Positions 1 to 56,186 of a DNA stretch of 56,186 nt are shown here, in pieces. Each line of letters opens with the position of its first letter. Positions within the stretch are counted from its first letter, which is position 1. Where the stretch lies: positions 1 to 56,186 of the IMG/VR virus record IMGVR_UViG_3300035670_000259. The stretch is one strand, 5' to 3'. The DNA comes from a virus (Duplodnaviria; Caudoviricetes). A model generated the notes under the pieces. It searched no databases, had not been told where the DNA came from, and saw only the letters and a program-made list of their open reading frames with translations. The position numbers were made by a program, and so were the translations under genes.

Positions 1-264
1 ACTTCTACTAAGATAGTAACTCTTGGAGGTAATGGGGCATTGTGCGAAGGTGTACACTATCCTGCACATGAAGTAAAGGTGCATGATGTAACAGGTGCTG
101 GAGACGTATTTTTAGCTGCTCTTGCTTATTTTAGCACAGCAAGTTCGAATTTATATACAGGTATTGAAGCTGCAAATGCTTTAGCTGCTAGATCGGTAGA
201 GCATTTTGGCACTTATACTATTACAGACAAAGATTTAAGAGAAACAGGATACTTTTTATTATGA
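1..264 (+). CDS. PfkB/HldE-like sugar kinase, C-terminal part (5' truncated by window)
   Basis: DVTGAGDVF PfkB signature and AANALAA helix; frame is open from base 1. Confidence 0.85.
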   Translation, partial: TSTKIVTLGGNGALCEGVHYPAHEVKVHDVTGAGDVFLAALAYFSTASSNLYTGIEAANALAARSVEHFGTYTITDKDLRETGYFLL

Positions 265-641
265 CAGACTCAATTACAAGGCTTCAAGGCTTCGTTAAAA
301 AAGGTTGGGGACATGAACTAATCTGGGCCACTAACGATAAATATTGTGGCAAACTCATGGTGTTTAATGAGGGCGCTAAGTTTTCAATGCACTTTCACAG
401 AGAGAAAAAAGAGTCTTGGTATGTTCTTAGTGGTGAATTTGAGGTACGATGGATTAACACTTTAAATGCTAATATCATTACAAATATTCTTAGAGAGGGA
501 GACACATGGGATAATGATCCTTGCGAACCTCATCAGCTTATTTGTATAAAGGCAGGAACTATTATTGAAGTGTCCACTCCAGACTCTGTTGAAGATAATT
601 ACCGCGTGCAACCAGGTGACTCTCAAGTATTAGTTGACTAA
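261..641 (+). CDS. Cupin-domain protein (mannose-6-phosphate isomerase/sugar isomerase-like)
   Basis: KGWGHE...SMHFHREKKESWYVLSG...PHQL...EVST cupin motifs. Confidence 0.8.
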   Translation: MTDSITRLQGFVKKGWGHELIWATNDKYCGKLMVFNEGAKFSMHFHREKKESWYVLSGEFEVRWINTLNANIITNILREGDTWDNDPCEPHQLICIKAGTIIEVSTPDSVEDNYRVQPGDSQVLVD

Positions 642-687
642 CGCTAAAATAAATTCTATACTGTTATAAATAACACAAGGATTTATT

Positions 688-1773
688 ATGGAATACTTTA
701 ACTCAAAGAATCTAGACTGGCGTATCTCTCAGTGCTGCCAGTTTCACGATAAGGCATTGGCAAAGCGTTATAATTTTGGTACAACTACCAAAACTTATGC
801 GCTTAAAGATGGTGGCAAAGAACGAGTTCAGTCTAAAGCTATTGAAAACTGTAACAAACTACTAGATATTCTTAAGACCTATTTTCCTACTCAGCCAGCT
901 AATCTGCGCAGCTTCCGTATTTCTTCGGAGCTATTTCCTTGCTATACGCTAGACTTCACCAAATCTTGGTATGAAGAGATCTGGGAAGATATCTCTAGCA
1001 TTCTTGAAAAAGCTGGCAGCGTAGCTAAAGAACATAACATTCGCTTGAGTGTTCATCCTGGGCAGTATACTGTTCTAGCATCAAATAAAGATGATGTAGT
1101 TGAAAACTCTATCAAAGACCTAGAGTATCATGCGCTGTATGGTCAGCTTATGAATCTTCGTCCAGAAGAATTTGTTATGAACATCCATCTTCAGGGGCTA
1201 TACAGCGGTAAGCATATTGATGGCATTAAACGCTTTGCCACTAATTTTCACTATCTATCTGACTACTCACAAAAGTGTCTAGCTGTAGAAAATGAAGATA
1301 AGCCTAACGGTTATGATATTGCGCATACTCTAGAGCTTGCTCAGTTAATTCCTACTCGTTGTACTCTAGACACGCATCACTATGCTTGCCATCGTATGAC
1401 CGAAACAGAGAAAGTTCAGCTTAATGGTAAAGTAGTAAATCGTAAAGTGCGTGACGTAGATCACATCACTGTTAACGATGTAATGTTTAAAGAAGCTGTT
1501 AAAAGCTGGCGAGGAGTTCGCCCGCTATTTCACACGTCTCAATCTTTCTCTCCAGATAATCCTGATTACTGGATGAAAGTTAACGCTCACTCAGAGCTGT
1601 TCGAAGATGAAGAACATATGGCTCGCCATATTCCAATGCTTCAGTATGCAGACTTTGATATTGAAGCCAAAAACAAAGAGCAAGCTGTAAAAGGCTTTTA
1701 CTCTTTTATTAAAGAAGAAGAGGTCTATGCAGACGAACCTCTAATTGCAAAGAGAGTACCTAATGACTGGTAA
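688..1773 (+). CDS. uvsE: UV damage endonuclease UvsE/UVDE
   Basis: FRISSELFP, RLSVHPGQYTVLAS, LAVENED, LDTHHY and IEAKNKE motifs of the UvdE family. Confidence 0.9.
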   Translation: MEYFNSKNLDWRISQCCQFHDKALAKRYNFGTTTKTYALKDGGKERVQSKAIENCNKLLDILKTYFPTQPANLRSFRISSELFPCYTLDFTKSWYEEIWEDISSILEKAGSVAKEHNIRLSVHPGQYTVLASNKDDVVENSIKDLEYHALYGQLMNLRPEEFVMNIHLQGLYSGKHIDGIKRFATNFHYLSDYSQKCLAVENEDKPNGYDIAHTLELAQLIPTRCTLDTHHYACHRMTETEKVQLNGKVVNRKVRDVDHITVNDVMFKEAVKSWRGVRPLFHTSQSFSPDNPDYWMKVNAHSELFEDEEHMARHIPMLQYADFDIEAKNKEQAVKGFYSFIKEEEVYADEPLIAKRVPNDW

Positions 1774-2074
1774 CCCACAGTTTAAATTTAAAGAAAATCA
1801 ATATCTAGACGAGATATACAACTATATAAAAGCTACTTATGGCGAGCACTACTCTACAACAAAATTTCAGTCTACTGAAGTTATAATTGATAGAGGACAC
1901 GGCACTGGCTTTTGTATGGGTAATATTGATAAATATTCTAATCGTTATGGTAAGAAAGGAGACTCTCCAGAAGAGTGGCGTAAAGATCTTATGAAAGTGA
2001 TTCATTATGCAATACTTCAACTTTACGTTCACGATCTAGAGCATAAGAACAATGAATCTATTAAAAAAGACTAA
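1763..2074 (+). CDS. Conserved phage protein (DUF3310-like)
   Basis: HY...GFCMGNIDKYSNRYGKK...DLMKVIHYA motif; ATG start chosen at 1763. Confidence 0.65.
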   Translation: MTGNPQFKFKENQYLDEIYNYIKATYGEHYSTTKFQSTEVIIDRGHGTGFCMGNIDKYSNRYGKKGDSPEEWRKDLMKVIHYAILQLYVHDLEHKNNESIKKD

Positions 2075-2474
2075 GTATGTATTTAGAAATCCAGAGCTGC
2101 CAGGAGAGCTAGAGCGAGAGATTATTGCTAGAAACTTAGTACGCTCTCTAGAAAAGATTGCTAAGTTTCAGATTGAGCAGTTATCTGGAGAAAGCTGGAC
2201 TCATTTAAGAGTTCATGCTCCTGGAAAACTAATTAAGCTATTCACTCGTATCTCAGATAAAAGACTAAAGCCTATTATCAAAGGTACTCACGTATATATT
2301 TACATTGATAGTTCTGTTACTTCTATTGACGTTAGGATGTTAGTAGGAGAGCTTATTAAAAATCTTAAGACTATTGACGAGTCTTATGTCACAAAGCTAC
2401 GTAAGGCGGCAGGACTACTAGTCTTAAAGCTTGCAAAGAAACTATACCCATCGAAAGATAATACAAATGGCTGA
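2052..2474 (+). CDS. Hypothetical protein
   Basis: 140 aa ORF overlapping neighbours in an operon. Confidence 0.6.
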   Translation: MNLLKKTKYVFRNPELPGELEREIIARNLVRSLEKIAKFQIEQLSGESWTHLRVHAPGKLIKLFTRISDKRLKPIIKGTHVYIYIDSSVTSIDVRMLVGELIKNLKTIDESYVTKLRKAAGLLVLKLAKKLYPSKDNTNG

Positions 2475-2724
2475 GAAAGAACTTAAACCTATCGACCCAC
2501 AAGATGTGTCAGATACTATTCAAGACATTGTAGCACTGCTAGGCGCTATCGAGTCTTCTCGTGAAGAAATTAACCGTCGTGTAAAGCATCTTAAAGATAC
2601 GTACGGTCTAGCCTCTACAGCTGTTAGAGCAGCTGCTAATGTTATTTATAAAGAAACTATTGAGCAGCTAGGCGAGAAAGAACAACAGATTCGTAATATT
2701 ATTAAAATCTGTGACGAAAACTAA
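2467..2724 (+). CDS. Small helical protein, possibly dsDNA-binding (T4 DsbA/GapR-like)
   Basis: Acidic/basic helical pattern (IESSREEINRRVKHLKDTYGL); family assignment is inference. Confidence 0.45.
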   Translation: MAEKELKPIDPQDVSDTIQDIVALLGAIESSREEINRRVKHLKDTYGLASTAVRAAANVIYKETIEQLGEKEQQIRNIIKICDEN

Positions 2725-2854
2725 TGAAATATGCCTTGCTGTTTTCACTACTAGTAGGTTGTGCTGATATTCAAGATAATACAACTTTAGGAGATAAAGC
2801 TATTATCGGTACGGCACTTACTGCTATTGCTATTGGAGCCAGCGCTATCGCAGA

Positions 2855-3628
2855 ATGATCGCAATGAAGAAACCTATTTTAGTTACAGGAGGCTTTGATC
2901 CTCTACACTCTGGGCATATAGCCTATTTTAAGGCTGCAAAGGCTCTTGGCAATTATCTAATTGTCGGAGTTAATAGCGATGCATGGCTTTCTCGTAAAAA
3001 GGGAAAGCCTTTTATGCCGTGGGAAGAGCGAGCAGAAATCATTAGAAATTTATCTGTTGTGAACGAAGTTATAAGTTTTGACGATAGTGATGGAAGCGCT
3101 AATAACGCAATCTATAAAGTATTGCAGCGCTTTCCAGATCAACGAATTACTTTTGCTAACGGTGGCGATAGAACTCCTGACAACATTCCTGAGTATATCT
3201 ATAGAGATACTCCTTGGGTTCACTTTGAGTTCGGAGTAGGTGGCGAAGATAAAAAGAACAGCAGTAGCTGGATTCTTAAATCATGGAGTCAACCTACTGT
3301 AGAACGTGCTTGGGGTAGGTATACTGTTCTAGATAGAAAAGATGGTTGGCAGGTAAAAGAGCTTGCATTTGATGCAGGTAAGGCTCTTAGCGATCAACGC
3401 CACTTCCATAGGAGTGAGCACTGGTGTGTTGTAGACGGAGAGATACGTATCGATCTGCAGTGGCCTGATGGAACAAAGCAAGTGTGTCTTTTGAGCAATG
3501 GTGAGAGTGTAGATATTCCTATTAACACTTGGCATAAAGCTACAAATGTCGGAGCTAGCACAGCTAAAGTAATTGAAGTCTGGATGGGCAATCATCTTTC
3601 AGAAGAGGACATTGAACGTAGGCCATGA
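2855..3628 (+). CDS. Cytidylyltransferase-like domain fused to MPI type II cupin
   Basis: GGFDPLHSGH (HxGH) and GVNSD; C-terminal RAWGRY...SDQRHFHRSEHW...EEDIER. Confidence 0.88.
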   Translation: MIAMKKPILVTGGFDPLHSGHIAYFKAAKALGNYLIVGVNSDAWLSRKKGKPFMPWEERAEIIRNLSVVNEVISFDDSDGSANNAIYKVLQRFPDQRITFANGGDRTPDNIPEYIYRDTPWVHFEFGVGGEDKKNSSSWILKSWSQPTVERAWGRYTVLDRKDGWQVKELAFDAGKALSDQRHFHRSEHWCVVDGEIRIDLQWPDGTKQVCLLSNGESVDIPINTWHKATNVGASTAKVIEVWMGNHLSEEDIERRP

Positions 3629-4200
3629 GTATTAAAGTAGATCACGCTAGATTTGACAGTACAATGCCTGACATAGCAGATACTGCCCTAAGTTGGATCA
3701 ATGAAAATATTAACTCTAGAGAAACACTATTTGAGTGGGGATCAGGAGGTTCAACTTTTTGGTTTGCAGATAGAGTTAAACGAATCTACTCAGCTGAGCA
3801 TCAACCAGCGTTTTTTAGATATGTAAAAGAGCACTATCTATATGAAAATTATGATAATATTCACATGGTATTTGCACCAGAAGATGCTCAAGCACATCCT
3901 AAGTTTAAAGATGCCTATGACGAACGTAGCTATAAGCGATATGTAGAGTCTATTTTAGCCTATCCTTCTAGGTCTTTTGATTGGATTATTATTAATGGAA
4001 AAGCTAGACAAGCATGTTTAACGGCAGCTTTTAGTGCTATTAGACACGGTGGAGTTATTGTGATGAATGATACAGACAAACTTGAGTATGGCGCAGCAGT
4101 AAATCAACATCGTAATAAAGCAGTAGAGGTTCTAGAGTTTAAAGGACATAAAATGCCGTTTATGCGTCAAGGACATACAACTCTAATGAGGGTGGCATGA
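3625..4200 (+). CDS. SAM-dependent methyltransferase-like protein
   Basis: LFEWGSGGSTFWF motif I; FDWIIING. Confidence 0.7.
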   Translation: MSIKVDHARFDSTMPDIADTALSWINENINSRETLFEWGSGGSTFWFADRVKRIYSAEHQPAFFRYVKEHYLYENYDNIHMVFAPEDAQAHPKFKDAYDERSYKRYVESILAYPSRSFDWIIINGKARQACLTAAFSAIRHGGVIVMNDTDKLEYGAAVNQHRNKAVEVLEFKGHKMPFMRQGHTTLMRVA

Positions 4201-4754
4201 CTCTTAGACACAATATATTTAAAACTCCTATGTGGGGATTTCAGTGGCGTGATGCTGAGTTCTTACAACAGATCAAAGCTTATGCACTACACCTAAGTAG
4301 AACTCAGCCAAGTGTTCGAAAGTCAAACTTTATAGGCTGGCAAAGTCATGATGATATGCACTTAGATCCTATGTTTGCTCCTCTATGCAATAAGATACTT
4401 CAAGTAGCTAACTCTGAAGTTTTACAAGACTATGAGCATATCTCTTCTGAGCGTTTTAAGATAGACTCTCTTTGGGTCAACGTAACTCCTCCAGGAGGCT
4501 TTAACATGGCTCATATTCATGGCTGTGAACTGTCAGGTGCCTTCTACATTTCAGTACCAGAAAACTCAGGTCGCTTTGTGGCAATTGATCCTAGGCAACG
4601 CGTTAGCATGAGCACACGCAGAATTAGAGACCAAAACTTTCCTGTTCAACCTACAGAGGGAACTTGTATTATATTTCCTTCTTGGCTAGAGCACTATGTA
4701 GAACCTAACTGTTCTTTCTCTAATAGAATCTCTATAAGTTTTAACTTAGAATGA
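4197..4754 (+). CDS. 2OG-Fe(II) oxygenase (TIGR02466-like)
   Basis: WVN...HIH...LSGAFYI...IFPSWLEHYV...RISISFN. Confidence 0.85.
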   Translation: MTLRHNIFKTPMWGFQWRDAEFLQQIKAYALHLSRTQPSVRKSNFIGWQSHDDMHLDPMFAPLCNKILQVANSEVLQDYEHISSERFKIDSLWVNVTPPGGFNMAHIHGCELSGAFYISVPENSGRFVAIDPRQRVSMSTRRIRDQNFPVQPTEGTCIIFPSWLEHYVEPNCSFSNRISISFNLE

Positions 4755-5155
4755 CAACTCGGCTACCTCTTCCTGATATAACTATACATGTTCGTAAAGG
4801 TGGTGAGTGGTTTCATCGCCCTCTTACGCACTTTTTTCCGACTGATAAGCGCATTCTACTTGTCACACTACGAGGTGCGTGGATAAGCGATAGAGAAACA
4901 CTTTTTTACGAACATAATGCACTAGGATTTGATGGAACTGTAGTCTCAACTGTGAATGACTCTTTTGTTCAAAATGCTTGGGCAAACGATTTAGCACTAA
5001 ACTATGTTAAGCTATTACCTGATGGTAATGGTGAACTTGCGGCAGCGCTGCAAATGCTAGTGCCGTATCGAGAAACAGGGCCCCGCGCTTATCGCTCAGA
5101 ATGGATCGCGCACAATAATCAACTTACCTATAGGTCTACGCTATCATGCTTGTAA
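4751..5155 (+). CDS. Divergent redoxin/peroxiredoxin-fold protein lacking the catalytic Cys
   Basis: VNDSFVQNAWA and LLPDGNGE match Prx5, but GAFTPTC is replaced by GAWISDR. Confidence 0.65.
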   Translation: MTTRLPLPDITIHVRKGGEWFHRPLTHFFPTDKRILLVTLRGAWISDRETLFYEHNALGFDGTVVSTVNDSFVQNAWANDLALNYVKLLPDGNGELAAALQMLVPYRETGPRAYRSEWIAHNNQLTYRSTLSCL

Positions 5156-5412
5156 CAATCTACTCTATTATGAGTTGCATTCCTTCTAACGATTTTGTAG
5201 ACTGGTGTGCGCAAAACTCAATTCCCCACCACTATTTTAGAATTCGTGATCCACAGTTTCCTCAAGTTACTTATGACTATACTCTAGATCAAGTAGAAGC
5301 ACTACATGCTCGAGAGTTTAACACTTTCCCAATTATCTATATCGACAACGTGCAATATCGTTCTATTGCCGCTGCAAAGGAGTTTTTACGTGAACATTAC
5401 AGTATACACTAA
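5146..5412 (+). CDS. Glutaredoxin-fold protein (divergent)
   Basis: VTIYS..SCIPS and TFPIIYID. Confidence 0.5.
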   Translation: MLVTIYSIMSCIPSNDFVDWCAQNSIPHHYFRIRDPQFPQVTYDYTLDQVEALHAREFNTFPIIYIDNVQYRSIAAAKEFLREHYSIH

Positions 5413-5644
5413 ATCTAACTGCACCTACTGCACTCAAGCTAAAGCACTACTAGACATCAATGCTATTCCTTATGCTGTAGTCGCCTTAGCAGAACGTGGA
5501 GAATCAGGTGACGGATATATCTCGCGCGAATCGCTACTAGAACGTTTTCCTAGCGCTCGCACAATGCCTCAAATTGAAATTGATGGAGTAGGCATTGGTG
5601 GATTCGAAGAGCTTAAGACCTTTCTAAATAAACAAACTATTTGA
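5390..5644 (+). CDS. Glutaredoxin
   Basis: CTYC active site; RTMPQI..DG..IGGF; GTG start after AAGGAG. Confidence 0.9.
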   Translation: MNITVYTKSNCTYCTQAKALLDINAIPYAVVALAERGESGDGYISRESLLERFPSARTMPQIEIDGVGIGGFEELKTFLNKQTI

Positions 5645-5674
5645 CACCTTGTTCATTCTAGGGTAATATGAACT

Positions 5675-5980
5675 ATGTTTAGCACGCTGTTGTTTATATT
5701 TTTCATTGTGTTGCCTGCAATCTCTATCTTTGCATATGTATCACGCTTAACTTCTGGTATCTACCATTGGGCAGACAGGCAACACCCAACCCCGAACTAT
5801 CGTTATGAGACGACACAAACTGAGACAATCTATACGCTGCACACAGAAACTCGCACTAAGACACGTCCAATCTCTGAAGAAGAAAACTATTTTGGACACT
5901 CACCGCAGTTCGAAGATTCACGTGAGTTTGCAGAACTGCTAGACAGCAAGCGATTTGATGTGAGAGATTATTTAAAATGA
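5675..5980 (+). CDS. Hypothetical membrane-anchored protein
   Basis: N-terminal hydrophobic helix; TTGACA promoter upstream. Confidence 0.6.
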   Translation: MFSTLLFIFFIVLPAISIFAYVSRLTSGIYHWADRQHPTPNYRYETTQTETIYTLHTETRTKTRPISEEENYFGHSPQFEDSREFAELLDSKRFDVRDYLK

Positions 5981-6110
5981 GACTTATACTCCTCGGACTA
6001 GCTCCAGTGTTTGCCGTTCTAAGTATTTTCTTTACATTTTCGATGGTGGAACTCAGCCTAGAACTAGTTCAATCCCTTCAAAGTCTATCTAGCACCCTAA
6101 AAGTGATTGA

Positions 6111-6139
6111 TTGACACTAGCCTAAATTTATGCTAATAT
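6111..6139 (+). promoter_or_regulatory. Sigma70-type promoter for the ligase gene
   Basis: TTGACA-17-TAATAT with TGC before the -10. Confidence 0.65.
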
Positions 6140-6157
6140 AGCTACAGGTATTAAAAT

Positions 6158-7903
6158 ATGATTCAAGACTATAAATCTCTACTAGAAACTGTTAAGCATC
6201 ACGCTAAGCTGTACTATGACAAGTCAGCTCCAACGATATCAGATCAAGAGTATGATGCTCTTTATGATAGATTGCTTAAGTTAGAACAACGTCAAGGTTG
6301 GGCTGATTCGTCTTCACCTACAGTTCGTGTAGGTGCAGCTCCAGGTAAGATTGCACATCCTTATCGTTTATACTCTCTACGTAAAGTTTATGATGAATCT
6401 GAAGTTGATCCTTCATTTACTGTAAAGACAATTAAGATTGATGGTGCAAATCTATCAGTCACCTATGATGAATCAGGTAATTTTCTCCATGCTCTCACTC
6501 GTGGTGATGGAGAACGTGGAGAAGATGTATCTCATCTAGTGAACCATATCTCAGGCATTTTTCAATGCCTGCGGCCCACAGGGTCTGTGTTCACTCTTGT
6601 AGGTGAAGTTGTTACTGATCGTGATGATATTCAAAACTTTCGTAACTATGTGAGTGGATCTCTAGGTGTAAAAGATGCAGCAGACATTTCAGATCGTAAA
6701 CTACGTTTTATTGTACATGATGTTTTAGGTGTCCAGGAAGACTACCTCACGCGCGTAGGCGCGTTGGATGATCAAGGTGTATGTAGCGTTCTTAATTGGG
6801 ATTGTTCTGCCTACCCTTCAGATGGGTTAGTCTTCCGTGTAAACTCTTTTAAAGAGCAGAGCCGTCTAGGCACTACTTCTAAGTATCCTAGGTATGCAGT
6901 CGCACTGAAAGTGCGTGCGGCCATGACGGCTGTTACTACGATTCAAGATATTGTTTGGAGCTTAGGGCGTACTGGAGTTGTAACTCCTGTTGCTATTGTT
7001 GATCCAGTTGTGATCGATGATGCAACAATCTCTCGCGTTATTCTGCATAACATCGAGTTTATTGAAGAGCATAATCTTGGTCTAGGCGATGAAATTCTTA
7101 TTGAGCGCCAGATTACTCCTCAGTTCGTCAGCGTTCTATCTCACTCTAGGTTCACTCGTTTTAGTGTGAGCGACGCCGAGCAACGACTCGGCATGAAACT
7201 ACGTCGTGAAGGTCCAAAGCTTTTTGCTTCTCAATCAGACGGTCAGAAGACTGTAGAGTATTTTGTTAAGCAACTAGGCATCAAAGGCTTGGGCCCTGCT
7301 TGGATTCAAAAGCTTGGTTTGACCCATCCGTCTGACCTATTTGATGAAAGCATTGATTGGCAAGATATGGGTAAGAATGGCGAAAAAGTTCTTCAAGAGC
7401 TTGCACGCCCTAAGCCTTATGATCTTGTACTTGGCTCGCTAGGTATTCCAGGAGTAGGTAAATCTACTGCACGTACTATCATTGAACGCATTCCTTCATT
7501 CGATCGTCTACGTGATATTCAGTATGAGTCTATTCGTGGTATTGGCCCTCGAACTGTAGAAAGCATTCTAGCTTGGCTAGATGTGAACGAAGATTGGGTT
7601 CGTGCACTTCCCTATGATCTTTCTATGCAAACAGCATCTGATAAAGCTATTCCTAACGATGAGCGTATTGTTGTTGTAGTTTCTGGCAAGATTGACATGA
7701 CTAAGCAAGACTTGGCAGATCATCTTGCAGAGTATGGTGTGATTGTAAAAGATAGTGTAACTAAAGACATTGACTATCTAATTTCAGCAGGAGAAGAAAC
7801 TTCTAAGGTAGACAAAGCAAAAAAATATGGTATTCCGATTATTAACTATTGGGATAACAAACGCTCTATTCTGAAGGGAGAATTTCATGGCGGAAGTAAT
7901 TAA
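6158..7903 (+). CDS. ligA: NAD-dependent DNA ligase
   Basis: YY...PTISDQEYDAL, KIDG adenylation motif, TRGDG, GRTGVVTPV OB fold, HhH repeats, C-terminal BRCT. Confidence 0.95.
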   Translation: MIQDYKSLLETVKHHAKLYYDKSAPTISDQEYDALYDRLLKLEQRQGWADSSSPTVRVGAAPGKIAHPYRLYSLRKVYDESEVDPSFTVKTIKIDGANLSVTYDESGNFLHALTRGDGERGEDVSHLVNHISGIFQCLRPTGSVFTLVGEVVTDRDDIQNFRNYVSGSLGVKDAADISDRKLRFIVHDVLGVQEDYLTRVGALDDQGVCSVLNWDCSAYPSDGLVFRVNSFKEQSRLGTTSKYPRYAVALKVRAAMTAVTTIQDIVWSLGRTGVVTPVAIVDPVVIDDATISRVILHNIEFIEEHNLGLGDEILIERQITPQFVSVLSHSRFTRFSVSDAEQRLGMKLRREGPKLFASQSDGQKTVEYFVKQLGIKGLGPAWIQKLGLTHPSDLFDESIDWQDMGKNGEKVLQELARPKPYDLVLGSLGIPGVGKSTARTIIERIPSFDRLRDIQYESIRGIGPRTVESILAWLDVNEDWVRALPYDLSMQTASDKAIPNDERIVVVVSGKIDMTKQDLADHLAEYGVIVKDSVTKDIDYLISAGEETSKVDKAKKYGIPIINYWDNKRSILKGEFHGGSN

Positions 7904-8246
7904 CTTTACTCAAAAAGTGAAAGAACTTAAAGAGACTAAACTACACGAAGAAGCTGATGATGATGCAGATATCGCTAATGCAAAAGTCATAGCTAAAGAA
8001 ACCTTCTTCGAGACAATGCTACTTCTAGAAGATTTAGGATATGATGTTAATGAAGATCCTAAAATGCTTAAAGATCTAGAGGCTCTTAGCTTTTTAGCAG
8101 CGGCTATCATCTTTAGGGCTCATGGAAATGATCATCCAGGTACAGAACTCCTAGAGGAATCATATAGAGTGCTCTTAAAAGTAACAAACTTACTAGATGA
8201 GCTAGAGCCGAGTAATATTAATGCCAAAACTGACAATCCGCTTTGA
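7887..8246 (+). CDS. Hypothetical protein
   Basis: 119 aa acidic ORF overlapping ligA stop. Confidence 0.6.
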   Translation: MAEVINFTQKVKELKETKLHEEADDDADIANAKVIAKETFFETMLLLEDLGYDVNEDPKMLKDLEALSFLAAAIIFRAHGNDHPGTELLEESYRVLLKVTNLLDELEPSNINAKTDNPL

Positions 8247-8487
8247 GAATACTGATTTTCAAAATCGCACTGAGGCTGACGAGTTCTCTCGCAGCCTTGG
8301 GGCATCCTCTAGTAAATTTCGAAAAAATCAAGCTTTAAGACAATCTTCGCTTGACTTGACATTTGAAAACCACTATGATGGTAATACAATTTTAGAGCAT
8401 TATGAAAATGCTGGTGGTTATTTAGAATTTGAAGATGGAACTATTAGCAGACATTACATAAGACGAGAAAAACGTTTTGATGATTAG
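8221..8487 (+). CDS. Hypothetical protein
   Basis: 88 aa ORF in operon. Confidence 0.55.
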   Translation: MPKLTIRFENTDFQNRTEADEFSRSLGASSSKFRKNQALRQSSLDLTFENHYDGNTILEHYENAGGYLEFEDGTISRHYIRREKRFDD

Positions 8488-8516
8488 TCTGTTATCAACC
8501 TACATTGAGGTTAGTT

Positions 8517-8837
8517 ATGAAAACAAAGTCTGCCTACACACAAGAAGAGACAGCGCAGCTGCTCGAACTGTATAAGAAGTATGGTACTGAGCATATCGAA
8601 GAAATTGCTAAAGAACTGAATAAGCCAGTTAAAAGTGTCAGAAGTAAGCTAGTTAAAGAAAAAGTTTATGTAGCAGGCGACACTGGCTATGTCAAAAAAA
8701 CTGGAAAGAGTAAAAAAGAACTGTTGAGAGATTTAGAAAGTATTATCGACATTGATACTTCAGGTCTTACAGGCGCTACTAAAGAGTCTATTAGCAGTCT
8801 TATAGACTTCCTAAAAAGGATGAAATCAAATGAATGA
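8517..8837 (+). CDS. Putative HTH DNA-binding protein (T5 D5-like)
   Basis: YTQEET..L...IEEIAKELNKPVKSVRSKLVKEKVYV helix-turn-helix pattern. Confidence 0.6.
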   Translation: MKTKSAYTQEETAQLLELYKKYGTEHIEEIAKELNKPVKSVRSKLVKEKVYVAGDTGYVKKTGKSKKELLRDLESIIDIDTSGLTGATKESISSLIDFLKRMKSNE

Positions 8838-9201
8838 TGAACTAAGAGAATCTATTTTTAACCTAATTAAAGGCTTAGATACACTAGCTGAGGTTAAAAA
8901 AGTGCTTAAGGTTAATGATGTTAACGGAGCCGCAGCTGAAAGCTTTATTGCAAGATGGAATGGAAGAGAGATTCCTGAGCCTACCTATCCAGGTAAAAAA
9001 CTAGTAGTAGAGAATAAGGCTATTGAAGAAGCTCCAGTAGTTAAAGAAGTAGAGCCTGAAGTTTTAGTTACCGAAGAGCCAGAAATTTTAGTCACAGAAG
9101 TAGTAGATATTCTAGTTACAGAAGTGGCTGAAGCTGTAGCTGAGGAACCAGAAGCAGTTGAAGAGTCTGAGTCTACCCCTAGCTACAAATTTAGAAGATA
9201 A
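8830..9201 (+). CDS. Hypothetical protein with acidic (V/I)LVTE repeats
   Basis: EVLVTE / EILVTE / DILVTE repeats in a Glu-rich tail. Confidence 0.6.
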   Translation: MNDELRESIFNLIKGLDTLAEVKKVLKVNDVNGAAAESFIARWNGREIPEPTYPGKKLVVENKAIEEAPVVKEVEPEVLVTEEPEILVTEVVDILVTEVAEAVAEEPEAVEESESTPSYKFRR

Positions 9202-9300
9202 TTTTTTCTTGCCATCTGCTTAAATATTTGATAATCTTATAACTGAAGTTGGAAATGCCTATTGGGTTTCCAACTTATCTTGCTTAATAAGGAGAAAAAG

Positions 9301-9519
9301 ATGATTAATACATATGCTGCCCATTGGGGCATTGATACTTTGCAAAATGCAAAAAAATACTACGTAAAGACTATGGTGCATGATGAAGCTTTAGCAGCAC
9401 CTCTTAACTCTTTTATCGACGCGCAAACCGACTTTGCAAAAAGCGTTGTGAAGTCAGTAGATCAATTTACTACAGCTTTTAGTAAATCTACTGCTGACTG
9501 GTTGAAACTAAAGGAGTAA
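9301..9519 (+). CDS. Phasin-like small helical protein
   Basis: AAGGAG RBS; IDTLQNAKK...FIDAQTDFAKSVVKS amphipathic helix. Confidence 0.5.
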   Translation: MINTYAAHWGIDTLQNAKKYYVKTMVHDEALAAPLNSFIDAQTDFAKSVVKSVDQFTTAFSKSTADWLKLKE

Positions 9520-9526
9520 GAGGAGA

Positions 9527-9979
9527 ATGTACATGACACATACTAAACCAAACACTATCTTTGATATTAACAAATTCACCCCCTATGCTGTAGGCTTTGA
9601 TCGAGTTTTTGACCAGATGGCTAACTATCTGCAAAACCAAGCCAAGAGCACTGGATACCCTCCATACAATATTAGCCAGCTAGAAGATAACAAATATCTA
9701 ATCGAAGTTGCACTAGCTGGTGTCCCTAAAGAAGATATTTCTCTAGTAGAAGAAAATAGTACTCTTACTATTTCTTATACTCCAGAAGAGCAAAAGCAAA
9801 CTGATGGAATGGGATGGCTCTACAAAGGAATTGCCTCTAGAGCCTTTACTCAGAAGTTTAGCCTAGCAGATAACGTAAAAGTTAAATCTGCAAAAATGGT
9901 TAACGGTATGTTGACTATTGAACTACAACGCATTATTCCAGATGCTAAGAAGCCTAAGCAGATTCTTATCACTGAATAA
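9527..9979 (+). CDS. Hsp20 small heat-shock protein (IbpA-like)
   Basis: GFDRVF, YPPYNI, GIASRAFTQKF, NGMLTIEL. Confidence 0.93.
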   Translation: MYMTHTKPNTIFDINKFTPYAVGFDRVFDQMANYLQNQAKSTGYPPYNISQLEDNKYLIEVALAGVPKEDISLVEENSTLTISYTPEEQKQTDGMGWLYKGIASRAFTQKFSLADNVKVKSAKMVNGMLTIELQRIIPDAKKPKQILITE

Positions 9980-9989
9980 GTAAACTTTT

Positions 9990-10021
9990 TGAAGGGCTCG
10001 CTACTAGAGCCCTTCACTTTT
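9990..10021 (+). terminator. Intrinsic terminator
   Basis: TGAAGGGCTC-loop-GAGCCCTTCA followed by T-run. Confidence 0.75.
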
Positions 10022-10059
10022 CTCTAGCCTAGTGCTACTTTTTTTGTTATAGTATTAAA

Positions 10060-10389
10060 ATGATTCAAAAGTCTTGGAACGATAAAAAAATAAATAAATT
10101 CTGCAGAGAGAATAAGTACACTCAAGTATTTAACTCTGCCTATAAGGAGTTGTCTGTTCCGGTATACGTAGTTACGAATTATAAAGATCGTAATAATTCT
10201 GAACTACAACGAGTTGTAGAATGGTGCAAAGAGCACTGTCTTTATAGATTTGAAATTTGTCAGTGGCATTTAGGATACGAAAATAATATTTTCCTTAAAT
10301 TTTTCTCTAGACAAGACTATACAAACTATGATAGATTCTATGACAGAACGTTCTTACCGAGAATAGACGTTGAAGTAAGAGCAAAATGA
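10060..10389 (+). CDS. Hypothetical protein
   Basis: 109 aa ORF. Confidence 0.55.
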   Translation: MIQKSWNDKKINKFCRENKYTQVFNSAYKELSVPVYVVTNYKDRNNSELQRVVEWCKEHCLYRFEICQWHLGYENNIFLKFFSRQDYTNYDRFYDRTFLPRIDVEVRAK

Positions 10390-10847
10390 AGTATTTAATT
10401 CTCATTACTGCGCTAATAGCAGCGCCTGCAAAGGCAGAAGAAAGCCAAATACGAGGAACGGTAATTGATCACTATACTTATGTGACAGAGAATATCCCTC
10501 GAACTCGCAAAGAGTGTTCAGAGGTTGAGATTCCTGTGTATGGTGATAGAACTCGTAACGGCAATGCTGCAGAGGGGGCTTTGTTAGGCATGGTTCTTGG
10601 CGGTGTTATCGGTAAAGGTATTACTGGTAAGGACGACGGAGCTGCTGTTGGCGCAGTAATGGGTGGAATTATTGGCGCTGACCAAGGTGCCAAGCCTAAA
10701 ACTGATAGAGTGATTACTGGGTACACAAGAGAGACTCAGTGTTCAGATGTCACTTATAGTGAACAAGTAAAAAAACGTGTGTATGACTATTCTACAATTA
10801 AATTTACTGTAGAAGGTCAACAGTATATTATTGATTTCGTTAAATAA
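10386..10847 (+). CDS. Glycine-zipper 2TM exported protein
   Basis: Signal peptide plus GALLGMVLGGVIG...GAAVGAVMGGIIG. Confidence 0.8.
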   Translation: MKYLILITALIAAPAKAEESQIRGTVIDHYTYVTENIPRTRKECSEVEIPVYGDRTRNGNAAEGALLGMVLGGVIGKGITGKDDGAAVGAVMGGIIGADQGAKPKTDRVITGYTRETQCSDVTYSEQVKKRVYDYSTIKFTVEGQQYIIDFVK

Positions 10848-10850
10848 CGT

Positions 10851-10926
10851 TTCCTGATAGCTCAGTTGGTAGAGCAGCTGACTGTTAATCAGCGGGTCCC
10901 AGGTTCGAGCCCTGGTCAGGGAGCCA
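10851..10926 (+). tRNA. tRNA-Asn(GTT)
   Basis: Full cloverleaf, loop CT-GTT-AA, CCA end. Confidence 0.95.
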
Positions 10927-11133
10927 AAATACACGGTACTGTCTTTGTAATCCGAAGACGGCTAAGTCGCCCTAGGGTCGAGTGGGTAGAGCCATTAACT
11001 ATTATAGAGGCATAAATGCTAATCTGGCTAGCAAGTAATTTAATTTGGTTATCTGCTACAGGAGCATTGATTGCTATAGTTGTTCTTTTATTGCTACTAT
11101 ATGATGCGTATAAAGAATTAAAACACTAATTTT

Positions 11134-11209
11134 TGCGGGGTAGAGAAGCGGCATCTCGTTTGGCTCATAACCAAAAGATCGTGGGTTCGAGTCCCACCCA
11201 TCGCAACCA
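11134..11209 (+). tRNA. tRNA-Met(CAT), fMet-like D arm, bulged A in acceptor stem
   Basis: TTTGG-CTCATAA-CCAAA anticodon arm; GTGGG-TTCGAGT-CCCAC; ACCA end. Confidence 0.85.
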
Positions 11210-11402
11210 AATTAAGAGTGCTAAAGATGCTTACTACTAGACTAGTATACGCTTTAACAGGACTATTAGTTCTGCTCAAGCTTACTGAAGAAATTTCTTG
11301 GTCTTGGTGGGCGGTCTTTAGCGCTCTATTAATTTATGAAGGTTTAGGTTTTATATACGGATTTATGTCCGCATTTAAACGTAGATAAATCTAATCTTTA
11401 CT

Positions 11403-11479
11403 GACTCCGTAGCTCAGCTGGATAGAGCAAGTGCCTTCTAAGCACTGGGTCGAGGGTTCGAGTCCTTCCGGGGTCGCCA
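11403..11479 (+). tRNA. tRNA-Arg(TCT)
   Basis: AGTGC-CTTCTAA-GCACT; CCA end. Confidence 0.95.
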
Positions 11480-11487
11480 ATAATAAC

Positions 11488-11562
11488 GCGGGTGTAACTC
11501 AGAGGTAGAGTGTCAGCCTTCCAAGCTGTTCGTCGTGGGTTCGATTCCCATCGCCCGCTCCA
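11488..11562 (+). tRNA. tRNA-Gly(TCC)
   Basis: CAGC-CTTCCAA-GCTG; GCGGGTG acceptor; TCCA end. Confidence 0.95.
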
Positions 11563-11741
11563 ATTTTATGACCGAGCGTCCCTGTACTGGTCTAGTCACC
11601 TTTATACATCTCGGTCGTCTTATAGTAAAAATTTAGGATAAAACCATGTTAAGCTTGTATAAATTATTCTTTTCTGCCTATATTGGGGATAGGAGTACTC
11701 ATAGAGTACATCACTCCAAGTACGAGGATTTGTGCCAATAA

Positions 11742-12344
11742 ATGACTCCAGAGCCTGTCAACTTCTCAGATTACGTTGCTATTGGACTAACTAAAGTCTT
11801 TCGTTGGTTTGCGGATACTTTCTTTGCTAAGCGTTACGGTCATAGAGCAGTTGTATTAGAAACTGTAGCAGGAGTACCTGGTATGGTTGCAGGCATGTGG
11901 CAGCATCTTCGTAGCTTACGCAAGATGCAACCGGATCAAAGAGGGTGGATTAAAACTCTACTTGAAGAAGCAGAAAATGAACGTATGCATCTTATGATTT
12001 TTATTGAGATTGCTAAACCAAATATATTTGAGCGCGCTTTAGTCATGCTTGCTCAGTTTTTATTCTGGCATTTTTACTTTATTCTTTATGTATTTTTCCC
12101 ACGTACTGCGCATCGTATGATTGGATATTTTGAAAACGAAGCAGTTATAAGTTATACACAATATTTAGAAGAAATCGACGCAGGACGTGTTGAAAACATA
12201 CCAGCACCTCAAATCGCTATTGATTACTACAATTTATCTTCAGATGCCCGTTTACGTGATGTAGTTATTTGCGTAAGAGCAGATGAACAAGGTCATGCAG
12301 ATGTTAATCATAATATGGCCAATACCCTTGATAAAACACTTTAA
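11742..12344 (+). CDS. aox: Alternative oxidase (AOX)
   Basis: LETVAGVPGMV, EEAENERMHL, FENEAVISY, RADEQGH di-iron motifs. Confidence 0.96.
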   Translation: MTPEPVNFSDYVAIGLTKVFRWFADTFFAKRYGHRAVVLETVAGVPGMVAGMWQHLRSLRKMQPDQRGWIKTLLEEAENERMHLMIFIEIAKPNIFERALVMLAQFLFWHFYFILYVFFPRTAHRMIGYFENEAVISYTQYLEEIDAGRVENIPAPQIAIDYYNLSSDARLRDVVICVRADEQGHADVNHNMANTLDKTL

Positions 12345-12357
12345 TAAAGTGTATATA

Positions 12358-12433
12358 GCCGCTATAGCTCATTTGGTAGAGCAGTTGATTAGTAATCATC
12401 AGGTGGGGAGTTCGAATCTCTCTAGCGGCACCA
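12358..12433 (+). tRNA. tRNA-Thr(AGT)
   Basis: GCCGCTA/TAGCGGC acceptor; anticodon loop TT-AGT-AA; ACCA end. Confidence 0.9.
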
Positions 12434-12451
12434 TAATTTAAAGTAATAGAT

Positions 12452-12970
12452 ATGACTCTCAATACAATCCTACATAAAAATAATGAATATCTTAGTTTTC
12501 AAAGTACTGGAAACGCAGCAAGATTTATTATGCCTTTTGCCAAAGAGATAATTGGTGAAAATAAAGTAGGATTTGATATTGGCTGCATGAAGCCAGAATG
12601 GGCATATCCAAACTCTATACTTATAGATTTAGCATTTGACGATCCCTACGATGCTTACAATCTTCCAAAACTAGACTCTCTACCTGACTATATTTTTTCT
12701 TCTCATTGCTTAGAGCATTTACCTGATTGGGTAGGCGCCTTAAACTATTGGGCAGATAATCTAAAGTCTGGTGGTGTTCTATTTCTATACTTGCCGCACG
12801 AGTCTCAATCTTACTGGAGACCTTGGCATAATAGAAAACACTACCACATGTTTAATCCTATGATGCTTAAACTATACTTTGATGAAAACCCTGAGCGCTG
12901 GACTAAAAGCTTTGTGTCTCAAGGGGCAGACTTAAATAATAGTTTCTGTTGTGTAGCGCAAAAAGCTTAA
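12452..12970 (+). CDS. Class I SAM-dependent methyltransferase
   Basis: GFDIGCM; DYIFSSHCLEHL; LKSGGVLFLYLP. Confidence 0.85.
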   Translation: MTLNTILHKNNEYLSFQSTGNAARFIMPFAKEIIGENKVGFDIGCMKPEWAYPNSILIDLAFDDPYDAYNLPKLDSLPDYIFSSHCLEHLPDWVGALNYWADNLKSGGVLFLYLPHESQSYWRPWHNRKHYHMFNPMMLKLYFDENPERWTKSFVSQGADLNNSFCCVAQKA

Positions 12971-13070
12971 GTAAGAGCTACTTAAGCTACTAGCTTTTTT
13001 TCTAAGTGTCTTGCTAGAATACTGTTTTTATGCTATCTTTATTAAAAGATGGAACAGAAAGGTAACTAAC

Positions 13071-13370
13071 ATGTATGCAGTCAAAAAGCTATCTAATAAG
13101 TCTTTTGCAGTTACTAACCTAGAAGATGAGCCTAAAACCTATAATGTTACTAAGAGTACTAAAGGCTTTTATTCTTGTGACTGCATGGGTTATGCTCGTC
13201 AAAAAGATAAGACACAACACAAGCATTGTTTGATGGTAAAAGCTCTTGAAGAGCTAGAAGACTTCGATAGTATGGTACTAGACGAAGACTGGAAGGTAGT
13301 AAGCGCCTATTCTATGAAAGAAGCGCTAGACCAACTAGAGTCATTTATGGATGAAGTAATCAAGGGGTAA
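13071..13370 (+). CDS. SWIM zinc-finger protein
   Basis: YNV...SCDCMGY...HKHC; GAAAGG RBS before ATG 13071. Confidence 0.65.
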   Translation: MYAVKKLSNKSFAVTNLEDEPKTYNVTKSTKGFYSCDCMGYARQKDKTQHKHCLMVKALEELEDFDSMVLDEDWKVVSAYSMKEALDQLESFMDEVIKG

Positions 13371-13373
13371 CTC

Positions 13374-13718
13374 ATGCTGATTAATATTGCTAATCTTGAT
13401 ACAGAGTACGAAGATAAACAATTTATTGTATCTTATCCAGATGCTTGGACAATGGACCGAAGCATGTGTATCATTATTAGTAAGCTGCTTTATGAGCTTG
13501 CTAACTATGTCTCTGACTATCCTGGTGATTATAACTCTCTAGAAGATTGGGTGCATGATATTCATACTCATGCACACTCTCTAAGTGAATATGCTAATAT
13601 TGTCTCTTGTAGAGACGAGATTGAAGAAGCACATATTCTTCAAGACGCAAAGAATGCTTTTAAATTTGTTTCTGGATATCTAGAAGAACTATGGGCGAAT
13701 AATGAATCTGATTTTTGA
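13374..13718 (+). CDS. Conserved phage hypothetical protein
   Basis: DAWTMDRSM...YP...LW motif resembling the core of ORF 50436-51161. Confidence 0.6.
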   Translation: MLINIANLDTEYEDKQFIVSYPDAWTMDRSMCIIISKLLYELANYVSDYPGDYNSLEDWVHDIHTHAHSLSEYANIVSCRDEIEEAHILQDAKNAFKFVSGYLEELWANNESDF

Positions 13719-14415
13719 TGTAGATGGGACTCTAACTCCAGCTAGAGAACAGATTGATAAATACTTCAAAATGGAACTAGAACTTCTAGCTAAGTCAGAG
13801 AATATCTACCTAGCTACAGGAAGTGACTACGCTAAAACAGTTGAGCAGCTTGGACAAGATTTTCTTGAGAATCATGTAGCCTACAGTTTTAATTGTTCTG
13901 GTAACTCTATTTGGAGACAAGGTAAAGAAGTATACAGAAATGACTGGACTCTTTACCCAGAGATTGAAGCGTGGTTAAATAAAAAACTGCAAGAAAGCAA
14001 GTTTCCTATTAGAACAGGTAATCATATTGAGGCTAGACCTGGCATGGTAAATTTTACTATTCTAGGTAGAAATGCAACTATTGCTCAACGTGCAGCCTAT
14101 ATGCAATTTGACTTCGATAACCACGAAAGAACGGCTCTTGCAGAAGAGTTTAATGAAATCTTTTCAGGTCCTTACGAAGTTACTGCTCAAGTTGCAGGTG
14201 CTACTGGTTTTGATATTTATCCTAAAGGAAAAGATAAGAGTCAAATCCTTAACTGGTTTAAAAATATTCCTGTAGTATTTTTTGGGGATGATATGCAGCC
14301 AGGCGGAAACGATTATAGCTTAGCTCAAGCAATTAAAAACAGAAAATTAGAAGGAGACGCTGTATATCCAGTAGAAGCCCCTTTTGATACTCGGTTCAAA
14401 CTATCTTTGCTTTAA
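13702..14415 (+). CDS. HAD-IIB phosphomannomutase (eukaryotic-type PMM)
   Basis: FDVDGTLTPAR, TGSD, RTGNHIEARPGMVNF, FFGDDMQPGGNDY. Confidence 0.9.
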   Translation: MNLIFDVDGTLTPAREQIDKYFKMELELLAKSENIYLATGSDYAKTVEQLGQDFLENHVAYSFNCSGNSIWRQGKEVYRNDWTLYPEIEAWLNKKLQESKFPIRTGNHIEARPGMVNFTILGRNATIAQRAAYMQFDFDNHERTALAEEFNEIFSGPYEVTAQVAGATGFDIYPKGKDKSQILNWFKNIPVVFFGDDMQPGGNDYSLAQAIKNRKLEGDAVYPVEAPFDTRFKLSLL

Positions 14416-14423
14416 CTTTTTTA

Positions 14424-14452
14424 TTGCTAAGTCATAATAGTTTTAGTATATT
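14424..14452 (+). promoter_or_regulatory. Sigma70-type promoter for a non-coding transcript
   Basis: TTGCTA-17-TATATT. Confidence 0.6.
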
Positions 14453-14458
14453 AAATTA

Positions 14459-14666
14459 TACCCTAATACAAAAACAAAAGTTTTATGTATGAGGGGCTGG
14501 TCTGGTAAAGCCAGTAAACAAGAAACTTTACCACTGGTCAAGTTAAACTGTCCTTATCCCGAATAAAAATTGTTTAACCGTTATCCGCAGATGTAGTAAG
14601 TCCGCTATTTTCGGGAGCGGCATGTGGAACAGGAGCGCACTACGCAAAAATGTAGTGCGCTCTTTT
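14459..14666 (+). ncRNA. Unassigned structured small RNA (about 200 nt)
   Basis: No annotated ORF between promoter and terminator; several stems plus potential pseudoknots. Confidence 0.55.
14633..14666 (+). terminator. Intrinsic terminator
   Basis: GAGCGCACTACG-CAAAAA-TGTAGTGCGCTC-TTTT. Confidence 0.8.
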
Positions 14667-14691
14667 AATTTCAATAATATAAGGTCTTTTA

Positions 14692-15282
14692 ATGAGCGCT
14701 GCTTATTCCATTATTCGAAATGCCCATAAAAAGGGTTTAAAGATTCTAGGCGCCGGATGTTATTCAGCCGTATTAGAAACAAAAGACCCTAATACTGTTA
14801 TTAAAGTAGGTGCTGACATATTCGATCCTTATTTGTACTATGCAAAAGAGATTATGTCAAAACAGAATAAGCATTTTCCAAAAATTAAAAAACTCTATAT
14901 TGACAACGAGCACGGTTATTATATAGTTTATCTAGAGAAGCTTTTTGAAATGCAGAGTGCTCAGTTAGTTAAGTATCAAGAGATTTATGACTGGGCTGTA
15001 AAAGAAGAGGCAAAGCCTCAGTGGGTAGATACTACACTTGACGCAGCAGTTAATACTATTGTAGAACTAGCAGACTATCGCAGTTACGCAGAAATTGTGC
15101 AGGCTAAAACTACTGGAGATATTCTTCATGATGCTTGCAGACTAGACCTACACGAGTCTAATGTAATGTGTAGGAATGATGGTACTTTTGTTTTTGCAGA
15201 TCCTTTGTGCAACTATGAAATGTATGATGTACCAGAAGTCGAAGAATGGTTGGACCACGAGCTAGGAGTTACATTTAATTAG
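14692..15282 (+). CDS. Ser/Thr kinase-like protein (T7 gp0.7-like fold)
   Basis: LGAGCYSAV, VIKVG, YLEKL, LDLHESNVM, FADPL. Confidence 0.75.
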   Translation: MSAAYSIIRNAHKKGLKILGAGCYSAVLETKDPNTVIKVGADIFDPYLYYAKEIMSKQNKHFPKIKKLYIDNEHGYYIVYLEKLFEMQSAQLVKYQEIYDWAVKEEAKPQWVDTTLDAAVNTIVELADYRSYAEIVQAKTTGDILHDACRLDLHESNVMCRNDGTFVFADPLCNYEMYDVPEVEEWLDHELGVTFN

Positions 15283-15326
15283 TGCTTGCTCTGTGATCTT
15301 TCATTTGTTATAGTTATTTATACATA

Positions 15327-15411
15327 GCGGGTATGGCGAAATTGGCAGACGCACCAGATTTAGGTTCTGGCGCCGCAAGGCGTGGGGGTTCAAGTCCCTC
15401 TACCCGCACCA
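15327..15411 (+). tRNA. tRNA-Leu(TAG)
   Basis: CCAGA-TTTAGGT-TCTGG; long variable arm; ACCA end. Confidence 0.95.
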
Positions 15412-15426
15412 AAAAAGGCAGTAACT

Positions 15427-15630
15427 ATGTGGACGTTATTTGTTGTAAGTATTGCTTTAGCTAATGGAAATGGGTTAGAGCTTAAATACCGAGAAGTTAA
15501 AAGATTTGAGTCTCAGTGGGCGTGTAATAACGCTGCTGATCGATTAGATCGTAAACTTAAAGATAACGAAGCAACTATCTGCTATCGAACAAGTAACCCT
15601 AAGAAAGTTACCCCTAACGTAACATATTAA
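15427..15630 (+). CDS. Small exported hypothetical protein
   Basis: MWTLFVVS...FES..AC...C pattern; a similar unlisted ORF starts at 37381. Confidence 0.55.
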   Translation: MWTLFVVSIALANGNGLELKYREVKRFESQWACNNAADRLDRKLKDNEATICYRTSNPKKVTPNVTY

Positions 15631-15632
15631 TT

Positions 15633-15709
15633 CGGAGTATAGCGCAGCTTGGTAGCGCGACTGGTTTGGGTCCAGTAGGTCGAGGGTTCGAATCCTTCTA
15701 CTCCGACCA
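15633..15709 (+). tRNA. tRNA-Pro(TGG)
   Basis: CGGAGTA/TACTCCG acceptor; ACTGG-TTTGGGT-CCAGT. Confidence 0.95.
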
Positions 15710-15713
15710 AAGT

Positions 15714-15845
15714 TTATCACTGCTCGTGAATAACGAGGAAAGGCAGAGTTGTAACACACTCGGTAGGTCGAACTTAGATGTGCGCATTTGAGAGAAACTC
15801 TTAGAGCTTCTAGACAGAAGAGGGTTCAAGTCCCTCCAGTGATAA
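15714..15845 (+). ncRNA. tRNA-like multi-arm RNA without CCA
   Basis: Closing stem TTATCACTG/CAGTGATAA abutting a canonical T arm GAGGG-TTCAAGT-CCCTC; several internal hairpins. Confidence 0.55.
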
Positions 15846-16088
15846 TTGAGTCCCCTATAAAATGGGGTCTATCGCCAGACCAGCGCACCGATAAGGCGTG
15901 TAGGCGAGGCTAGTGAGAAGTCTGAAAGCTGTGGAGCCAAACTCACTTTAATAAAAGTCGTGGTCCTCTGAACTAGTCTGTTTAGATTGTTAGAAGACTG
16001 GTTTTTTAGTAAACAATCTATGTCTGCACTGCCCGTCGGTGTAGAAAGAAATCAAATGTCTACTGCGGAGCGGTGGATATAGGGCGGG

Positions 16089-16181
16089 CCAATTAAATAG
16101 GTGCACTGCGATAACTCGTTATACCCACTGGAGTGCACACCAGACGAAAAAAGGGCGGACTCAGTGTACCTTTTTAATTGG
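16089..16181 (+). ncRNA. Long-stem cassette RNA (divergent member of repeated stem family)
   Basis: CCAATTAAAT-AGGTGCACTG...CAGTGTACCT-TTTTAATTGG. Confidence 0.5.
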
Positions 16182-16186
16182 ATTTA

Positions 16187-16261
16187 GCCTCTATAGCACT
16201 ACGGTAGTGCAGCCAGCTCTAAACTGGAAGAAAGCCTGTTCGATTCAGGTTAGAGGCACCA
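16187..16261 (+). tRNA. Amber suppressor tRNA (anticodon CTA)
   Basis: GCCTCTA/TAGAGGC acceptor, GCAC/GTGC D stem, CCAG-CT-CTA-AA-CTGG anticodon arm, GCCTG-TTCGATT-CAGGT T arm, ACCA end. Confidence 0.9.
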
Positions 16262-16373
16262 ACTCTAGATGGAGGATCTTAAATGAAAGAGTTTAACTCG
16301 TAGATATTAAAGCCACCTTAACCTTGACTATTGCTTAATTATACTTTATATTAACATAATCAAGGAGAAAATA

Positions 16374-16844
16374 ATGTCTGTAGAACTTAAAATTAAATCT
16401 AAACACCTTTCCGAAGAAGCTCGTATTATTCGCTTTGAAGAAAAGAAAGTATTCAAGCAGTATGAATGGGCAAAGCGTCAGCACTATGCAACTGGTAGTA
16501 ATGATGAGTATTCTTATTACTCTGATCCTGCGTATAAGACTTGGGAATCTCTAAACCGTCATCGTCGCTGGGATGTGCGTAACGAGAATCGAGCTACCTT
16601 CCTTGCTCGTGCATATCTCGCTGGTAAAGATTACAAGACTATTGAACATAAGTGCAATGATCTTGTTGTGTTGCGCTGCTACATCTTTCCACGTCTTTGT
16701 GAAATGGTTAACAAGTATGGTCCACCGGCTCAGAAACTAAGCAAGAAGTGGAACAGGGAACGTAATCGTTATGAGTATGATCCAGAGCTTTGGAAAGAAT
16801 TTGAAAAAAAGATTGCTTCCTGGCTTGGAATTGTGATAAAATAA
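16374..16844 (+). CDS. Conserved phage hypothetical protein
   Basis: AAGGAG RBS and TTGACT promoter; LKIKSKHLSEEARIIRFEE...RATFLARAYL. Confidence 0.7.
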   Translation: MSVELKIKSKHLSEEARIIRFEEKKVFKQYEWAKRQHYATGSNDEYSYYSDPAYKTWESLNRHRRWDVRNENRATFLARAYLAGKDYKTIEHKCNDLVVLRCYIFPRLCEMVNKYGPPAQKLSKKWNRERNRYEYDPELWKEFEKKIASWLGIVIK

Positions 16845-16880
16845 CTTATGAAGAAAGGTTCTGACTGACGGGTCAGGATC

Positions 16881-17061
16881 GTGGTGCAAGGAAATGCTAC
16901 CCAGTCTAGAGGTAGTAACTTGACTCGTAGCTGTAGTGGCCGCTTATGACTGTCGAGAGGCAGAGATAAGAAAGTTGGGATAACGACCCAAAACGAGGTT
17001 CAGACGTAGGATATTGGTATCTAGCCCGTCTGTTGGAGGTAAACCCAAACCCTCCCCACAC
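16881..17061 (+). ncRNA. Probable manA RNA motif
   Basis: GTGGTGCAAGGAA...CTTGACT...GCTGTAGTGGCCGCT...GGTATCT...GTTGGAGGTAAACCCAAACCCTCCCCAC resembles the manA motif as recalled from aquatic phage tRNA regions; not checked by covariance model. Confidence 0.55.
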
Positions 17062-17062
17062 A

Positions 17063-17144
17063 TTATATTTCGATGGTGCGTTGTTTATGGCCTATGGCAC
17101 GGGGCAGTTGATTTAACTGTTGGCAACGCATCTTCAAAATATAA
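17063..17144 (+). ncRNA. Long-stem cassette RNA (repeated stem family)
   Basis: TTATATTTCGATGGTGCGTTGTT...GGCAACGCATCTTCAAAATATAA. Confidence 0.5.
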
Positions 17145-17152
17145 ATTTTTTG

Positions 17153-17181
17153 TTGCTATGTAACTATTTTTATAGTATATT
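17153..17181 (+). promoter_or_regulatory. Sigma70-type promoter upstream of the large ncRNA
   Basis: TTGCTA-17-TATATT. Confidence 0.6.
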
Positions 17182-17189
17182 CTTTAAAT

Positions 17190-18016
17190 ATTGGGCGGTT
17201 TAGCGTCCATAAGGATAAGTGTAGTGATACACCCAAAGGCAGGATTCCTACAAACTGCCGCCAGCAATGGTTCATCTAAACAAGCCTAGACTAAGGTTGA
17301 CTCGCGCAAGCGAAAGCAACCCCCGTCCGTAGAAAGGCGGTAGGCAGTAAGTTGGTGTTGTAGTCCGAAAGGATAGACTCAGAGCCGGTCGGTGAGAGTT
17401 AAAAGGCTGTGGTGGCCAAGCTGCGACATACCAAACCAACGAATGCTGAAAGTTAATAGGTAGCTACAGAGTCTGAGCCTGCAAGCAAAGGCATGGTAGC
17501 ATCACCAAAGCAGAAGGGTTAGGCCCCAGACGCTTGAAGTGACGTTGAGTATCCCGCAAGGAGAAAGACAGGAGGTGTGTTGTATTCTGTATCTAACAAG
17601 ATATGGAGCAACTGGGGCAGCACATCTTAGTAGGTTACATCGCAAGTCTATCATAAGACAATAGTTTTGGGTACTATAAGCATCTATATACAAAAAGCGA
17701 AAGACTGTCCCGGTACGTTGTGAAAGGTGGTTAATGCCACACTCGCAAGAGAATGTGGTCTACGGATGCCCGCAAGGCTGATGTAGTTGTTCGGAAAGAT
17801 AGCGTAAGAGTTTAGCGACTCTGAACTGCTCGCAAGGCAGACGAAGGATAGAAGGACGAATAACAACGTGCGACGAGAGAACCGCCACTCTCTAAAAAAG
17901 GCACCACTGAGAGATACAGAATGACCGTAACAGGCTTCTGTGGATAATGGTAGAACCATCCTCGCAAGGGATCGGGTAATGACCAAAGGCTCTCATCCCA
18001 AGCTGTAGTCTCAGGC
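17190..18016 (+). ncRNA. Large ornate ncRNA, probably GOLLD RNA (about 830 nt)
   Basis: No plus-strand ORF; many GNRA-capped hairpins (CGCAAG, CGAAAG, CGTAAC); 3' end GTGGATAATGGTAGA...CCAAAGGCTCTCA...AAGCTGTAGTCTCAGGC; size and tRNA-cluster context typical of GOLLD. Confidence 0.75.
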
Positions 18017-18024
18017 TGGGCAAA

Positions 18025-18109
18025 AAACTACTTTTGTAGATACATTGTTTATAGGGCTTGGCCCGCGAGTTCGCCTGTGTGGACGGCAGTGTATCTTCCA
18101 AAATAGTTT
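18025..18109 (+). ncRNA. Long-stem cassette RNA (repeated stem family)
   Basis: AAACTACTTTTGTAGATACATTGTT...GGCAGTGTATCTTCCAAAATAGTTT. Confidence 0.5.
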
Positions 18110-18212
18110 AACCTGGTCCTGTTGGACGGACCCCTGTTGAGGAACGGTGTAAGTCGATTCGCACTCGATACTGCACTAGACCAAGAGATATCAGGGCAAC
18201 AGGACAAAGGTT
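18110..18212 (+). ncRNA. Unassigned hairpin RNA
   Basis: AACCT..GTCCTGTTG pairs with CAACAGGAC..AGGTT; inner CCCTG/CAGGG. Confidence 0.4.
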
Positions 18213-18254
18213 GCTAACCTAAAGAGCCGCGAACTTGGAAGGTTAGATTAGATT

Positions 18255-18329
<75 letters not shown>

Positions 18330-18335
18330 AATCAT

Positions 18336-18411
18336 GCGGGTGTAGCTCAGTTGGTAGAGCATCGGTCTCCAAAACCGAGTGTCTGGGGTTCGAGTCCCTA
18401 CTCCCGTGCCA
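18336..18411 (+). tRNA. tRNA-Trp(CCA)
   Basis: TCGGT-CTCCAAA-ACCGA; GCCA end. Confidence 0.93.
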
Positions 18412-18472
18412 ATACAGGCGCAGACACGTTGATCGTGGTAAAACAGTGAAGAATATTGTCGCTCTTCACATT

Positions 18473-18562
18473 GGATGAGTGTCCGAGTGGTTTAAGGAAC
18501 TGGTCTAGAAAACCAGCGTGCATGAAAGTGTACCGTGAGTTCGAATCTCACTTCATCCGCCA
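18473..18562 (+). tRNA. tRNA-Ser(AGA)
   Basis: GGATGAG/TTCATCC acceptor, CTGGT-CT-AGA-AA-ACCAG, long variable arm, G73-CCA. Confidence 0.92.
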
Positions 18563-18739
18563 ATAAGTAGTGAAGTCCCACTGTCCTGAGGCTATAGACC
18601 TTATGCCTTTGACGGACATGCACTCACTACTCTGCGGAAGGAATAGGTCCCCTTCCGTTAGTTTTGAAGCCGAAAAGGGTAGCTCCCCTGTTAGTGCCAC
18701 TACATTAACTAGGCTTTTTTTCCTTAGTGGAGGCATTTA

Positions 18740-19270
18740 ATGAAAATTAAAGAAGAAATAGGATTAGATTCTGAGGGCAGAAACAGGCTATTTAACTTTT
18801 ACTCATGTGACTGTTGTGGGGTAGAATATAAAAAACAAGCTAGGTTATCTGTTGGGTCTAAGTATGAACACTATTGTAGTGTTTCTTGTGGTAATAAAGA
18901 TAATATAAATAACACACATATAGAATTTTGTTGTGCTAATTGCGGTATAGTTTTCTTCAGAACTAAATCTAAACTAAAAAACTCCAAGCATAATATATAT
19001 TTTTGTAGTAGAGCGTGCAAGGATAAAGGGCAATCTTATATAACTGAAATACAACCTGCGCACTATAACACAGGAACAGGAAAATCTTCTTACCGGTCCA
19101 AGGCTCTAAACAACTTACCAAACGTCTGTGCAGTATGCGAATATGATAATGTAGACGCATTAGAAGTACACCACATTGATAAAGACAGACAAAATAATAG
19201 TCTATCTAACTTATTAGTATTATGTGCAAACTGTCACACACTTATACATAAAAATAAAATTAAAATATAG
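18740..19270 (+). CDS. HNH endonuclease with N-terminal zinc-ribbon repeats (free-standing homing endonuclease)
   Basis: CxxC repeats; CAVC...LEVHHIDKDRQNNSLSNLLVLCANCHTLIH; lower GC than flanks. Confidence 0.9.
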   Translation: MKIKEEIGLDSEGRNRLFNFYSCDCCGVEYKKQARLSVGSKYEHYCSVSCGNKDNINNTHIEFCCANCGIVFFRTKSKLKNSKHNIYFCSRACKDKGQSYITEIQPAHYNTGTGKSSYRSKALNNLPNVCAVCEYDNVDALEVHHIDKDRQNNSLSNLLVLCANCHTLIHKNKIKI

Positions 19271-19348
19271 GGGTATGGGTCTGCTTGTAGTGGACACCTC
19301 GCTTGCACCGAGGACAACAGGTGGGTTAGATGCCCACATACTCCACCA
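19270..19348 (+). tRNA. tRNA-Ala(TGC), atypical T loop
   Basis: GGGGTAT/ATACTCC with G3-U70; CCTCG-CTTGCAC-CGAGG; T loop TTAGATG. Confidence 0.85.
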
Positions 19349-19448
19349 GGTTTGATCTAGATACTGTATAGGAACCACAGAAGTCCTATGTTAGCAGTCG
19401 CAATACTAGACGACATTCGAGCCAAGGCGTGAGGCTCAGCTATAAATT

Positions 19449-19523
19449 GCGGAGGTAGCTCAGGGGTAGAGCTTCTGCTTGCCAAGCAGACGGTCGTGGG
19501 TTCGAATCCCATTCTCCGCTCCA
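19449..19523 (+). tRNA. tRNA-Gly(GCC)
   Basis: TCTGC-TTGCCAA-GCAGA; TCCA end. Confidence 0.95.
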
Positions 19524-19587
19524 GATTAGTGTGCGTAAAATAATCGCATAACGTGGTAGTACACACTTTTCATAAAAGGAGTTAAGC

Positions 19588-20715
19588 ATGAGTCGACTAT
19601 TGTCTTACATAGAGAGTAATGATTTTTCTCGACCTACGCTGCTCCTAGATGTAGATAAAGTAGAGTCTAACTATTTACAGCTCAAGGCAGGTATGCCTAG
19701 AGCTTATATTCATTATGCAGTAAAAGCAAATCCCCATCCTGATATTCTTGCAAGACTTGTTAGCTTGGGATGCCGTTTTGACGCTGCTAGCATTGGTGAA
19801 ATTGATCTTTGTCTTGAGGCAGGAGCACATCCTGCTCATATTAGCTTTGGTAACACTGTTAAGCGAGTTCAAGATATTGAAGAAGCATACTCCAAAGGTA
19901 TTAGACTTTTTGCAGCAGATGCTTCAGAAGAACTGATCAAGGTTGCACATTATGCACCCGACAGTGATGTCTTTATACGCGTATTAATGCGTAGCACAGA
20001 AGCTGAATGGCCTCTGAGTCGTAAGTTTGGTTGTAGCAGTAGTATGGTTCTACCTCTACTGCATGAAGCACGAGAACTTGGACTTAACCCTGTCGGACTC
20101 AGCTTTCACGTTGGTTCACAAACTCGCCACCCACACATGTGGTATGATAGCTTAGATAGTGTTGCTGCTATTTGGCATAACGCTATAGAAGAAGGATTTG
20201 ACCTTACTCTACTTAATATTGGTGGTGGTTTTCCAGCTTACTATGGTGTAGATATTACAGCCCCTGAAGAATACGGTGCTTCTATTATGCAAGCTGTCGA
20301 AGAGCGTTTCGGGGAAGTAGACTATATTATGGCAGAGCCAGGTCGTGGCCTTGTAGGCAGTGCCGGGGCTATTGCTGCCGAAGCACTACTAGTAAGTCGG
20401 AAGCATGAAGAAGATCCTGTGCGCTGGGTATATCTCAACATTGGGCGATTCCACGGACTTGCAGAAACTGAATCAGAAGCTATTAAGTATCAGTTTGTTA
20501 CTCCCGATTGTGACAGCATACAAACAGGCCCCTGCATTGTAGCAGGTCCTACTTGTGATAGTGCTGATGTGTTATACGAAAATCACAAAGTCGAGTTTCC
20601 TTTAGACTTGACATGTGGCGACAGAGTTATTATATTAAACTGTGGAGCTTATACAAGCACTTATAGCACAGTAGCATTTAATGGCTTTCCGCCACTAAGA
20701 GTTGAAACAATCTAG
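19588..20715 (+). CDS. PLP-dependent fold-III ornithine/lysine decarboxylase
   Basis: YAVKANP, FDAAS, KFG, SFHVGSQ, NIGGGF, AEPGR, GPTCDSAD, GAYT...FNGF. Confidence 0.95.
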   Translation: MSRLLSYIESNDFSRPTLLLDVDKVESNYLQLKAGMPRAYIHYAVKANPHPDILARLVSLGCRFDAASIGEIDLCLEAGAHPAHISFGNTVKRVQDIEEAYSKGIRLFAADASEELIKVAHYAPDSDVFIRVLMRSTEAEWPLSRKFGCSSSMVLPLLHEARELGLNPVGLSFHVGSQTRHPHMWYDSLDSVAAIWHNAIEEGFDLTLLNIGGGFPAYYGVDITAPEEYGASIMQAVEERFGEVDYIMAEPGRGLVGSAGAIAAEALLVSRKHEEDPVRWVYLNIGRFHGLAETESEAIKYQFVTPDCDSIQTGPCIVAGPTCDSADVLYENHKVEFPLDLTCGDRVIILNCGAYTSTYSTVAFNGFPPLRVETI

Positions 20716-20790
20716 GCCTGTTGGTAAAGTGGTTAATACGTCTGCCTGTCACGCAGAAGAACGCGGGTTCGATCCCCGCACAGGTCGCCA
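20715..20790 (+). tRNA. tRNA-Asp(GTC)
   Basis: TCTGC-CTGTCAC-GCAGA; GCCA end. Confidence 0.95.
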
Positions 20791-20796
20791 TTATGT

Positions 20797-20871
20797 TGGG
20801 AAGTAGTTCAGTGGTAGAATAACTGACTTTGAATCAGCTGGTCGGAGGTTCGAGCCCTCCCTTCCCAACCA
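20797..20871 (+). tRNA. tRNA-Gln(TTG)
   Basis: TGGGAAG/CTTCCCA; CTGA-CTTTGAA-TCAG. Confidence 0.93.
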
Positions 20872-20880
20872 TTTAATTTA

Positions 20881-20956
20881 GCCCTAATAGCTCAGTTGGT
20901 AGAGCAACTGATTTGTAATCAGTAGGTCCGCGGTTCGAGTCCGTGTTGGGGCACCA
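20881..20956 (+). tRNA. tRNA-Thr(TGT)
   Basis: ACTGA-TTTGTAA-TCAGT; ACCA end. Confidence 0.95.
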
Positions 20957-21002
20957 TATCTAAGACAGTGGTAGAGCACTAGTAAAAATTTCAATTTTTA
21001 AC

Positions 21003-21031
21003 TTGCTTTATTGCTCTATATAAGTTATATT
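21003..21031 (+). promoter_or_regulatory. Sigma70-type promoter of the attenuated tRNA operon
   Basis: TTGCTT-17-TATATT. Confidence 0.65.
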
Positions 21032-21054
21032 CAATATATAAGGAACAAAACACT

Positions 21055-21123
21055 ATGACACACACAGTATGCTTTTCAAAGCGTTATGAGATTATATTCC
21101 ACACTCCTCGGGAGCGTTGGTAA
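21055..21123 (+). CDS. Leader peptide MTHTVCFSKRYEIIFHTPRERW (putative attenuator uORF)
   Basis: AAGGA RBS at about 21040; last codons overlap the 5' arm of an antiterminator; codons match downstream tRNAs. Confidence 0.7.
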   Translation: MTHTVCFSKRYEIIFHTPRERW

Positions 21124-21184
21124 CGTATAGCTGTGTTTGCTTGTTTACGTGTTCCAACCTCCTACAGTGTTAGGAGGTTTTTTT
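21111..21184 (+). promoter_or_regulatory. Transcription attenuator (alternative antiterminator/terminator)
   Basis: Terminator AACCTCCTA-CAGTGT-TAGGAGGTT plus T-run; competing helix GGAG(C)GTTGG..ACGTA / TACGT..CCAAC-CTCC. Confidence 0.7.
21156..21184 (+). terminator. Intrinsic terminator within the leader
   Basis: 9-bp perfect stem followed by T tract. Confidence 0.8.
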
Positions 21185-21203
21185 ATTGCTTATGAGGTGT
21201 AAA

Positions 21204-21347
21204 ATGAAACGCAAGGAACTGCCGAAGGCACGTAATCCATACGTCCTTCATCTTTCCAAACGCCCATCTGGCGCACACGGAAAGACTAAGAAAGTGGAAC
21301 GTCGTAATGACAAGATGGCGTTGCGTAAAGAATGGGCCGTTAGCTGA
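21204..21347 (+). CDS. Small basic protein (47 aa) whose stop codon lies inside tRNA-Lys
   Basis: GAGGTG RBS; MKRKELPKARNPYVLHLSKRPSGAHGKTKKVERRNDKMALRKEWAVS. Confidence 0.7.
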   Translation: MKRKELPKARNPYVLHLSKRPSGAHGKTKKVERRNDKMALRKEWAVS

Positions 21348-21409
21348 GTTGGTTTTAGCACGTGACTTTTAATCATGGGACATAGGTTCGAATCCTATAC
21401 GGCTCACCA
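21334..21409 (+). tRNA. tRNA-Lys(TTT)
   Basis: GGGCCGT/ACGGCTC; CGTGA-CTTTTAA-TCATG. Confidence 0.93.
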
Positions 21410-21503
21410 TTGTTTTGATGATACACTACTCTAATAGTTGGGATCGCCTTGTAGAAGGCCATGCTTGATGAGACGTTGCAACTAGTGTATCTTCAAAACA
21501 ATG
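21408..21503 (+). ncRNA. Long-stem cassette RNA (repeated stem family)
   Basis: CATTGTTTTGATGATACACTA...TAGTGTATCTTCAAAACAATG, about 20 bp with a single T-T mismatch. Confidence 0.55.
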
Positions 21504-21508
21504 AATAT

Positions 21509-21583
21509 TGTGGCGTAGCTCAGTGGTAGAGCAATCCCCTGATAAGGGATAGGTCAAGAGTTCAAATCTCTTCGCTACAACCA
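21509..21583 (+). tRNA. tRNA-Ile(GAT)
   Basis: ATCCC-CTGATAA-GGGAT; ACCA end. Confidence 0.95.
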
Positions 21584-21590
21584 AAATAAC

Positions 21591-21674
21591 GGGAGTGACG
21601 CCTCAAGGTGAGGCAGCGGACTGTAAATCCGTCGCTGAAAAGCACGTTGGGTTCGATTCCCTTCACTCCCACCA
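21591..21674 (+). tRNA. tRNA-Tyr(GTA)
   Basis: GCGGA-CTGTAAA-TCCGT; variable arm; GGGAGTG/CACTCCC. Confidence 0.9.
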
Positions 21675-21680
21675 CGATAA

Positions 21681-21762
21681 GGTGTGGTGCTCGATTGGTA
21701 AGGGGCGGGATTGCAAATCCCAGGCACGAAAGTAGTGAGTTCGATTCTCACCCACACCTCCA
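21681..21762 (+). tRNA. tRNA-Cys(GCA) with extended variable region
   Basis: GGGA-TTGCAAA-TCCC; GGTGTGG/CCACACC; U73-CCA. Confidence 0.88.
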
Positions 21763-21767
21763 TGATT

Positions 21768-21839
21768 GGTGACACCGCACGGTGCGGACTTGGGTCTCAT
21801 AAGCCCGAAGAGATGGTTCGAGTCCATCTGGCACCACCA
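21768..21839 (+). tRNA. tRNA with CAT anticodon (Met or Ile2), compact atypical D arm
   Basis: GGGT-CTCATAA-GCCC; GATGG-TTCGAGT-CCATC; ACCA end. Confidence 0.8.
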
Positions 21840-21862
21840 AAACTTATTGTAAGGAGAACTCA

Positions 21863-21967
21863 ATGGCTTGTAACTGGTCTAAGATGAATGGTTATTGGTA
21901 CTGTTCTCATTGTGGAAAACAAGTAAAAGATAGTTCTAAGAAAGATTGTCCATTTAAGGCCCCATAG
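21863..21967 (+). CDS. 34-aa Cys-rich (zinc-ribbon-like) peptide, stop inside tRNA-Glu
   Basis: AAGGAG RBS; MACNWSKMNGYWYCSHCGKQVKDSSKKDCPFKAP. Confidence 0.6.
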   Translation: MACNWSKMNGYWYCSHCGKQVKDSSKKDCPFKAP

Positions 21968-22032
21968 ATTACTGGCTAGATCACCGCCCTTTCAAGGCGG
22001 AGGAACGGGATCGATACCCGTTGGGGCTACCA
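21958..22032 (+). tRNA. tRNA-Glu(TTC)
   Basis: CCGCC-CTTTCAA-GGCGG; GGCCCCA/TGGGGCT. Confidence 0.93.
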
Positions 22033-22039
22033 ATATAAT

Positions 22040-22116
22040 GCTTCCGTAGCTCAACTGAATAGAGTAACACGCTACGAACGTGTAGGTTAGGGGTTTGAAT
22101 CCTCTCGGGAGCTCCA
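22040..22116 (+). tRNA. tRNA-Arg(ACG)
   Basis: ACACG-CTACGAA-CGTGT; TCCA end. Confidence 0.93.
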
Positions 22117-22123
22117 ATACTAT

Positions 22124-22198
22124 GCTGGATAAGGTGTACCGGTTGCATTCCTCACTGTGACTGAGGCGGACGTGGTTCGATTCCACTATCCAGTACCA
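22124..22198 (+). tRNA. tRNA-His(GTG), alphaproteobacterial type (no G-1; U72, A73)
   Basis: CCTCA-CTGTGAC-TGAGG; GCTGGAT/ATCCAGT-A-CCA. Confidence 0.88.
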
Positions 22199-22217
22199 AA
22201 CTAAAATAAGTAACTTA

Positions 22218-22293
<76 letters not shown>

Positions 22294-22294
22294 T

Positions 22295-22386
22295 GGAAGT
22301 GGGTGTCGGTACACAGGGAGGTCTTATAAACCTTCTAGCGCCAGATCAGCGTTCTCGACTAGGTTCAACTCCTAGCACTTCTACCA
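22295..22386 (+). tRNA. tRNA-Ile(TAT)-like, short D arm and long variable arm
   Basis: GGAAGTG/CACTTCT; GAGGT-CTTATAA-ACCTT; CTAGG-TTCAACT-CCTAG; ACCA end. Confidence 0.8.
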
Positions 22387-22390
22387 ATTT

Positions 22391-22478
22391 GGACAGGTGG
22401 GCGAGTGGTTTATGCCTGCAGTCTTGAAAACTGCCGAACGGCAACGTTCCGTGGGTTCGAATCCCACCCTGTCCGCCA
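22391..22478 (+). tRNA. tRNA-Ser(TGA)
   Basis: GCAGT-CTTGAAA-ACTGC; long variable arm; GCCA end. Confidence 0.95.
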
Positions 22479-22674
22479 ATTAAACCTTGCACTATGCTCT
22501 TTTTTAAGTTATTATAATTTATAAGATGAAAAAGTGGAATAGATATGACAAATCTTTTTAAGTCGTTTAGTAATGCTAAATACGCTAGTATTCTTATGAG
22601 TGATCCTACTATTAGAAATACTCGTTTAGCTGCTCGTATGCTTAGAGCTATTGGTATTAACATTTAGTTATAAA

Positions 22675-22764
22675 GGTGTTGTGGATGAGTGGTCGATATC
22701 ACCTCCCTGCTAAGGAGGCAGACCCGAAAGGGTCTCCAGGGTTCGAATCCCTGCGGCACCGCCA
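22675..22764 (+). tRNA. tRNA-Ser(GCT)
   Basis: CCTCC-CTGCTAA-GGAGG; long variable arm; GCCA end. Confidence 0.95.
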
Positions 22765-22978
22765 TAATTAATTATGTTATACAAATTTCCAGACTCTGAC
22801 ATTGAAGCTAAATTTGAAATGACTGAGCTAGAGCTTAAAATGACTCTTCTACAACGGGGAGAACCTTCAGTTGTTCTAGTTGTAGACAAAGCAGATTTAG
22901 CTAAAGCCTTTAAGAAGGTGTACTTCAAGTAACTTTGTTCTTGCTAAATAGCTTAGATTGAAGTATAGTTATTATATT

Positions 22979-23061
22979 GCCCCCTTGGTGAAAAGGTAGC
23001 CACGAGAGACTTAAAATCTCTTGCTTCATGCGTGCTGGTTCGAGTCCGGCAGGGGGTACCA
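22979..23061 (+). tRNA. tRNA-Leu(TAA)
   Basis: AGAGA-CTTAAAA-TCTCT; ACCA end. Confidence 0.93.
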
Positions 23062-23191
23062 AAATTAGAAAAGGCGTAGCAGTCTTGCCTGATGGAAAGA
23101 TCAAATAGACTGTAAAATCCTGACCGTTTGAACTCTGCAGAGGCGCAGTCAAGGTGCTAGATTGCTAGGTCTATCTGCCAAAACCTAGTAG

Positions 23192-23221
23192 GAGCTTGGA
23201 GATTGCGCAATCTCCAAGCTC
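23192..23221. repeat. 30-bp perfect palindrome
   Basis: GAGCTTGGAGATTGC|GCAATCTCCAAGCTC. Confidence 0.9.
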
Positions 23222-23236
23222 TCCCACATTCAATTT

Positions 23237-23312
23237 GGGCCTGTAGCTCAATGGTTAGAGCTGAGCGCTCATAACGCTTAGGTTGGGGGTTCGAGTCCCT
23301 CTATCCGCACCA
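23237..23312 (+). pseudogene. Chimeric tRNA-Ile2/Met(CAT) with non-pairing acceptor stem (left junction)
   Basis: 5' GGGCCTG cannot pair with 3' TATCCGC; D, anticodon and T arms intact. Confidence 0.75.
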
Positions 23313-23347
23313 TTACTTTGATGATACACTGAAGGACTATACATGCC

Positions 23348-23551
23348 ATGAAATTCTCGATGCACTCAAGAGGCTTTCCAGATTCAAAATCACAATCATT
23401 TGATGAGCATACCGCTCCAAAGTGGTTGTGTGAAGGTGGTCTTGCAGGATCGACTATGGATAACAGATGGTTCTGGAATGGTTACGTTCTTACTTTGAAG
23501 ATTGGTCAAAGTGTTGATACGGATTTTCAGACTATAACAAGAATAGAATAA
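23348..23551 (+). CDS. Hypothetical protein
   Basis: 67 aa ORF with AAGGA RBS. Confidence 0.5.
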   Translation: MKFSMHSRGFPDSKSQSFDEHTAPKWLCEGGLAGSTMDNRWFWNGYVLTLKIGQSVDTDFQTITRIE

Positions 23552-23813
23552 TGCTTCTGCCGGCGGATCCGGTGGCGACGCCTACTGGGAAGATGTGTAT
23601 CGTTTGATTCAAGAAAGCGCAGAAGAAGAAGACGAAGTGTTGGCAGAACTGTTCGAACACTTCAATGTCTGGGACTGGTATGAAGAGGAAGAAGAGAATC
23701 TCGAGATTGATCTTGACGGCGGTTTGAGTTCCATCAACGAATAATAATGGTTGACACGGCCCTACTCATGTGCTATTGTATGTGAGTAGGGCAACGCTGC
23801 TGAGGAGCACAAC

Positions 23814-24119
23814 ATGGCAAAACCCGCTCGTAAGACTGTAGAAGTTGGCACACTGCTGCGCCGCGCGAACTATTTCCTCGCAAGCAAGAACACCACCGCA
23901 GAAGAGCGCGAAGTGATGTGCGGCTTCATTGAAGGCGTGCTGTTTGACACTGGCAACTATCGCGGCTTTGCTTACCTGCCCAAAGAAGACTACACGGGCG
24001 ACACAGACTTCCAAAGCGATGGCACTCGTCGTCGTTACTTCGTCAGCGGCACTATTGATGCTGACTATGAGGCAGCTGACGTTCTGATTGCGAAACACTA
24101 CTATGGGAGGGGAATCTAA
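23814..24119 (+). CDS. Conserved phage hypothetical protein
   Basis: GAGGAG RBS and TTGACA promoter; E.VL..TGNYRGFAYL motif. Confidence 0.75.
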   Translation: MAKPARKTVEVGTLLRRANYFLASKNTTAEEREVMCGFIEGVLFDTGNYRGFAYLPKEDYTGDTDFQSDGTRRRYFVSGTIDADYEAADVLIAKHYYGRGI

Positions 24120-24120
24120 G

Positions 24121-24276
24121 ATGCCCAATTGGTTGATTGTGATGCTGACGGCGATGTTCTTTTTGATCGGCGTAAGTGCTGCGGTGTTTACTTTTAAAGA
24201 GTGTGGATGGAAGACGTTATTTTTAGGCAACGGCGGCTTTTCGGCTGCAATGATGGGAATGTGCAAGGAGAACTGA
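24121..24276 (+). CDS. Small membrane protein
   Basis: Hydrophobic N-terminus; GGGG RBS. Confidence 0.5.
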   Translation: MPNWLIVMLTAMFFLIGVSAAVFTFKECGWKTLFLGNGGFSAAMMGMCKEN

Positions 24277-24642
24277 AATGGATATGTATCTGACTGACTA
24301 CCTTGAGTTTATCAACGATCTACTCGAGCAAGCCGAAGCTGATGGCTATGTAATGGAGACCTGCTGATGTTTTACGTATACTTCGCCCGTGGCTACATGA
24401 ACGAGGAAATGATCGCTGAATGCCGCACTGCATCGGCTGCTCGTGCTCGTGCTGATTAGGAGTTCATCAACGGCGCTCGTGACATCGCAGTCTACGACGA
24501 GATGGGCGTGATGCTGTACCAACCCGAGATGGACGATGAAGGCTTCTTGATCGAAGAGTACTAAGGCCCCGCTAATAAGGGGTTGACATCTCCTAGAACG
24601 ATGCTATAACTAACACATAGGGCAACACAAGAGGACACTGCG

Positions 24643-24933
24643 ATGAATAACCTTGCTACCGCACTGACTGCAATCCACAAGATGGACCAGGATCAACTGA
24701 ACGCTGTGGTACGTGCGATCAAAGACCGCCGCACCTATCTTGCTCGCCAGAAGGCTGTGACCTTTGCTGTTGGCGACCGTGTTAGCTTCGCTGCTCGCGG
24801 TATGCAGGTGCTGGGCACTGTGACCAAAGTCAACATCAAGACCATCCAAGTCAAGCAGGACAATGCCTACACGGTGTGGAAGGTTCATGCAAGCCTGCTG
24901 TCGCCCGTAAGGAAAATGGTTGACACAGTCTAA
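24643..24933 (+). CDS. Hypothetical protein with SH3/KOW-like beta domain
   Basis: FAVGDRVSF...GTVTKVNIKTIQV...WKVHASLL; GAGGA RBS. Confidence 0.75.
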   Translation: MNNLATALTAIHKMDQDQLNAVVRAIKDRRTYLARQKAVTFAVGDRVSFAARGMQVLGTVTKVNIKTIQVKQDNAYTVWKVHASLLSPVRKMVDTV

Positions 24934-25224
24934 GGGCTGTGCTATAACTAAGCATAGGCAACGAAGAAGGAACAAGAAGATGGGCGCTGTGGTTGGATGC
25001 TTTGTTTTTTTTACGGTGCTGGTGGTGGTAACTGCAATCTATGAGGTGTTTTTCGAATGATTGAAGAACTGATTGCAATCGAGCAGCTGGAGCGGATCCA
25101 ACGACTGATCCAGAACGGTAACACGGATTTGGCTCTGGCACACATCCAAGCATCGCTGGAAGAGCGCAAGCGGCGTGTGACACGGTTCGAAGAGGAGATG
25201 GACAACGTTCCGATCTAAGATTTT

Positions 25225-25301
25225 GGCCGTGTAGCCCAACGGGTAGAGGCAGCGGACTTAAAATCCGCACAGTATCGGTTCGAATCCGATCACGGCTACC
25301 A
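25225..25301 (+). tRNA. tRNA-Leu(TAA), short variable loop
   Basis: GCGGA-CTTAAAA-TCCGC; GGCCGTG/CACGGCT; ACCA end. Confidence 0.88.
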
Positions 25302-25306
25302 AACAT

Positions 25307-25383
25307 GGGACCTTAGCTCAATTGGTTAGAGCCCCCCGCTCATAACGGGTCGGTTGGGGGTTCGAGTCCCTCCGGGCCTACCA
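25307..25383 (+). pseudogene. Chimeric tRNA-Ile2/Met(CAT) with mismatched acceptor (right junction)
   Basis: 5' GGGACCT vs 3' CGGGCCT has two mismatches; the 3' strand instead pairs fully with the 5' strand at 23237. Confidence 0.7.
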
Positions 25384-25409
25384 TAAACAAATAGAAAGAA
25401 GTATTACAA

Positions 25410-25697
25410 ATGAAATTTAAACCTTTGGGATCACGAGTCCTAGTAAAACGTAAAGAAGCTGAAGAAGTTACTTCAGGTGGCTTGATTATCCCAGAAGTAG
25501 CAAAAGAGCGTCCTTCCGAAGGTGTTGTACGCGCTGTAGGAGACGGTGATCGAGACGATCGTGGCACTCTTATTCCAACAGCTGTCTCAGTAGGTGATAC
25601 TGTACTATTTGGTAAATGGTCTGGCACCGAGATTGAGTTAGACGGAGAGTCTCTGCTTATTATCACTGAGAAGGATATTTTAGGCATAGTCTCGTAG
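25410..25697 (+). CDS. groES: Co-chaperonin GroES
   Basis: FKPLGSRVLV...TSGGLIIPEVAKERP.EG.V.AVG...VGDTVLFGKWSGTEI. Confidence 0.96.
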   Translation: MKFKPLGSRVLVKRKEAEEVTSGGLIIPEVAKERPSEGVVRAVGDGDRDDRGTLIPTAVSVGDTVLFGKWSGTEIELDGESLLIITEKDILGIVS

Positions 25698-25750
25698 ACG
25701 ACGCGTAGGTATATCAGAGGGGGTTAACCTGCTGCTTGTTGTCCGAGATG

Positions 25751-25781
25751 AGGCTCTCCTAGGAAACTAGGAGAGCCTTTT
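25751..25781 (+). terminator. Intrinsic terminator
   Basis: AGGCTCTCCTAG-GAAA-CTAGGAGAGCCT-TTT. Confidence 0.85.
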
Positions 25782-25853
25782 ACCATATTTACCTCCATTT
25801 AAAATAAATTTTAATTTAACAAAAGGTTATAGTTCTGATACTATAAAAATAAG

Positions 25854-26333
25854 ATGTTTACAAAAAGCCAAATCGAAGAAATAGTAAATCTACTGATTAC
25901 CCTAGATTCTAATACTAAGATTTATCTGGGGTGTGATAGTGTACGTACTTTTAGAAACGGTAGATTCTATGGTAGATACGCGACTGTTTGTATCGTTCAT
26001 AAAAATGGTAATAAAGGTTGTAAGATATTTAGCCATACTTCTATGGAACCTGACTACGATCTTAAACAAGGCAGACCTAAAATGCGTATGATGAATGAGG
26101 TACAAAAAGTATGTCAGCTATATACACAGTTAGCACCATTTATTGATGAATTTGATATTGAAATTCACCTTGACATTAACACTGATCCTAAGCATGGGTC
26201 TAATTGTGCTGCAAACGAAGCTGCAGGGTATGTTCTAGGTATGACTGGTATAACTCCAAAACTTAAACCTGAAAGCTGGGCTGCTAGCTTCGGAGCGGAT
26301 GGAGTAGCACACGGGAGAGTCGGAGTTGAGTGA
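25854..26333 (+). CDS. RNase H-like YkuK family protein
   Basis: IYLGCDS...YAT..IVH...R.M.EV...EIHLDIN...KPESWAAS..AD. Confidence 0.85.
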   Translation: MFTKSQIEEIVNLLITLDSNTKIYLGCDSVRTFRNGRFYGRYATVCIVHKNGNKGCKIFSHTSMEPDYDLKQGRPKMRMMNEVQKVCQLYTQLAPFIDEFDIEIHLDINTDPKHGSNCAANEAAGYVLGMTGITPKLKPESWAASFGADGVAHGRVGVE

Positions 26334-26619
26334 TCCAAAAGACAGCTACAGGCTAAAGAATTTACGAGTATTTACAGAGCGAATTGTCTCTATGATGCGA
26401 GATTATGATATTAGCCTGAAACAAGCTGTCTTATGGGATATGGAAGGATTTGGAAACTATGACCCTACAATATCTGCTCATATTCAACATTATCTGTTAG
26501 TAAATGGTATTCGTAACGCAAACGATAGACTTTTTTATATCAAAGTTCTACGCGGATTCACACCTGATATTAAATTAAAAGAGTTAGAAAATAACAATGA
26601 CACCCCAGGAGATAAGTGA
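26326..26619 (+). CDS. Hypothetical protein
   Basis: 97 aa ORF overlapping the previous gene. Confidence 0.5.
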   Translation: MSDPKDSYRLKNLRVFTERIVSMMRDYDISLKQAVLWDMEGFGNYDPTISAHIQHYLLVNGIRNANDRLFYIKVLRGFTPDIKLKELENNNDTPGDK

Positions 26620-26836
26620 TTACAAGTTAAAGTGGTTACCCGGTTATTCAGTACGCCTACATTCTGATTTAGACTGGACAGGTAAAGATTGGTGTAGGAA
26701 AAACTTAGAACGACATCAGTGGAGTTTTAAGCCTTGGACAGCAGTATATGAGCATACTTTTTATTTTGAGGATCAGAAAGCTGCTCAAAATTTTGAACTA
26801 GAATTTGGAACCTTTGCAAACCAAAAGAGGGTATAA
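26597..26836 (+). CDS. Conserved phage hypothetical protein
   Basis: 79 aa; V.LHSD...KDWCRK...VYEHTFYFE. Confidence 0.65.
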   Translation: MTPQEISDYKLKWLPGYSVRLHSDLDWTGKDWCRKNLERHQWSFKPWTAVYEHTFYFEDQKAAQNFELEFGTFANQKRV

Positions 26837-27207
26837 TGTCTAAACAATATGTTGTAGTAACCACAGTGCAAACTTTTCGCCATCGTTATGTAATTCCGGT
26901 AGACAAGCTTCAAGCACGTAACCCAAATAATACTGTAGATCCTGCATGGGCTCTAGACTGTGTTACTTGTGAAGAAGTAAAAGAGTTTTCTCAGCTTCAT
27001 CTGGGAGAGCAGATTCTTGATTCTAAAGTAGCCTCAGAAGAAGAAGTTCTCGAGTTGTTTGACTCTGATAATGGCTATCTGAAAGGTTGGGATCTTGACT
27101 ATAAACTTGAGTGGATCAATGATTGCTGGGAAGGCTCACAAGAATCTTATCATTCCTATCTTTCTCGTAGATTTAGTGAGACTAAAGAGTCTAACTCTGT
27201 TTTGTAG
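26836..27207 (+). CDS. Conserved phage hypothetical protein
   Basis: FRHRYVI...WALDCVT..EVKEFSQLHLGEQI. Confidence 0.65.
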   Translation: MSKQYVVVTTVQTFRHRYVIPVDKLQARNPNNTVDPAWALDCVTCEEVKEFSQLHLGEQILDSKVASEEEVLELFDSDNGYLKGWDLDYKLEWINDCWEGSQESYHSYLSRRFSETKESNSVL

Positions 27208-27295
27208 TGTAGTAAATATATCACACTTATCAGATAAAATGTAAAATACACTTGACGAGTGCTATTCTATAATTATATACTATAAAGGTAATCAG

Positions 27296-27520
27296 ATGAA
27301 ACAACTTAAAGCTGGTGATTGGGTTAAGCTTTACCCTAAATCACCCTCAGCTAACTCTCGTATTGAAGCAAACGGAAATCACTGGGTCGTACAAGAACTA
27401 TTTCCTACTCAAATGCGTGTGCGCTCCTCGGAGCGCACATTTGGTTCTAAGAACGCTAAAAGATACGATGGTATGATTATTTGGCTAGAGCACGACCCTA
27501 ACTATGACTGGTCATTATGA
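27296..27520 (+). CDS. Hypothetical protein
   Basis: 74 aa ORF after TTGACG promoter. Confidence 0.55.
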   Translation: MKQLKAGDWVKLYPKSPSANSRIEANGNHWVVQELFPTQMRVRSSERTFGSKNAKRYDGMIIWLEHDPNYDWSL

Positions 27521-27680
27521 AACGTAACAACCCTATATCCATAGAATACTATTTAGATGTTAGAATCACGCAGTTACGAGAAGATATGGCTAAAGCCAGT
27601 GATCCTTATGACGTAATGTGGTATAATAGACTAGTTCAAGAAATTTTATGGATCAAACGAGTAATTGAAGGCTCAGAAAA

Positions 27681-28229
27681 ATGAAAAGTGGTATAAAGGT
27701 TCCTAACGTAATTTTTTGGACTAGGGTTAGGGACGAAAGCGTAGAAGGACCTAATCCTTATCGTTGGCAGCCTGCTCTTACTTCTGACTTTTTTGATAAT
27801 AAGCGAGTGTTAGTATTTTCTCTTCCAGGAGCATTTACTCCTACTTGCTCTACGTATCAAGTGCCAGGTTTTGAAGATAGCTATGAAAAGATAAAAAGCC
27901 TAGGTATTGACGAGGTTTACTGTATATCAGTAAATGATTCTTTTGTTATGAATAAGTGGGCAAAAGATCAAAACATTCATAATATTAAAATGATTCCCGA
28001 TGGCAACGGCGAGTTCACTCGTCAGATGGGAATGCTTGTACAAAAACTTAATTTAGGTTTTGGATTACGTTCATGGCGTTACGCTATGATTGTAAATAAC
28101 GGGACGGTCGAACAATGGTTTGAAGAACCTGGTCGTCGCGATAATGCAGATGAAGACCCTTATGGGGTTACATCTCCAGAAAATGTGTTAGCCTACTTAG
28201 AAATGTGTGATTTCGTAGCTAACGCTTGA
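27681..28229 (+). CDS. Peroxiredoxin (Prx5/redoxin family)
   Basis: SLPGAFTPTCS, SVNDSFVM, PDGNGEFT, GFGLRSWRYAM. Confidence 0.95.
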   Translation: MKSGIKVPNVIFWTRVRDESVEGPNPYRWQPALTSDFFDNKRVLVFSLPGAFTPTCSTYQVPGFEDSYEKIKSLGIDEVYCISVNDSFVMNKWAKDQNIHNIKMIPDGNGEFTRQMGMLVQKLNLGFGLRSWRYAMIVNNGTVEQWFEEPGRRDNADEDPYGVTSPENVLAYLEMCDFVANA

Positions 28230-28245
28230 AAAGGAAGAATTGTAA

Positions 28246-29010
28246 ATGAAAAAAGTACTATTAAGCACTGTTGCAGTCTTGGCACTAGCCTCTACCGCAC
28301 ATGCGGGTGTAATTGCTGGTGAAGCAACTGTAGATATCGCTGAGAACTCTGCAGGAAACTATGCTGGTTCTTTAGGCGTAGACCTAGATGTTTCTAGTTC
28401 TGTAGGTAGCGTAGAGCTAGGTTTTACTGCTGCTCCAGGTGGTGATCTTAACCTAGATACTTGGACTGTTGGAACCTCTATTGGTAGCATTGGGCTATCT
28501 TTTGGTAATGACAACAGTGTGTTTGTAGAAGCTGAAGGAGAGCAAACTATTGCAGCACCTGCAATGACAGAAGCTCTTAAATTAACTGCAGGAGACGCTG
28601 CCGTAGCGTTCGGCTTCTCTGATTGGGACTCAGATATTACTGATATCAGCAATATTCAAGGTTCCTATGTTCTAGGCACTTCTCTAGGCAATATTAAAGG
28701 TGCCGTTGACTACAACTTTGACTCTAAAAATGTAGTTCTAGGCGCAGAGCTCAGTGAAGTTTCTGTTGGCAGCGCACTACTTGGCGCTACTGTAACCTAC
28801 GATGTAGATGCAAAGCTAGTAGCCTATGAAGGTGTTGCTGAAATCTCTGCCATTACTGCATATGTTAACGGCGATCAAGATGATATGCTACAGAACGTAG
28901 GCGGCGAATATGTATACGCTTTAGGAAGAGCAGGACTTACAGCAGGAGCTGTCTATAATTTTGATTCAGAAGAAATCTCTCCAACAGTTGGACTAGCATT
29001 TAACTTCTAA
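28246..29010 (+). CDS. Outer-membrane porin-like beta-barrel protein
   Basis: Sec signal MKKVLLSTVAVLALASTAHA; alternating beta strands; C-terminal GLAFNF BamA signal. Confidence 0.8.
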   Translation: MKKVLLSTVAVLALASTAHAGVIAGEATVDIAENSAGNYAGSLGVDLDVSSSVGSVELGFTAAPGGDLNLDTWTVGTSIGSIGLSFGNDNSVFVEAEGEQTIAAPAMTEALKLTAGDAAVAFGFSDWDSDITDISNIQGSYVLGTSLGNIKGAVDYNFDSKNVVLGAELSEVSVGSALLGATVTYDVDAKLVAYEGVAEISAITAYVNGDQDDMLQNVGGEYVYALGRAGLTAGAVYNFDSEEISPTVGLAFNF

Positions 29011-29066
29011 TTAACACTACTAGTGCCAGGGTTTTCCTGGCACTACTTTTTCTGAAAGGGACTACA

Positions 29067-29471
29067 ATGAGTTCAGTAGATTTGAACCGCTATAAACATT
29101 TTGTCAATGCCGTAACTAGTAAAGAAAGCAATGAGCTAGAGAATCTAAAAGCCAGACTAGATGATCTAAATCAAACTGTAAACATTTCTTTGTTGTTGAC
29201 TGGCTCTATTGGTATTGCAAGTGAAGGAGGAGAGTTTAGTGAGATTGTTAAAAAGTGTGTATTTCAGGGCAAGCCTCTGGATGACGCCACAGTATTTCAT
29301 ATTAAGCGAGAACTTGGCGATATTATGTGGTATTGGATTAATAGTTGCAGGGCGTTAGGATTAGACCCTAATGATGTAATTGCTGAGAATGTAAAGAAGC
29401 TAGAGGCTAGATACCCTTCAGGTTCTTTTGACGTTTTCTACAGTGAGAATAGAAAAGAAGGCGACCTCTAA
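29067..29471 (+). CDS. mazG: MazG-like NTP pyrophosphohydrolase
   Basis: GIASEGGEFSEIVKK...KRELGDIMWY...NVKKLEARYP. Confidence 0.9.
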   Translation: MSSVDLNRYKHFVNAVTSKESNELENLKARLDDLNQTVNISLLLTGSIGIASEGGEFSEIVKKCVFQGKPLDDATVFHIKRELGDIMWYWINSCRALGLDPNDVIAENVKKLEARYPSGSFDVFYSENRKEGDL

Positions 29472-29473
29472 TA

Positions 29474-30241
29474 ATGGCTAACCTCATAATTGCTGGATAC
29501 GGTTTTGTAGGATCTGCAGTAGGAGAGGCCCTAAAGCCTGTTCACGATATTATTGTAGTTGATCCAAAGATAAATAATGCAAAAGTATATGACTATGATA
29601 ATGTAGACGGAGTTATCTTATGCCTACCTACTCCTCAAAACGTAGACGGCAGTTGTGATATTTCTTATCTAGAAGATGTACTACAAGAGTGCTACCCTGA
29701 GATTCCAATTCTCATTAAGTCTACAATGAGTATTGAAGGGTATAGATACCTACAAAACGAATTTAAAACGCTACGCATAAGCTATTCTCCAGAGTTCTTA
29801 ACTGCTGCTAATGCCGCAGAAGACTTTAAGAATCAAAGCTACTATTACATTGCAGGACCAGATGTAGAGTTTTGGGGAAGAGTATTTAAAGCAGCGCTGC
29901 CTAACGCAGTACAAAAAACAACCTCTAGCGTAGAAGAGCTTATTTTAGTAAAATACTTTAGAAACTCTTTTCTATCTGTCAAAGTAGCCTACGCTAATCA
30001 GATGTATGACTTCTGTGAGGCATTTAATATTCCTTACGAGAACGTAATGCAGAAATTTGGAGAAGATCCTAGAATCGGATTTAGCCATACTCAAGTTCCA
30101 GGACCTGATGGCTCAAGAGGGTTTGGAGGGGCTTGCTTCCCAAAAGATACTGCAGCTATACTATATACAGCAGACTTATATAATCAACCACTCAGTATTA
30201 TTGAAGCAGCTGTAAACTATAACAATCTATTAAGGAATTAA
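29474..30241 (+). CDS. ugd: UDP-glucose/GDP-mannose dehydrogenase family protein
   Basis: GYGFVG, CLPTP, IKST, SPEFL, K..RNSFL, GFGGACFPKD; C-terminal domain absent. Confidence 0.85.
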   Translation: MANLIIAGYGFVGSAVGEALKPVHDIIVVDPKINNAKVYDYDNVDGVILCLPTPQNVDGSCDISYLEDVLQECYPEIPILIKSTMSIEGYRYLQNEFKTLRISYSPEFLTAANAAEDFKNQSYYYIAGPDVEFWGRVFKAALPNAVQKTTSSVEELILVKYFRNSFLSVKVAYANQMYDFCEAFNIPYENVMQKFGEDPRIGFSHTQVPGPDGSRGFGGACFPKDTAAILYTADLYNQPLSIIEAAVNYNNLLRN

Positions 30242-30242
30242 A

Positions 30243-30869
30243 ATGTCAGGCTTTCAAGTTACAGTTAATGGTCATAGTATTTATGGTTATTCTAGGTACT
30301 TAAATTTCTATCGAGATATTGTATCCAACTCAAAAGACGGAGAGTTATTTGTAGAGGTTGGTAGTTTTCTAGGACAGTCTACTGCTGCTATGGGAAAATT
30401 TATTAAAGACTCTGCTAAGCGTATCGACTTTCATGCTGTAGATATCTTTGAATTATCTACTTTTAGTGACGAGCCACACTATAAAGTAATTGCGGATCAT
30501 GGTGGCGACTTTTATGGCATTTTTCAAAGTAACCTTGAAAAAGCTCAAGTTAGAGACTACGTAAATCCTGTAAAAGCTACTTCTGTAGAAGCCGCAGCTT
30601 TGTATGAGGATAGATCTATTGATTTCTTAATGATTGATGCTTCTCATGCTTACGCAGATGTTGTAGATGATATTGTCGCGTGGTATCCTAAAGTTAAGCT
30701 GGGTGGTATTATTTCAGGTGATGACTACGATTTTGAAGAAGTATTTAAAGCAGTACAAGATACTTGTGGTAGAGCTGTAATGGTATACCCAAATACTACT
30801 TGGTGGTTCAGAAAGCAATTTGCAGAGCTAGAAGACCAGAAAAATTTTAATCCAGAAGCGACAGCTTAA
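30243..30869 (+). CDS. Class I SAM-dependent methyltransferase (Methyltransf_24-like)
   Basis: VEVGSFLGQST; IDFLMIDASHAY; GGIISGDDY. Confidence 0.88.
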   Translation: MSGFQVTVNGHSIYGYSRYLNFYRDIVSNSKDGELFVEVGSFLGQSTAAMGKFIKDSAKRIDFHAVDIFELSTFSDEPHYKVIADHGGDFYGIFQSNLEKAQVRDYVNPVKATSVEAAALYEDRSIDFLMIDASHAYADVVDDIVAWYPKVKLGGIISGDDYDFEEVFKAVQDTCGRAVMVYPNTTWWFRKQFAELEDQKNFNPEATA

Positions 30870-30874
30870 AGAGT

Positions 30875-30903
30875 CTGTCACAAAACTGTTACAAAATTGT
30901 GAT
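30875..30903 (+). promoter_or_regulatory. Pho box (PhoB binding site)
   Basis: CTGTCAC-AAAA-CTGTTAC-AAAA-TTGTGAT, 11-bp periodic repeats upstream of pstS. Confidence 0.85.
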
Positions 30904-30951
30904 ATTCTATAAACACCATAGCCTGGTCTATGTATTTTATAGGAGAAAGTC

Positions 30952-31914
30952 ATGATTAAAATTCTAACTATTGCAGGAGCTATAACCTTATTAGCTTCTG
31001 CATCTTTTGCAAGAGATCAGATTCAAATAACTGGTTCTTCGACAGTTCTGCCGTACGCAACTATTGTAGCAGAGGCTTTTGGAGAGAACTTTGAATTTCC
31101 TTCACCAGTTGTAGAAGGTGGAGGTTCTGGGGCAGGGCGTAAAAAACTATGCGAAGGTGTTGGTGAGAACACTGTTGACATTGCAAACAGCTCGTCAAAG
31201 ATGAAAGACGAAGAATGGGCAGCCTGCGAAGCGGCAATTGGTAAGATCACTGAAGTGCGTATTGGTTATGACGGTATCGTCTTTGCGTCTAACATTGGAC
31301 AGCTCAATATCAAGGACTTAACAGCAGTTCAACTGTATACTGCCCTACACGCAGACAGCACTGCAAAGCTTTGGAGCGATGTAGATCCTACACTGCCAGC
31401 AGTGGAGATACTTGCTTATATTCCAGGCACTAAACACGGAACACGCGAAGTGTTCGATGTAAAGGTTATGGAAGAAGGCTGCAAAGCAGTACTTGGAGTA
31501 GAAAAACTTTCTAAGGACGAAGCTAAAGAATGCGTAAAAGTTCGTACTGATGGGGTTGCAGTTGATATTGACGGCGACTATACCGAAACACTTGCACGTC
31601 TAGATGCTAACCCAACAGCTCTTGGTGTATTTGGTCTTAGCTTTTATCAAAATAATACCAATAAGCTAGAAGTGGCAACTATTAACGGAGTATTCCCAAG
31701 TGTAGAAACTATTTCTGCTGGAGACTACCCAATTAGCCGTCCACTATATTTCTATGTTAAAAATGCGCATCTGGATATTATTCCGGGACTTAAAGAGTAT
31801 ATAGAGTTTTTTATTAGTGATGATATAGCTGGTACAGACGGTCCTCTTGCTCAATACGGTCTAGTTCCAGATCCAGAGCTAGCTATAACTCAAGCACTTG
31901 TATCAGGACTTTAG
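30952..31914 (+). CDS. pstS: Phosphate ABC transporter substrate-binding protein PstS
   Basis: Signal peptide; ITGSSTVLP, GGGSGAG, DIANSS, IGYDGIV, YPISRPLYFYVK. Confidence 0.95.
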   Translation: MIKILTIAGAITLLASASFARDQIQITGSSTVLPYATIVAEAFGENFEFPSPVVEGGGSGAGRKKLCEGVGENTVDIANSSSKMKDEEWAACEAAIGKITEVRIGYDGIVFASNIGQLNIKDLTAVQLYTALHADSTAKLWSDVDPTLPAVEILAYIPGTKHGTREVFDVKVMEEGCKAVLGVEKLSKDEAKECVKVRTDGVAVDIDGDYTETLARLDANPTALGVFGLSFYQNNTNKLEVATINGVFPSVETISAGDYPISRPLYFYVKNAHLDIIPGLKEYIEFFISDDIAGTDGPLAQYGLVPDPELAITQALVSGL

Positions 31915-31996
31915 TTTATAATCTAAACTATTTATAGTTGACATTTTTACCTCTCAATGTTACTATTGAGAGGTAAATTGTATTCAGGGAGTAAAT

Positions 31997-32431
31997 ATGC
32001 GAGTAGGATTTACCGCTTCTACTTTTGATTTACTACATGCAGGCCATGTAGCTATGTTGAGAGAAGCAAAAGAACAATGTGACTATTTAATTTGTGCTCT
32101 GCAAGTTGATCCTAGTGTAGATAGAGCAGAAAAGAATAAACCTATCCAGACTCTAGTTGAGAGATATATTCAGCTATCTGGGGTTAAATACGTAGACGAA
32201 ATTGTATGTTATCAAACTGAAGAAGATCTAAAAGATATTTTAGAACTTTATGATATTCATGTTAAGATAATGGGAGAAGAGTACCGAAATAAAGACTTTA
32301 CAGGTAAAGACATATGTAAACGTCGCGGTATTCAACTTTATTTTAACAAGAGAGATCATAGATTTTCAACTAGTGACTTGCGTCGTAGAGTCGCAGAAAG
32401 AGAGTCTACGACGGAGACTAAGAATGAGTAA
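31997..32431 (+). CDS. Glycerol-3-phosphate cytidylyltransferase-like (TagD family)
   Basis: TFDLLHAGH; KYVDEIV; RDHRFSTSDLR. Confidence 0.88.
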   Translation: MRVGFTASTFDLLHAGHVAMLREAKEQCDYLICALQVDPSVDRAEKNKPIQTLVERYIQLSGVKYVDEIVCYQTEEDLKDILELYDIHVKIMGEEYRNKDFTGKDICKRRGIQLYFNKRDHRFSTSDLRRRVAERESTTETKNE

Positions 32432-32681
32432 AGTACAACCTACTTCTAATGGATATAGCCTGTATAGCTTAAATGTTCAGCCTACTTATCCAGTAGATAT
32501 TATAAGAATGGCGTACAGGCAGCCTAATGTAGAACTGCCTAATAAGAACAGGATTGAAGAGTTAGAAGACAGAGTTAAAGAGCTAGAGACCCTGATTTTA
32601 GATCTTCAAGGCAGGTTAACGCTGACAGAGAATGAAGTAGAAATAATCAGAATGGAAGGCTGTTGGCAGCTTAAGAAGTAA
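32424..32681 (+). CDS. Hypothetical coiled-coil protein
   Basis: RIEELEDRVKELETL heptads. Confidence 0.5.
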   Translation: MSKVQPTSNGYSLYSLNVQPTYPVDIIRMAYRQPNVELPNKNRIEELEDRVKELETLILDLQGRLTLTENEVEIIRMEGCWQLKK

Positions 32682-32749
32682 AAAACAGTTTGACACTCTG
32701 CTATATCTTAGGCTACTATAAGAGATAAGCTAATTTATAGGAGAGAAAA

Positions 32750-32989
32750 ATGGCTAAAAAAGGTGGAAAGTCTAAAGGCAACGTGTCTGCAGGTATCAAC
32801 TCTAACGTGTCCAAAGCTGTATCGAAGGCTATGCGTAGAGAGTATCTTGAGTCAGGTGACCGTGTGCTCAATCAACTTGACGCTTTTCGTAAAGGTCGGA
32901 ATGTGATGCTTACTATTCCTAACCCTAATCCGAATGAAACTAATAAGCGTTTTATTCGTGTGCCTGCCTCTCAGGTTTGGAAGTCTTAA
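32750..32989 (+). CDS. Conserved basic phage protein
   Basis: AGGAG RBS; KGRNVMLTIPNPNPNETNKRFIRVPA. Confidence 0.7.
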   Translation: MAKKGGKSKGNVSAGINSNVSKAVSKAMRREYLESGDRVLNQLDAFRKGRNVMLTIPNPNPNETNKRFIRVPASQVWKS

Positions 32990-33192
32990 TGGATATTTTT
33001 AATCTTCTTGAGCTAAAAGACATTATCTTTGCAATGTTTGTTGGCGGTTCTACATGGTACTCATACAAGCTAGGCTGGCAACGTGGCGTAGCTTATGGAG
33101 TAGACGAATCTATTGACCTGCTCGCAGAAGCAGGTCTAATAGAAGTAGAACACTCCGACGATGGAGAAGTAACCCTTTCTAAAGCTAAATGA
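32989..33192 (+). CDS. Hypothetical protein
   Basis: Translationally coupled ORF. Confidence 0.55.
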   Translation: MDIFNLLELKDIIFAMFVGGSTWYSYKLGWQRGVAYGVDESIDLLAEAGLIEVEHSDDGEVTLSKAK

Positions 33193-33199
33193 GGCTGTA

Positions 33200-33751
33200 A
33201 TGTTCTTTAAAGATATTAAACAGTTTGAAGATTTAGCTAACTATTATATCAACGTTTCTTGCAAAGAAGTCTGCAAATTGACGGACCTTCACGACTTTGA
33301 TCTAGCTTTTGTAAAACTTGATTGGTCTAAGCGCAGAGTTTCTTCTAGAGGGGGTTGGTATCCTGCTAATGGTGGCGCAGGAGTTAGCATAGCTATGTCT
33401 GTCTGCTCTAGGCCCACAAACGGTGAAATCATCAGAGTTTATGAGTATAAAGCTTTTGATGATTCTCCTATTATTGGCGGATTCTACACTAGAAATGTAG
33501 AAAATAAACTCGCCATGCACTGCCTACATGAAGTAGCACATGCTGCTCAGTATTGGCGTAAATACCTTAAAAAACTTGATGCAGGCTTGCCTCATGGAGA
33601 TATTTGGAGAGGTATCTACGCTCACCTACGGCGTTCTATCTTGAACCCCCGACTAGAAGATCAAACACTTCTAGCAAAAGAATACAATAATTTTATAGAA
33701 AGTATTGAGTCTCCATTACAGCGTAAGCTAATGGTAGCAGCCTCCAGGTGA
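33200..33751 (+). CDS. Zincin-like metallopeptidase (SprT-like)
   Basis: LHEVAHA HExxH and PHGDIWR third ligand. Confidence 0.7.
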   Translation: MFFKDIKQFEDLANYYINVSCKEVCKLTDLHDFDLAFVKLDWSKRRVSSRGGWYPANGGAGVSIAMSVCSRPTNGEIIRVYEYKAFDDSPIIGGFYTRNVENKLAMHCLHEVAHAAQYWRKYLKKLDAGLPHGDIWRGIYAHLRRSILNPRLEDQTLLAKEYNNFIESIESPLQRKLMVAASR

Positions 33752-33778
33752 GGCTGCACAAGACTCTAGGAGAGATTT

Positions 33779-34615
33779 ATGGCATTTACTTTAACAGAAG
33801 AGATGGTGACTGCACTATTACCAAAAGCTAAAGATATCAAAGAATGGCACGCAGCTATGACAGAGCTGTTCCCTCAGTACGGTATTGACACTCCACAGCG
33901 TATAGCAGGTTTTATTGCGCAGTGTGGTCACGAATCTGCAGGATTTACAGTTTTAGAAGAAAACTTAAACTACAGCGAAAAAGGCTTAATGGCAACGTTC
34001 CCTAAGTATTTTAGAGACCGTAGCCCTGCTGCATATGAACGCAAGCCTGAAGCTATTGCAAACGTAGTATACGCTAACCGTATGGGAAATGGTAGTGAAA
34101 AGTCTGGAGACGGTTGGAAGTTTCGTGGTCGTGGAGTAATCCAGCTTACAGGTTTTGAAAACTATACAAACTTTGCTAAAGCTGTTGGAAAAGACGTAGA
34201 CCAAGTTATTAAGTATCTAGGCACTAAAAAAGGTGCTTTACATAGTGCGTGTTGGTACTGGGATTCTCGCAATATCAATGCTACTGCAGACGCAGGCGAT
34301 ATTGTAAAAATGACTAAACTAATCAATGGCGGCACTATTGGTTTAGAAGATCGTAAAAAGCACTATGAACACGCATTAGAAATTCTAGGAGTACGTGGCG
34401 CAGCCCCAAAGCCTGCAGCGAAGCCAGCAGCCCCGCCAGCAGCTACATCAGCAGAACCTACTATGGCGGAGATTCAAGCTAAGCTAGGTCTTGTAGCTGA
34501 CGGAATTAAAGGCCCAAAGACTATTGAGGCTATCAAAGAGTTTCAAACTAAACACGGTTTAGTAGCAGATGGTGTTCCTGGACCAAAAACATTAGCAGCA
34601 TTATTCGGAGGATAA
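33779..34615 (+). CDS. GH19 endolysin with C-terminal peptidoglycan-binding domain
   Basis: FIAQCGHES, EENLNYS, DGWKFRGRGVIQLTG..NY, INGG..GLEDR; Pro/Ala linker; FQ..HGLVADGVPGPKT. Confidence 0.93.
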   Translation: MAFTLTEEMVTALLPKAKDIKEWHAAMTELFPQYGIDTPQRIAGFIAQCGHESAGFTVLEENLNYSEKGLMATFPKYFRDRSPAAYERKPEAIANVVYANRMGNGSEKSGDGWKFRGRGVIQLTGFENYTNFAKAVGKDVDQVIKYLGTKKGALHSACWYWDSRNINATADAGDIVKMTKLINGGTIGLEDRKKHYEHALEILGVRGAAPKPAAKPAAPPAATSAEPTMAEIQAKLGLVADGIKGPKTIEAIKEFQTKHGLVADGVPGPKTLAALFGG

Positions 34616-34616
34616 A

Positions 34617-34817
34617 ATGCAAGTTCGTCTATCTATTACCTCTAACTATAGTGATACAGAAAAAGGCGTAAGCTTTCCTGATATCGAAATTAGTAAAGAG
34701 TTTGAAGGTCGTACTCCTACAGCAGAAGAACTAGAAGAGCTTGTCTCTCTGTTTCGTCGTTGCATAGTAGTAGATACAACTAGTAAACCCAAAGTAAGGG
34801 AACTAGGAAGTGCCTAA
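34617..34817 (+). CDS. Hypothetical protein
   Basis: 66 aa ORF with GGAGG RBS. Confidence 0.55.
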   Translation: MQVRLSITSNYSDTEKGVSFPDIEISKEFEGRTPTAEELEELVSLFRRCIVVDTTSKPKVRELGSA

Positions 34818-34982
34818 AAAACATAGTTTAAAACAGTTAGAGGCATTTGCAAAAGACTGGGGTCTTTATAAATGGATGAATGCTGACAATCCAGATAATG
34901 AAAAGCCCCCAGCTAAAAAACCGTATAAAGGAAAACCTAAAGGCGGTAAAGACAATAAGCCTTCTTACAATAAGAGGCCTAA

Positions 34983-35993
34983 ATGAAAACAGCACTAATA
35001 ACTGGTGTTACTGGACAAGATGGGGGCTACTTAGCTGAGTTGCTCCTATCTAAAGGGTACGAGGTTCATAGTATAAAACGCAGAACTGCTGCGGACTATA
35101 TTAAGAGAATCGAACATATTGTAGATCATCCTAATTTTCACCTACACTATGGAGACCTGACCGATACTGGTTGTTTGGTAAAGCTGTTCTCTACTTATCA
35201 GTTTGATGAGGTGTACAATCTAGGCGCTCAATCTCACGTGCGAGTGTCTTTTGACATCCCAGAGTATACTGCAGATGTAGATGCTCTGGGCACTGTCAGA
35301 CTTCTTGAATGTATTCGTACACTGGGGCTGATGGATAAAACTAAATTCTATCAAGCTTCTACTTCAGAGCTGTACGGAAAAGTACAAGAAACTCCTCAGA
35401 CTGAAACTACTCCTTTCTACCCACGCTCTCCGTATGGCTGTGCTAAGCTATACTCTTACTGGATCGTAAAGAACTATAGAGAGTCTTACGGACTGCACGG
35501 CTCAAACGGTATTCTATTTAACCATGAATCACCTTGGAGAGGATCAGAGTTTGTTACTCAAAAGATTATTCAAGGAGTGGCAGATATCAGCAAAGGTCTT
35601 CGTTCCGAGATAGAGCTAGGTAATCTAGATGCTCAGAGAGATTGGGGACATGCTAAAGATTTTGTCGAAGGCATGTACTTAATGCTTCAGCAACCTCAAG
35701 GTGACGACTACGTACTCGCTACGGGAGAGCTGCACTCTGTTAGAGAACTTGTAGAGATTGCGTTTGCTAAAGTAGGTAAAACTATTCACTGGCAGGGAAA
35801 AGGCGCATCTGAAGTTGGGTATGACGATCATGCTATTCCACGGGTACGAATCAATCCTGATTTCTATCGTCCTGCAGAAGTAGAGATGTTACTAGGAGAC
35901 GCTACTAAAGCTAAAACAGTTCTTGGGTGGAAACCAAAGTATAATTTTGAAGCTCTTGTAAACGACATGATGGAGGCGGCTCTTGCCAGATGA
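34983..35993 (+). CDS. gmd: GDP-mannose 4,6-dehydratase
   Basis: [48 protein letters not shown]. Confidence 0.97.
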
Positions 35994-36213
35994 AGAAGTT
36001 GATGAAATACTGTTTACAGACTTCGAGACCTTCGCGTTAAATAAAGTTATTGATGGACATGATCCTATTGCTTGTGCTATGATTATGATAACGCTAGGAA
36101 TAAGCGCTTGTAAGCTTATTCTTACCAGAAAAGAGCAGATGTATCTTCTTGACCTGATCGAAGAGCATATCACAAGTAGCGATACGGAGCGTAAAAAAAT
36201 AACTTTACACTAG
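35983..36213 (+). CDS. Hypothetical protein
   Basis: 76 aa ORF overlapping gmd stop. Confidence 0.5.
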
Positions 36214-36532
36214 GAGATAGCGATGTTCGATAATGATCCTTTTGATGACTGTACGCACTGGGTAGGTAAAATGTGATGCAAGACTTGTTTAGAATTGTAG
36301 AAATCTTAGACTCTATACTGGCAGCACAAGATCATGCTGAAGAGACTCGCAATCAGCTGGAAGCTATTCTAAAAGAAATTGACGAAAAAGAGAAAGAGCT
36401 GTATAACAGCTATCTTCAAGGTCAGCGTCTTCACGACGAAATTAAGTATTGACTAGTAACGCTACCATAGACTTTAAAAAGCCGCTAGACAGCGGCTTTT
36501 TTATTTGGTATCTTTATATAAAGGAGAAAAAG

Positions 36533-36694
36533 ATGTATAAAGTTTATGTATATCGAAATGAGCCTTACGAGTTTATTGAGACCTTCACTATTAAAGCAGA
36601 GTCTTATTTAATTGCTTTGATAGACTCAGCTAAAGTAGTCAAGGAAAAATATAAAAACGCAAGGGTGGCTAAAGTAGAGCCTATATATAAATAA
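36533..36694 (+). CDS. Hypothetical protein
   Basis: AAGGAG RBS before ATG 36533. Confidence 0.5.
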   Translation: MYKVYVYRNEPYEFIETFTIKAESYLIALIDSAKVVKEKYKNARVAKVEPIYK

Positions 36695-36946
36695 TGCAAC
36701 CAGACTTTACACCTTTTTTCTTTGGAATCTTATTCGGAATTATTCTAGGCTATTCAGCCTCTTTAGCAACTATAGGAGTTTTCTGGTGACGCTTAAAGAA
36801 ACCTTTCTTTCTTATGTAGAGCTGCAGCGTAATGCAAATAACTATAAAGAAGCCTATGGTATAGACGACTATAGAACAGTTGATGCGTATGCTCGCGCAA
36901 ATCTAAAAAAACGAGAAATGTTAGAACTCATTGAGGCAGTGGAAAA

Positions 36947-37381
36947 ATGAATATTCATCACCGTCCTATTTTTGATACAAAAGCTGTAGAGCAGCATTAT
37001 TCTGATAAAGATGGTGTGCCAGTTCACTATGTGTGTACTAGTGCACTTAATCATGGTACTGTGGCTGCTGATATTTTTTATCGTGAGACTCCTCACCCTG
37101 AATTTGGTAATCGTTACTTTGGTCTTTATAAGAATCCGCATTCAGACTACTCACAGATTATGATTACTAATGCAGATGTTATTGAAGAGCTTGAGTTCGG
37201 AATGAAAGAGGTAAACAATGAATGGCACTATAGTCAACATCGTCATGACTTTTATTCGGTTGGAGATGTATCTATTGATGGCGGTCGCGCTTATTTTCGC
37301 GTTGTAGGAGATGTGAAATTGCCTACTAAGTTTCTGAAAGTAAAAGACGGCAAGTTTGTAGAGATGGAAGAGGTGATGTAA
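36947..37381 (+). CDS. Conserved phage hypothetical protein
   Basis: DIFY.E.PHPEFGNRYFGLY...YSQHRHDF...IDGGRAY. Confidence 0.75.
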   Translation: MNIHHRPIFDTKAVEQHYSDKDGVPVHYVCTSALNHGTVAADIFYRETPHPEFGNRYFGLYKNPHSDYSQIMITNADVIEELEFGMKEVNNEWHYSQHRHDFYSVGDVSIDGGRAYFRVVGDVKLPTKFLKVKDGKFVEMEEVM

Positions 37382-37880
37382 TGTGGGTACTTTTTATTCT
37401 GTCTTGGCCTATTGGCTTTGAAGAGCCTAAAGTTACTAGATACGCAGAGTTTGAAGTTTTTGAGAGCTGCGATCATGCTATGGCAGCTCTTGAAAATGCG
37501 TTTACTCAGAATGAAGTTGCTATTTGTCTAGAAGATACTACTTATAAAGGATACTAAGAAATGAAGTTTATTAAAGAATCGTCGCATCCAGGCTTTAAAA
37601 AAGTTGAGGTGGAGCTGCACGAACACGCCAGTCTTGTAGAAGCTCTAGATGCTTTTACTGACTTTCTTCGTGCTTGTGGCTATGTAATTGAGTATGATAA
37701 AATGCTAGATCTAGTTGACGACTGGGATATCAATGAGTAATATACTTATTGTTGCTGCTAATGATCGTCTAAGCCGCTTTACTCGTAATATCATTGAATA
37801 CGCTCCTAGCGGGGTAACAGTTCGAGTAAAAGTGGCTACAGACTATATTAGTGGCTTTGAGCTTAATAATCTTATAGTGG

Positions 37881-38351
37881 ATGAATCAGATGATACCGAA
37901 TATTTTAAAACACGATCTGACTAATATTGGATATCCTATGTTGTTTGGGTCACGTAGCATGGCTACTAGAGAGTCCAGCGATAGTTTTGATCCATCTCTC
38001 TATATTGGCACAAGAATCGCGCCTAATACAGATTGGGACTTTTCTCAACAGTATAGTGAGGAAGTTCATAACTATCTAGTATCAGCAGGGTATGAATGTC
38101 ATAAGGGTGGTGACTACTTTGATGATCTTACAGTAGCTGTTTACTCTAAGACTATTGACGATCATAAAGTACATGTGGTACTGCATAGAAACGAAGAACT
38201 ATTCAGACGTATTTGGAACAGCATCGACGCTGAGTTTTACTATAAGTACCTTTGGAAACGTTCTGGATTGTACCTATGTGATAGCCCACAAGGAATAAAG
38301 TATATGATTAGACAAATTATGAATCAACTATATCGTACAGGAGCTGCGTAA
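37881..38351 (+). CDS. Hypothetical protein, possible nucleotidyltransferase fold
   Basis: LFGSR...TDWDF resembles the pol-beta GS/DxD motif. Confidence 0.5.
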   Translation: MNQMIPNILKHDLTNIGYPMLFGSRSMATRESSDSFDPSLYIGTRIAPNTDWDFSQQYSEEVHNYLVSAGYECHKGGDYFDDLTVAVYSKTIDDHKVHVVLHRNEELFRRIWNSIDAEFYYKYLWKRSGLYLCDSPQGIKYMIRQIMNQLYRTGAA

Positions 38352-38542
38352 TGGCATTTTACACTTTGATCGGTCTCCTAGTAGTAGCAGCAGTTTTAGC
38401 CCTAGGAGTATATTGGGTAGCCACTAATCTTAGCTTCAAGCGTCAATCGGAACGCTACACCTATATGAAGGATGAAGCTGGTAATGATTATATTCGAGAT
38501 AACTCTGTAACGCCTAAGGATGAACCTGATGCAAAAACCTGA
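38351..38542 (+). CDS. Small membrane protein
   Basis: Single N-terminal TM helix. Confidence 0.55.
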   Translation: MAFYTLIGLLVVAAVLALGVYWVATNLSFKRQSERYTYMKDEAGNDYIRDNSVTPKDEPDAKT

Positions 38543-39485
38543 ACGTTATGATTATAACACTCGTGCAGAGTACGAAGCTGCTCTTGCACAATATGAAACA
38601 AACTTGGGAAAAATGAAAATGAAAGCTGTTATTGGTGGTACTTTTGCTACTGTTATTGGTCTTGCTGCACTGACTGTGCTTGGCGGATCTTGGTATACTG
38701 TTGATGAGGGTTATCGAGGTGTAACTCTTCGTAACGGCGCTGTGACCGGAACTGCTGAACCAGGTCTTGGATTTAAGATGCCGTTGATTGACTCTGTGAT
38801 TGATATTAGTGTTCAGTCTCAAGCTCAACTATATGAAAATATTCTTGCATACTCTCGCGACCAGCAAACTGCAGGTCTGAGCCTATCTGTTAACTACCGC
38901 TTCCCTGCAGATCAGGTTGAGACTATCTACCGTGAATATGGCGGTGAAGCTGGCGTGATTTCTCGACTGCTGGATCGTCAAGTGCTTGAAGAAGTAAAGA
39001 ACGTCTTTGGTAAGTTTAATGCTTCTACTGCTATTCAGGAGCGGGAACGTCTTGCTGCAGAAACTCAGATGGCTATTCAACGCGCTGTGATCGGTCCTAT
39101 CATCGTTGAATCTGTTCAGATCGAGAACATTGACTTTAGCGATGCATATGAACAGTCGATTGAGGCTCGTATGCTTGCAGAAGTGGAAGTTCAAAAGGTT
39201 CGCCAGAACGCAGAACGTGAAAAGGTCACTGCAGAAATCACAGTGATTCAAGCTCAGGCAGAAGCTGACGCACAACTTGCTCGAGCAACTGCAGAAGCAG
39301 AAGCTACTCGTATCCGTGGTGAGGCAGAAGCTGCCGCAATTAAAGCAAAGAGTGAAGCCCTGAAAGATAATGCTGGTCTGATTGCTCTAACTCAGGCCGA
39401 ACGCTGGAATGGTGCACTGCCCACTACTATGATTCCAGGTTCGACTGTTCCTTTTATGGATGTTGCAACTAAACCTGCACAATAA
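38520..39485 (+). CDS. SPFH/band 7 (prohibitin/HflC-like) membrane protein
   Basis: TM helix, YTVDEGYRGV...PGLGFKMP...SRDQQ, EA-rich coiled coil, ERWNGALP. Confidence 0.92.
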   Translation: MNLMQKPERYDYNTRAEYEAALAQYETNLGKMKMKAVIGGTFATVIGLAALTVLGGSWYTVDEGYRGVTLRNGAVTGTAEPGLGFKMPLIDSVIDISVQSQAQLYENILAYSRDQQTAGLSLSVNYRFPADQVETIYREYGGEAGVISRLLDRQVLEEVKNVFGKFNASTAIQERERLAAETQMAIQRAVIGPIIVESVQIENIDFSDAYEQSIEARMLAEVEVQKVRQNAEREKVTAEITVIQAQAEADAQLARATAEAEATRIRGEAEAAAIKAKSEALKDNAGLIALTQAERWNGALPTTMIPGSTVPFMDVATKPAQ

Positions 39486-39496
39486 ATAGAGTACTG

Positions 39497-39523
39497 TAAA
39501 AGAGCGCTTCGGCGCTCTTTTTT
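39497..39523 (+). terminator. Intrinsic terminator (bidirectional type)
   Basis: AAAAGAGCGC-TTCG-GCGCTCTTTTTT. Confidence 0.85.
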
Positions 39524-39574
39524 GTTGCTTAATGCCTATAGATGTGTTATTCTACCTAAGATAAGGAGAGATCT

Positions 39575-39742
39575 ATGACCTGCCCACCCTGCAATAACGA
39601 CTGTAATCAAGGGCGTGACTGTCCTGTGAGGAAGAAATGGAATAAAGATGATATTATAGGATTACTTATCATAATTCCTATATTGGTGTTACTATGGGTT
39701 TTTTGCGGGGTAGCAGTATTTTATATACTTAATGCGGCGTAA
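39575..39742 (+). CDS. Small Cys-rich membrane peptide (55 aa)
   Basis: AAGGAG RBS; MTCPPCNNDCNQGRDCP followed by a TM helix. Confidence 0.6.
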   Translation: MTCPPCNNDCNQGRDCPVRKKWNKDDIIGLLIIIPILVLLWVFCGVAVFYILNAA

Positions 39743-39744
39743 TA

Positions 39745-40080
39745 ATGACTAATGAAGAACTGATTGCTTTAGCAAAGACTATGCTCGTTGAAAGCGAAGT
39801 ATGGATCAAAGAACAAGGTGGTGAGACTGTCAATCCAGGGCTCATGCCAAAGATGATTAAGAGTCTCGAAGAATTAATTGCTGAAAATACTAGACTACGT
39901 GCTCAATGTGAAGGGCTTGCACAAGCGGCTATAAACAATGGGCAGGCTCTTATTATCACAGAATCCAAACTGGCGAAGGCGGTGGAGGCGCTGCGGGGCG
40001 ACCCGTGGACCATTGGTTGGAAGAAATGGAATGAGCGCGCCCGCACCACGCTGGCCGAGATTGAGGGAGAGAAGACATGA
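39745..40080 (+). CDS. Hypothetical coiled-coil protein (LAKAVEA family)
   Basis: 111 aa; GC content jumps within the gene near 39965. Confidence 0.65.
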   Translation: MTNEELIALAKTMLVESEVWIKEQGGETVNPGLMPKMIKSLEELIAENTRLRAQCEGLAQAAINNGQALIITESKLAKAVEALRGDPWTIGWKKWNERARTTLAEIEGEKT

Positions 40081-40271
40081 CCACCCCAGACAAACGGATG
40101 CACTTCCGCTGCGGCGTGTGCGAGAAATGCTTCAGCACCGAGGCCGTCTTCCCGATGGACGTGCGGAAGCTGACCAAGCTGGTGCGGGAAACCAAATGCC
40201 CGAACTGCGGGGCCGGGTCGAAGCGGCTGTATCTGCGGGCAAATGTGAACATGGAGGAGGGGAAGACATGA
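40077..40271 (+). CDS. Small zinc-ribbon protein
   Basis: CGVC...CPNCG; ATGA coupling at both ends. Confidence 0.7.
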   Translation: MTTPDKRMHFRCGVCEKCFSTEAVFPMDVRKLTKLVRETKCPNCGAGSKRLYLRANVNMEEGKT

Positions 40272-40738
40272 CTGACGAAGAACTGGTGAAGGCGCTGCGC
40301 TGGAAAGCTGGTGCATATGCAAAACAAGCAGCCGACCGCATCGAGCAACTTGTTGCGATTAATGAAGCCGCCCGTGCTGACGCCAAGGAGGCCGAGGCTT
40401 ATGCGGAGGAGTTGGAGCGCGACCTCAACATCTGCCGTATGGCTCAGGTCGTGATGGACAACACCGTTGCTGAGTTGGAGAAGGAGAACACAAGGCTTTC
40501 CGGCTTGATGTCAGAGCGCGGTCAGATGTTGCGGAGATATGACCAAATGGTTGTTGACGGTGCAAAAAGAGAGGAGGCGTGGAAAGCCAAGCTGGCGAAG
40601 GCGGTGGAGGCAGCGGAAGAAATGTCTGCGGCGTTCTACTCCGACGGAAACGTGACCGAACGTCATCTTAAGGCGTGCAAGGCAGGGGTAAAGCTGGCCG
40701 CCACCCTCGCAGAGATCAAAGGAGGAATCTATGACTGA
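40268..40738 (+). CDS. Hypothetical coiled-coil protein (LAKAVEA family)
   Basis: GGAGG RBS, MTDEELVKALR...AADRIE; paralogous to 39745-40080. Confidence 0.7.
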   Translation: MTDEELVKALRWKAGAYAKQAADRIEQLVAINEAARADAKEAEAYAEELERDLNICRMAQVVMDNTVAELEKENTRLSGLMSERGQMLRRYDQMVVDGAKREEAWKAKLAKAVEAAEEMSAAFYSDGNVTERHLKACKAGVKLAATLAEIKGGIYD

Positions 40739-41114
40739 CCCACTACCAAGAAATAAGTGTATTGTATCAGGCTGTAGCAATCACAAGCATGAAGGATTGT
40801 TTGTAGGCGATTTGTGCGGTCCGTGCTTTCAAATGCTAACTAGCGGAGACACTAACTATGGCAACACGTTTATTCATGAACTGCAGGCTCGTGTAAAAAT
40901 GCTAGAACGTGCTATGGAAGCCTACGAACGAGAACGTAACCGCTATCGCCACGCTAATCCAGAATATACTGGAGCATACTTCTTATCTGGCGGGCATGGT
41001 GACTTTGACAGCAACTGCCTTCCGCAATACGTTCGCATCGTACCAGCTTATGGCTGTGCATGGGAGCAAGTGTATGAAAAAACCGACCGCACTATCAGCT
41101 ACGAGGGATCATGA
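40731..41114 (+). CDS. Hypothetical protein
   Basis: 127 aa with N-terminal Cys/His cluster. Confidence 0.6.
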   Translation: MTDPLPRNKCIVSGCSNHKHEGLFVGDLCGPCFQMLTSGDTNYGNTFIHELQARVKMLERAMEAYERERNRYRHANPEYTGAYFLSGGHGDFDSNCLPQYVRIVPAYGCAWEQVYEKTDRTISYEGS

Positions 41115-41482
41115 ACGAGTTTAGAATACTAGTGTGTGGTGGGCGAGACTACTCAGACGCTGAGAGCTTAAACGCTACCCTAGATAACATTATAGCGAAT
41201 ATAAAATCTATGGCGAGCGGTCAAAGCGTCAGACTTATTCATGGAGCTGCACGAGGAGCAGACTCACTAGCTGCCGCTTGGGCTTCTTCAAGAGGCATTG
41301 CCGCTACTGCATATCCAGCTAACTGGAATCTATACGGTCGTAGTGCAGGATACGTCAGAAATACTCAAATGCTAGAAGAAGGTCAACCACATCTTGTAGT
41401 TGCATTTCCAGGCGGAGCTGGCACTGCGATGATGACTCGCATAGCCCGTAGCGCTGGGGTTACTGTAAAGGAAGTAAAATGA
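41111..41482 (+). CDS. SLOG/YspA-like protein (DUF2493-like)
   Basis: ILVCGGRDY...IHGAARGADSLA...AGYVRNTQML...VVAFPGGAGT. Confidence 0.88.
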   Translation: MNEFRILVCGGRDYSDAESLNATLDNIIANIKSMASGQSVRLIHGAARGADSLAAAWASSRGIAATAYPANWNLYGRSAGYVRNTQMLEEGQPHLVVAFPGGAGTAMMTRIARSAGVTVKEVK

Positions 41483-41673
41483 TACTAGTAGTAACACATT
41501 ATCAGGATCGTGACTATCATGATGCGTATGGTAAAGTAACTGAACGAGCAGGAACATATGTTTCTCATGGAATTGATACTGAAAGCGGACGAACAGTAAT
41601 TCTTCCGTGTGAGCGCTGGGAAAATTTTAGGCATAAGTGTATAAGCTATGAAGGCGAATGGTACTTAAAATGA
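41479..41673 (+). CDS. Hypothetical protein
   Basis: Coupled ORF. Confidence 0.55.
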   Translation: MILVVTHYQDRDYHDAYGKVTERAGTYVSHGIDTESGRTVILPCERWENFRHKCISYEGEWYLK

Positions 41674-42122
41674 AGATTGAAACTAAACAAGTATACATTT
41701 CAGACGATGGCAAAACTTTTTCTAGCGCTGCAGAGTGTGAAGCGCATGAAGCAGAACAACTTAAGCGCAAACAAGCTCTAGTTAATCTACGTGTGTGGAG
41801 CGTAGCACACGGGTTTGACGCTACTGAAGGTCGCGGATATTTTGCCAGAACTATCATTGTTACAGATGCTACCCAACCAGTGCTAATTCAGTGGTGCCTA
41901 GATAAGTTTGGGCCTCCTCTAGATTCATGGTATGGCAATGGTTTTTATGAGTGCTGGGATTTACATAAAACTGATAGAGATGTAGATTGGGCTGTTCAAC
42001 AAAAAGATAAAGTGCCTTTTAGTTACCACTCTAAAACTGCGCTCGTAGTAGTATCAAAATCTGACTGGACTTGGGCTGGATTGCCTAAGTCTGAACATCC
42101 TTGGCCGAGGAAAAATAAATGA
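41670..42122 (+). CDS. Hypothetical protein
   Basis: Y.SDDGKTF...EC..HE N-terminus common in phage ORFs. Confidence 0.6.
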   Translation: MKIETKQVYISDDGKTFSSAAECEAHEAEQLKRKQALVNLRVWSVAHGFDATEGRGYFARTIIVTDATQPVLIQWCLDKFGPPLDSWYGNGFYECWDLHKTDRDVDWAVQQKDKVPFSYHSKTALVVVSKSDWTWAGLPKSEHPWPRKNK

Positions 42123-42319
42123 GTGAACATAATCCATTTTTAGACTGCGAAGCATATGTTTCAGAGCATGGAACCGGTTGGGGTGTTCGATCGAAGTATT
42201 TTAATGTCCCAGCCCAAAACGAAGGTGTTGCAAATCGAATTGCAGAACTGATTCAACTAGCATATATGGCTGGTAGAGAAGATACTCAAAATGAAATTAA
42301 AAAGGCATTAGGAATGTAA
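42119..42319 (+). CDS. Hypothetical protein
   Basis: Coupled ORF. Confidence 0.55.
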   Translation: MSEHNPFLDCEAYVSEHGTGWGVRSKYFNVPAQNEGVANRIAELIQLAYMAGREDTQNEIKKALGM

Positions 42320-42320
42320 A

Positions 42321-42503
42321 ATGATTAAACTACTAGACAATCTTATTGACCAACTTCCCGCTATTCTACTTGCAGCTGTATCAGTGTTCTTTTTATGGGG
42401 TCTTGGATATTTGATTTTGGCTGATATGGAAGATAAGAAGGTATTTATGGAGCAGTGTGTTGCTGCTGGAAATCAGTATGTTAATGGAAGTTGTGTAAAA
42501 TGA
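42321..42503 (+). CDS. Small membrane protein
   Basis: TM helix plus C-terminal Cys pair. Confidence 0.55.
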   Translation: MIKLLDNLIDQLPAILLAAVSVFFLWGLGYLILADMEDKKVFMEQCVAAGNQYVNGSCVK

Positions 42504-42922
42504 AACCGTTCAAAGTTAACCGTAACTCTTGGCACTATAAGCTGAACCGTAAGTTCTTCAACACTCGGGGTGATAATGATTACTACATGCATGATAGTTG
42601 GGAACCTCGCCACAACAACTTCTGTGCATACTGGCGAGCTACTATGTTCCGTCTATTGTTCGCAACTCTCTTAATTATTGGAGCTGGCGCATTTTTGTTT
42701 ATGCTAGGTGATGGAATCTACCATCATCCTCTTGACTTTCTTATTACTGTTAGTCTTATTGTAGGCACGTTTGCTACTTTTGTATTGATTATCGTTCTCT
42801 CTGAGCTGCTCAAAAGTGCTATAGCTAAGCGTGGGGATCAACCCGCTGCCTCAGAATCTCTGTTCGTTCAGCGTTACCGTGCATATAAGTCTAAAGTCTG
42901 TCCTGGAGTAGAGTATGACTAA
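42500..42922 (+). CDS. Hypothetical membrane protein
   Basis: SWHYKL...NFCAYWR; two TM helices; KVCP end. Confidence 0.65.
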   Translation: MKPFKVNRNSWHYKLNRKFFNTRGDNDYYMHDSWEPRHNNFCAYWRATMFRLLFATLLIIGAGAFLFMLGDGIYHHPLDFLITVSLIVGTFATFVLIIVLSELLKSAIAKRGDQPAASESLFVQRYRAYKSKVCPGVEYD

Positions 42923-43277
42923 GATCTTTGTGTTTGGTAGCAACCTTGCAGGACGGCATGGAAAAGGTGCAGCGCTATATGCTCGTAAGCACTACGGCGC
43001 CGAGTATGGAGTAGGTGTTGGTCAGACTGGATGTGCATATGCTTTGCCGACTAAAGGTTATAACCTAGAGACTCTAAGTATTGGTACTATCGAAGGCCAT
43101 ATCAAAGACTTTATTGAATATGCAGAGGCACATCCTGATGATGAGTTTCTGCTGACTCCTATTGGTTGCGGTCTTGCTGGATACCGTCGTGATCAGATCA
43201 AGCCGCTTATTGAAAAGTATAACCGCCCTTCTAACGTGATCTACACCAAAGAATGGGAAGATGAGGATATCAACTAA
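42915..43277 (+). CDS. Conserved phage non-structural protein (macrodomain-related, FVFGSN family)
   Basis: IFVFGSNLAGRHGKGAA...YALPTK...TPIGCGLAGY. Confidence 0.8.
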   Translation: MTKIFVFGSNLAGRHGKGAALYARKHYGAEYGVGVGQTGCAYALPTKGYNLETLSIGTIEGHIKDFIEYAEAHPDDEFLLTPIGCGLAGYRRDQIKPLIEKYNRPSNVIYTKEWEDEDIN

Positions 43278-43468
43278 TGTTTGACTTTGGAAAAGCTATT
43301 GAAGGCTTATTTTATGCGTTCTTTACTGCTATTGCAGCTGCAATTGTTCTTGCAGCATACGTGCTATGGCAAGCGTTTTTCTCGTTGACTCCTTGGGATG
43401 TATGTGCTAAGATGGAAACAGATGAAACAAAAGTTCAATGTATGAACGCTCACTACGAAGGAGATTAA
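43277..43468 (+). CDS. Small membrane protein
   Basis: TM helix. Confidence 0.5.
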   Translation: MFDFGKAIEGLFYAFFTAIAAAIVLAAYVLWQAFFSLTPWDVCAKMETDETKVQCMNAHYEGD

Positions 43469-43713
43469 TATGTTTGCCTCTATCGTTGCTACAGTGCTTG
43501 TAGTTATTATGCTTGCACTATGTAATCCTTCAGAGTTTGATAGGAGAGACTGATGATTAGGCTGTTACAATACATTGTCTCTGGCTGCTCGCATAAGTGG
43601 AAAACGATTGATGTAAGCCCTTTCTCTTGGAAGTCTGATATTTCAGAGGGTCGAGGTACACGATACACTCTGTGTTGTGAGAAGTGCGGAAAGATTACAA
43701 AAAAGGACATCAA

Positions 43714-43890
43714 ATGAGCTATATAGCATACTTGTGTTTTCCTACGCAACCGTGGGATGAAGATGATGAAGATAGTGAACCAGTGATCAAATTTGAAGAA
43801 CCAAACAGGTGGATGTACGAAAAAGTCATTGCGATTCAATTTAGTGTTCTTCACCAATGGACGGACAAAGATAAAGAGCTGTATAAATGA
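43714..43890 (+). CDS. Hypothetical protein
   Basis: AAGGA RBS before ATG 43714. Confidence 0.5.
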   Translation: MSYIAYLCFPTQPWDEDDEDSEPVIKFEEPNRWMYEKVIAIQFSVLHQWTDKDKELYK

Positions 43891-44075
43891 CGTTTGATGA
43901 ATGGTTAGACGAAATAGAGGTATTTTCTGCGCGGAGAGAACGTCTTAATGAAGATGTAAATTTTGAGGCAGTAATGACGGGTAATATGTCTCATAGTCTT
44001 GCGCGGAATCGTATGTATGTGTGGTTAGAAGCTGCATATAATGTTGGTTATGAGGCTGGAAAGGGTAATAAATGA
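43887..44075 (+). CDS. Hypothetical protein
   Basis: FDEWLDEIE.FS.RRERL...WLEAAY motif. Confidence 0.6.
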   Translation: MTFDEWLDEIEVFSARRERLNEDVNFEAVMTGNMSHSLARNRMYVWLEAAYNVGYEAGKGNK

Positions 44076-44542
44076 GCATGATGGACTGGGCTAAAGCAGA
44101 ACTAGACGCTGCTGGACTCAAAGAAAGCGGTAACATTGATGATGTTAGTGTATGGGTTCGCCAAGATGTTTTAGCACTTCTTCAAGTGTTTGTCGATCAA
44201 GGGCACAGTGGTATGTCGGCTCCTTATGTGCTAAAACTGTTTGATAGGTTAGCTAACTGGAAACCTCTCTCTCCTCTGACTGGTGAGTCTAACGAGTGGA
44301 CTGAGGTTGGACCTGATGTGTGGCAAAACAAGCGGGCATCGAATGTGTTCAAAGGTGATGATGGACGCGCTTACTGGATGGATGGCCGAGTATTCTGGGA
44401 GTGGGCTACTCACCCTGAGATCGATGATGGTAAACCTTTTAAGAGTCACTATACCAGTCGTGATAGTCGTGTTTACATTGACAGCTTCCCTTGGACGATG
44501 CCTGATGAGCCTGAGTACGTAGAGGCGGAGAGCGTTAAATAA
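44072..44542 (+). CDS. Conserved phage hypothetical protein
   Basis: F..QGHSGMSA...KPLSPLTG...EW...QNKR.S.VFK. Confidence 0.75.
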   Translation: MSMMDWAKAELDAAGLKESGNIDDVSVWVRQDVLALLQVFVDQGHSGMSAPYVLKLFDRLANWKPLSPLTGESNEWTEVGPDVWQNKRASNVFKGDDGRAYWMDGRVFWEWATHPEIDDGKPFKSHYTSRDSRVYIDSFPWTMPDEPEYVEAESVK

Positions 44543-44739
44543 TGTTTGAAGATAAAGATTACGACAGCATTAATGGTAAATATATCGGAAGCGAATATGG
44601 TGATCTGCGTCGTGAACGAGCACAGTTGCAGCAGCGCATGATTCTACATAATGACGCATCAGTAAAACCTCGTATTCGTGAAATTACACTGCAACTGCAA
44701 GCCATGATGGCTTCACGACCTTTTAAACATAAGCAGTAG
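44542..44739 (+). CDS. Hypothetical protein
   Basis: Coupled ORF. Confidence 0.5.
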   Translation: MFEDKDYDSINGKYIGSEYGDLRRERAQLQQRMILHNDASVKPRIREITLQLQAMMASRPFKHKQ

Positions 44740-44745
44740 GTAAAA

Positions 44746-45108
44746 ATGAAACCATACATTCATGCCCGTAATTCAGTTAAGCGCTATGGAGGAGAGATTG
44801 AAGACTACTTACCGATTCACAACTGGTTTGACTCTACCAAAGCAGCATATGCAGACTTCCAACATCGAGCAATTCTACATAACACCTTTGGAATCTTTCT
44901 TGCAGAACAACTATTTGGAGTTACCCTTACTAACTCAGAGGGAAAAGTGGTTAGCGTTAGAGACATTGGAGAAGACCATGTTAAAGAAGACTGCGGAGGA
45001 CGTATTCCGACCATTGCCGACTGGCTCGGTAAGCTAGAACCAGAGCCTTGGATGCTCGGAGTAGGTCAACGCGCATTTGCAGCAGCACACAATTTAGAGG
45101 CAGACTAA
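44746..45108 (+). CDS. Conserved His-rich hypothetical protein (DUF6915-like)
   Basis: P..HA.NSV.RYGG..EDY..IH.WFD.TK...HRA.LH...VR.IGE.HV.ED...IPT..DWL. Confidence 0.75.
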   Translation: MKPYIHARNSVKRYGGEIEDYLPIHNWFDSTKAAYADFQHRAILHNTFGIFLAEQLFGVTLTNSEGKVVSVRDIGEDHVKEDCGGRIPTIADWLGKLEPEPWMLGVGQRAFAAAHNLEAD

Positions 45109-45749
45109 TGAAATATGCAGAATTACATCAATCTATAATTGAGATGAATCAAAAGATTGCAGAAGCTCAGGCATTTATGCAGACTCACGCTAGATCCTAC
45201 ATTGAGTCGGGTGTTCAACAATTTTTTGATGTGTGCCCAGAGGTAAACGCTATCTTTTGGCATCAGTACACTCCATACTTTAATGATGGAGAGCCTTGCG
45301 AGTTCTCAGTTCACGATATTCATTTTAGCATTGATGGGCTAGAAGAATATGACGGTGAAGGTGCGTATCTATACTCTGAGGAGGACTATAACCGTGCTGT
45401 TGAGCGGCTAGAGGATGTTAAGCGCTTTGAAGCTGATCCTGCAGCTTGGAGACAGAGATACCGTGAAGAGTATAAAGCACGTTCTAATCGTGAATGCACT
45501 ATTAAAGACGTTAACCTATACCCATATCCTCGCACTGTAGAGTCAGCTCAAGAAGAGATTGATGATATCTTACATCAGCGCAGCATTATTTCTCAGGCAC
45601 GTGCAGACGAAATCTCCACTGCGTATAATGCTCTATATTCAGCCTTCAGGTTAATTCCTGACGATAGTATGAAAGCGATTTATGGCGATCATGTACTAGT
45701 ACGAATTACTCGTAGCGGTACTGAGATAATCGAATATTCACATGATTAA
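45108..45749 (+). CDS. Conserved phage hypothetical protein
   Basis: W.QYTPYFNDGEPCEF...GDHV...EYSHD. Confidence 0.75.
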   Translation: MKYAELHQSIIEMNQKIAEAQAFMQTHARSYIESGVQQFFDVCPEVNAIFWHQYTPYFNDGEPCEFSVHDIHFSIDGLEEYDGEGAYLYSEEDYNRAVERLEDVKRFEADPAAWRQRYREEYKARSNRECTIKDVNLYPYPRTVESAQEEIDDILHQRSIISQARADEISTAYNALYSAFRLIPDDSMKAIYGDHVLVRITRSGTEIIEYSHD

Positions 45750-46035
45750 GCCTTTTGACCTACCTGTTTCTTACTCATGTCTTGCACCAGAAGCACGTAG
45801 GCGAGTTAGGATGCAGTATGTTCAACAGCAGGGCGGACTATGTATGTATTGCAAGGGGAGTCTAGATCAGGCTCCCCCTAATTCTGTTACCTCCAAGAGC
45901 ATCAACTGGAGTCTGTTCCCACCTAATTTTCTAAGATACCCTGTTCACCTACAACACAACCACACTACAGACTTAACCGAGGGAGCTGTGCACGCATATT
46001 GCAACGCAGTTCTTTGGCAGTATCATGGCAGATAA
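45742..46035 (+). CDS. Small His-Me finger (Endo VII/HNH-like) protein
   Basis: QGGLCMYC...HLQHNHTTDLTEGAVHAYCN. Confidence 0.7.
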   Translation: MIKPFDLPVSYSCLAPEARRRVRMQYVQQQGGLCMYCKGSLDQAPPNSVTSKSINWSLFPPNFLRYPVHLQHNHTTDLTEGAVHAYCNAVLWQYHGR

Positions 46036-46098
46036 ACATAAACAGCTCTAGACAGTTACTCATAGATTCTATATATTAAATATATAAGGAGAAAAAAG

Positions 46099-46422
46099 AT
46101 GGCATATCATCCTGACAATTGGGTTGTGATTAAGTTCAGTGGGGACGATCCGCACTATCGAGTTCTGGTTGGTTGGAGCGGGGGTTACGCTACCGGCGAC
46201 TCTTGGCGCATGAACTCTGGTATTACGCGCGTCGAAGAAGATGAGTACTACTTTTATTTTTATGGAGCGACTGGTTCGTGCTATAAGTGCCGTAAGACTG
46301 CCTACTGTCTACGCAAGAACAACGCATACATCTGGTCACAACTACAACAACTGCATGGTGATAAGGTTCAACTGATGTCTGAAGATACTAACTGGATGGA
46401 AATGGATTGGATTATTAAATGA
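46099..46422 (+). CDS. Conserved phage hypothetical protein
   Basis: PDNWVV...WSGGY..GDSWRMNSGI. Confidence 0.75.
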   Translation: MAYHPDNWVVIKFSGDDPHYRVLVGWSGGYATGDSWRMNSGITRVEEDEYYFYFYGATGSCYKCRKTAYCLRKNNAYIWSQLQQLHGDKVQLMSEDTNWMEMDWIIK

Positions 46423-46581
46423 GCTGGTGTGATAAAAAACGTATGCGCTCTTGGACAGTAGCAGAGATTCAAGATTGGTATGACAACCATCCTGATCTTA
46501 CTCTTAGTGCGTATGCTAAGGCTCTAGGATTGACAGTGGCTCGTCTAAAAGATATTTTGATGTCCTAACAAAAGGTGTAAT

Positions 46582-47124
46582 ATGGGCAACATCTGGGTAA
46601 CCAGTGACACTCACTTTAACCATGTCAACATTCTCAGGTTCACCGATAGCAATACCGATGAACTTATTCGTCCCGGTTTCAAAGATGTTACCGAAATGAA
46701 TGAATTGATGATCCAGCGTTGGAACGAAGTTGTTCGTCCTGGTGATAAAGTATACCACCTCGGTGACGTGTTCTTTGGCGACAAAGAATGGTTTCAAAAG
46801 ACGTGGCCTCGTTTGATGGGTAGCAAACGCCTCATTGTTGGTAATCATGATGATGTAAGGTATCTCTCTTCAGGTGGTTTCTTCGCAAAGGTTATGATGT
46901 GGCGTATGATGCCAGAGTTTGGCATTCTCATGAGTCACGTTCCGCTTCATGAAAGCAGCCTGATGCGAGGTGCTAAAGGTGATAAGCCTATGTTGAACGT
47001 ACATGGTCATATTCATCAGAATCCTTCTCCAAAAGGGCCTTATCATTGTGTATGCGTCGAACAAACTGATTATCGTCCAGTACATATCGAAGATCTTGCA
47101 AAAGTGAGTAAATATAAATGCTAG
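46582..47124 (+). CDS. Calcineurin-like metallophosphoesterase
   Basis: SDTHFNH, LGDV, GNHD, SHVP, HGHIH. Confidence 0.93.
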   Translation: MGNIWVTSDTHFNHVNILRFTDSNTDELIRPGFKDVTEMNELMIQRWNEVVRPGDKVYHLGDVFFGDKEWFQKTWPRLMGSKRLIVGNHDDVRYLSSGGFFAKVMMWRMMPEFGILMSHVPLHESSLMRGAKGDKPMLNVHGHIHQNPSPKGPYHCVCVEQTDYRPVHIEDLAKVSKYKC

Positions 47125-47564
47125 TAGTATTTGACATTGATGGCACCCTGGCTAACATCGAGCATCGACTCGACTATGTTCGCAGCAAGCCTAAAAACTG
47201 GAAGGCGTTTGACGCAGGGATTCCAAATGATAAGGTGAATCCTCATGTAGCAGAAGTTTTTCGTCAAATGGCAGATTTTGGTCACGATGTTGTTTTGGCA
47301 AGCGGTCGTAACGAACGCAGTCGTGTAGCCACGGAGCAGTGGCTTTTTGATAACGATCTTCGTTGTTATGAAAAACTCTACATGCGTAAGGCAGACGACT
47401 TTCGTAGTGACGATATAGTGAAGAGAGAGATACTTGATCAAATTATCGCTGACTACGGTTGCAAGCCTGACATGGTGTTTGATGATCGTCCACGAGTAGT
47501 TCGTATGTGGCGTGACAACGGTATCTTTGTTTTCAACGTATACCAAGGTGAAGAGGACTTCTAA
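47118..47564 (+). CDS. HAD 3'-phosphatase (T4 Pnkp C-terminal domain-like)
   Basis: FDIDGTLA, SGR, MRKADDFRSD.IVK, FDDRPRVV. Confidence 0.9.
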   Translation: MLVVFDIDGTLANIEHRLDYVRSKPKNWKAFDAGIPNDKVNPHVAEVFRQMADFGHDVVLASGRNERSRVATEQWLFDNDLRCYEKLYMRKADDFRSDDIVKREILDQIIADYGCKPDMVFDDRPRVVRMWRDNGIFVFNVYQGEEDF

Positions 47565-48112
47565 TGTCTCAGCCTATTTGTTATGTAATGGTTGGCTTGC
47601 CTGGATTGGGCAAGTCGACTCTCGTGAAAGATCAACGCAAAGTATATGAACGCATCGATATAGATGTGTTTGTGTATAGCACTGATGGCATTCTTGAGCG
47701 TATTGCCGATTTTCTTGGTAAGACCTATGATAACGTATTCGAAGAGCATATCAAAAGTGCTACAGCAGAGGCAGACATTGATCTTGCACATGCTATCAAG
47801 GAACGTCAAGACATTATCTGGGACCAAACCAACCTCAGTGCCAAGAAGCGAGCTAAGATCATCAATCGTATGCGGCAGGCTGGTTATCAAGTTCGTTGTG
47901 AGTGTATCATTCCGCCCGAAGCAGGTTGGATTGATGATCAAAAAGCGTGGGCATATCGCTTGCGTAATCGTCCTGGGAAAACTATTCCGCAGCATATCAT
48001 GAACAACATGATTGAAAGTTTTGTTGTTCCTACTGCGGACGAAGGTTTTGACATGATCACTTTCTACAACATGCACGGCGCACTGCTTGGGCTTAACTAC
48101 GGAGAAGACTAG
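47564..48112 (+). CDS. P-loop polynucleotide kinase (Pnkp kinase domain-like)
   Basis: VGLPGLGKST; DQTNLS.K.R; RPGKTIP. Confidence 0.85.
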   Translation: MSQPICYVMVGLPGLGKSTLVKDQRKVYERIDIDVFVYSTDGILERIADFLGKTYDNVFEEHIKSATAEADIDLAHAIKERQDIIWDQTNLSAKKRAKIINRMRQAGYQVRCECIIPPEAGWIDDQKAWAYRLRNRPGKTIPQHIMNNMIESFVVPTADEGFDMITFYNMHGALLGLNYGED

Positions 48113-48633
48113 TGAATGTTTTGCAACATCTTCACTCTCGTTACTTTGACTCTAACCTACATAAAGTCTGGATTGATGAAACGGAAGGTGTTGCAACTTA
48201 TCCACTGTGGAACCTTAGTGGTCAGATGGTAGGGTACCAGCAATATAGACCATCAGCTAATAAACAAAAAGATAATCATCCTAGAGATAGCCGATACTTT
48301 ACTTATCGTAAAGACAAAGTAGTTGGTGTTTGGGGATTAGAGAGTTGGAACCTATCTAACGTACTATTTGTAACTGAAGGAACATTCGATGCTTGCCGAC
48401 TTACTCGTCTTGGGCATTCTGCTATCGCTACCCTTTCTAACGATGTTGACGATAGCCTTAAGCGTTGGTTATGGACGATCCGTAAGATTCGCCTTGTCGT
48501 TGCTGTATGCGATAACGATGCTGCTGGGCGCCGTCTTGCTAAATATGGTCATCTATCACATGTAGTAGAGAGTGGCGATCTTGGAGACGCATCAGAAGAG
48601 TATGTGAAGCAGTTAATTGAGCTTTACGCTTGA
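48112..48633 (+). CDS. Toprim-domain (primase-like) protein
   Basis: VTEGTFDA and VCDNDAAG Toprim motifs. Confidence 0.8.
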   Translation: MNVLQHLHSRYFDSNLHKVWIDETEGVATYPLWNLSGQMVGYQQYRPSANKQKDNHPRDSRYFTYRKDKVVGVWGLESWNLSNVLFVTEGTFDACRLTRLGHSAIATLSNDVDDSLKRWLWTIRKIRLVVAVCDNDAAGRRLAKYGHLSHVVESGDLGDASEEYVKQLIELYA

Positions 48634-48687
48634 TTAGCTGCTTTTTCTATGCTATCTTAGATTAAGAAAAGATAAAGGGCTGCTAAA

Positions 48688-49848
48688 ATGAACTACCAGT
48701 TTCCTATCATTGAGACTATCAACGATGTGCTCCCACATATTGAAGGACGTGACGAGTTTGTCGTTGCGGAGCGTGAAGGCTACACTGTAATCAACTATGT
48801 AGTTGCAATGGCTGATACGTTTGATATGCACGATTCAGACGACGAAGGAAACTACGTCTATGACTGGACTGGTGCTATGCGTCGTGAATGCCGAGGATTG
48901 ATCTTCGATCGCGAAGGTCGTATCATGAGCCGTCCGTTCCACAAGTTCTTCAACATCAACGAGCGTGAAGAAACTCAGTCTCACTGTATTGATGTGTCGC
49001 AACCGCATGTGATCATGGAAAAGATGGATGGTTCAATGATCCGTCCTATCCTTGTTGATGGGCACTTGCGTCTTGCTACTAAGATGGGTGTAACTGAAGT
49101 GGCTATGCAGGCTGAGACTTGGCTTGCTACAAAAGATGATAGGTATAAAGGCTGGTTGCTGCATTGCATTAAAAATGGTATTACTCCAATTTTTGAATGG
49201 GTAAGCCCGTTCAACCAGATTGTTATTGCATATGATGAAGCAGAACTTGTTCTTCTTGCTATTCGTGATAATATTACTGGCGAATACTCTATGCCTAACT
49301 ATCAAGACGGTTGCCCGTTCACTGTTGTTCCTCGTTACGGTAGCGTAGCGGGTAACCTCAGTGACTATATTGCTCGTCAGCGTGGTGCAGAAGGTCGTGA
49401 AGGCGACATCATCCGCTTTGCTGACGGGCATATGGTCAAAGTAAAGAACGATTGGTACGTGCGTATTCACAAGACTGTGGATCGTATTGTATTTGATCGT
49501 AACATTGTGAACTTGATCATCAATGAAGAAGTCGATGACGTTGTTCCGATGCTGCCTCAAGTGCAGGCTGATCGTGTGCGTGACTTTGAGACTCGTTTCT
49601 GGAGTGCTTTCAAAGTGAAAGAGGATCGTCTTCTTGCAGAGCGTGATATCGTAGGGCAACTATATAACAATGACCGTAAGCGGATTGCTCTTGAGTTCAT
49701 TCCGACTCTGGAAGACAAGGCTGACGCATCGTTCATCTTCCGTATGCTTGATGGTCATAGCGTTCGTGAGTTAATGTTACAGCATATTGAAAAGAATATA
49801 AACACCAACGTCAAATGGGATGAATGTGCAAAATGGATGGGGATGTGA
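48688..49848 (+). CDS. rnlA: T4 RNA ligase 1-like (Rnl1)
   Basis: RECRGLIF, RPFHKFFN, EKMDGS (motif I), FEW..P.NQIV, EG.I, KVKNDWY. Confidence 0.93.
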   Translation: MNYQFPIIETINDVLPHIEGRDEFVVAEREGYTVINYVVAMADTFDMHDSDDEGNYVYDWTGAMRRECRGLIFDREGRIMSRPFHKFFNINEREETQSHCIDVSQPHVIMEKMDGSMIRPILVDGHLRLATKMGVTEVAMQAETWLATKDDRYKGWLLHCIKNGITPIFEWVSPFNQIVIAYDEAELVLLAIRDNITGEYSMPNYQDGCPFTVVPRYGSVAGNLSDYIARQRGAEGREGDIIRFADGHMVKVKNDWYVRIHKTVDRIVFDRNIVNLIINEEVDDVVPMLPQVQADRVRDFETRFWSAFKVKEDRLLAERDIVGQLYNNDRKRIALEFIPTLEDKADASFIFRMLDGHSVRELMLQHIEKNINTNVKWDECAKWMGM

Positions 49849-49850
49849 AA

Positions 49851-50129
49851 ATGAGTGAGTTTCTTAGCGTTACTTTGTATGAACGACCTGATGGGCGGTC
49901 TCGTCAGGTAGAGATGCGTAATATCGAGCCTGAAGATATTCACTTTTTTGAGTCTAACCGTCTAAAAGTTTCTATCGAAGAGTTGACAACTGGTGAGTTG
50001 GTAGTTTATGCTTGTCCTTATAACGATTATTCAGAAGAAAGCGAAGTAATGGTTCTATCAGGTAGTCGTTCTTGCAAAGAGACTATGAAAGATTTGCGTA
50101 CCTATTGTGAAGAGGCTTTTAATCTATGA
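49851..50129 (+). CDS. Hypothetical protein
   Basis: ORF after rnlA. Confidence 0.55.
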   Translation: MSEFLSVTLYERPDGRSRQVEMRNIEPEDIHFFESNRLKVSIEELTTGELVVYACPYNDYSEESEVMVLSGSRSCKETMKDLRTYCEEAFNL

Positions 50130-50425
50130 ATGACTCTATCATAAACAAACTAACTAAATTCTCAGAAGAGTTTCAACAAGCTGAAAAACAAATAGACAGC
50201 TCAATGGATTTTTGGTGGGAGTCTCTCACTAAAGAAGAACAAATGAATGCTTTTTATTGTGTAGTTAAGAGGCTTGTAAAGGGTGAACTAGTTGATAAAG
50301 GCTCTTATCGTTATGTGCTATATAAAACCTTTGGGTTCGGGCCTGAAAGCTATTCACTAGGTATGATGTGCGGGTTTATGAGCCTACACAATGCTATTGA
50401 AGCAGAAGTTGAATCGTTTACTTAA
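50126..50425 (+). CDS. Conserved phage hypothetical protein
   Basis: GSYRYVLY..FGFGPESY..G...G.M.LHNAI. Confidence 0.7.
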   Translation: MNDSIINKLTKFSEEFQQAEKQIDSSMDFWWESLTKEEQMNAFYCVVKRLVKGELVDKGSYRYVLYKTFGFGPESYSLGMMCGFMSLHNAIEAEVESFT

Positions 50426-50435
50426 GGAGTATAAG

Positions 50436-51161
50436 ATGCGTGTGAAAATTGGCCCGTATAAGTATTGGTTTGGTCCTTATCAGCTGGCCGAAAAACTCAT
50501 GTTCTGGGTTCCTAAAGAGCGTGACGAATACGGTATTCTGCGCACTGCTGATCGTGTTCACCGTTTTGGCGAGTGGCTTGCCTATGGTAAAGTCTTGCCT
50601 GAGCCTGCAGTTGGTGAAACTGTTGTTTGGGGTGAAGATCGGCCTACTACACTGATCTCCAAGTTTCTTAGCTGGCTTGATTCTAGGAAGAAGCGTAAGA
50701 TCGAAGTGCATATTGATCGCTGGGACACCTGGTCGATGGAAAGCACTCTTGGTTACATCATTCGTCCTATGCTCAAGCAACTGCGAGATAACAAGCACGG
50801 CGCGCCCTGGGTCGATGATGAAGATGTGCCTGAGGAACTGCGCAGCACTGCAGCTCCTCCCAAAGAACATGAGTGGGATACTGACGATAACCATTTTAAG
50901 CGTTGGGATTGGGTTCTCGACGAAATAATCTTCGCTTTTGAAAGTCTTGAGGGCGGGACTAACCAAGACTGGGAAGAGCAGTTTACCACTGGCGAGTATG
51001 ACTATCGCTTTAAAAAAATTGATGAAGATGGCACTAGTCAAATGGTTGAAGGCCCTAATCATACCGCCGAAACTGACTGGGATGCTCGTAAAGCGTATGC
51101 TAAGCGTATCAGCAACGGTTTTAGACTCTTCGGAAAGTACTACGAAAGCCTGTGGGACTAA
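50436..51161 (+). CDS. Conserved phage hypothetical protein
   Basis: AAGGAG RBS; WDTWSM..TL..II.PMLKQL...KHGAP...GFRLFGKYYESLWD. Confidence 0.8.
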   Translation: MRVKIGPYKYWFGPYQLAEKLMFWVPKERDEYGILRTADRVHRFGEWLAYGKVLPEPAVGETVVWGEDRPTTLISKFLSWLDSRKKRKIEVHIDRWDTWSMESTLGYIIRPMLKQLRDNKHGAPWVDDEDVPEELRSTAAPPKEHEWDTDDNHFKRWDWVLDEIIFAFESLEGGTNQDWEEQFTTGEYDYRFKKIDEDGTSQMVEGPNHTAETDWDARKAYAKRISNGFRLFGKYYESLWD

Positions 51162-51263
51162 AGCATATTTGCACATAGATAAGAGGCAAGGGTAAAGTAT
51201 AATTATCCTTGCCTTTTTGCATATAGTGTGCGATAATGTAAATATCAATTATAGGAGAGCCTT

Positions 51264-51881
51264 ATGTCTGCCCGTAACCTGATTAAGTCTTACCTTCGTC
51301 GTGCTACTCGTGACAGCCTTCTTGGTGTCGGCTGTTATAGTGCTGTAATGCGCGCAAATAATAGCCGCAATCAGGTAATTAAGATTGGTACTGAGGCTTG
51401 TGATCCTTGGCTTGATTACTACTATGAAGTAATTAAAGGCATGAACACGCCGCACACTCCTAAAGTTCATCGGCTCTATACTGATAGCGCTAAAAAATAC
51501 TATGTGGCGTTGATAGAAGAACTGACTCCCCTTGATGATGTAAACCGTGAGTTTGTAGAGTCTGTACGTCAGTATACTAAAAGTGATAACTCCTACTCGG
51601 AACTGAAGGCTGAAGCAGAGCAGATGCCTAGCATTCCGTGTGCTGAGCACTTTATTGCTTTTATTGATTATCTGCTAGAGCGTACTTCTGTGGTAAGCCG
51701 TTGGGAAGCAGAAGACTGCGATGAGGATGCACGCACTCTTGACATTCACAACGGTAACTGGATGCTTCGTGGAGACGGAACTCTAGTGCTTATTGACCCG
51801 TGGGCTCACTATGAGATCGAAGCTGATCTAAAGCACTGGGCAGACTATAATGTATATAATAAATATGGATATGCAGCATGA
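51264..51881 (+). CDS. Ser/Thr kinase-like protein (paralog of 14692-15282)
   Basis: LGVGCYSAV, VIKIG, DPW..Y, LDIHNGNWM, LIDPW. Confidence 0.75.
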   Translation: MSARNLIKSYLRRATRDSLLGVGCYSAVMRANNSRNQVIKIGTEACDPWLDYYYEVIKGMNTPHTPKVHRLYTDSAKKYYVALIEELTPLDDVNREFVESVRQYTKSDNSYSELKAEAEQMPSIPCAEHFIAFIDYLLERTSVVSRWEAEDCDEDARTLDIHNGNWMLRGDGTLVLIDPWAHYEIEADLKHWADYNVYNKYGYAA

Positions 51882-52078
51882 CAGATTTAAACTTTCAACT
51901 CGCTCGACTTCTTAAAAAGCATCAAGCGCTTCATGCAGAGATTGAGTTTCTAGAAGCACAACGAGAGCATGATAGAAGCTATCTAGCCTCTGTTACTCTT
52001 AAACAACTAAAACGTCAAAAGCTACAGCTAAAAGACTCTATTGCAGCGCTTGAAGCACAACTTAAGAGCACAGAATGA
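51878..52078 (+). CDS. DUF465/YdcH-like coiled-coil protein
   Basis: L.KKHQAL..EI...LKRQKLQLKDSI. Confidence 0.75.
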   Translation: MTDLNFQLARLLKKHQALHAEIEFLEAQREHDRSYLASVTLKQLKRQKLQLKDSIAALEAQLKSTE

Positions 52079-52287
52079 CGTATCTATATCGTGTAGAAAA
52101 AAATGATAGAAGTGCTCAAATTGAGCTCGTAGACGAAGTGCTAGAGGTTCACTATTATGAGAGCACTTCTTACGTTGGCACTATTGAGTACCCAGATAAA
52201 AGCTATGAGTATGCTCTTAGTGCAGCTTGCAACTGGGTAGATCTAATTATGACTAGAGACACACTAGACGAGTATAAACGCACATGA
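52075..52287 (+). CDS. Hypothetical protein
   Basis: Coupled ORF. Confidence 0.55.
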   Translation: MTYLYRVEKNDRSAQIELVDEVLEVHYYESTSYVGTIEYPDKSYEYALSAACNWVDLIMTRDTLDEYKRT

Positions 52288-52505
52288 AAGTTCAGTCTCC
52301 TTTTCTTGCTAGCCTTGCGGTTGAGTGTGCTCAAGGTGCTGGAGCTACAAGTATAGATGCTACAGTATATGCACTAATGGCTACTCATGTTACTGAGATT
52401 ATTAATGCTGCAGATAGTGATGAAGAGGCGCTGCTTAGTTTAGCAGCCAGTGTTGTAATGCTACTAGCAGAAAACTTTGAACTTCAGAGGCGCGTGTTAA
52501 AATGA
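52284..52505 (+). CDS. Hypothetical protein
   Basis: Coupled ORF. Confidence 0.55.
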   Translation: MKVQSPFLASLAVECAQGAGATSIDATVYALMATHVTEIINAADSDEEALLSLAASVVMLLAENFELQRRVLK

Positions 52506-52650
52506 TCTGCACAGTGCAAGAAGATCCTGAAAGTGGCGAACTGTTTATTGAGCTGCCTCTAGAACTAATTGAAGCCTTAAACTGGTCAAACGTTACAAGC
52601 CTAGCTTGGACTATCTCTTCAAACAACTGTGTATATTTAAGTGAAGCTAA

Positions 52651-54429
52651 ATGAAAATATCAATTCCTGCAACTTTTCCTGTTACTACAGTTAATAACGT
52701 CCTTGAGTTTCTTGATGGTACAAAAGAGCGTTCGCTGCTTTGTGCGCAGACTCGTGCTGGTAAGACTCTGCTTGCTACCTATGCGCTAGCAAAGATTAAG
52801 CATGACTATCCGCAAGCTATGTGCATTATTTTTGGCCCTAACCTCACAGCTTTTCCTGCTGACGTTATCTCAAAGTGTGAAAATATTCCTTCAATCTCTG
52901 ATCTTGGTATTGAAGCGCGTAGCATCAGTGGCAAGAATGAGCTGCTGTTCGCTAAAGATTGGGGAGGCTCGTCTGAGGCTTCTAACATCATCTGGGCTAT
53001 TAACGCTGACCATACTTATGTGTCTAAGTTTATTGACTCTTATCTAGAAGAGTTTACGCACAAAGAGGTATATATTGTAATCGACGAAGCGCATCTTGGC
53101 GGTGAGAAAACTTATGCACTGCTGCATGAGCTGTATCGTTATCCAAATGTTTCAGTGCTAGAAACTACAGCTACGTTTAGAAATCGTATCTATACTCCAA
53201 CGCTGCCTACTATTAATGTGCTTGCGGCTACCTCTAACTATCGTTCGCCTCTGGATGCAGAACTAGTTGAAATTTCAGAGGGCGCTAACACTTATAGCGT
53301 TAAGCATAAGCGTTTGCATGACGAGTATATTGAGCTACTTGAGAGTGAGTTTAGCGCTCCGCAAAGCCTAGTGCTAATCTCTGGTCAAAACAAAACAGAG
53401 TTTCACGCTACTGCACACTATCAAGTGCTGCAAGCAGCTCGTAAAACTGGAACGCGTGTAGGCATTCTGATCGTAAATGAAGGAGCTCCTCGTCTTACAG
53501 ACTCACAAAGCGGTGAGACTATTTTGCTTGTAAAACCTGATTCTACACAAGCAATTAAAGATGCGTCAACTCTAGTTGATCGTGCTCACTATCAGCATGG
53601 ATATGATCATATTGTAATGATTGGTCACCAAATGCTGCAGATGGGTCAAACTATTGGCGCTCTCAACTTTCCTATGACCCTGCAGCTGCTGGTTCACTCT
53701 ATGTCGTCTAATCAGCGAGCAGAGTCTATCACTCAGTGGGTTCGTACTGGCGGTATTAATATCACACGACCCCAGCGCATTGCAATGACTCGTGCTAAGT
53801 GGTCAGATGTGTGTGCTTATGTAAGTGCTAATGATGAACTAGCTCGTAGAGTGGTAAATCGCAGTCCTGCAGAAGCAATTGAAATTCTAAAGCGAGAATA
53901 TCTATCGCTCCGCACTCTGCGAGTAGAGCATGGTGCTTGGCAAGTTGCTTATGAAGAACCTGACTGGAATCGTCTTGAACCTATTACGCAGCTATTTAAA
54001 GTTCCACTGCCTGAACAGTTTCGTGAAGCAATGATTCAACGCGCTGGGCTACGTCGTAATACTACAGCACTAAATGCTTGGGTTAAAGCACAGATTAAAG
54101 AACAGCCTTGGTATCGTTCAGATATGAGCATCAATACTGTTCGATCCGTTGCAAAACTGCAGAGCGATAGGTTTGGCGGTTCAGATATTCAAGTATACAT
54201 CAATCGTGATCCTGCTTCAGAAGAATCATGGAGACGAAATGTGACCTGCTGGATTGATCCTCATAACTCTGATTTGCTAGCTATTCGATTCAGACCCTAT
54301 GAACTACCGAGCACAGGTCTTGTGCATGACTACTATGGAGAACTACGATTCTTTGGGCCTCGTGGCTATGTGCTAGTTCCCCCTACACCGGCTAGTGCTG
54401 ATAGCGCTCAGCTAGAACTAAGCTTTTAA
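52651..54429 (+). CDS. Divergent SF2 helicase/ATPase-like protein
   Basis: AQTRAGKT Walker A, IVIDEAH, TTAT motif III; later motifs divergent. Confidence 0.7.
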   Translation: MKISIPATFPVTTVNNVLEFLDGTKERSLLCAQTRAGKTLLATYALAKIKHDYPQAMCIIFGPNLTAFPADVISKCENIPSISDLGIEARSISGKNELLFAKDWGGSSEASNIIWAINADHTYVSKFIDSYLEEFTHKEVYIVIDEAHLGGEKTYALLHELYRYPNVSVLETTATFRNRIYTPTLPTINVLAATSNYRSPLDAELVEISEGANTYSVKHKRLHDEYIELLESEFSAPQSLVLISGQNKTEFHATAHYQVLQAARKTGTRVGILIVNEGAPRLTDSQSGETILLVKPDSTQAIKDASTLVDRAHYQHGYDHIVMIGHQMLQMGQTIGALNFPMTLQLLVHSMSSNQRAESITQWVRTGGINITRPQRIAMTRAKWSDVCAYVSANDELARRVVNRSPAEAIEILKREYLSLRTLRVEHGAWQVAYEEPDWNRLEPITQLFKVPLPEQFREAMIQRAGLRRNTTALNAWVKAQIKEQPWYRSDMSINTVRSVAKLQSDRFGGSDIQVYINRDPASEESWRRNVTCWIDPHNSDLLAIRFRPYELPSTGLVHDYYGELRFFGPRGYVLVPPTPASADSAQLELSF

Positions 54430-54438
54430 GGAGATACT

Positions 54439-54759
54439 ATGACAACTGAAACTAACGAACTAATTAAAGATGTGCTGCCTGCACTTGACGAACTTATTGC
54501 GCTGCTTGAGTATTATGATAACTCAACTTATAAGGCTGCAGTATCATCAATCGCAGAAGCACTTTCTCGCCGCGGACTCACTGCGTTTGATGATAAGTCA
54601 CTCTACTTTGATCCTACTCGCTGTGACGTGCACCAAGAGATTCCACGAGAAGACTGCACACAACCTTATGTGCTAAAAACGCATGTTCGCGGATACTCTA
54701 TCAATGGCGAAGTTATTCGAAAGTCTATTGTAGATTTGGCAGTTCCTGCAGACGCCTAA
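54439..54759 (+). CDS. GrpE-like nucleotide exchange factor fragment
   Basis: LIKDVLPALDEL...FDP...V....RGY.ING.VIRKS.V. Confidence 0.7.
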   Translation: MTTETNELIKDVLPALDELIALLEYYDNSTYKAAVSSIAEALSRRGLTAFDDKSLYFDPTRCDVHQEIPREDCTQPYVLKTHVRGYSINGEVIRKSIVDLAVPADA

Positions 54760-54801
54760 GTCTTGCTAGAGCGCTTCATCTATGCTATATTTAATGCATA
54801 G

Positions 54802-55197
54802 ATGGAGCATACAATGAATTATCGATATACAGTTACAAAAGATGCTGATAGCAGCCTTGCAGGACAGCCTGCAAGGCTAGTGCTGATGTTTGAAGAAGGC
54901 TCAGCCCTTGAAGTTTCTCTAGATGATGTTGTAGCTATTACAAATTTCAGCACAGCGCTAAAGTCAAAAGGCTATGTAAACTACTCTTATGATGATGGTA
55001 AACGCTCTTGTGACTGCTATGGCGAGGTTCAAGGCGCTCAATCGTTTTATGTGATGTGTTATGAGCCTGAAGATGATACGCTCTGGACACAGCACAATAC
55101 TGAGACGCGCAAACCTTTCAAAGACTGGGTAGAAGTTCTATCATTTATGCTGCGCAACTACTGTGACAAGATTGAGCTTATTGAAGCGATTCACTAA
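54802..55197 (+). CDS. Hypothetical protein
   Basis: 131 aa ORF after TTGCTA promoter. Confidence 0.55.
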   Translation: MEHTMNYRYTVTKDADSSLAGQPARLVLMFEEGSALEVSLDDVVAITNFSTALKSKGYVNYSYDDGKRSCDCYGEVQGAQSFYVMCYEPEDDTLWTQHNTETRKPFKDWVEVLSFMLRNYCDKIELIEAIH

Positions 55198-55199
55198 TA

Positions 55200-55436
55200 T
55201 TGGAGATGCATATGCCACTACCGCCTGGACGAAGTCCTCTGCCAAATGCATGGTTTAGTCGTTGGTTTAATACTTCAGACATACAAGAGGTTAGCATTCC
55301 TCAAGTCTCTCGTATAGAAGTTATTGACGAGCGCGGACGCTCATATGTAACGCATCATGCCGCTAATGTTATGCTAAGCCTTCAAGATGGCGGACGAACT
55401 CTTAAAATTTTTACGCAAGGAACGAAAGATGTTTGA
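55200..55436 (+). CDS. Conserved phage hypothetical protein
   Basis: V.R.EVID..GR.YV...SLQD.GRTLKIF. Confidence 0.65.
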   Translation: MEMHMPLPPGRSPLPNAWFSRWFNTSDIQEVSIPQVSRIEVIDERGRSYVTHHAANVMLSLQDGGRTLKIFTQGTKDV

Positions 55437-55731
55437 AACTAAAGCACAACGCCTTGAACGCGCTCGCCGTGATCTTGCTCAAACGCTCGCTCGTGTGGGA
55501 TATCGCGGTACTGCTAAGCGAGGATCGTCTACTCTAAAGATTGAGTCGTCTCCTAAACCTGCTGTTCCTACCTCAGACGCTATCCCTGCAAATGGCGCTC
55601 GTCGTCATCAACCGCAGTATACTGGATCAGAGCTTGCAGGAGTTGCGCTGCTGCACAAACAAGCATATGAGCCGATTCGCAAAGATAATCCTCAAGCTGC
55701 TATTGATTCAGCTAGAATGAGACGGTCATGA
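55429..55731 (+). CDS. Conserved phage hypothetical protein
   Basis: YTGSEL.GVA.LHKQ..EPI...A.MRR. Confidence 0.7.
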   Translation: MFETKAQRLERARRDLAQTLARVGYRGTAKRGSSTLKIESSPKPAVPTSDAIPANGARRHQPQYTGSELAGVALLHKQAYEPIRKDNPQAAIDSARMRRS

Positions 55732-55913
55732 TTCGCTGGTACGACTATGCACTCGCCGTGCTAGCCGCAGATCTTATGCTCTCTTTCTCGCTCGCTGCAC
55801 TCGCTGCGCCGTCTCTTCTATATAGCACATTATTTGGAACTCTTGCCGGAACTGTCTACACTCTTTGGACTGTTGACTACTGTGCTTTCAGACTAAAACA
55901 GGAAACAAAATGA
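55728..55913 (+). CDS. Small membrane protein
   Basis: MIRWYDY plus two hydrophobic segments. Confidence 0.55.
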   Translation: MIRWYDYALAVLAADLMLSFSLAALAAPSLLYSTLFGTLAGTVYTLWTVDYCAFRLKQETK

Positions 55914-56131
55914 ACTCAGATCGTTTTACCTCTTGGGCCGAAGATATCATTGCCTATGCTAATGACCACTATGAAGAAGATGGCTGGGACTACATCATTG
56001 AATCCTTTGGAGTAGATGATGTAGTTGACCTTATTTCTTGGTGCACTTCATATGACGAAGCGCTGTTCGTTGTAGCCACTCATGCACGAATCTATGATGA
56101 ACGCCGAACTGAAGTTCAGTCGCAGATCTAA
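55910..56131 (+). CDS. Hypothetical protein
   Basis: YANDHYEEDGWDYIIE motif. Confidence 0.6.
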   Translation: MNSDRFTSWAEDIIAYANDHYEEDGWDYIIESFGVDDVVDLISWCTSYDEALFVVATHARIYDERRTEVQSQI

Positions 56132-56142
56132 TAGAGGCTAAA

Positions 56143-56186
56143 ATGAAAACTAGACTAATTGGAGATATTCACGGCGACTTCTACAG
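56143..56186 (+). CDS. Metallophosphoesterase, N-terminal fragment (3' truncated by window)
   Basis: GAGG RBS; MKTRLIGDIHGDFY. Confidence 0.75.
   Translation, partial: MKTRLIGDIHGDFY

What the first reader, a model, noticed from the sequence alone, without database searches (positions are those of the whole stretch)
21204..21409. First gene after the attenuator: small basic protein whose stop codon is removed by tRNA processing (ArfA-like logic)
Seen: a 47-aa K/R-rich ORF (RNP...SGAHGKTKK..R) has its last codons and TGA inside tRNA-Lys (21334-21409). Established: RNase P cuts at tRNA +1, which here would leave a non-stop mRNA. E. coli ArfA is a small basic ribosome-rescue factor made from non-stop mRNA, so it accumulates only when tmRNA is saturated. 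Inference: this may be a phage ribosome-binding or rescue peptide doubly gated by translation stress.
Basis: partly seen in the sequence, partly recalled or inferred. Interest (0 to 1): 0.7.

Follow-up and report, generated by a model that had tools for sequence, protein, structure and literature searches.

The report
Small protein gene ending inside tRNA-Lys
A 47-residue basic protein gene of a tRNA-rich phage runs into a lysine tRNA gene, and its many unnamed relatives in phages and bacteria also tend to lose their stop codon, the way known back-up ribosome-rescue factors do.

Summary
ORF 21204-21347 (47 aa, 15 K+R) has a good ribosome-binding site, and its TGA sits at positions 12-14 of tRNA-Lys(UUU) 21334-21409.

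It is a real gene. In 35 core codons over 15 distinct copies, variable sites at codon positions 1/2/3 number 12/9/28. A whole-library profile search finds 246 clusters of relatives. None matches a Pfam, NCBIfam or PDB entry.

In 36 of 49 related viral contigs the frame has no stop before tRNA-Lys. All three reading frames relative to the tRNA occur. Three other viral lineages put the stop inside a strong hairpin. Relatives are also found in 113 loci of the bacterial genome collection, nearly all beta- and gammaproteobacteria. Of the 36 where my scan finds an intrinsic terminator, 29 have it before the stop codon, as in brfA and arfA.

Best reading (about 0.5): an unannotated family of ArfA/BrfA/ArfT-like rescue factors made from non-stop mRNA. 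In the phage, RNase P cutting at tRNA +1 would remove the stop.

It is not an ArfA member by sequence (hhalign probability 0.2%). Function and cleavage are untested. The "attenuator" part of the gating is not conserved.

The parts
21194..21199 (+). Shine-Dalgarno-like GAGGTG, 4 nt upstream of the ATG
   Evidence: Read directly. Purine-rich stretches occupy the same place in relatives (alignment A2).
21204..21347 (+). 47-codon ORF of the small basic protein, stop included. The conserved core is residues 7-40.
   Evidence: 34 close protein clusters and 246 clusters at 50% identity. Third-position bias 12/9/28 and 917 synonymous against 489 non-synonymous pairwise codon differences. AF2 model pLDDT 88.6, helices 12-18 and 29-46.
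21204..21333 (+). Part of the ORF that would remain on the 5' leader after RNase P cutting: 43 codons plus one U and no stop codon (inferred).
   Evidence: Follows from the tRNA 5' end at 21334 and the established rule that RNase P cuts at tRNA +1. The cut itself is not shown.
21334..21409 (+). tRNA-Lys(UUU) with encoded CCA. Its positions 12-14 supply the ORF's TGA.
   Evidence: ARAGORN, Rfam RF00005 at 65.7 bits, stop position.
21345..21347 (+). TGA stop codon of the ORF, inside the D-arm of the tRNA
21156..21187 (+). Terminator-like hairpin (9-bp stem) and T-run 17 nt upstream of the ATG. It is not conserved in relatives.
   Evidence: Scan tool, alignment A2.
21410..21501 (+). Hairpin directly 3' of the tRNA: arms 21410-21428 and 21484-21501 with a variable interior. 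It may mark a processing site. Whether it belongs to the unit is uncertain.
   Evidence: RNAalifold on 9 loci: 17 pairs, 4 with compensatory changes. No Rfam match.

Best explanation
The ORF encodes a member of a large, unannotated family of roughly 40-60-residue basic proteins. The family occurs in tRNA-rich phages and in beta- and gammaproteobacteria. The most likely function is an alternative ribosome-rescue factor of the ArfA/BrfA/ArfT kind.

Proposed mechanism, with steps marked:
1. The gene and tRNA-Lys are made as one transcript. This is inferred. One RNA-library contig spans both.
2. RNase P cuts at tRNA +1 (21333/21334). This is established enzymology, but the cut is not shown here.
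3. The cut leaves an mRNA that ends after codon 43 without a stop (follows from the sequence).
4. Ribosomes translating it stall at the 3' end. While trans-translation has spare capacity, the peptide is tagged and degraded. When that capacity is exhausted, the 43-residue peptide is released and accumulates (inferred by analogy with arfA and brfA).
5. The free peptide binds ribosomes whose mRNA channel is empty and promotes release of the nascent chain, probably through a release factor. It has no GGQ motif of its own (inferred).

In bacteria the same truncation is achieved by an intrinsic terminator placed inside the ORF. In a few phages it is achieved by a long hairpin over the stop codon.
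For: (1) It is a real protein. Third-position bias is 12/9/28 over 35 codons in 15 distinct copies. There are 246 clusters at E<=1e-3.

(2) Phage members (49 viral contigs):
- 33 have the stop inside tRNA-Lys(UUU): tRNA position 8 (9 contigs), 12 (16), 13 (2), 21 (1), 22 (5).
- 3 read through the tRNA.
- Only 3 have a stop before a tRNA.
- All three frames are used, so the tail sequence is not conserved while 'no stop before the tRNA' is.
- For comparison, 9 of 13 ORF-to-tRNA junctions in the window do have the stop before the tRNA.

(3) Phage members without the overlap place the stop inside strong hairpins:
- L014: 23+4 bp, z -9.9.
- L147: 22 bp, z -7.0.
- L148: 13+4 bp, z -4.1.

(4) Bacterial-collection members: the pattern scan found 113 loci. 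Of the 36 with a detectable hairpin plus T-tract after the core, 29 have the T-tract before the in-frame stop, 1 has the stop in the hairpin, and 6 have the terminator after the stop. The scan tool confirms L098, L089 and L065. Terminator position is conserved while stop position varies.

(5) arfA and brfA are the known genes built this way (passages of PMC8012679, and PMC6881298).

(6) The size, the charge and a basic-Gly-x-small motif (RPSGAHGK here, KKGGAH in gamma members) recall ArfA's KGKGS and ArfT's KKGGSTNKK (passages of 10.1101/465609). This is a resemblance only.

(7) The distribution in beta- and gammaproteobacteria matches that reported for ArfA and ArfT.

(8) Contigs from RNA libraries of two studies cover the ORF of relatives (X15: 21201-21411 and 21213-21320; X17: 21222-21335). 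This is weak, because DNA carry-over is possible.
Against: - No detectable sequence similarity to ArfA. PF03889 gives no hit in the window at E<=10. None of 99 members hits it at E<=1. hhalign probability is 0.2%.
- No PDB chain matches at E<=10 with two profiles.
- Fold searches are uninformative: Foldseek 0 hits, best VIA Z 3.2 (collected).
- 73 of 113 bacterial-collection loci show no terminator by my scan. Many (Thiomonas-, Gallionella- and Curvibacter-like) have an ordinary stop 102-123 nt after the Arg codon.
- My terminator scan misses the E. coli arfA hairpin, so it is not calibrated.
- The wider hairpin scan has no control.
- ArfB is present in 12 of 25 carrier genomes against 145 of 300 overall, so it is not depleted.
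- ArfA is too rare in the sample (3 of 300) to test exclusion.
- In this window other genes, including a 375-aa decarboxylase, also lose their stop to a tRNA 5' end. Overlap may therefore be plain compaction.
- There is no experimental datum on cleavage, tagging or ribosome binding.
Confidence: 0.5

Rival explanations
1. An ordinary small basic nucleic-acid- or ribosome-binding protein with some other role. The overlap with tRNA-Lys is genome compaction. The protein is made as the full 47-mer from unprocessed transcripts, and the linkage persists only because overlapping genes cannot be separated.
For: Tight ORF-tRNA packing is general in this window: 13 junctions, 4 of them overlapping the tRNA 5' end, including a 375-aa enzyme gene. 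An RNA-library contig spans the ORF and the tRNA uncut (X15 record 6). Many bacterial relatives have ordinary stops. There is no similarity to any rescue factor.
Against: It does not explain why 29 of 36 detectable terminators in bacterial-collection relatives lie inside the ORF. It does not explain why phage relatives without the overlap bury the stop in 13-27-bp hairpins. It does not explain why only 3 of 39 tRNA-adjacent phage copies acquired a stop before the tRNA, although all three frames were explored.
Confidence: 0.3
2. A factor tied functionally to tRNA-Lys, for example a counter-measure to host nucleases that cut tRNA-Lys, or a helper of the phage tRNA-Lys. That would explain why the partner tRNA is nearly always tRNA-Lys.
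For: 38 of 39 tRNA-adjacent viral copies sit before tRNA-Lys(UUU). In the bacterial collection, 8 of 9 directly adjacent tRNAs are tRNA-Lys. That phage tRNA-Lys can counter tRNA-Lys-cutting defences is recalled from the literature, not checked here.
Against: About 100 of 113 bacterial-collection members are nowhere near a tRNA. The frozen linkage follows simply from the physical overlap. No PADLOC or anti-defence evidence was sought.
Confidence: 0.08
3. A cis-acting, Lys-codon-rich leader peptide whose translation controls transcription or processing of the downstream tRNA (attenuation-like). In bacteria it would control the terminator that follows.
For: A small ORF followed by or overlapping a terminator is the classical attenuator layout. 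The ORF has 9 Lys codons and precedes tRNA-Lys. A ribosome reading to tRNA position 14 would unfold the acceptor and D stems.
Against: The peptide sequence itself is conserved over phages and two proteobacterial classes with synonymous change. Lys codons are dispersed and not tandem. The ORF runs through the terminator instead of ending before it. Bacterial neighbours are unrelated to lysine (5 loci).
Confidence: 0.07
4. Not a gene: a chance ORF in the 5' leader of the tRNA.
For: It is short, has no Pfam/PHROG/NCBIfam hit, and is named 'hypothetical' or unnamed in all 10 clusters looked up.
Against: Third-position bias, a conserved start and SD, 246 clusters across GC contents from 0.37 to 0.63, and a confident AF2 model from the alignment.
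Confidence: 0.02

Closest known systems
ArfA (E. coli YhdL, Pfam PF03889)
   Same: A small basic protein. Its mRNA loses the stop codon (a hairpin acting as RNase III site or terminator), so the product accumulates only when trans-translation is saturated. Its poorly conserved C-terminal tail is not needed. It occurs in beta- and gammaproteobacteria (passages of PMC8012679, and PMC6881298).
   Different: No sequence similarity. The predicted form is helix-loop-helix, whereas ArfA is described as binding by a beta-strand addition and an extended tail (passage). In the phage the stop is removed by a tRNA 5' end, not by a hairpin.
BrfA (B. subtilis YqkK)
   Same: A rho-independent terminator lies inside the coding region before the stop codon. 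The active product is shorter than the ORF (passages of PMC6881298). This is the layout seen in 29 bacterial-collection loci of the new family.
   Different: Different phylum. No sequence match: the PDB profile searches returned 0 hits at E<=10. Whether the BrfA chain is in that PDB copy was not checked, though a cryo-EM model is reported in the paper.
ArfT (Francisella)
   Same: 40 residues, with a basic Gly-Gly motif near the C-terminus (KKGGSTNKK) that resembles the KKGGAH of gamma members of the new family (passage of 10.1101/465609).
   Different: ArfT is reported not to be regulated through a truncated mRNA.
tRNA punctuation of mitochondrial transcripts
   Same: Excision of a tRNA defines the 3' end of the upstream mRNA, which then lacks a complete stop codon (recalled; not checked in a call).
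   Different: In mitochondria the stop is completed by polyadenylation. Here no completion is expected, and the non-stop state is proposed to be the point.

Membership tests
ArfA (PF03889) | Sequence match to the family model | tested here: not met
   No match in the window at E<=10. 0 of 99 family members hit PF03889 at E<=1. hhalign of the family alignment against 18 enterobacterial ArfA gives probability 0.2%. The ArfA side of that comparison had low diversity.
ArfA (PF03889) | Conserved KGKGS motif in the tail that enters the mRNA channel | tested here: not met
   The family has [RK]-x-[SAG]-G-A-H-x-K instead. This is a loose resemblance only.
ArfA/BrfA-type regulation | The mRNA ends before the stop codon (processing site or terminator inside the ORF) | tested here: inconclusive
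   The sequence architecture fits: the stop is inside tRNA-Lys in the window, 36 of 49 viral contigs have no stop before the tRNA, and 29 of 36 detectable terminators lie before the stop. No RNA 3' end was mapped. Contigs cannot show ends.
ArfA/BrfA/ArfT-type function | Recruits RF2 (or RF1) to non-stop ribosomes; synthetic lethality with loss of tmRNA | not testable with these tools
   Needs biochemistry or genetics.
BrfA | Sequence similarity to BrfA | tested here: inconclusive
   PDB profile searches returned 0 hits at E<=10. I did not verify that the BrfA chain is in the copy searched.
ArfT | Sequence similarity to ArfT | not tested
   No ArfT sequence was obtainable from a tool. Only the motif quoted in the paper was compared by eye.
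ArfB / release-factor-like hydrolases | GGQ catalytic motif and RF-1 domain | tested here: not met
   No GGQ in the 47 residues. No Pfam hit.
Leader peptides of transcription attenuators | Tandem regulatory codons, a peptide sequence otherwise unconstrained, and an ORF ending before the terminator | tested here: not met
   The peptide is conserved with synonymous change. Lys codons are dispersed. The ORF passes through the terminator.

The most novel reading that the evidence does not exclude
The phage carries its own release-factor-recruiting rescue factor, and this factor is what makes its tRNA-punctuated transcripts workable. RNase P processing strips the stop codon from several genes that abut tRNAs (4 of 13 junctions in this window). 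The factor would release those proteins complete and untagged, instead of leaving them to tmRNA tagging and degradation. It is itself produced from such a stop-less message, so its level would track the load of non-stop ribosomes. The bacterial relatives would then be a fourth, so far unrecognised family of alternative rescue factors, more frequent in the genomes sampled here (25 of 301) than ArfA (3 of 300).
Probability: 0.25. Interest if true: 0.9.

Novelty: new variant of a known kind. Interest (0 to 1): 0.75.

Why it matters
Only a few release-factor-dependent rescue factors are described in the papers read here (ArfA, BrfA, ArfT). Each has a narrow range, and two of them were recognised partly by their stop-less mRNAs.

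A widespread unnamed family with the same gene architecture would give rescue-factor candidates for many beta- and gammaproteobacteria. The family shows three different devices: a tRNA 5' end, an internal terminator, and a long hairpin.

I found no description in print of a virus-encoded rescue factor of this kind.

It would also show a new use of RNase P processing: removing a stop codon as a regulatory device. It bears on how phages with dense tRNA arrays express the genes wedged between their tRNAs.

Everything is directly testable with a synthetic 43-residue peptide and standard E. coli strains.

Tried and rejected
- Pfam, PHROGs and NCBIfam scans of the protein and of 99 relatives gave nothing above noise.
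- ESM Atlas returned only unnamed clusters. The nearest named one was DUF7230 at 0.87, on 26% of members, which I treated as chance.
- tblastn against the phage collection gave one hit at E=4, which I rejected. blastn of the region hit only tRNAs.
- PDB profile searches: 0 hits. Foldseek: 0 hits. VIA wide search: best Z 3.2, common helical arrangements (collected).
- Complex prediction of residues 1-43 with E. coli RF2 returned 'no answer', score 0.00. This is neither for nor against binding.
- Complementary distribution with ArfA had no power: 25 of 301 against 3 of 300, no overlap. 0 of 5 carrier genomes have PF03889.
- ArfB shows no depletion. That tally includes 4 genomes flagged as unpublished: G042, G120, G265, G275.
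- Neighbours of 5 bacterial loci show no conserved context: RtcB, a LacI-type regulator, GGT, GNAT, START, a TonB receptor.
- The generic best-hairpin scan of 109 loci (44 stop inside, 34 before, 31 after) has no control and is not used as evidence.
- My strict terminator scan does not detect the E. coli arfA hairpin.
- The base at -1 of the tRNA is T in 19 of 24 distinct junctions against 19 of 31 window tRNAs. No clear signal.
- RNA-library contigs cannot show RNA ends. One contig (X18 record 29) starts at 21331 next to 8 loose letters that I took by eye for adapter. It is a single low-depth record and not used. Parts of the stretch without cover in those runs mean nothing.
- The Cys-rich ORF 21863-21967 has no relative in 30 viral loci.
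- Earlier findings of the scan: none on record.

Full report
**Observation**

The window is a 56,186-bp IMG/VR virus record that CheckV estimates at 18% complete. It carries 31 tRNA genes.

The ORF runs 21204-21347 and encodes 47 residues (9 K, 6 R). It is preceded by GAGGTG at 21194-21199.

ARAGORN places tRNA-Lys(UUU) at 21334-21409. Rfam's tRNA model covers 21334-21406 at 65.7 bits from model position 1. The TGA (21345-21347) is therefore tRNA positions 12-14.

A cut at tRNA +1 would leave 43 codons plus one U and no stop.

The last 56 nt of the ORF have no structure of their own (z 0.08).

**Is it a gene?**

Yes.
- A word-indexed search finds 34 clusters at 66-91% identity, all 46-73 residues.
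- A full HMMER pass over 1.84 billion representatives finds 246 clusters at E<=1e-3, 15 of them at E<=1e-10.
- Over 35 core codons in 15 distinct DNA copies, variable sites number 12/9/28 at codon positions 1/2/3. Pairwise codon differences are 917 synonymous against 489 non-synonymous.
- The start (M-K-x-K) and a purine-rich stretch before it are conserved, while the upstream DNA is not.
- AlphaFold2 with 99 relatives gives pLDDT 88.6: helix 12-18, a loop 19-28 holding the invariant G-A-H, and a basic helix 29-46.

**What happens at the 3' end in phages**

Two protein-based scans gave 18 related viral contigs. In 17 of them the stop lies at tRNA-Lys(UUU) positions 12-15.

A motif-pattern scan gave 49 viral contigs, which include most of those 18. 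Their census:

| Arrangement | Contigs |
|---|---|
| Stop inside tRNA-Lys(UUU) | 33 |
| Reads through the whole tRNA | 3 |
| Stop before tRNA-Lys (15 and 54 nt) | 2 |
| Stop 7 nt before tRNA-Gln | 1 |
| No tRNA within 260 nt | 10 |

Within the 33, the stop is at tRNA position 8 (9 contigs), 12 (16), 13 (2), 21 (1) or 22 (5).

The three frames relative to the tRNA are all used. So the residues encoded by the tRNA differ completely between lineages, while the absence of a stop before the tRNA is kept.

In the window itself, 9 of 13 ORF-to-tRNA junctions do have the stop before the tRNA. These counts are not phylogenetically independent.

Among contigs without the overlap, three lineages bury the stop in a strong hairpin:

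| Locus | Stem | Position of stop | Free energy (kcal/mol) | z |
|---|---|---|---|---|
| L014 | 23+4 bp | 5' arm | -35.3 | -9.9 |
| L147 (also L165, L175) | 22 bp | apical loop | -30.5 | -7.0 |
| L148 (also L162) | 13+4 bp | loop | -19.7 | -4.1 |

None of these hairpins is followed by a T-run. They resemble the arfA hairpin more than they resemble terminators.

Others (L156, L161) look ordinary.

**Bacterial relatives**

The same pattern found 113 loci in the species-genome collection. Nearly all are Burkholderiales-type betaproteobacteria: Chitinimonas, Silvimonas, Jeongeupia, Thiomonas, Gallionella, Rhodocyclaceae and Curvibacter. A few are gammaproteobacteria: Cocleimonas, Litoribrevibacter, Litoribacillus and Halioglobus.

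All are small ORFs that start 8-20 residues before the R-N-P motif. All 10 clusters looked up are 'hypothetical protein' or unnamed.

Ten loci have a tRNA downstream. These look like phage tRNA arrays binned into genomes.
- tRNA-Lys UUU: 7 loci, at +93 to +97 nt from the Arg codon.
- tRNA-Lys CUU: 1 locus, same distance.
- A 'SeC' UCA call: 1 locus, same distance.
- tRNA-Phe: 1 locus, at +178.

A simple scan for a GC-rich stem followed by at least 5 T in 8 gave this result for the 113 loci:

| Result | Loci |
|---|---|
| T-tract before the in-frame stop | 29 |
| Stop in the hairpin | 1 |
| Terminator after the stop | 6 |
| No terminator found | 73 |
| ORF runs off the contig | 4 |

So 36 loci had a detectable terminator. 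A few of the 29 are weak 5-bp stems.

The session's own scan tool confirms three of them:
- L098: terminator 3305-3278, stop at 3235.
- L089: terminator 868-890, stop at 932.
- L065: the stop follows directly after the T-tract.

The T-tract mostly begins 132-147 nt after the Arg codon, whereas the stop lies anywhere from 141 to 288 nt. The tails encoded beyond it are hydrophobic and unalike.

This is the layout described for brfA and, with a hairpin, for arfA (passages).

Many members have a plain stop 102-123 nt after the Arg codon. So the design is frequent but not universal.

**Comparison with known factors**

- PF03889 does not match the window or any of 99 members.
- hhalign against 18 ArfA sequences gives 0.2% probability.
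- Two profiles find no PDB chain at E<=10.
- Fold searches are uninformative (collected).
- The only likeness is size, charge and a basic-Gly motif. The ArfT paper quotes KKGGSTNKK for ArfT and KGKGS for ArfA.

The family is thus not ArfA. The claim is that it works like ArfA and BrfA.

**Phyletic tests**

In 301 genomes sampled from the GTDB class of one carrier:
- 25 hold the family.
- 3 of 300 hold ArfA, with no overlap but also no statistical power.
- ArfB is in 12 of the 25 carriers against 145 of 300 overall. Four genomes in that tally are flagged unpublished.

This neither helps nor hurts much. E. coli too has both ArfA and ArfB.

**Expression**

Only assembled contigs of public runs were available. 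Contigs from RNA libraries of two studies cover the ORF of relatives:
- X15: 21201-21411, which spans the ORF and the tRNA, and 21213-21320.
- X17: 21222-21335.

DNA carry-over cannot be excluded, and contigs cannot show ends.

**Reading**

The convergent placement of three different mRNA-truncating devices right after the conserved core is the main argument. Natural genes known to be built this way are the rescue factors arfA and brfA. For them the logic is self-referential: the product appears when rescue capacity is short.

I therefore put about 0.5 on a rescue-factor-like function gated by trans-translation. In the phage, RNase P would be the truncating enzyme.

The main rival (0.3) is an unrelated small basic protein whose overlaps are compaction.

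The near-exclusive pairing with tRNA-Lys is most simply a frozen accident of overlap. A functional tie to tRNA-Lys is kept as a minor rival.

The upstream terminator-like hairpin (21156-21179) and the 22-codon ORF before it are not conserved. So the 'double gate' is not supported.

**Literature**

Searches found no description of this family, of a phage-encoded rescue factor of this kind, or of stop-codon removal by RNase P as a regulatory device. The library lacks most subscription journals, and supplements were closed.

| Paper | What I saw |
|---|---|
| 10.1101/465609 | passages |
| PMC8012679 | passages |
| PMC6881298 | passages |
| PMC11633108 | passages |
| all others | search listings only |

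Noticed in passing
window 16187-16261: tRNA with anticodon CUA (ARAGORN labels it tRNA-Pyl). It looks like an amber suppressor. Several ORFs here end in TAG.
   Followed up: no
window 21863-21967: A 34-codon Cys-rich ORF (weak zinc-ribbon hits below cut-off). Its TAG lies at positions 8-10 of tRNA-Glu 21958-22032. It has no relative in 30 related viral loci.
   Followed up: partly
window 19588-20715 and 18740-19270: An ornithine/DAP-decarboxylase-like gene (Pfam) and a 176-codon ORF end in TAG whose G is +1 of tRNA-Asp and tRNA-Ala respectively. RNase P cutting would leave them without a stop too.
   Followed up: partly
window 21410-21501: A 17-19-bp stem directly after tRNA-Lys, with a conserved closing stem and a variable interior. 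It is present in 9 of 9 loci aligned and has no Rfam match. It may be a processing hairpin.
   Followed up: partly
window 21055-21187: A 22-codon ORF (21055-21123) followed by a terminator-like hairpin and T-run (21156-21187), just upstream of the gene. It is absent from relatives.
   Followed up: partly
window 22295-22386; also L010, L011, L013, L014: An unusually long (91-92 nt) tRNA called Ile(UAU) with the anticodon at position 31. It recurs in related phages.
   Followed up: no
L146, about 110-135 nt after the Arg codon of the homologue: The homologue reads into what looks like only the 5' part (acceptor and D arm) of the L014-type tRNA-Lys, with no full tRNA called. It may be a tRNA remnant.
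   Followed up: no
L032 4135-5376: In Chitinimonas taiwanensis the family member lies next to an RtcB RNA ligase gene. This is not seen in the four other loci checked.
   Followed up: no
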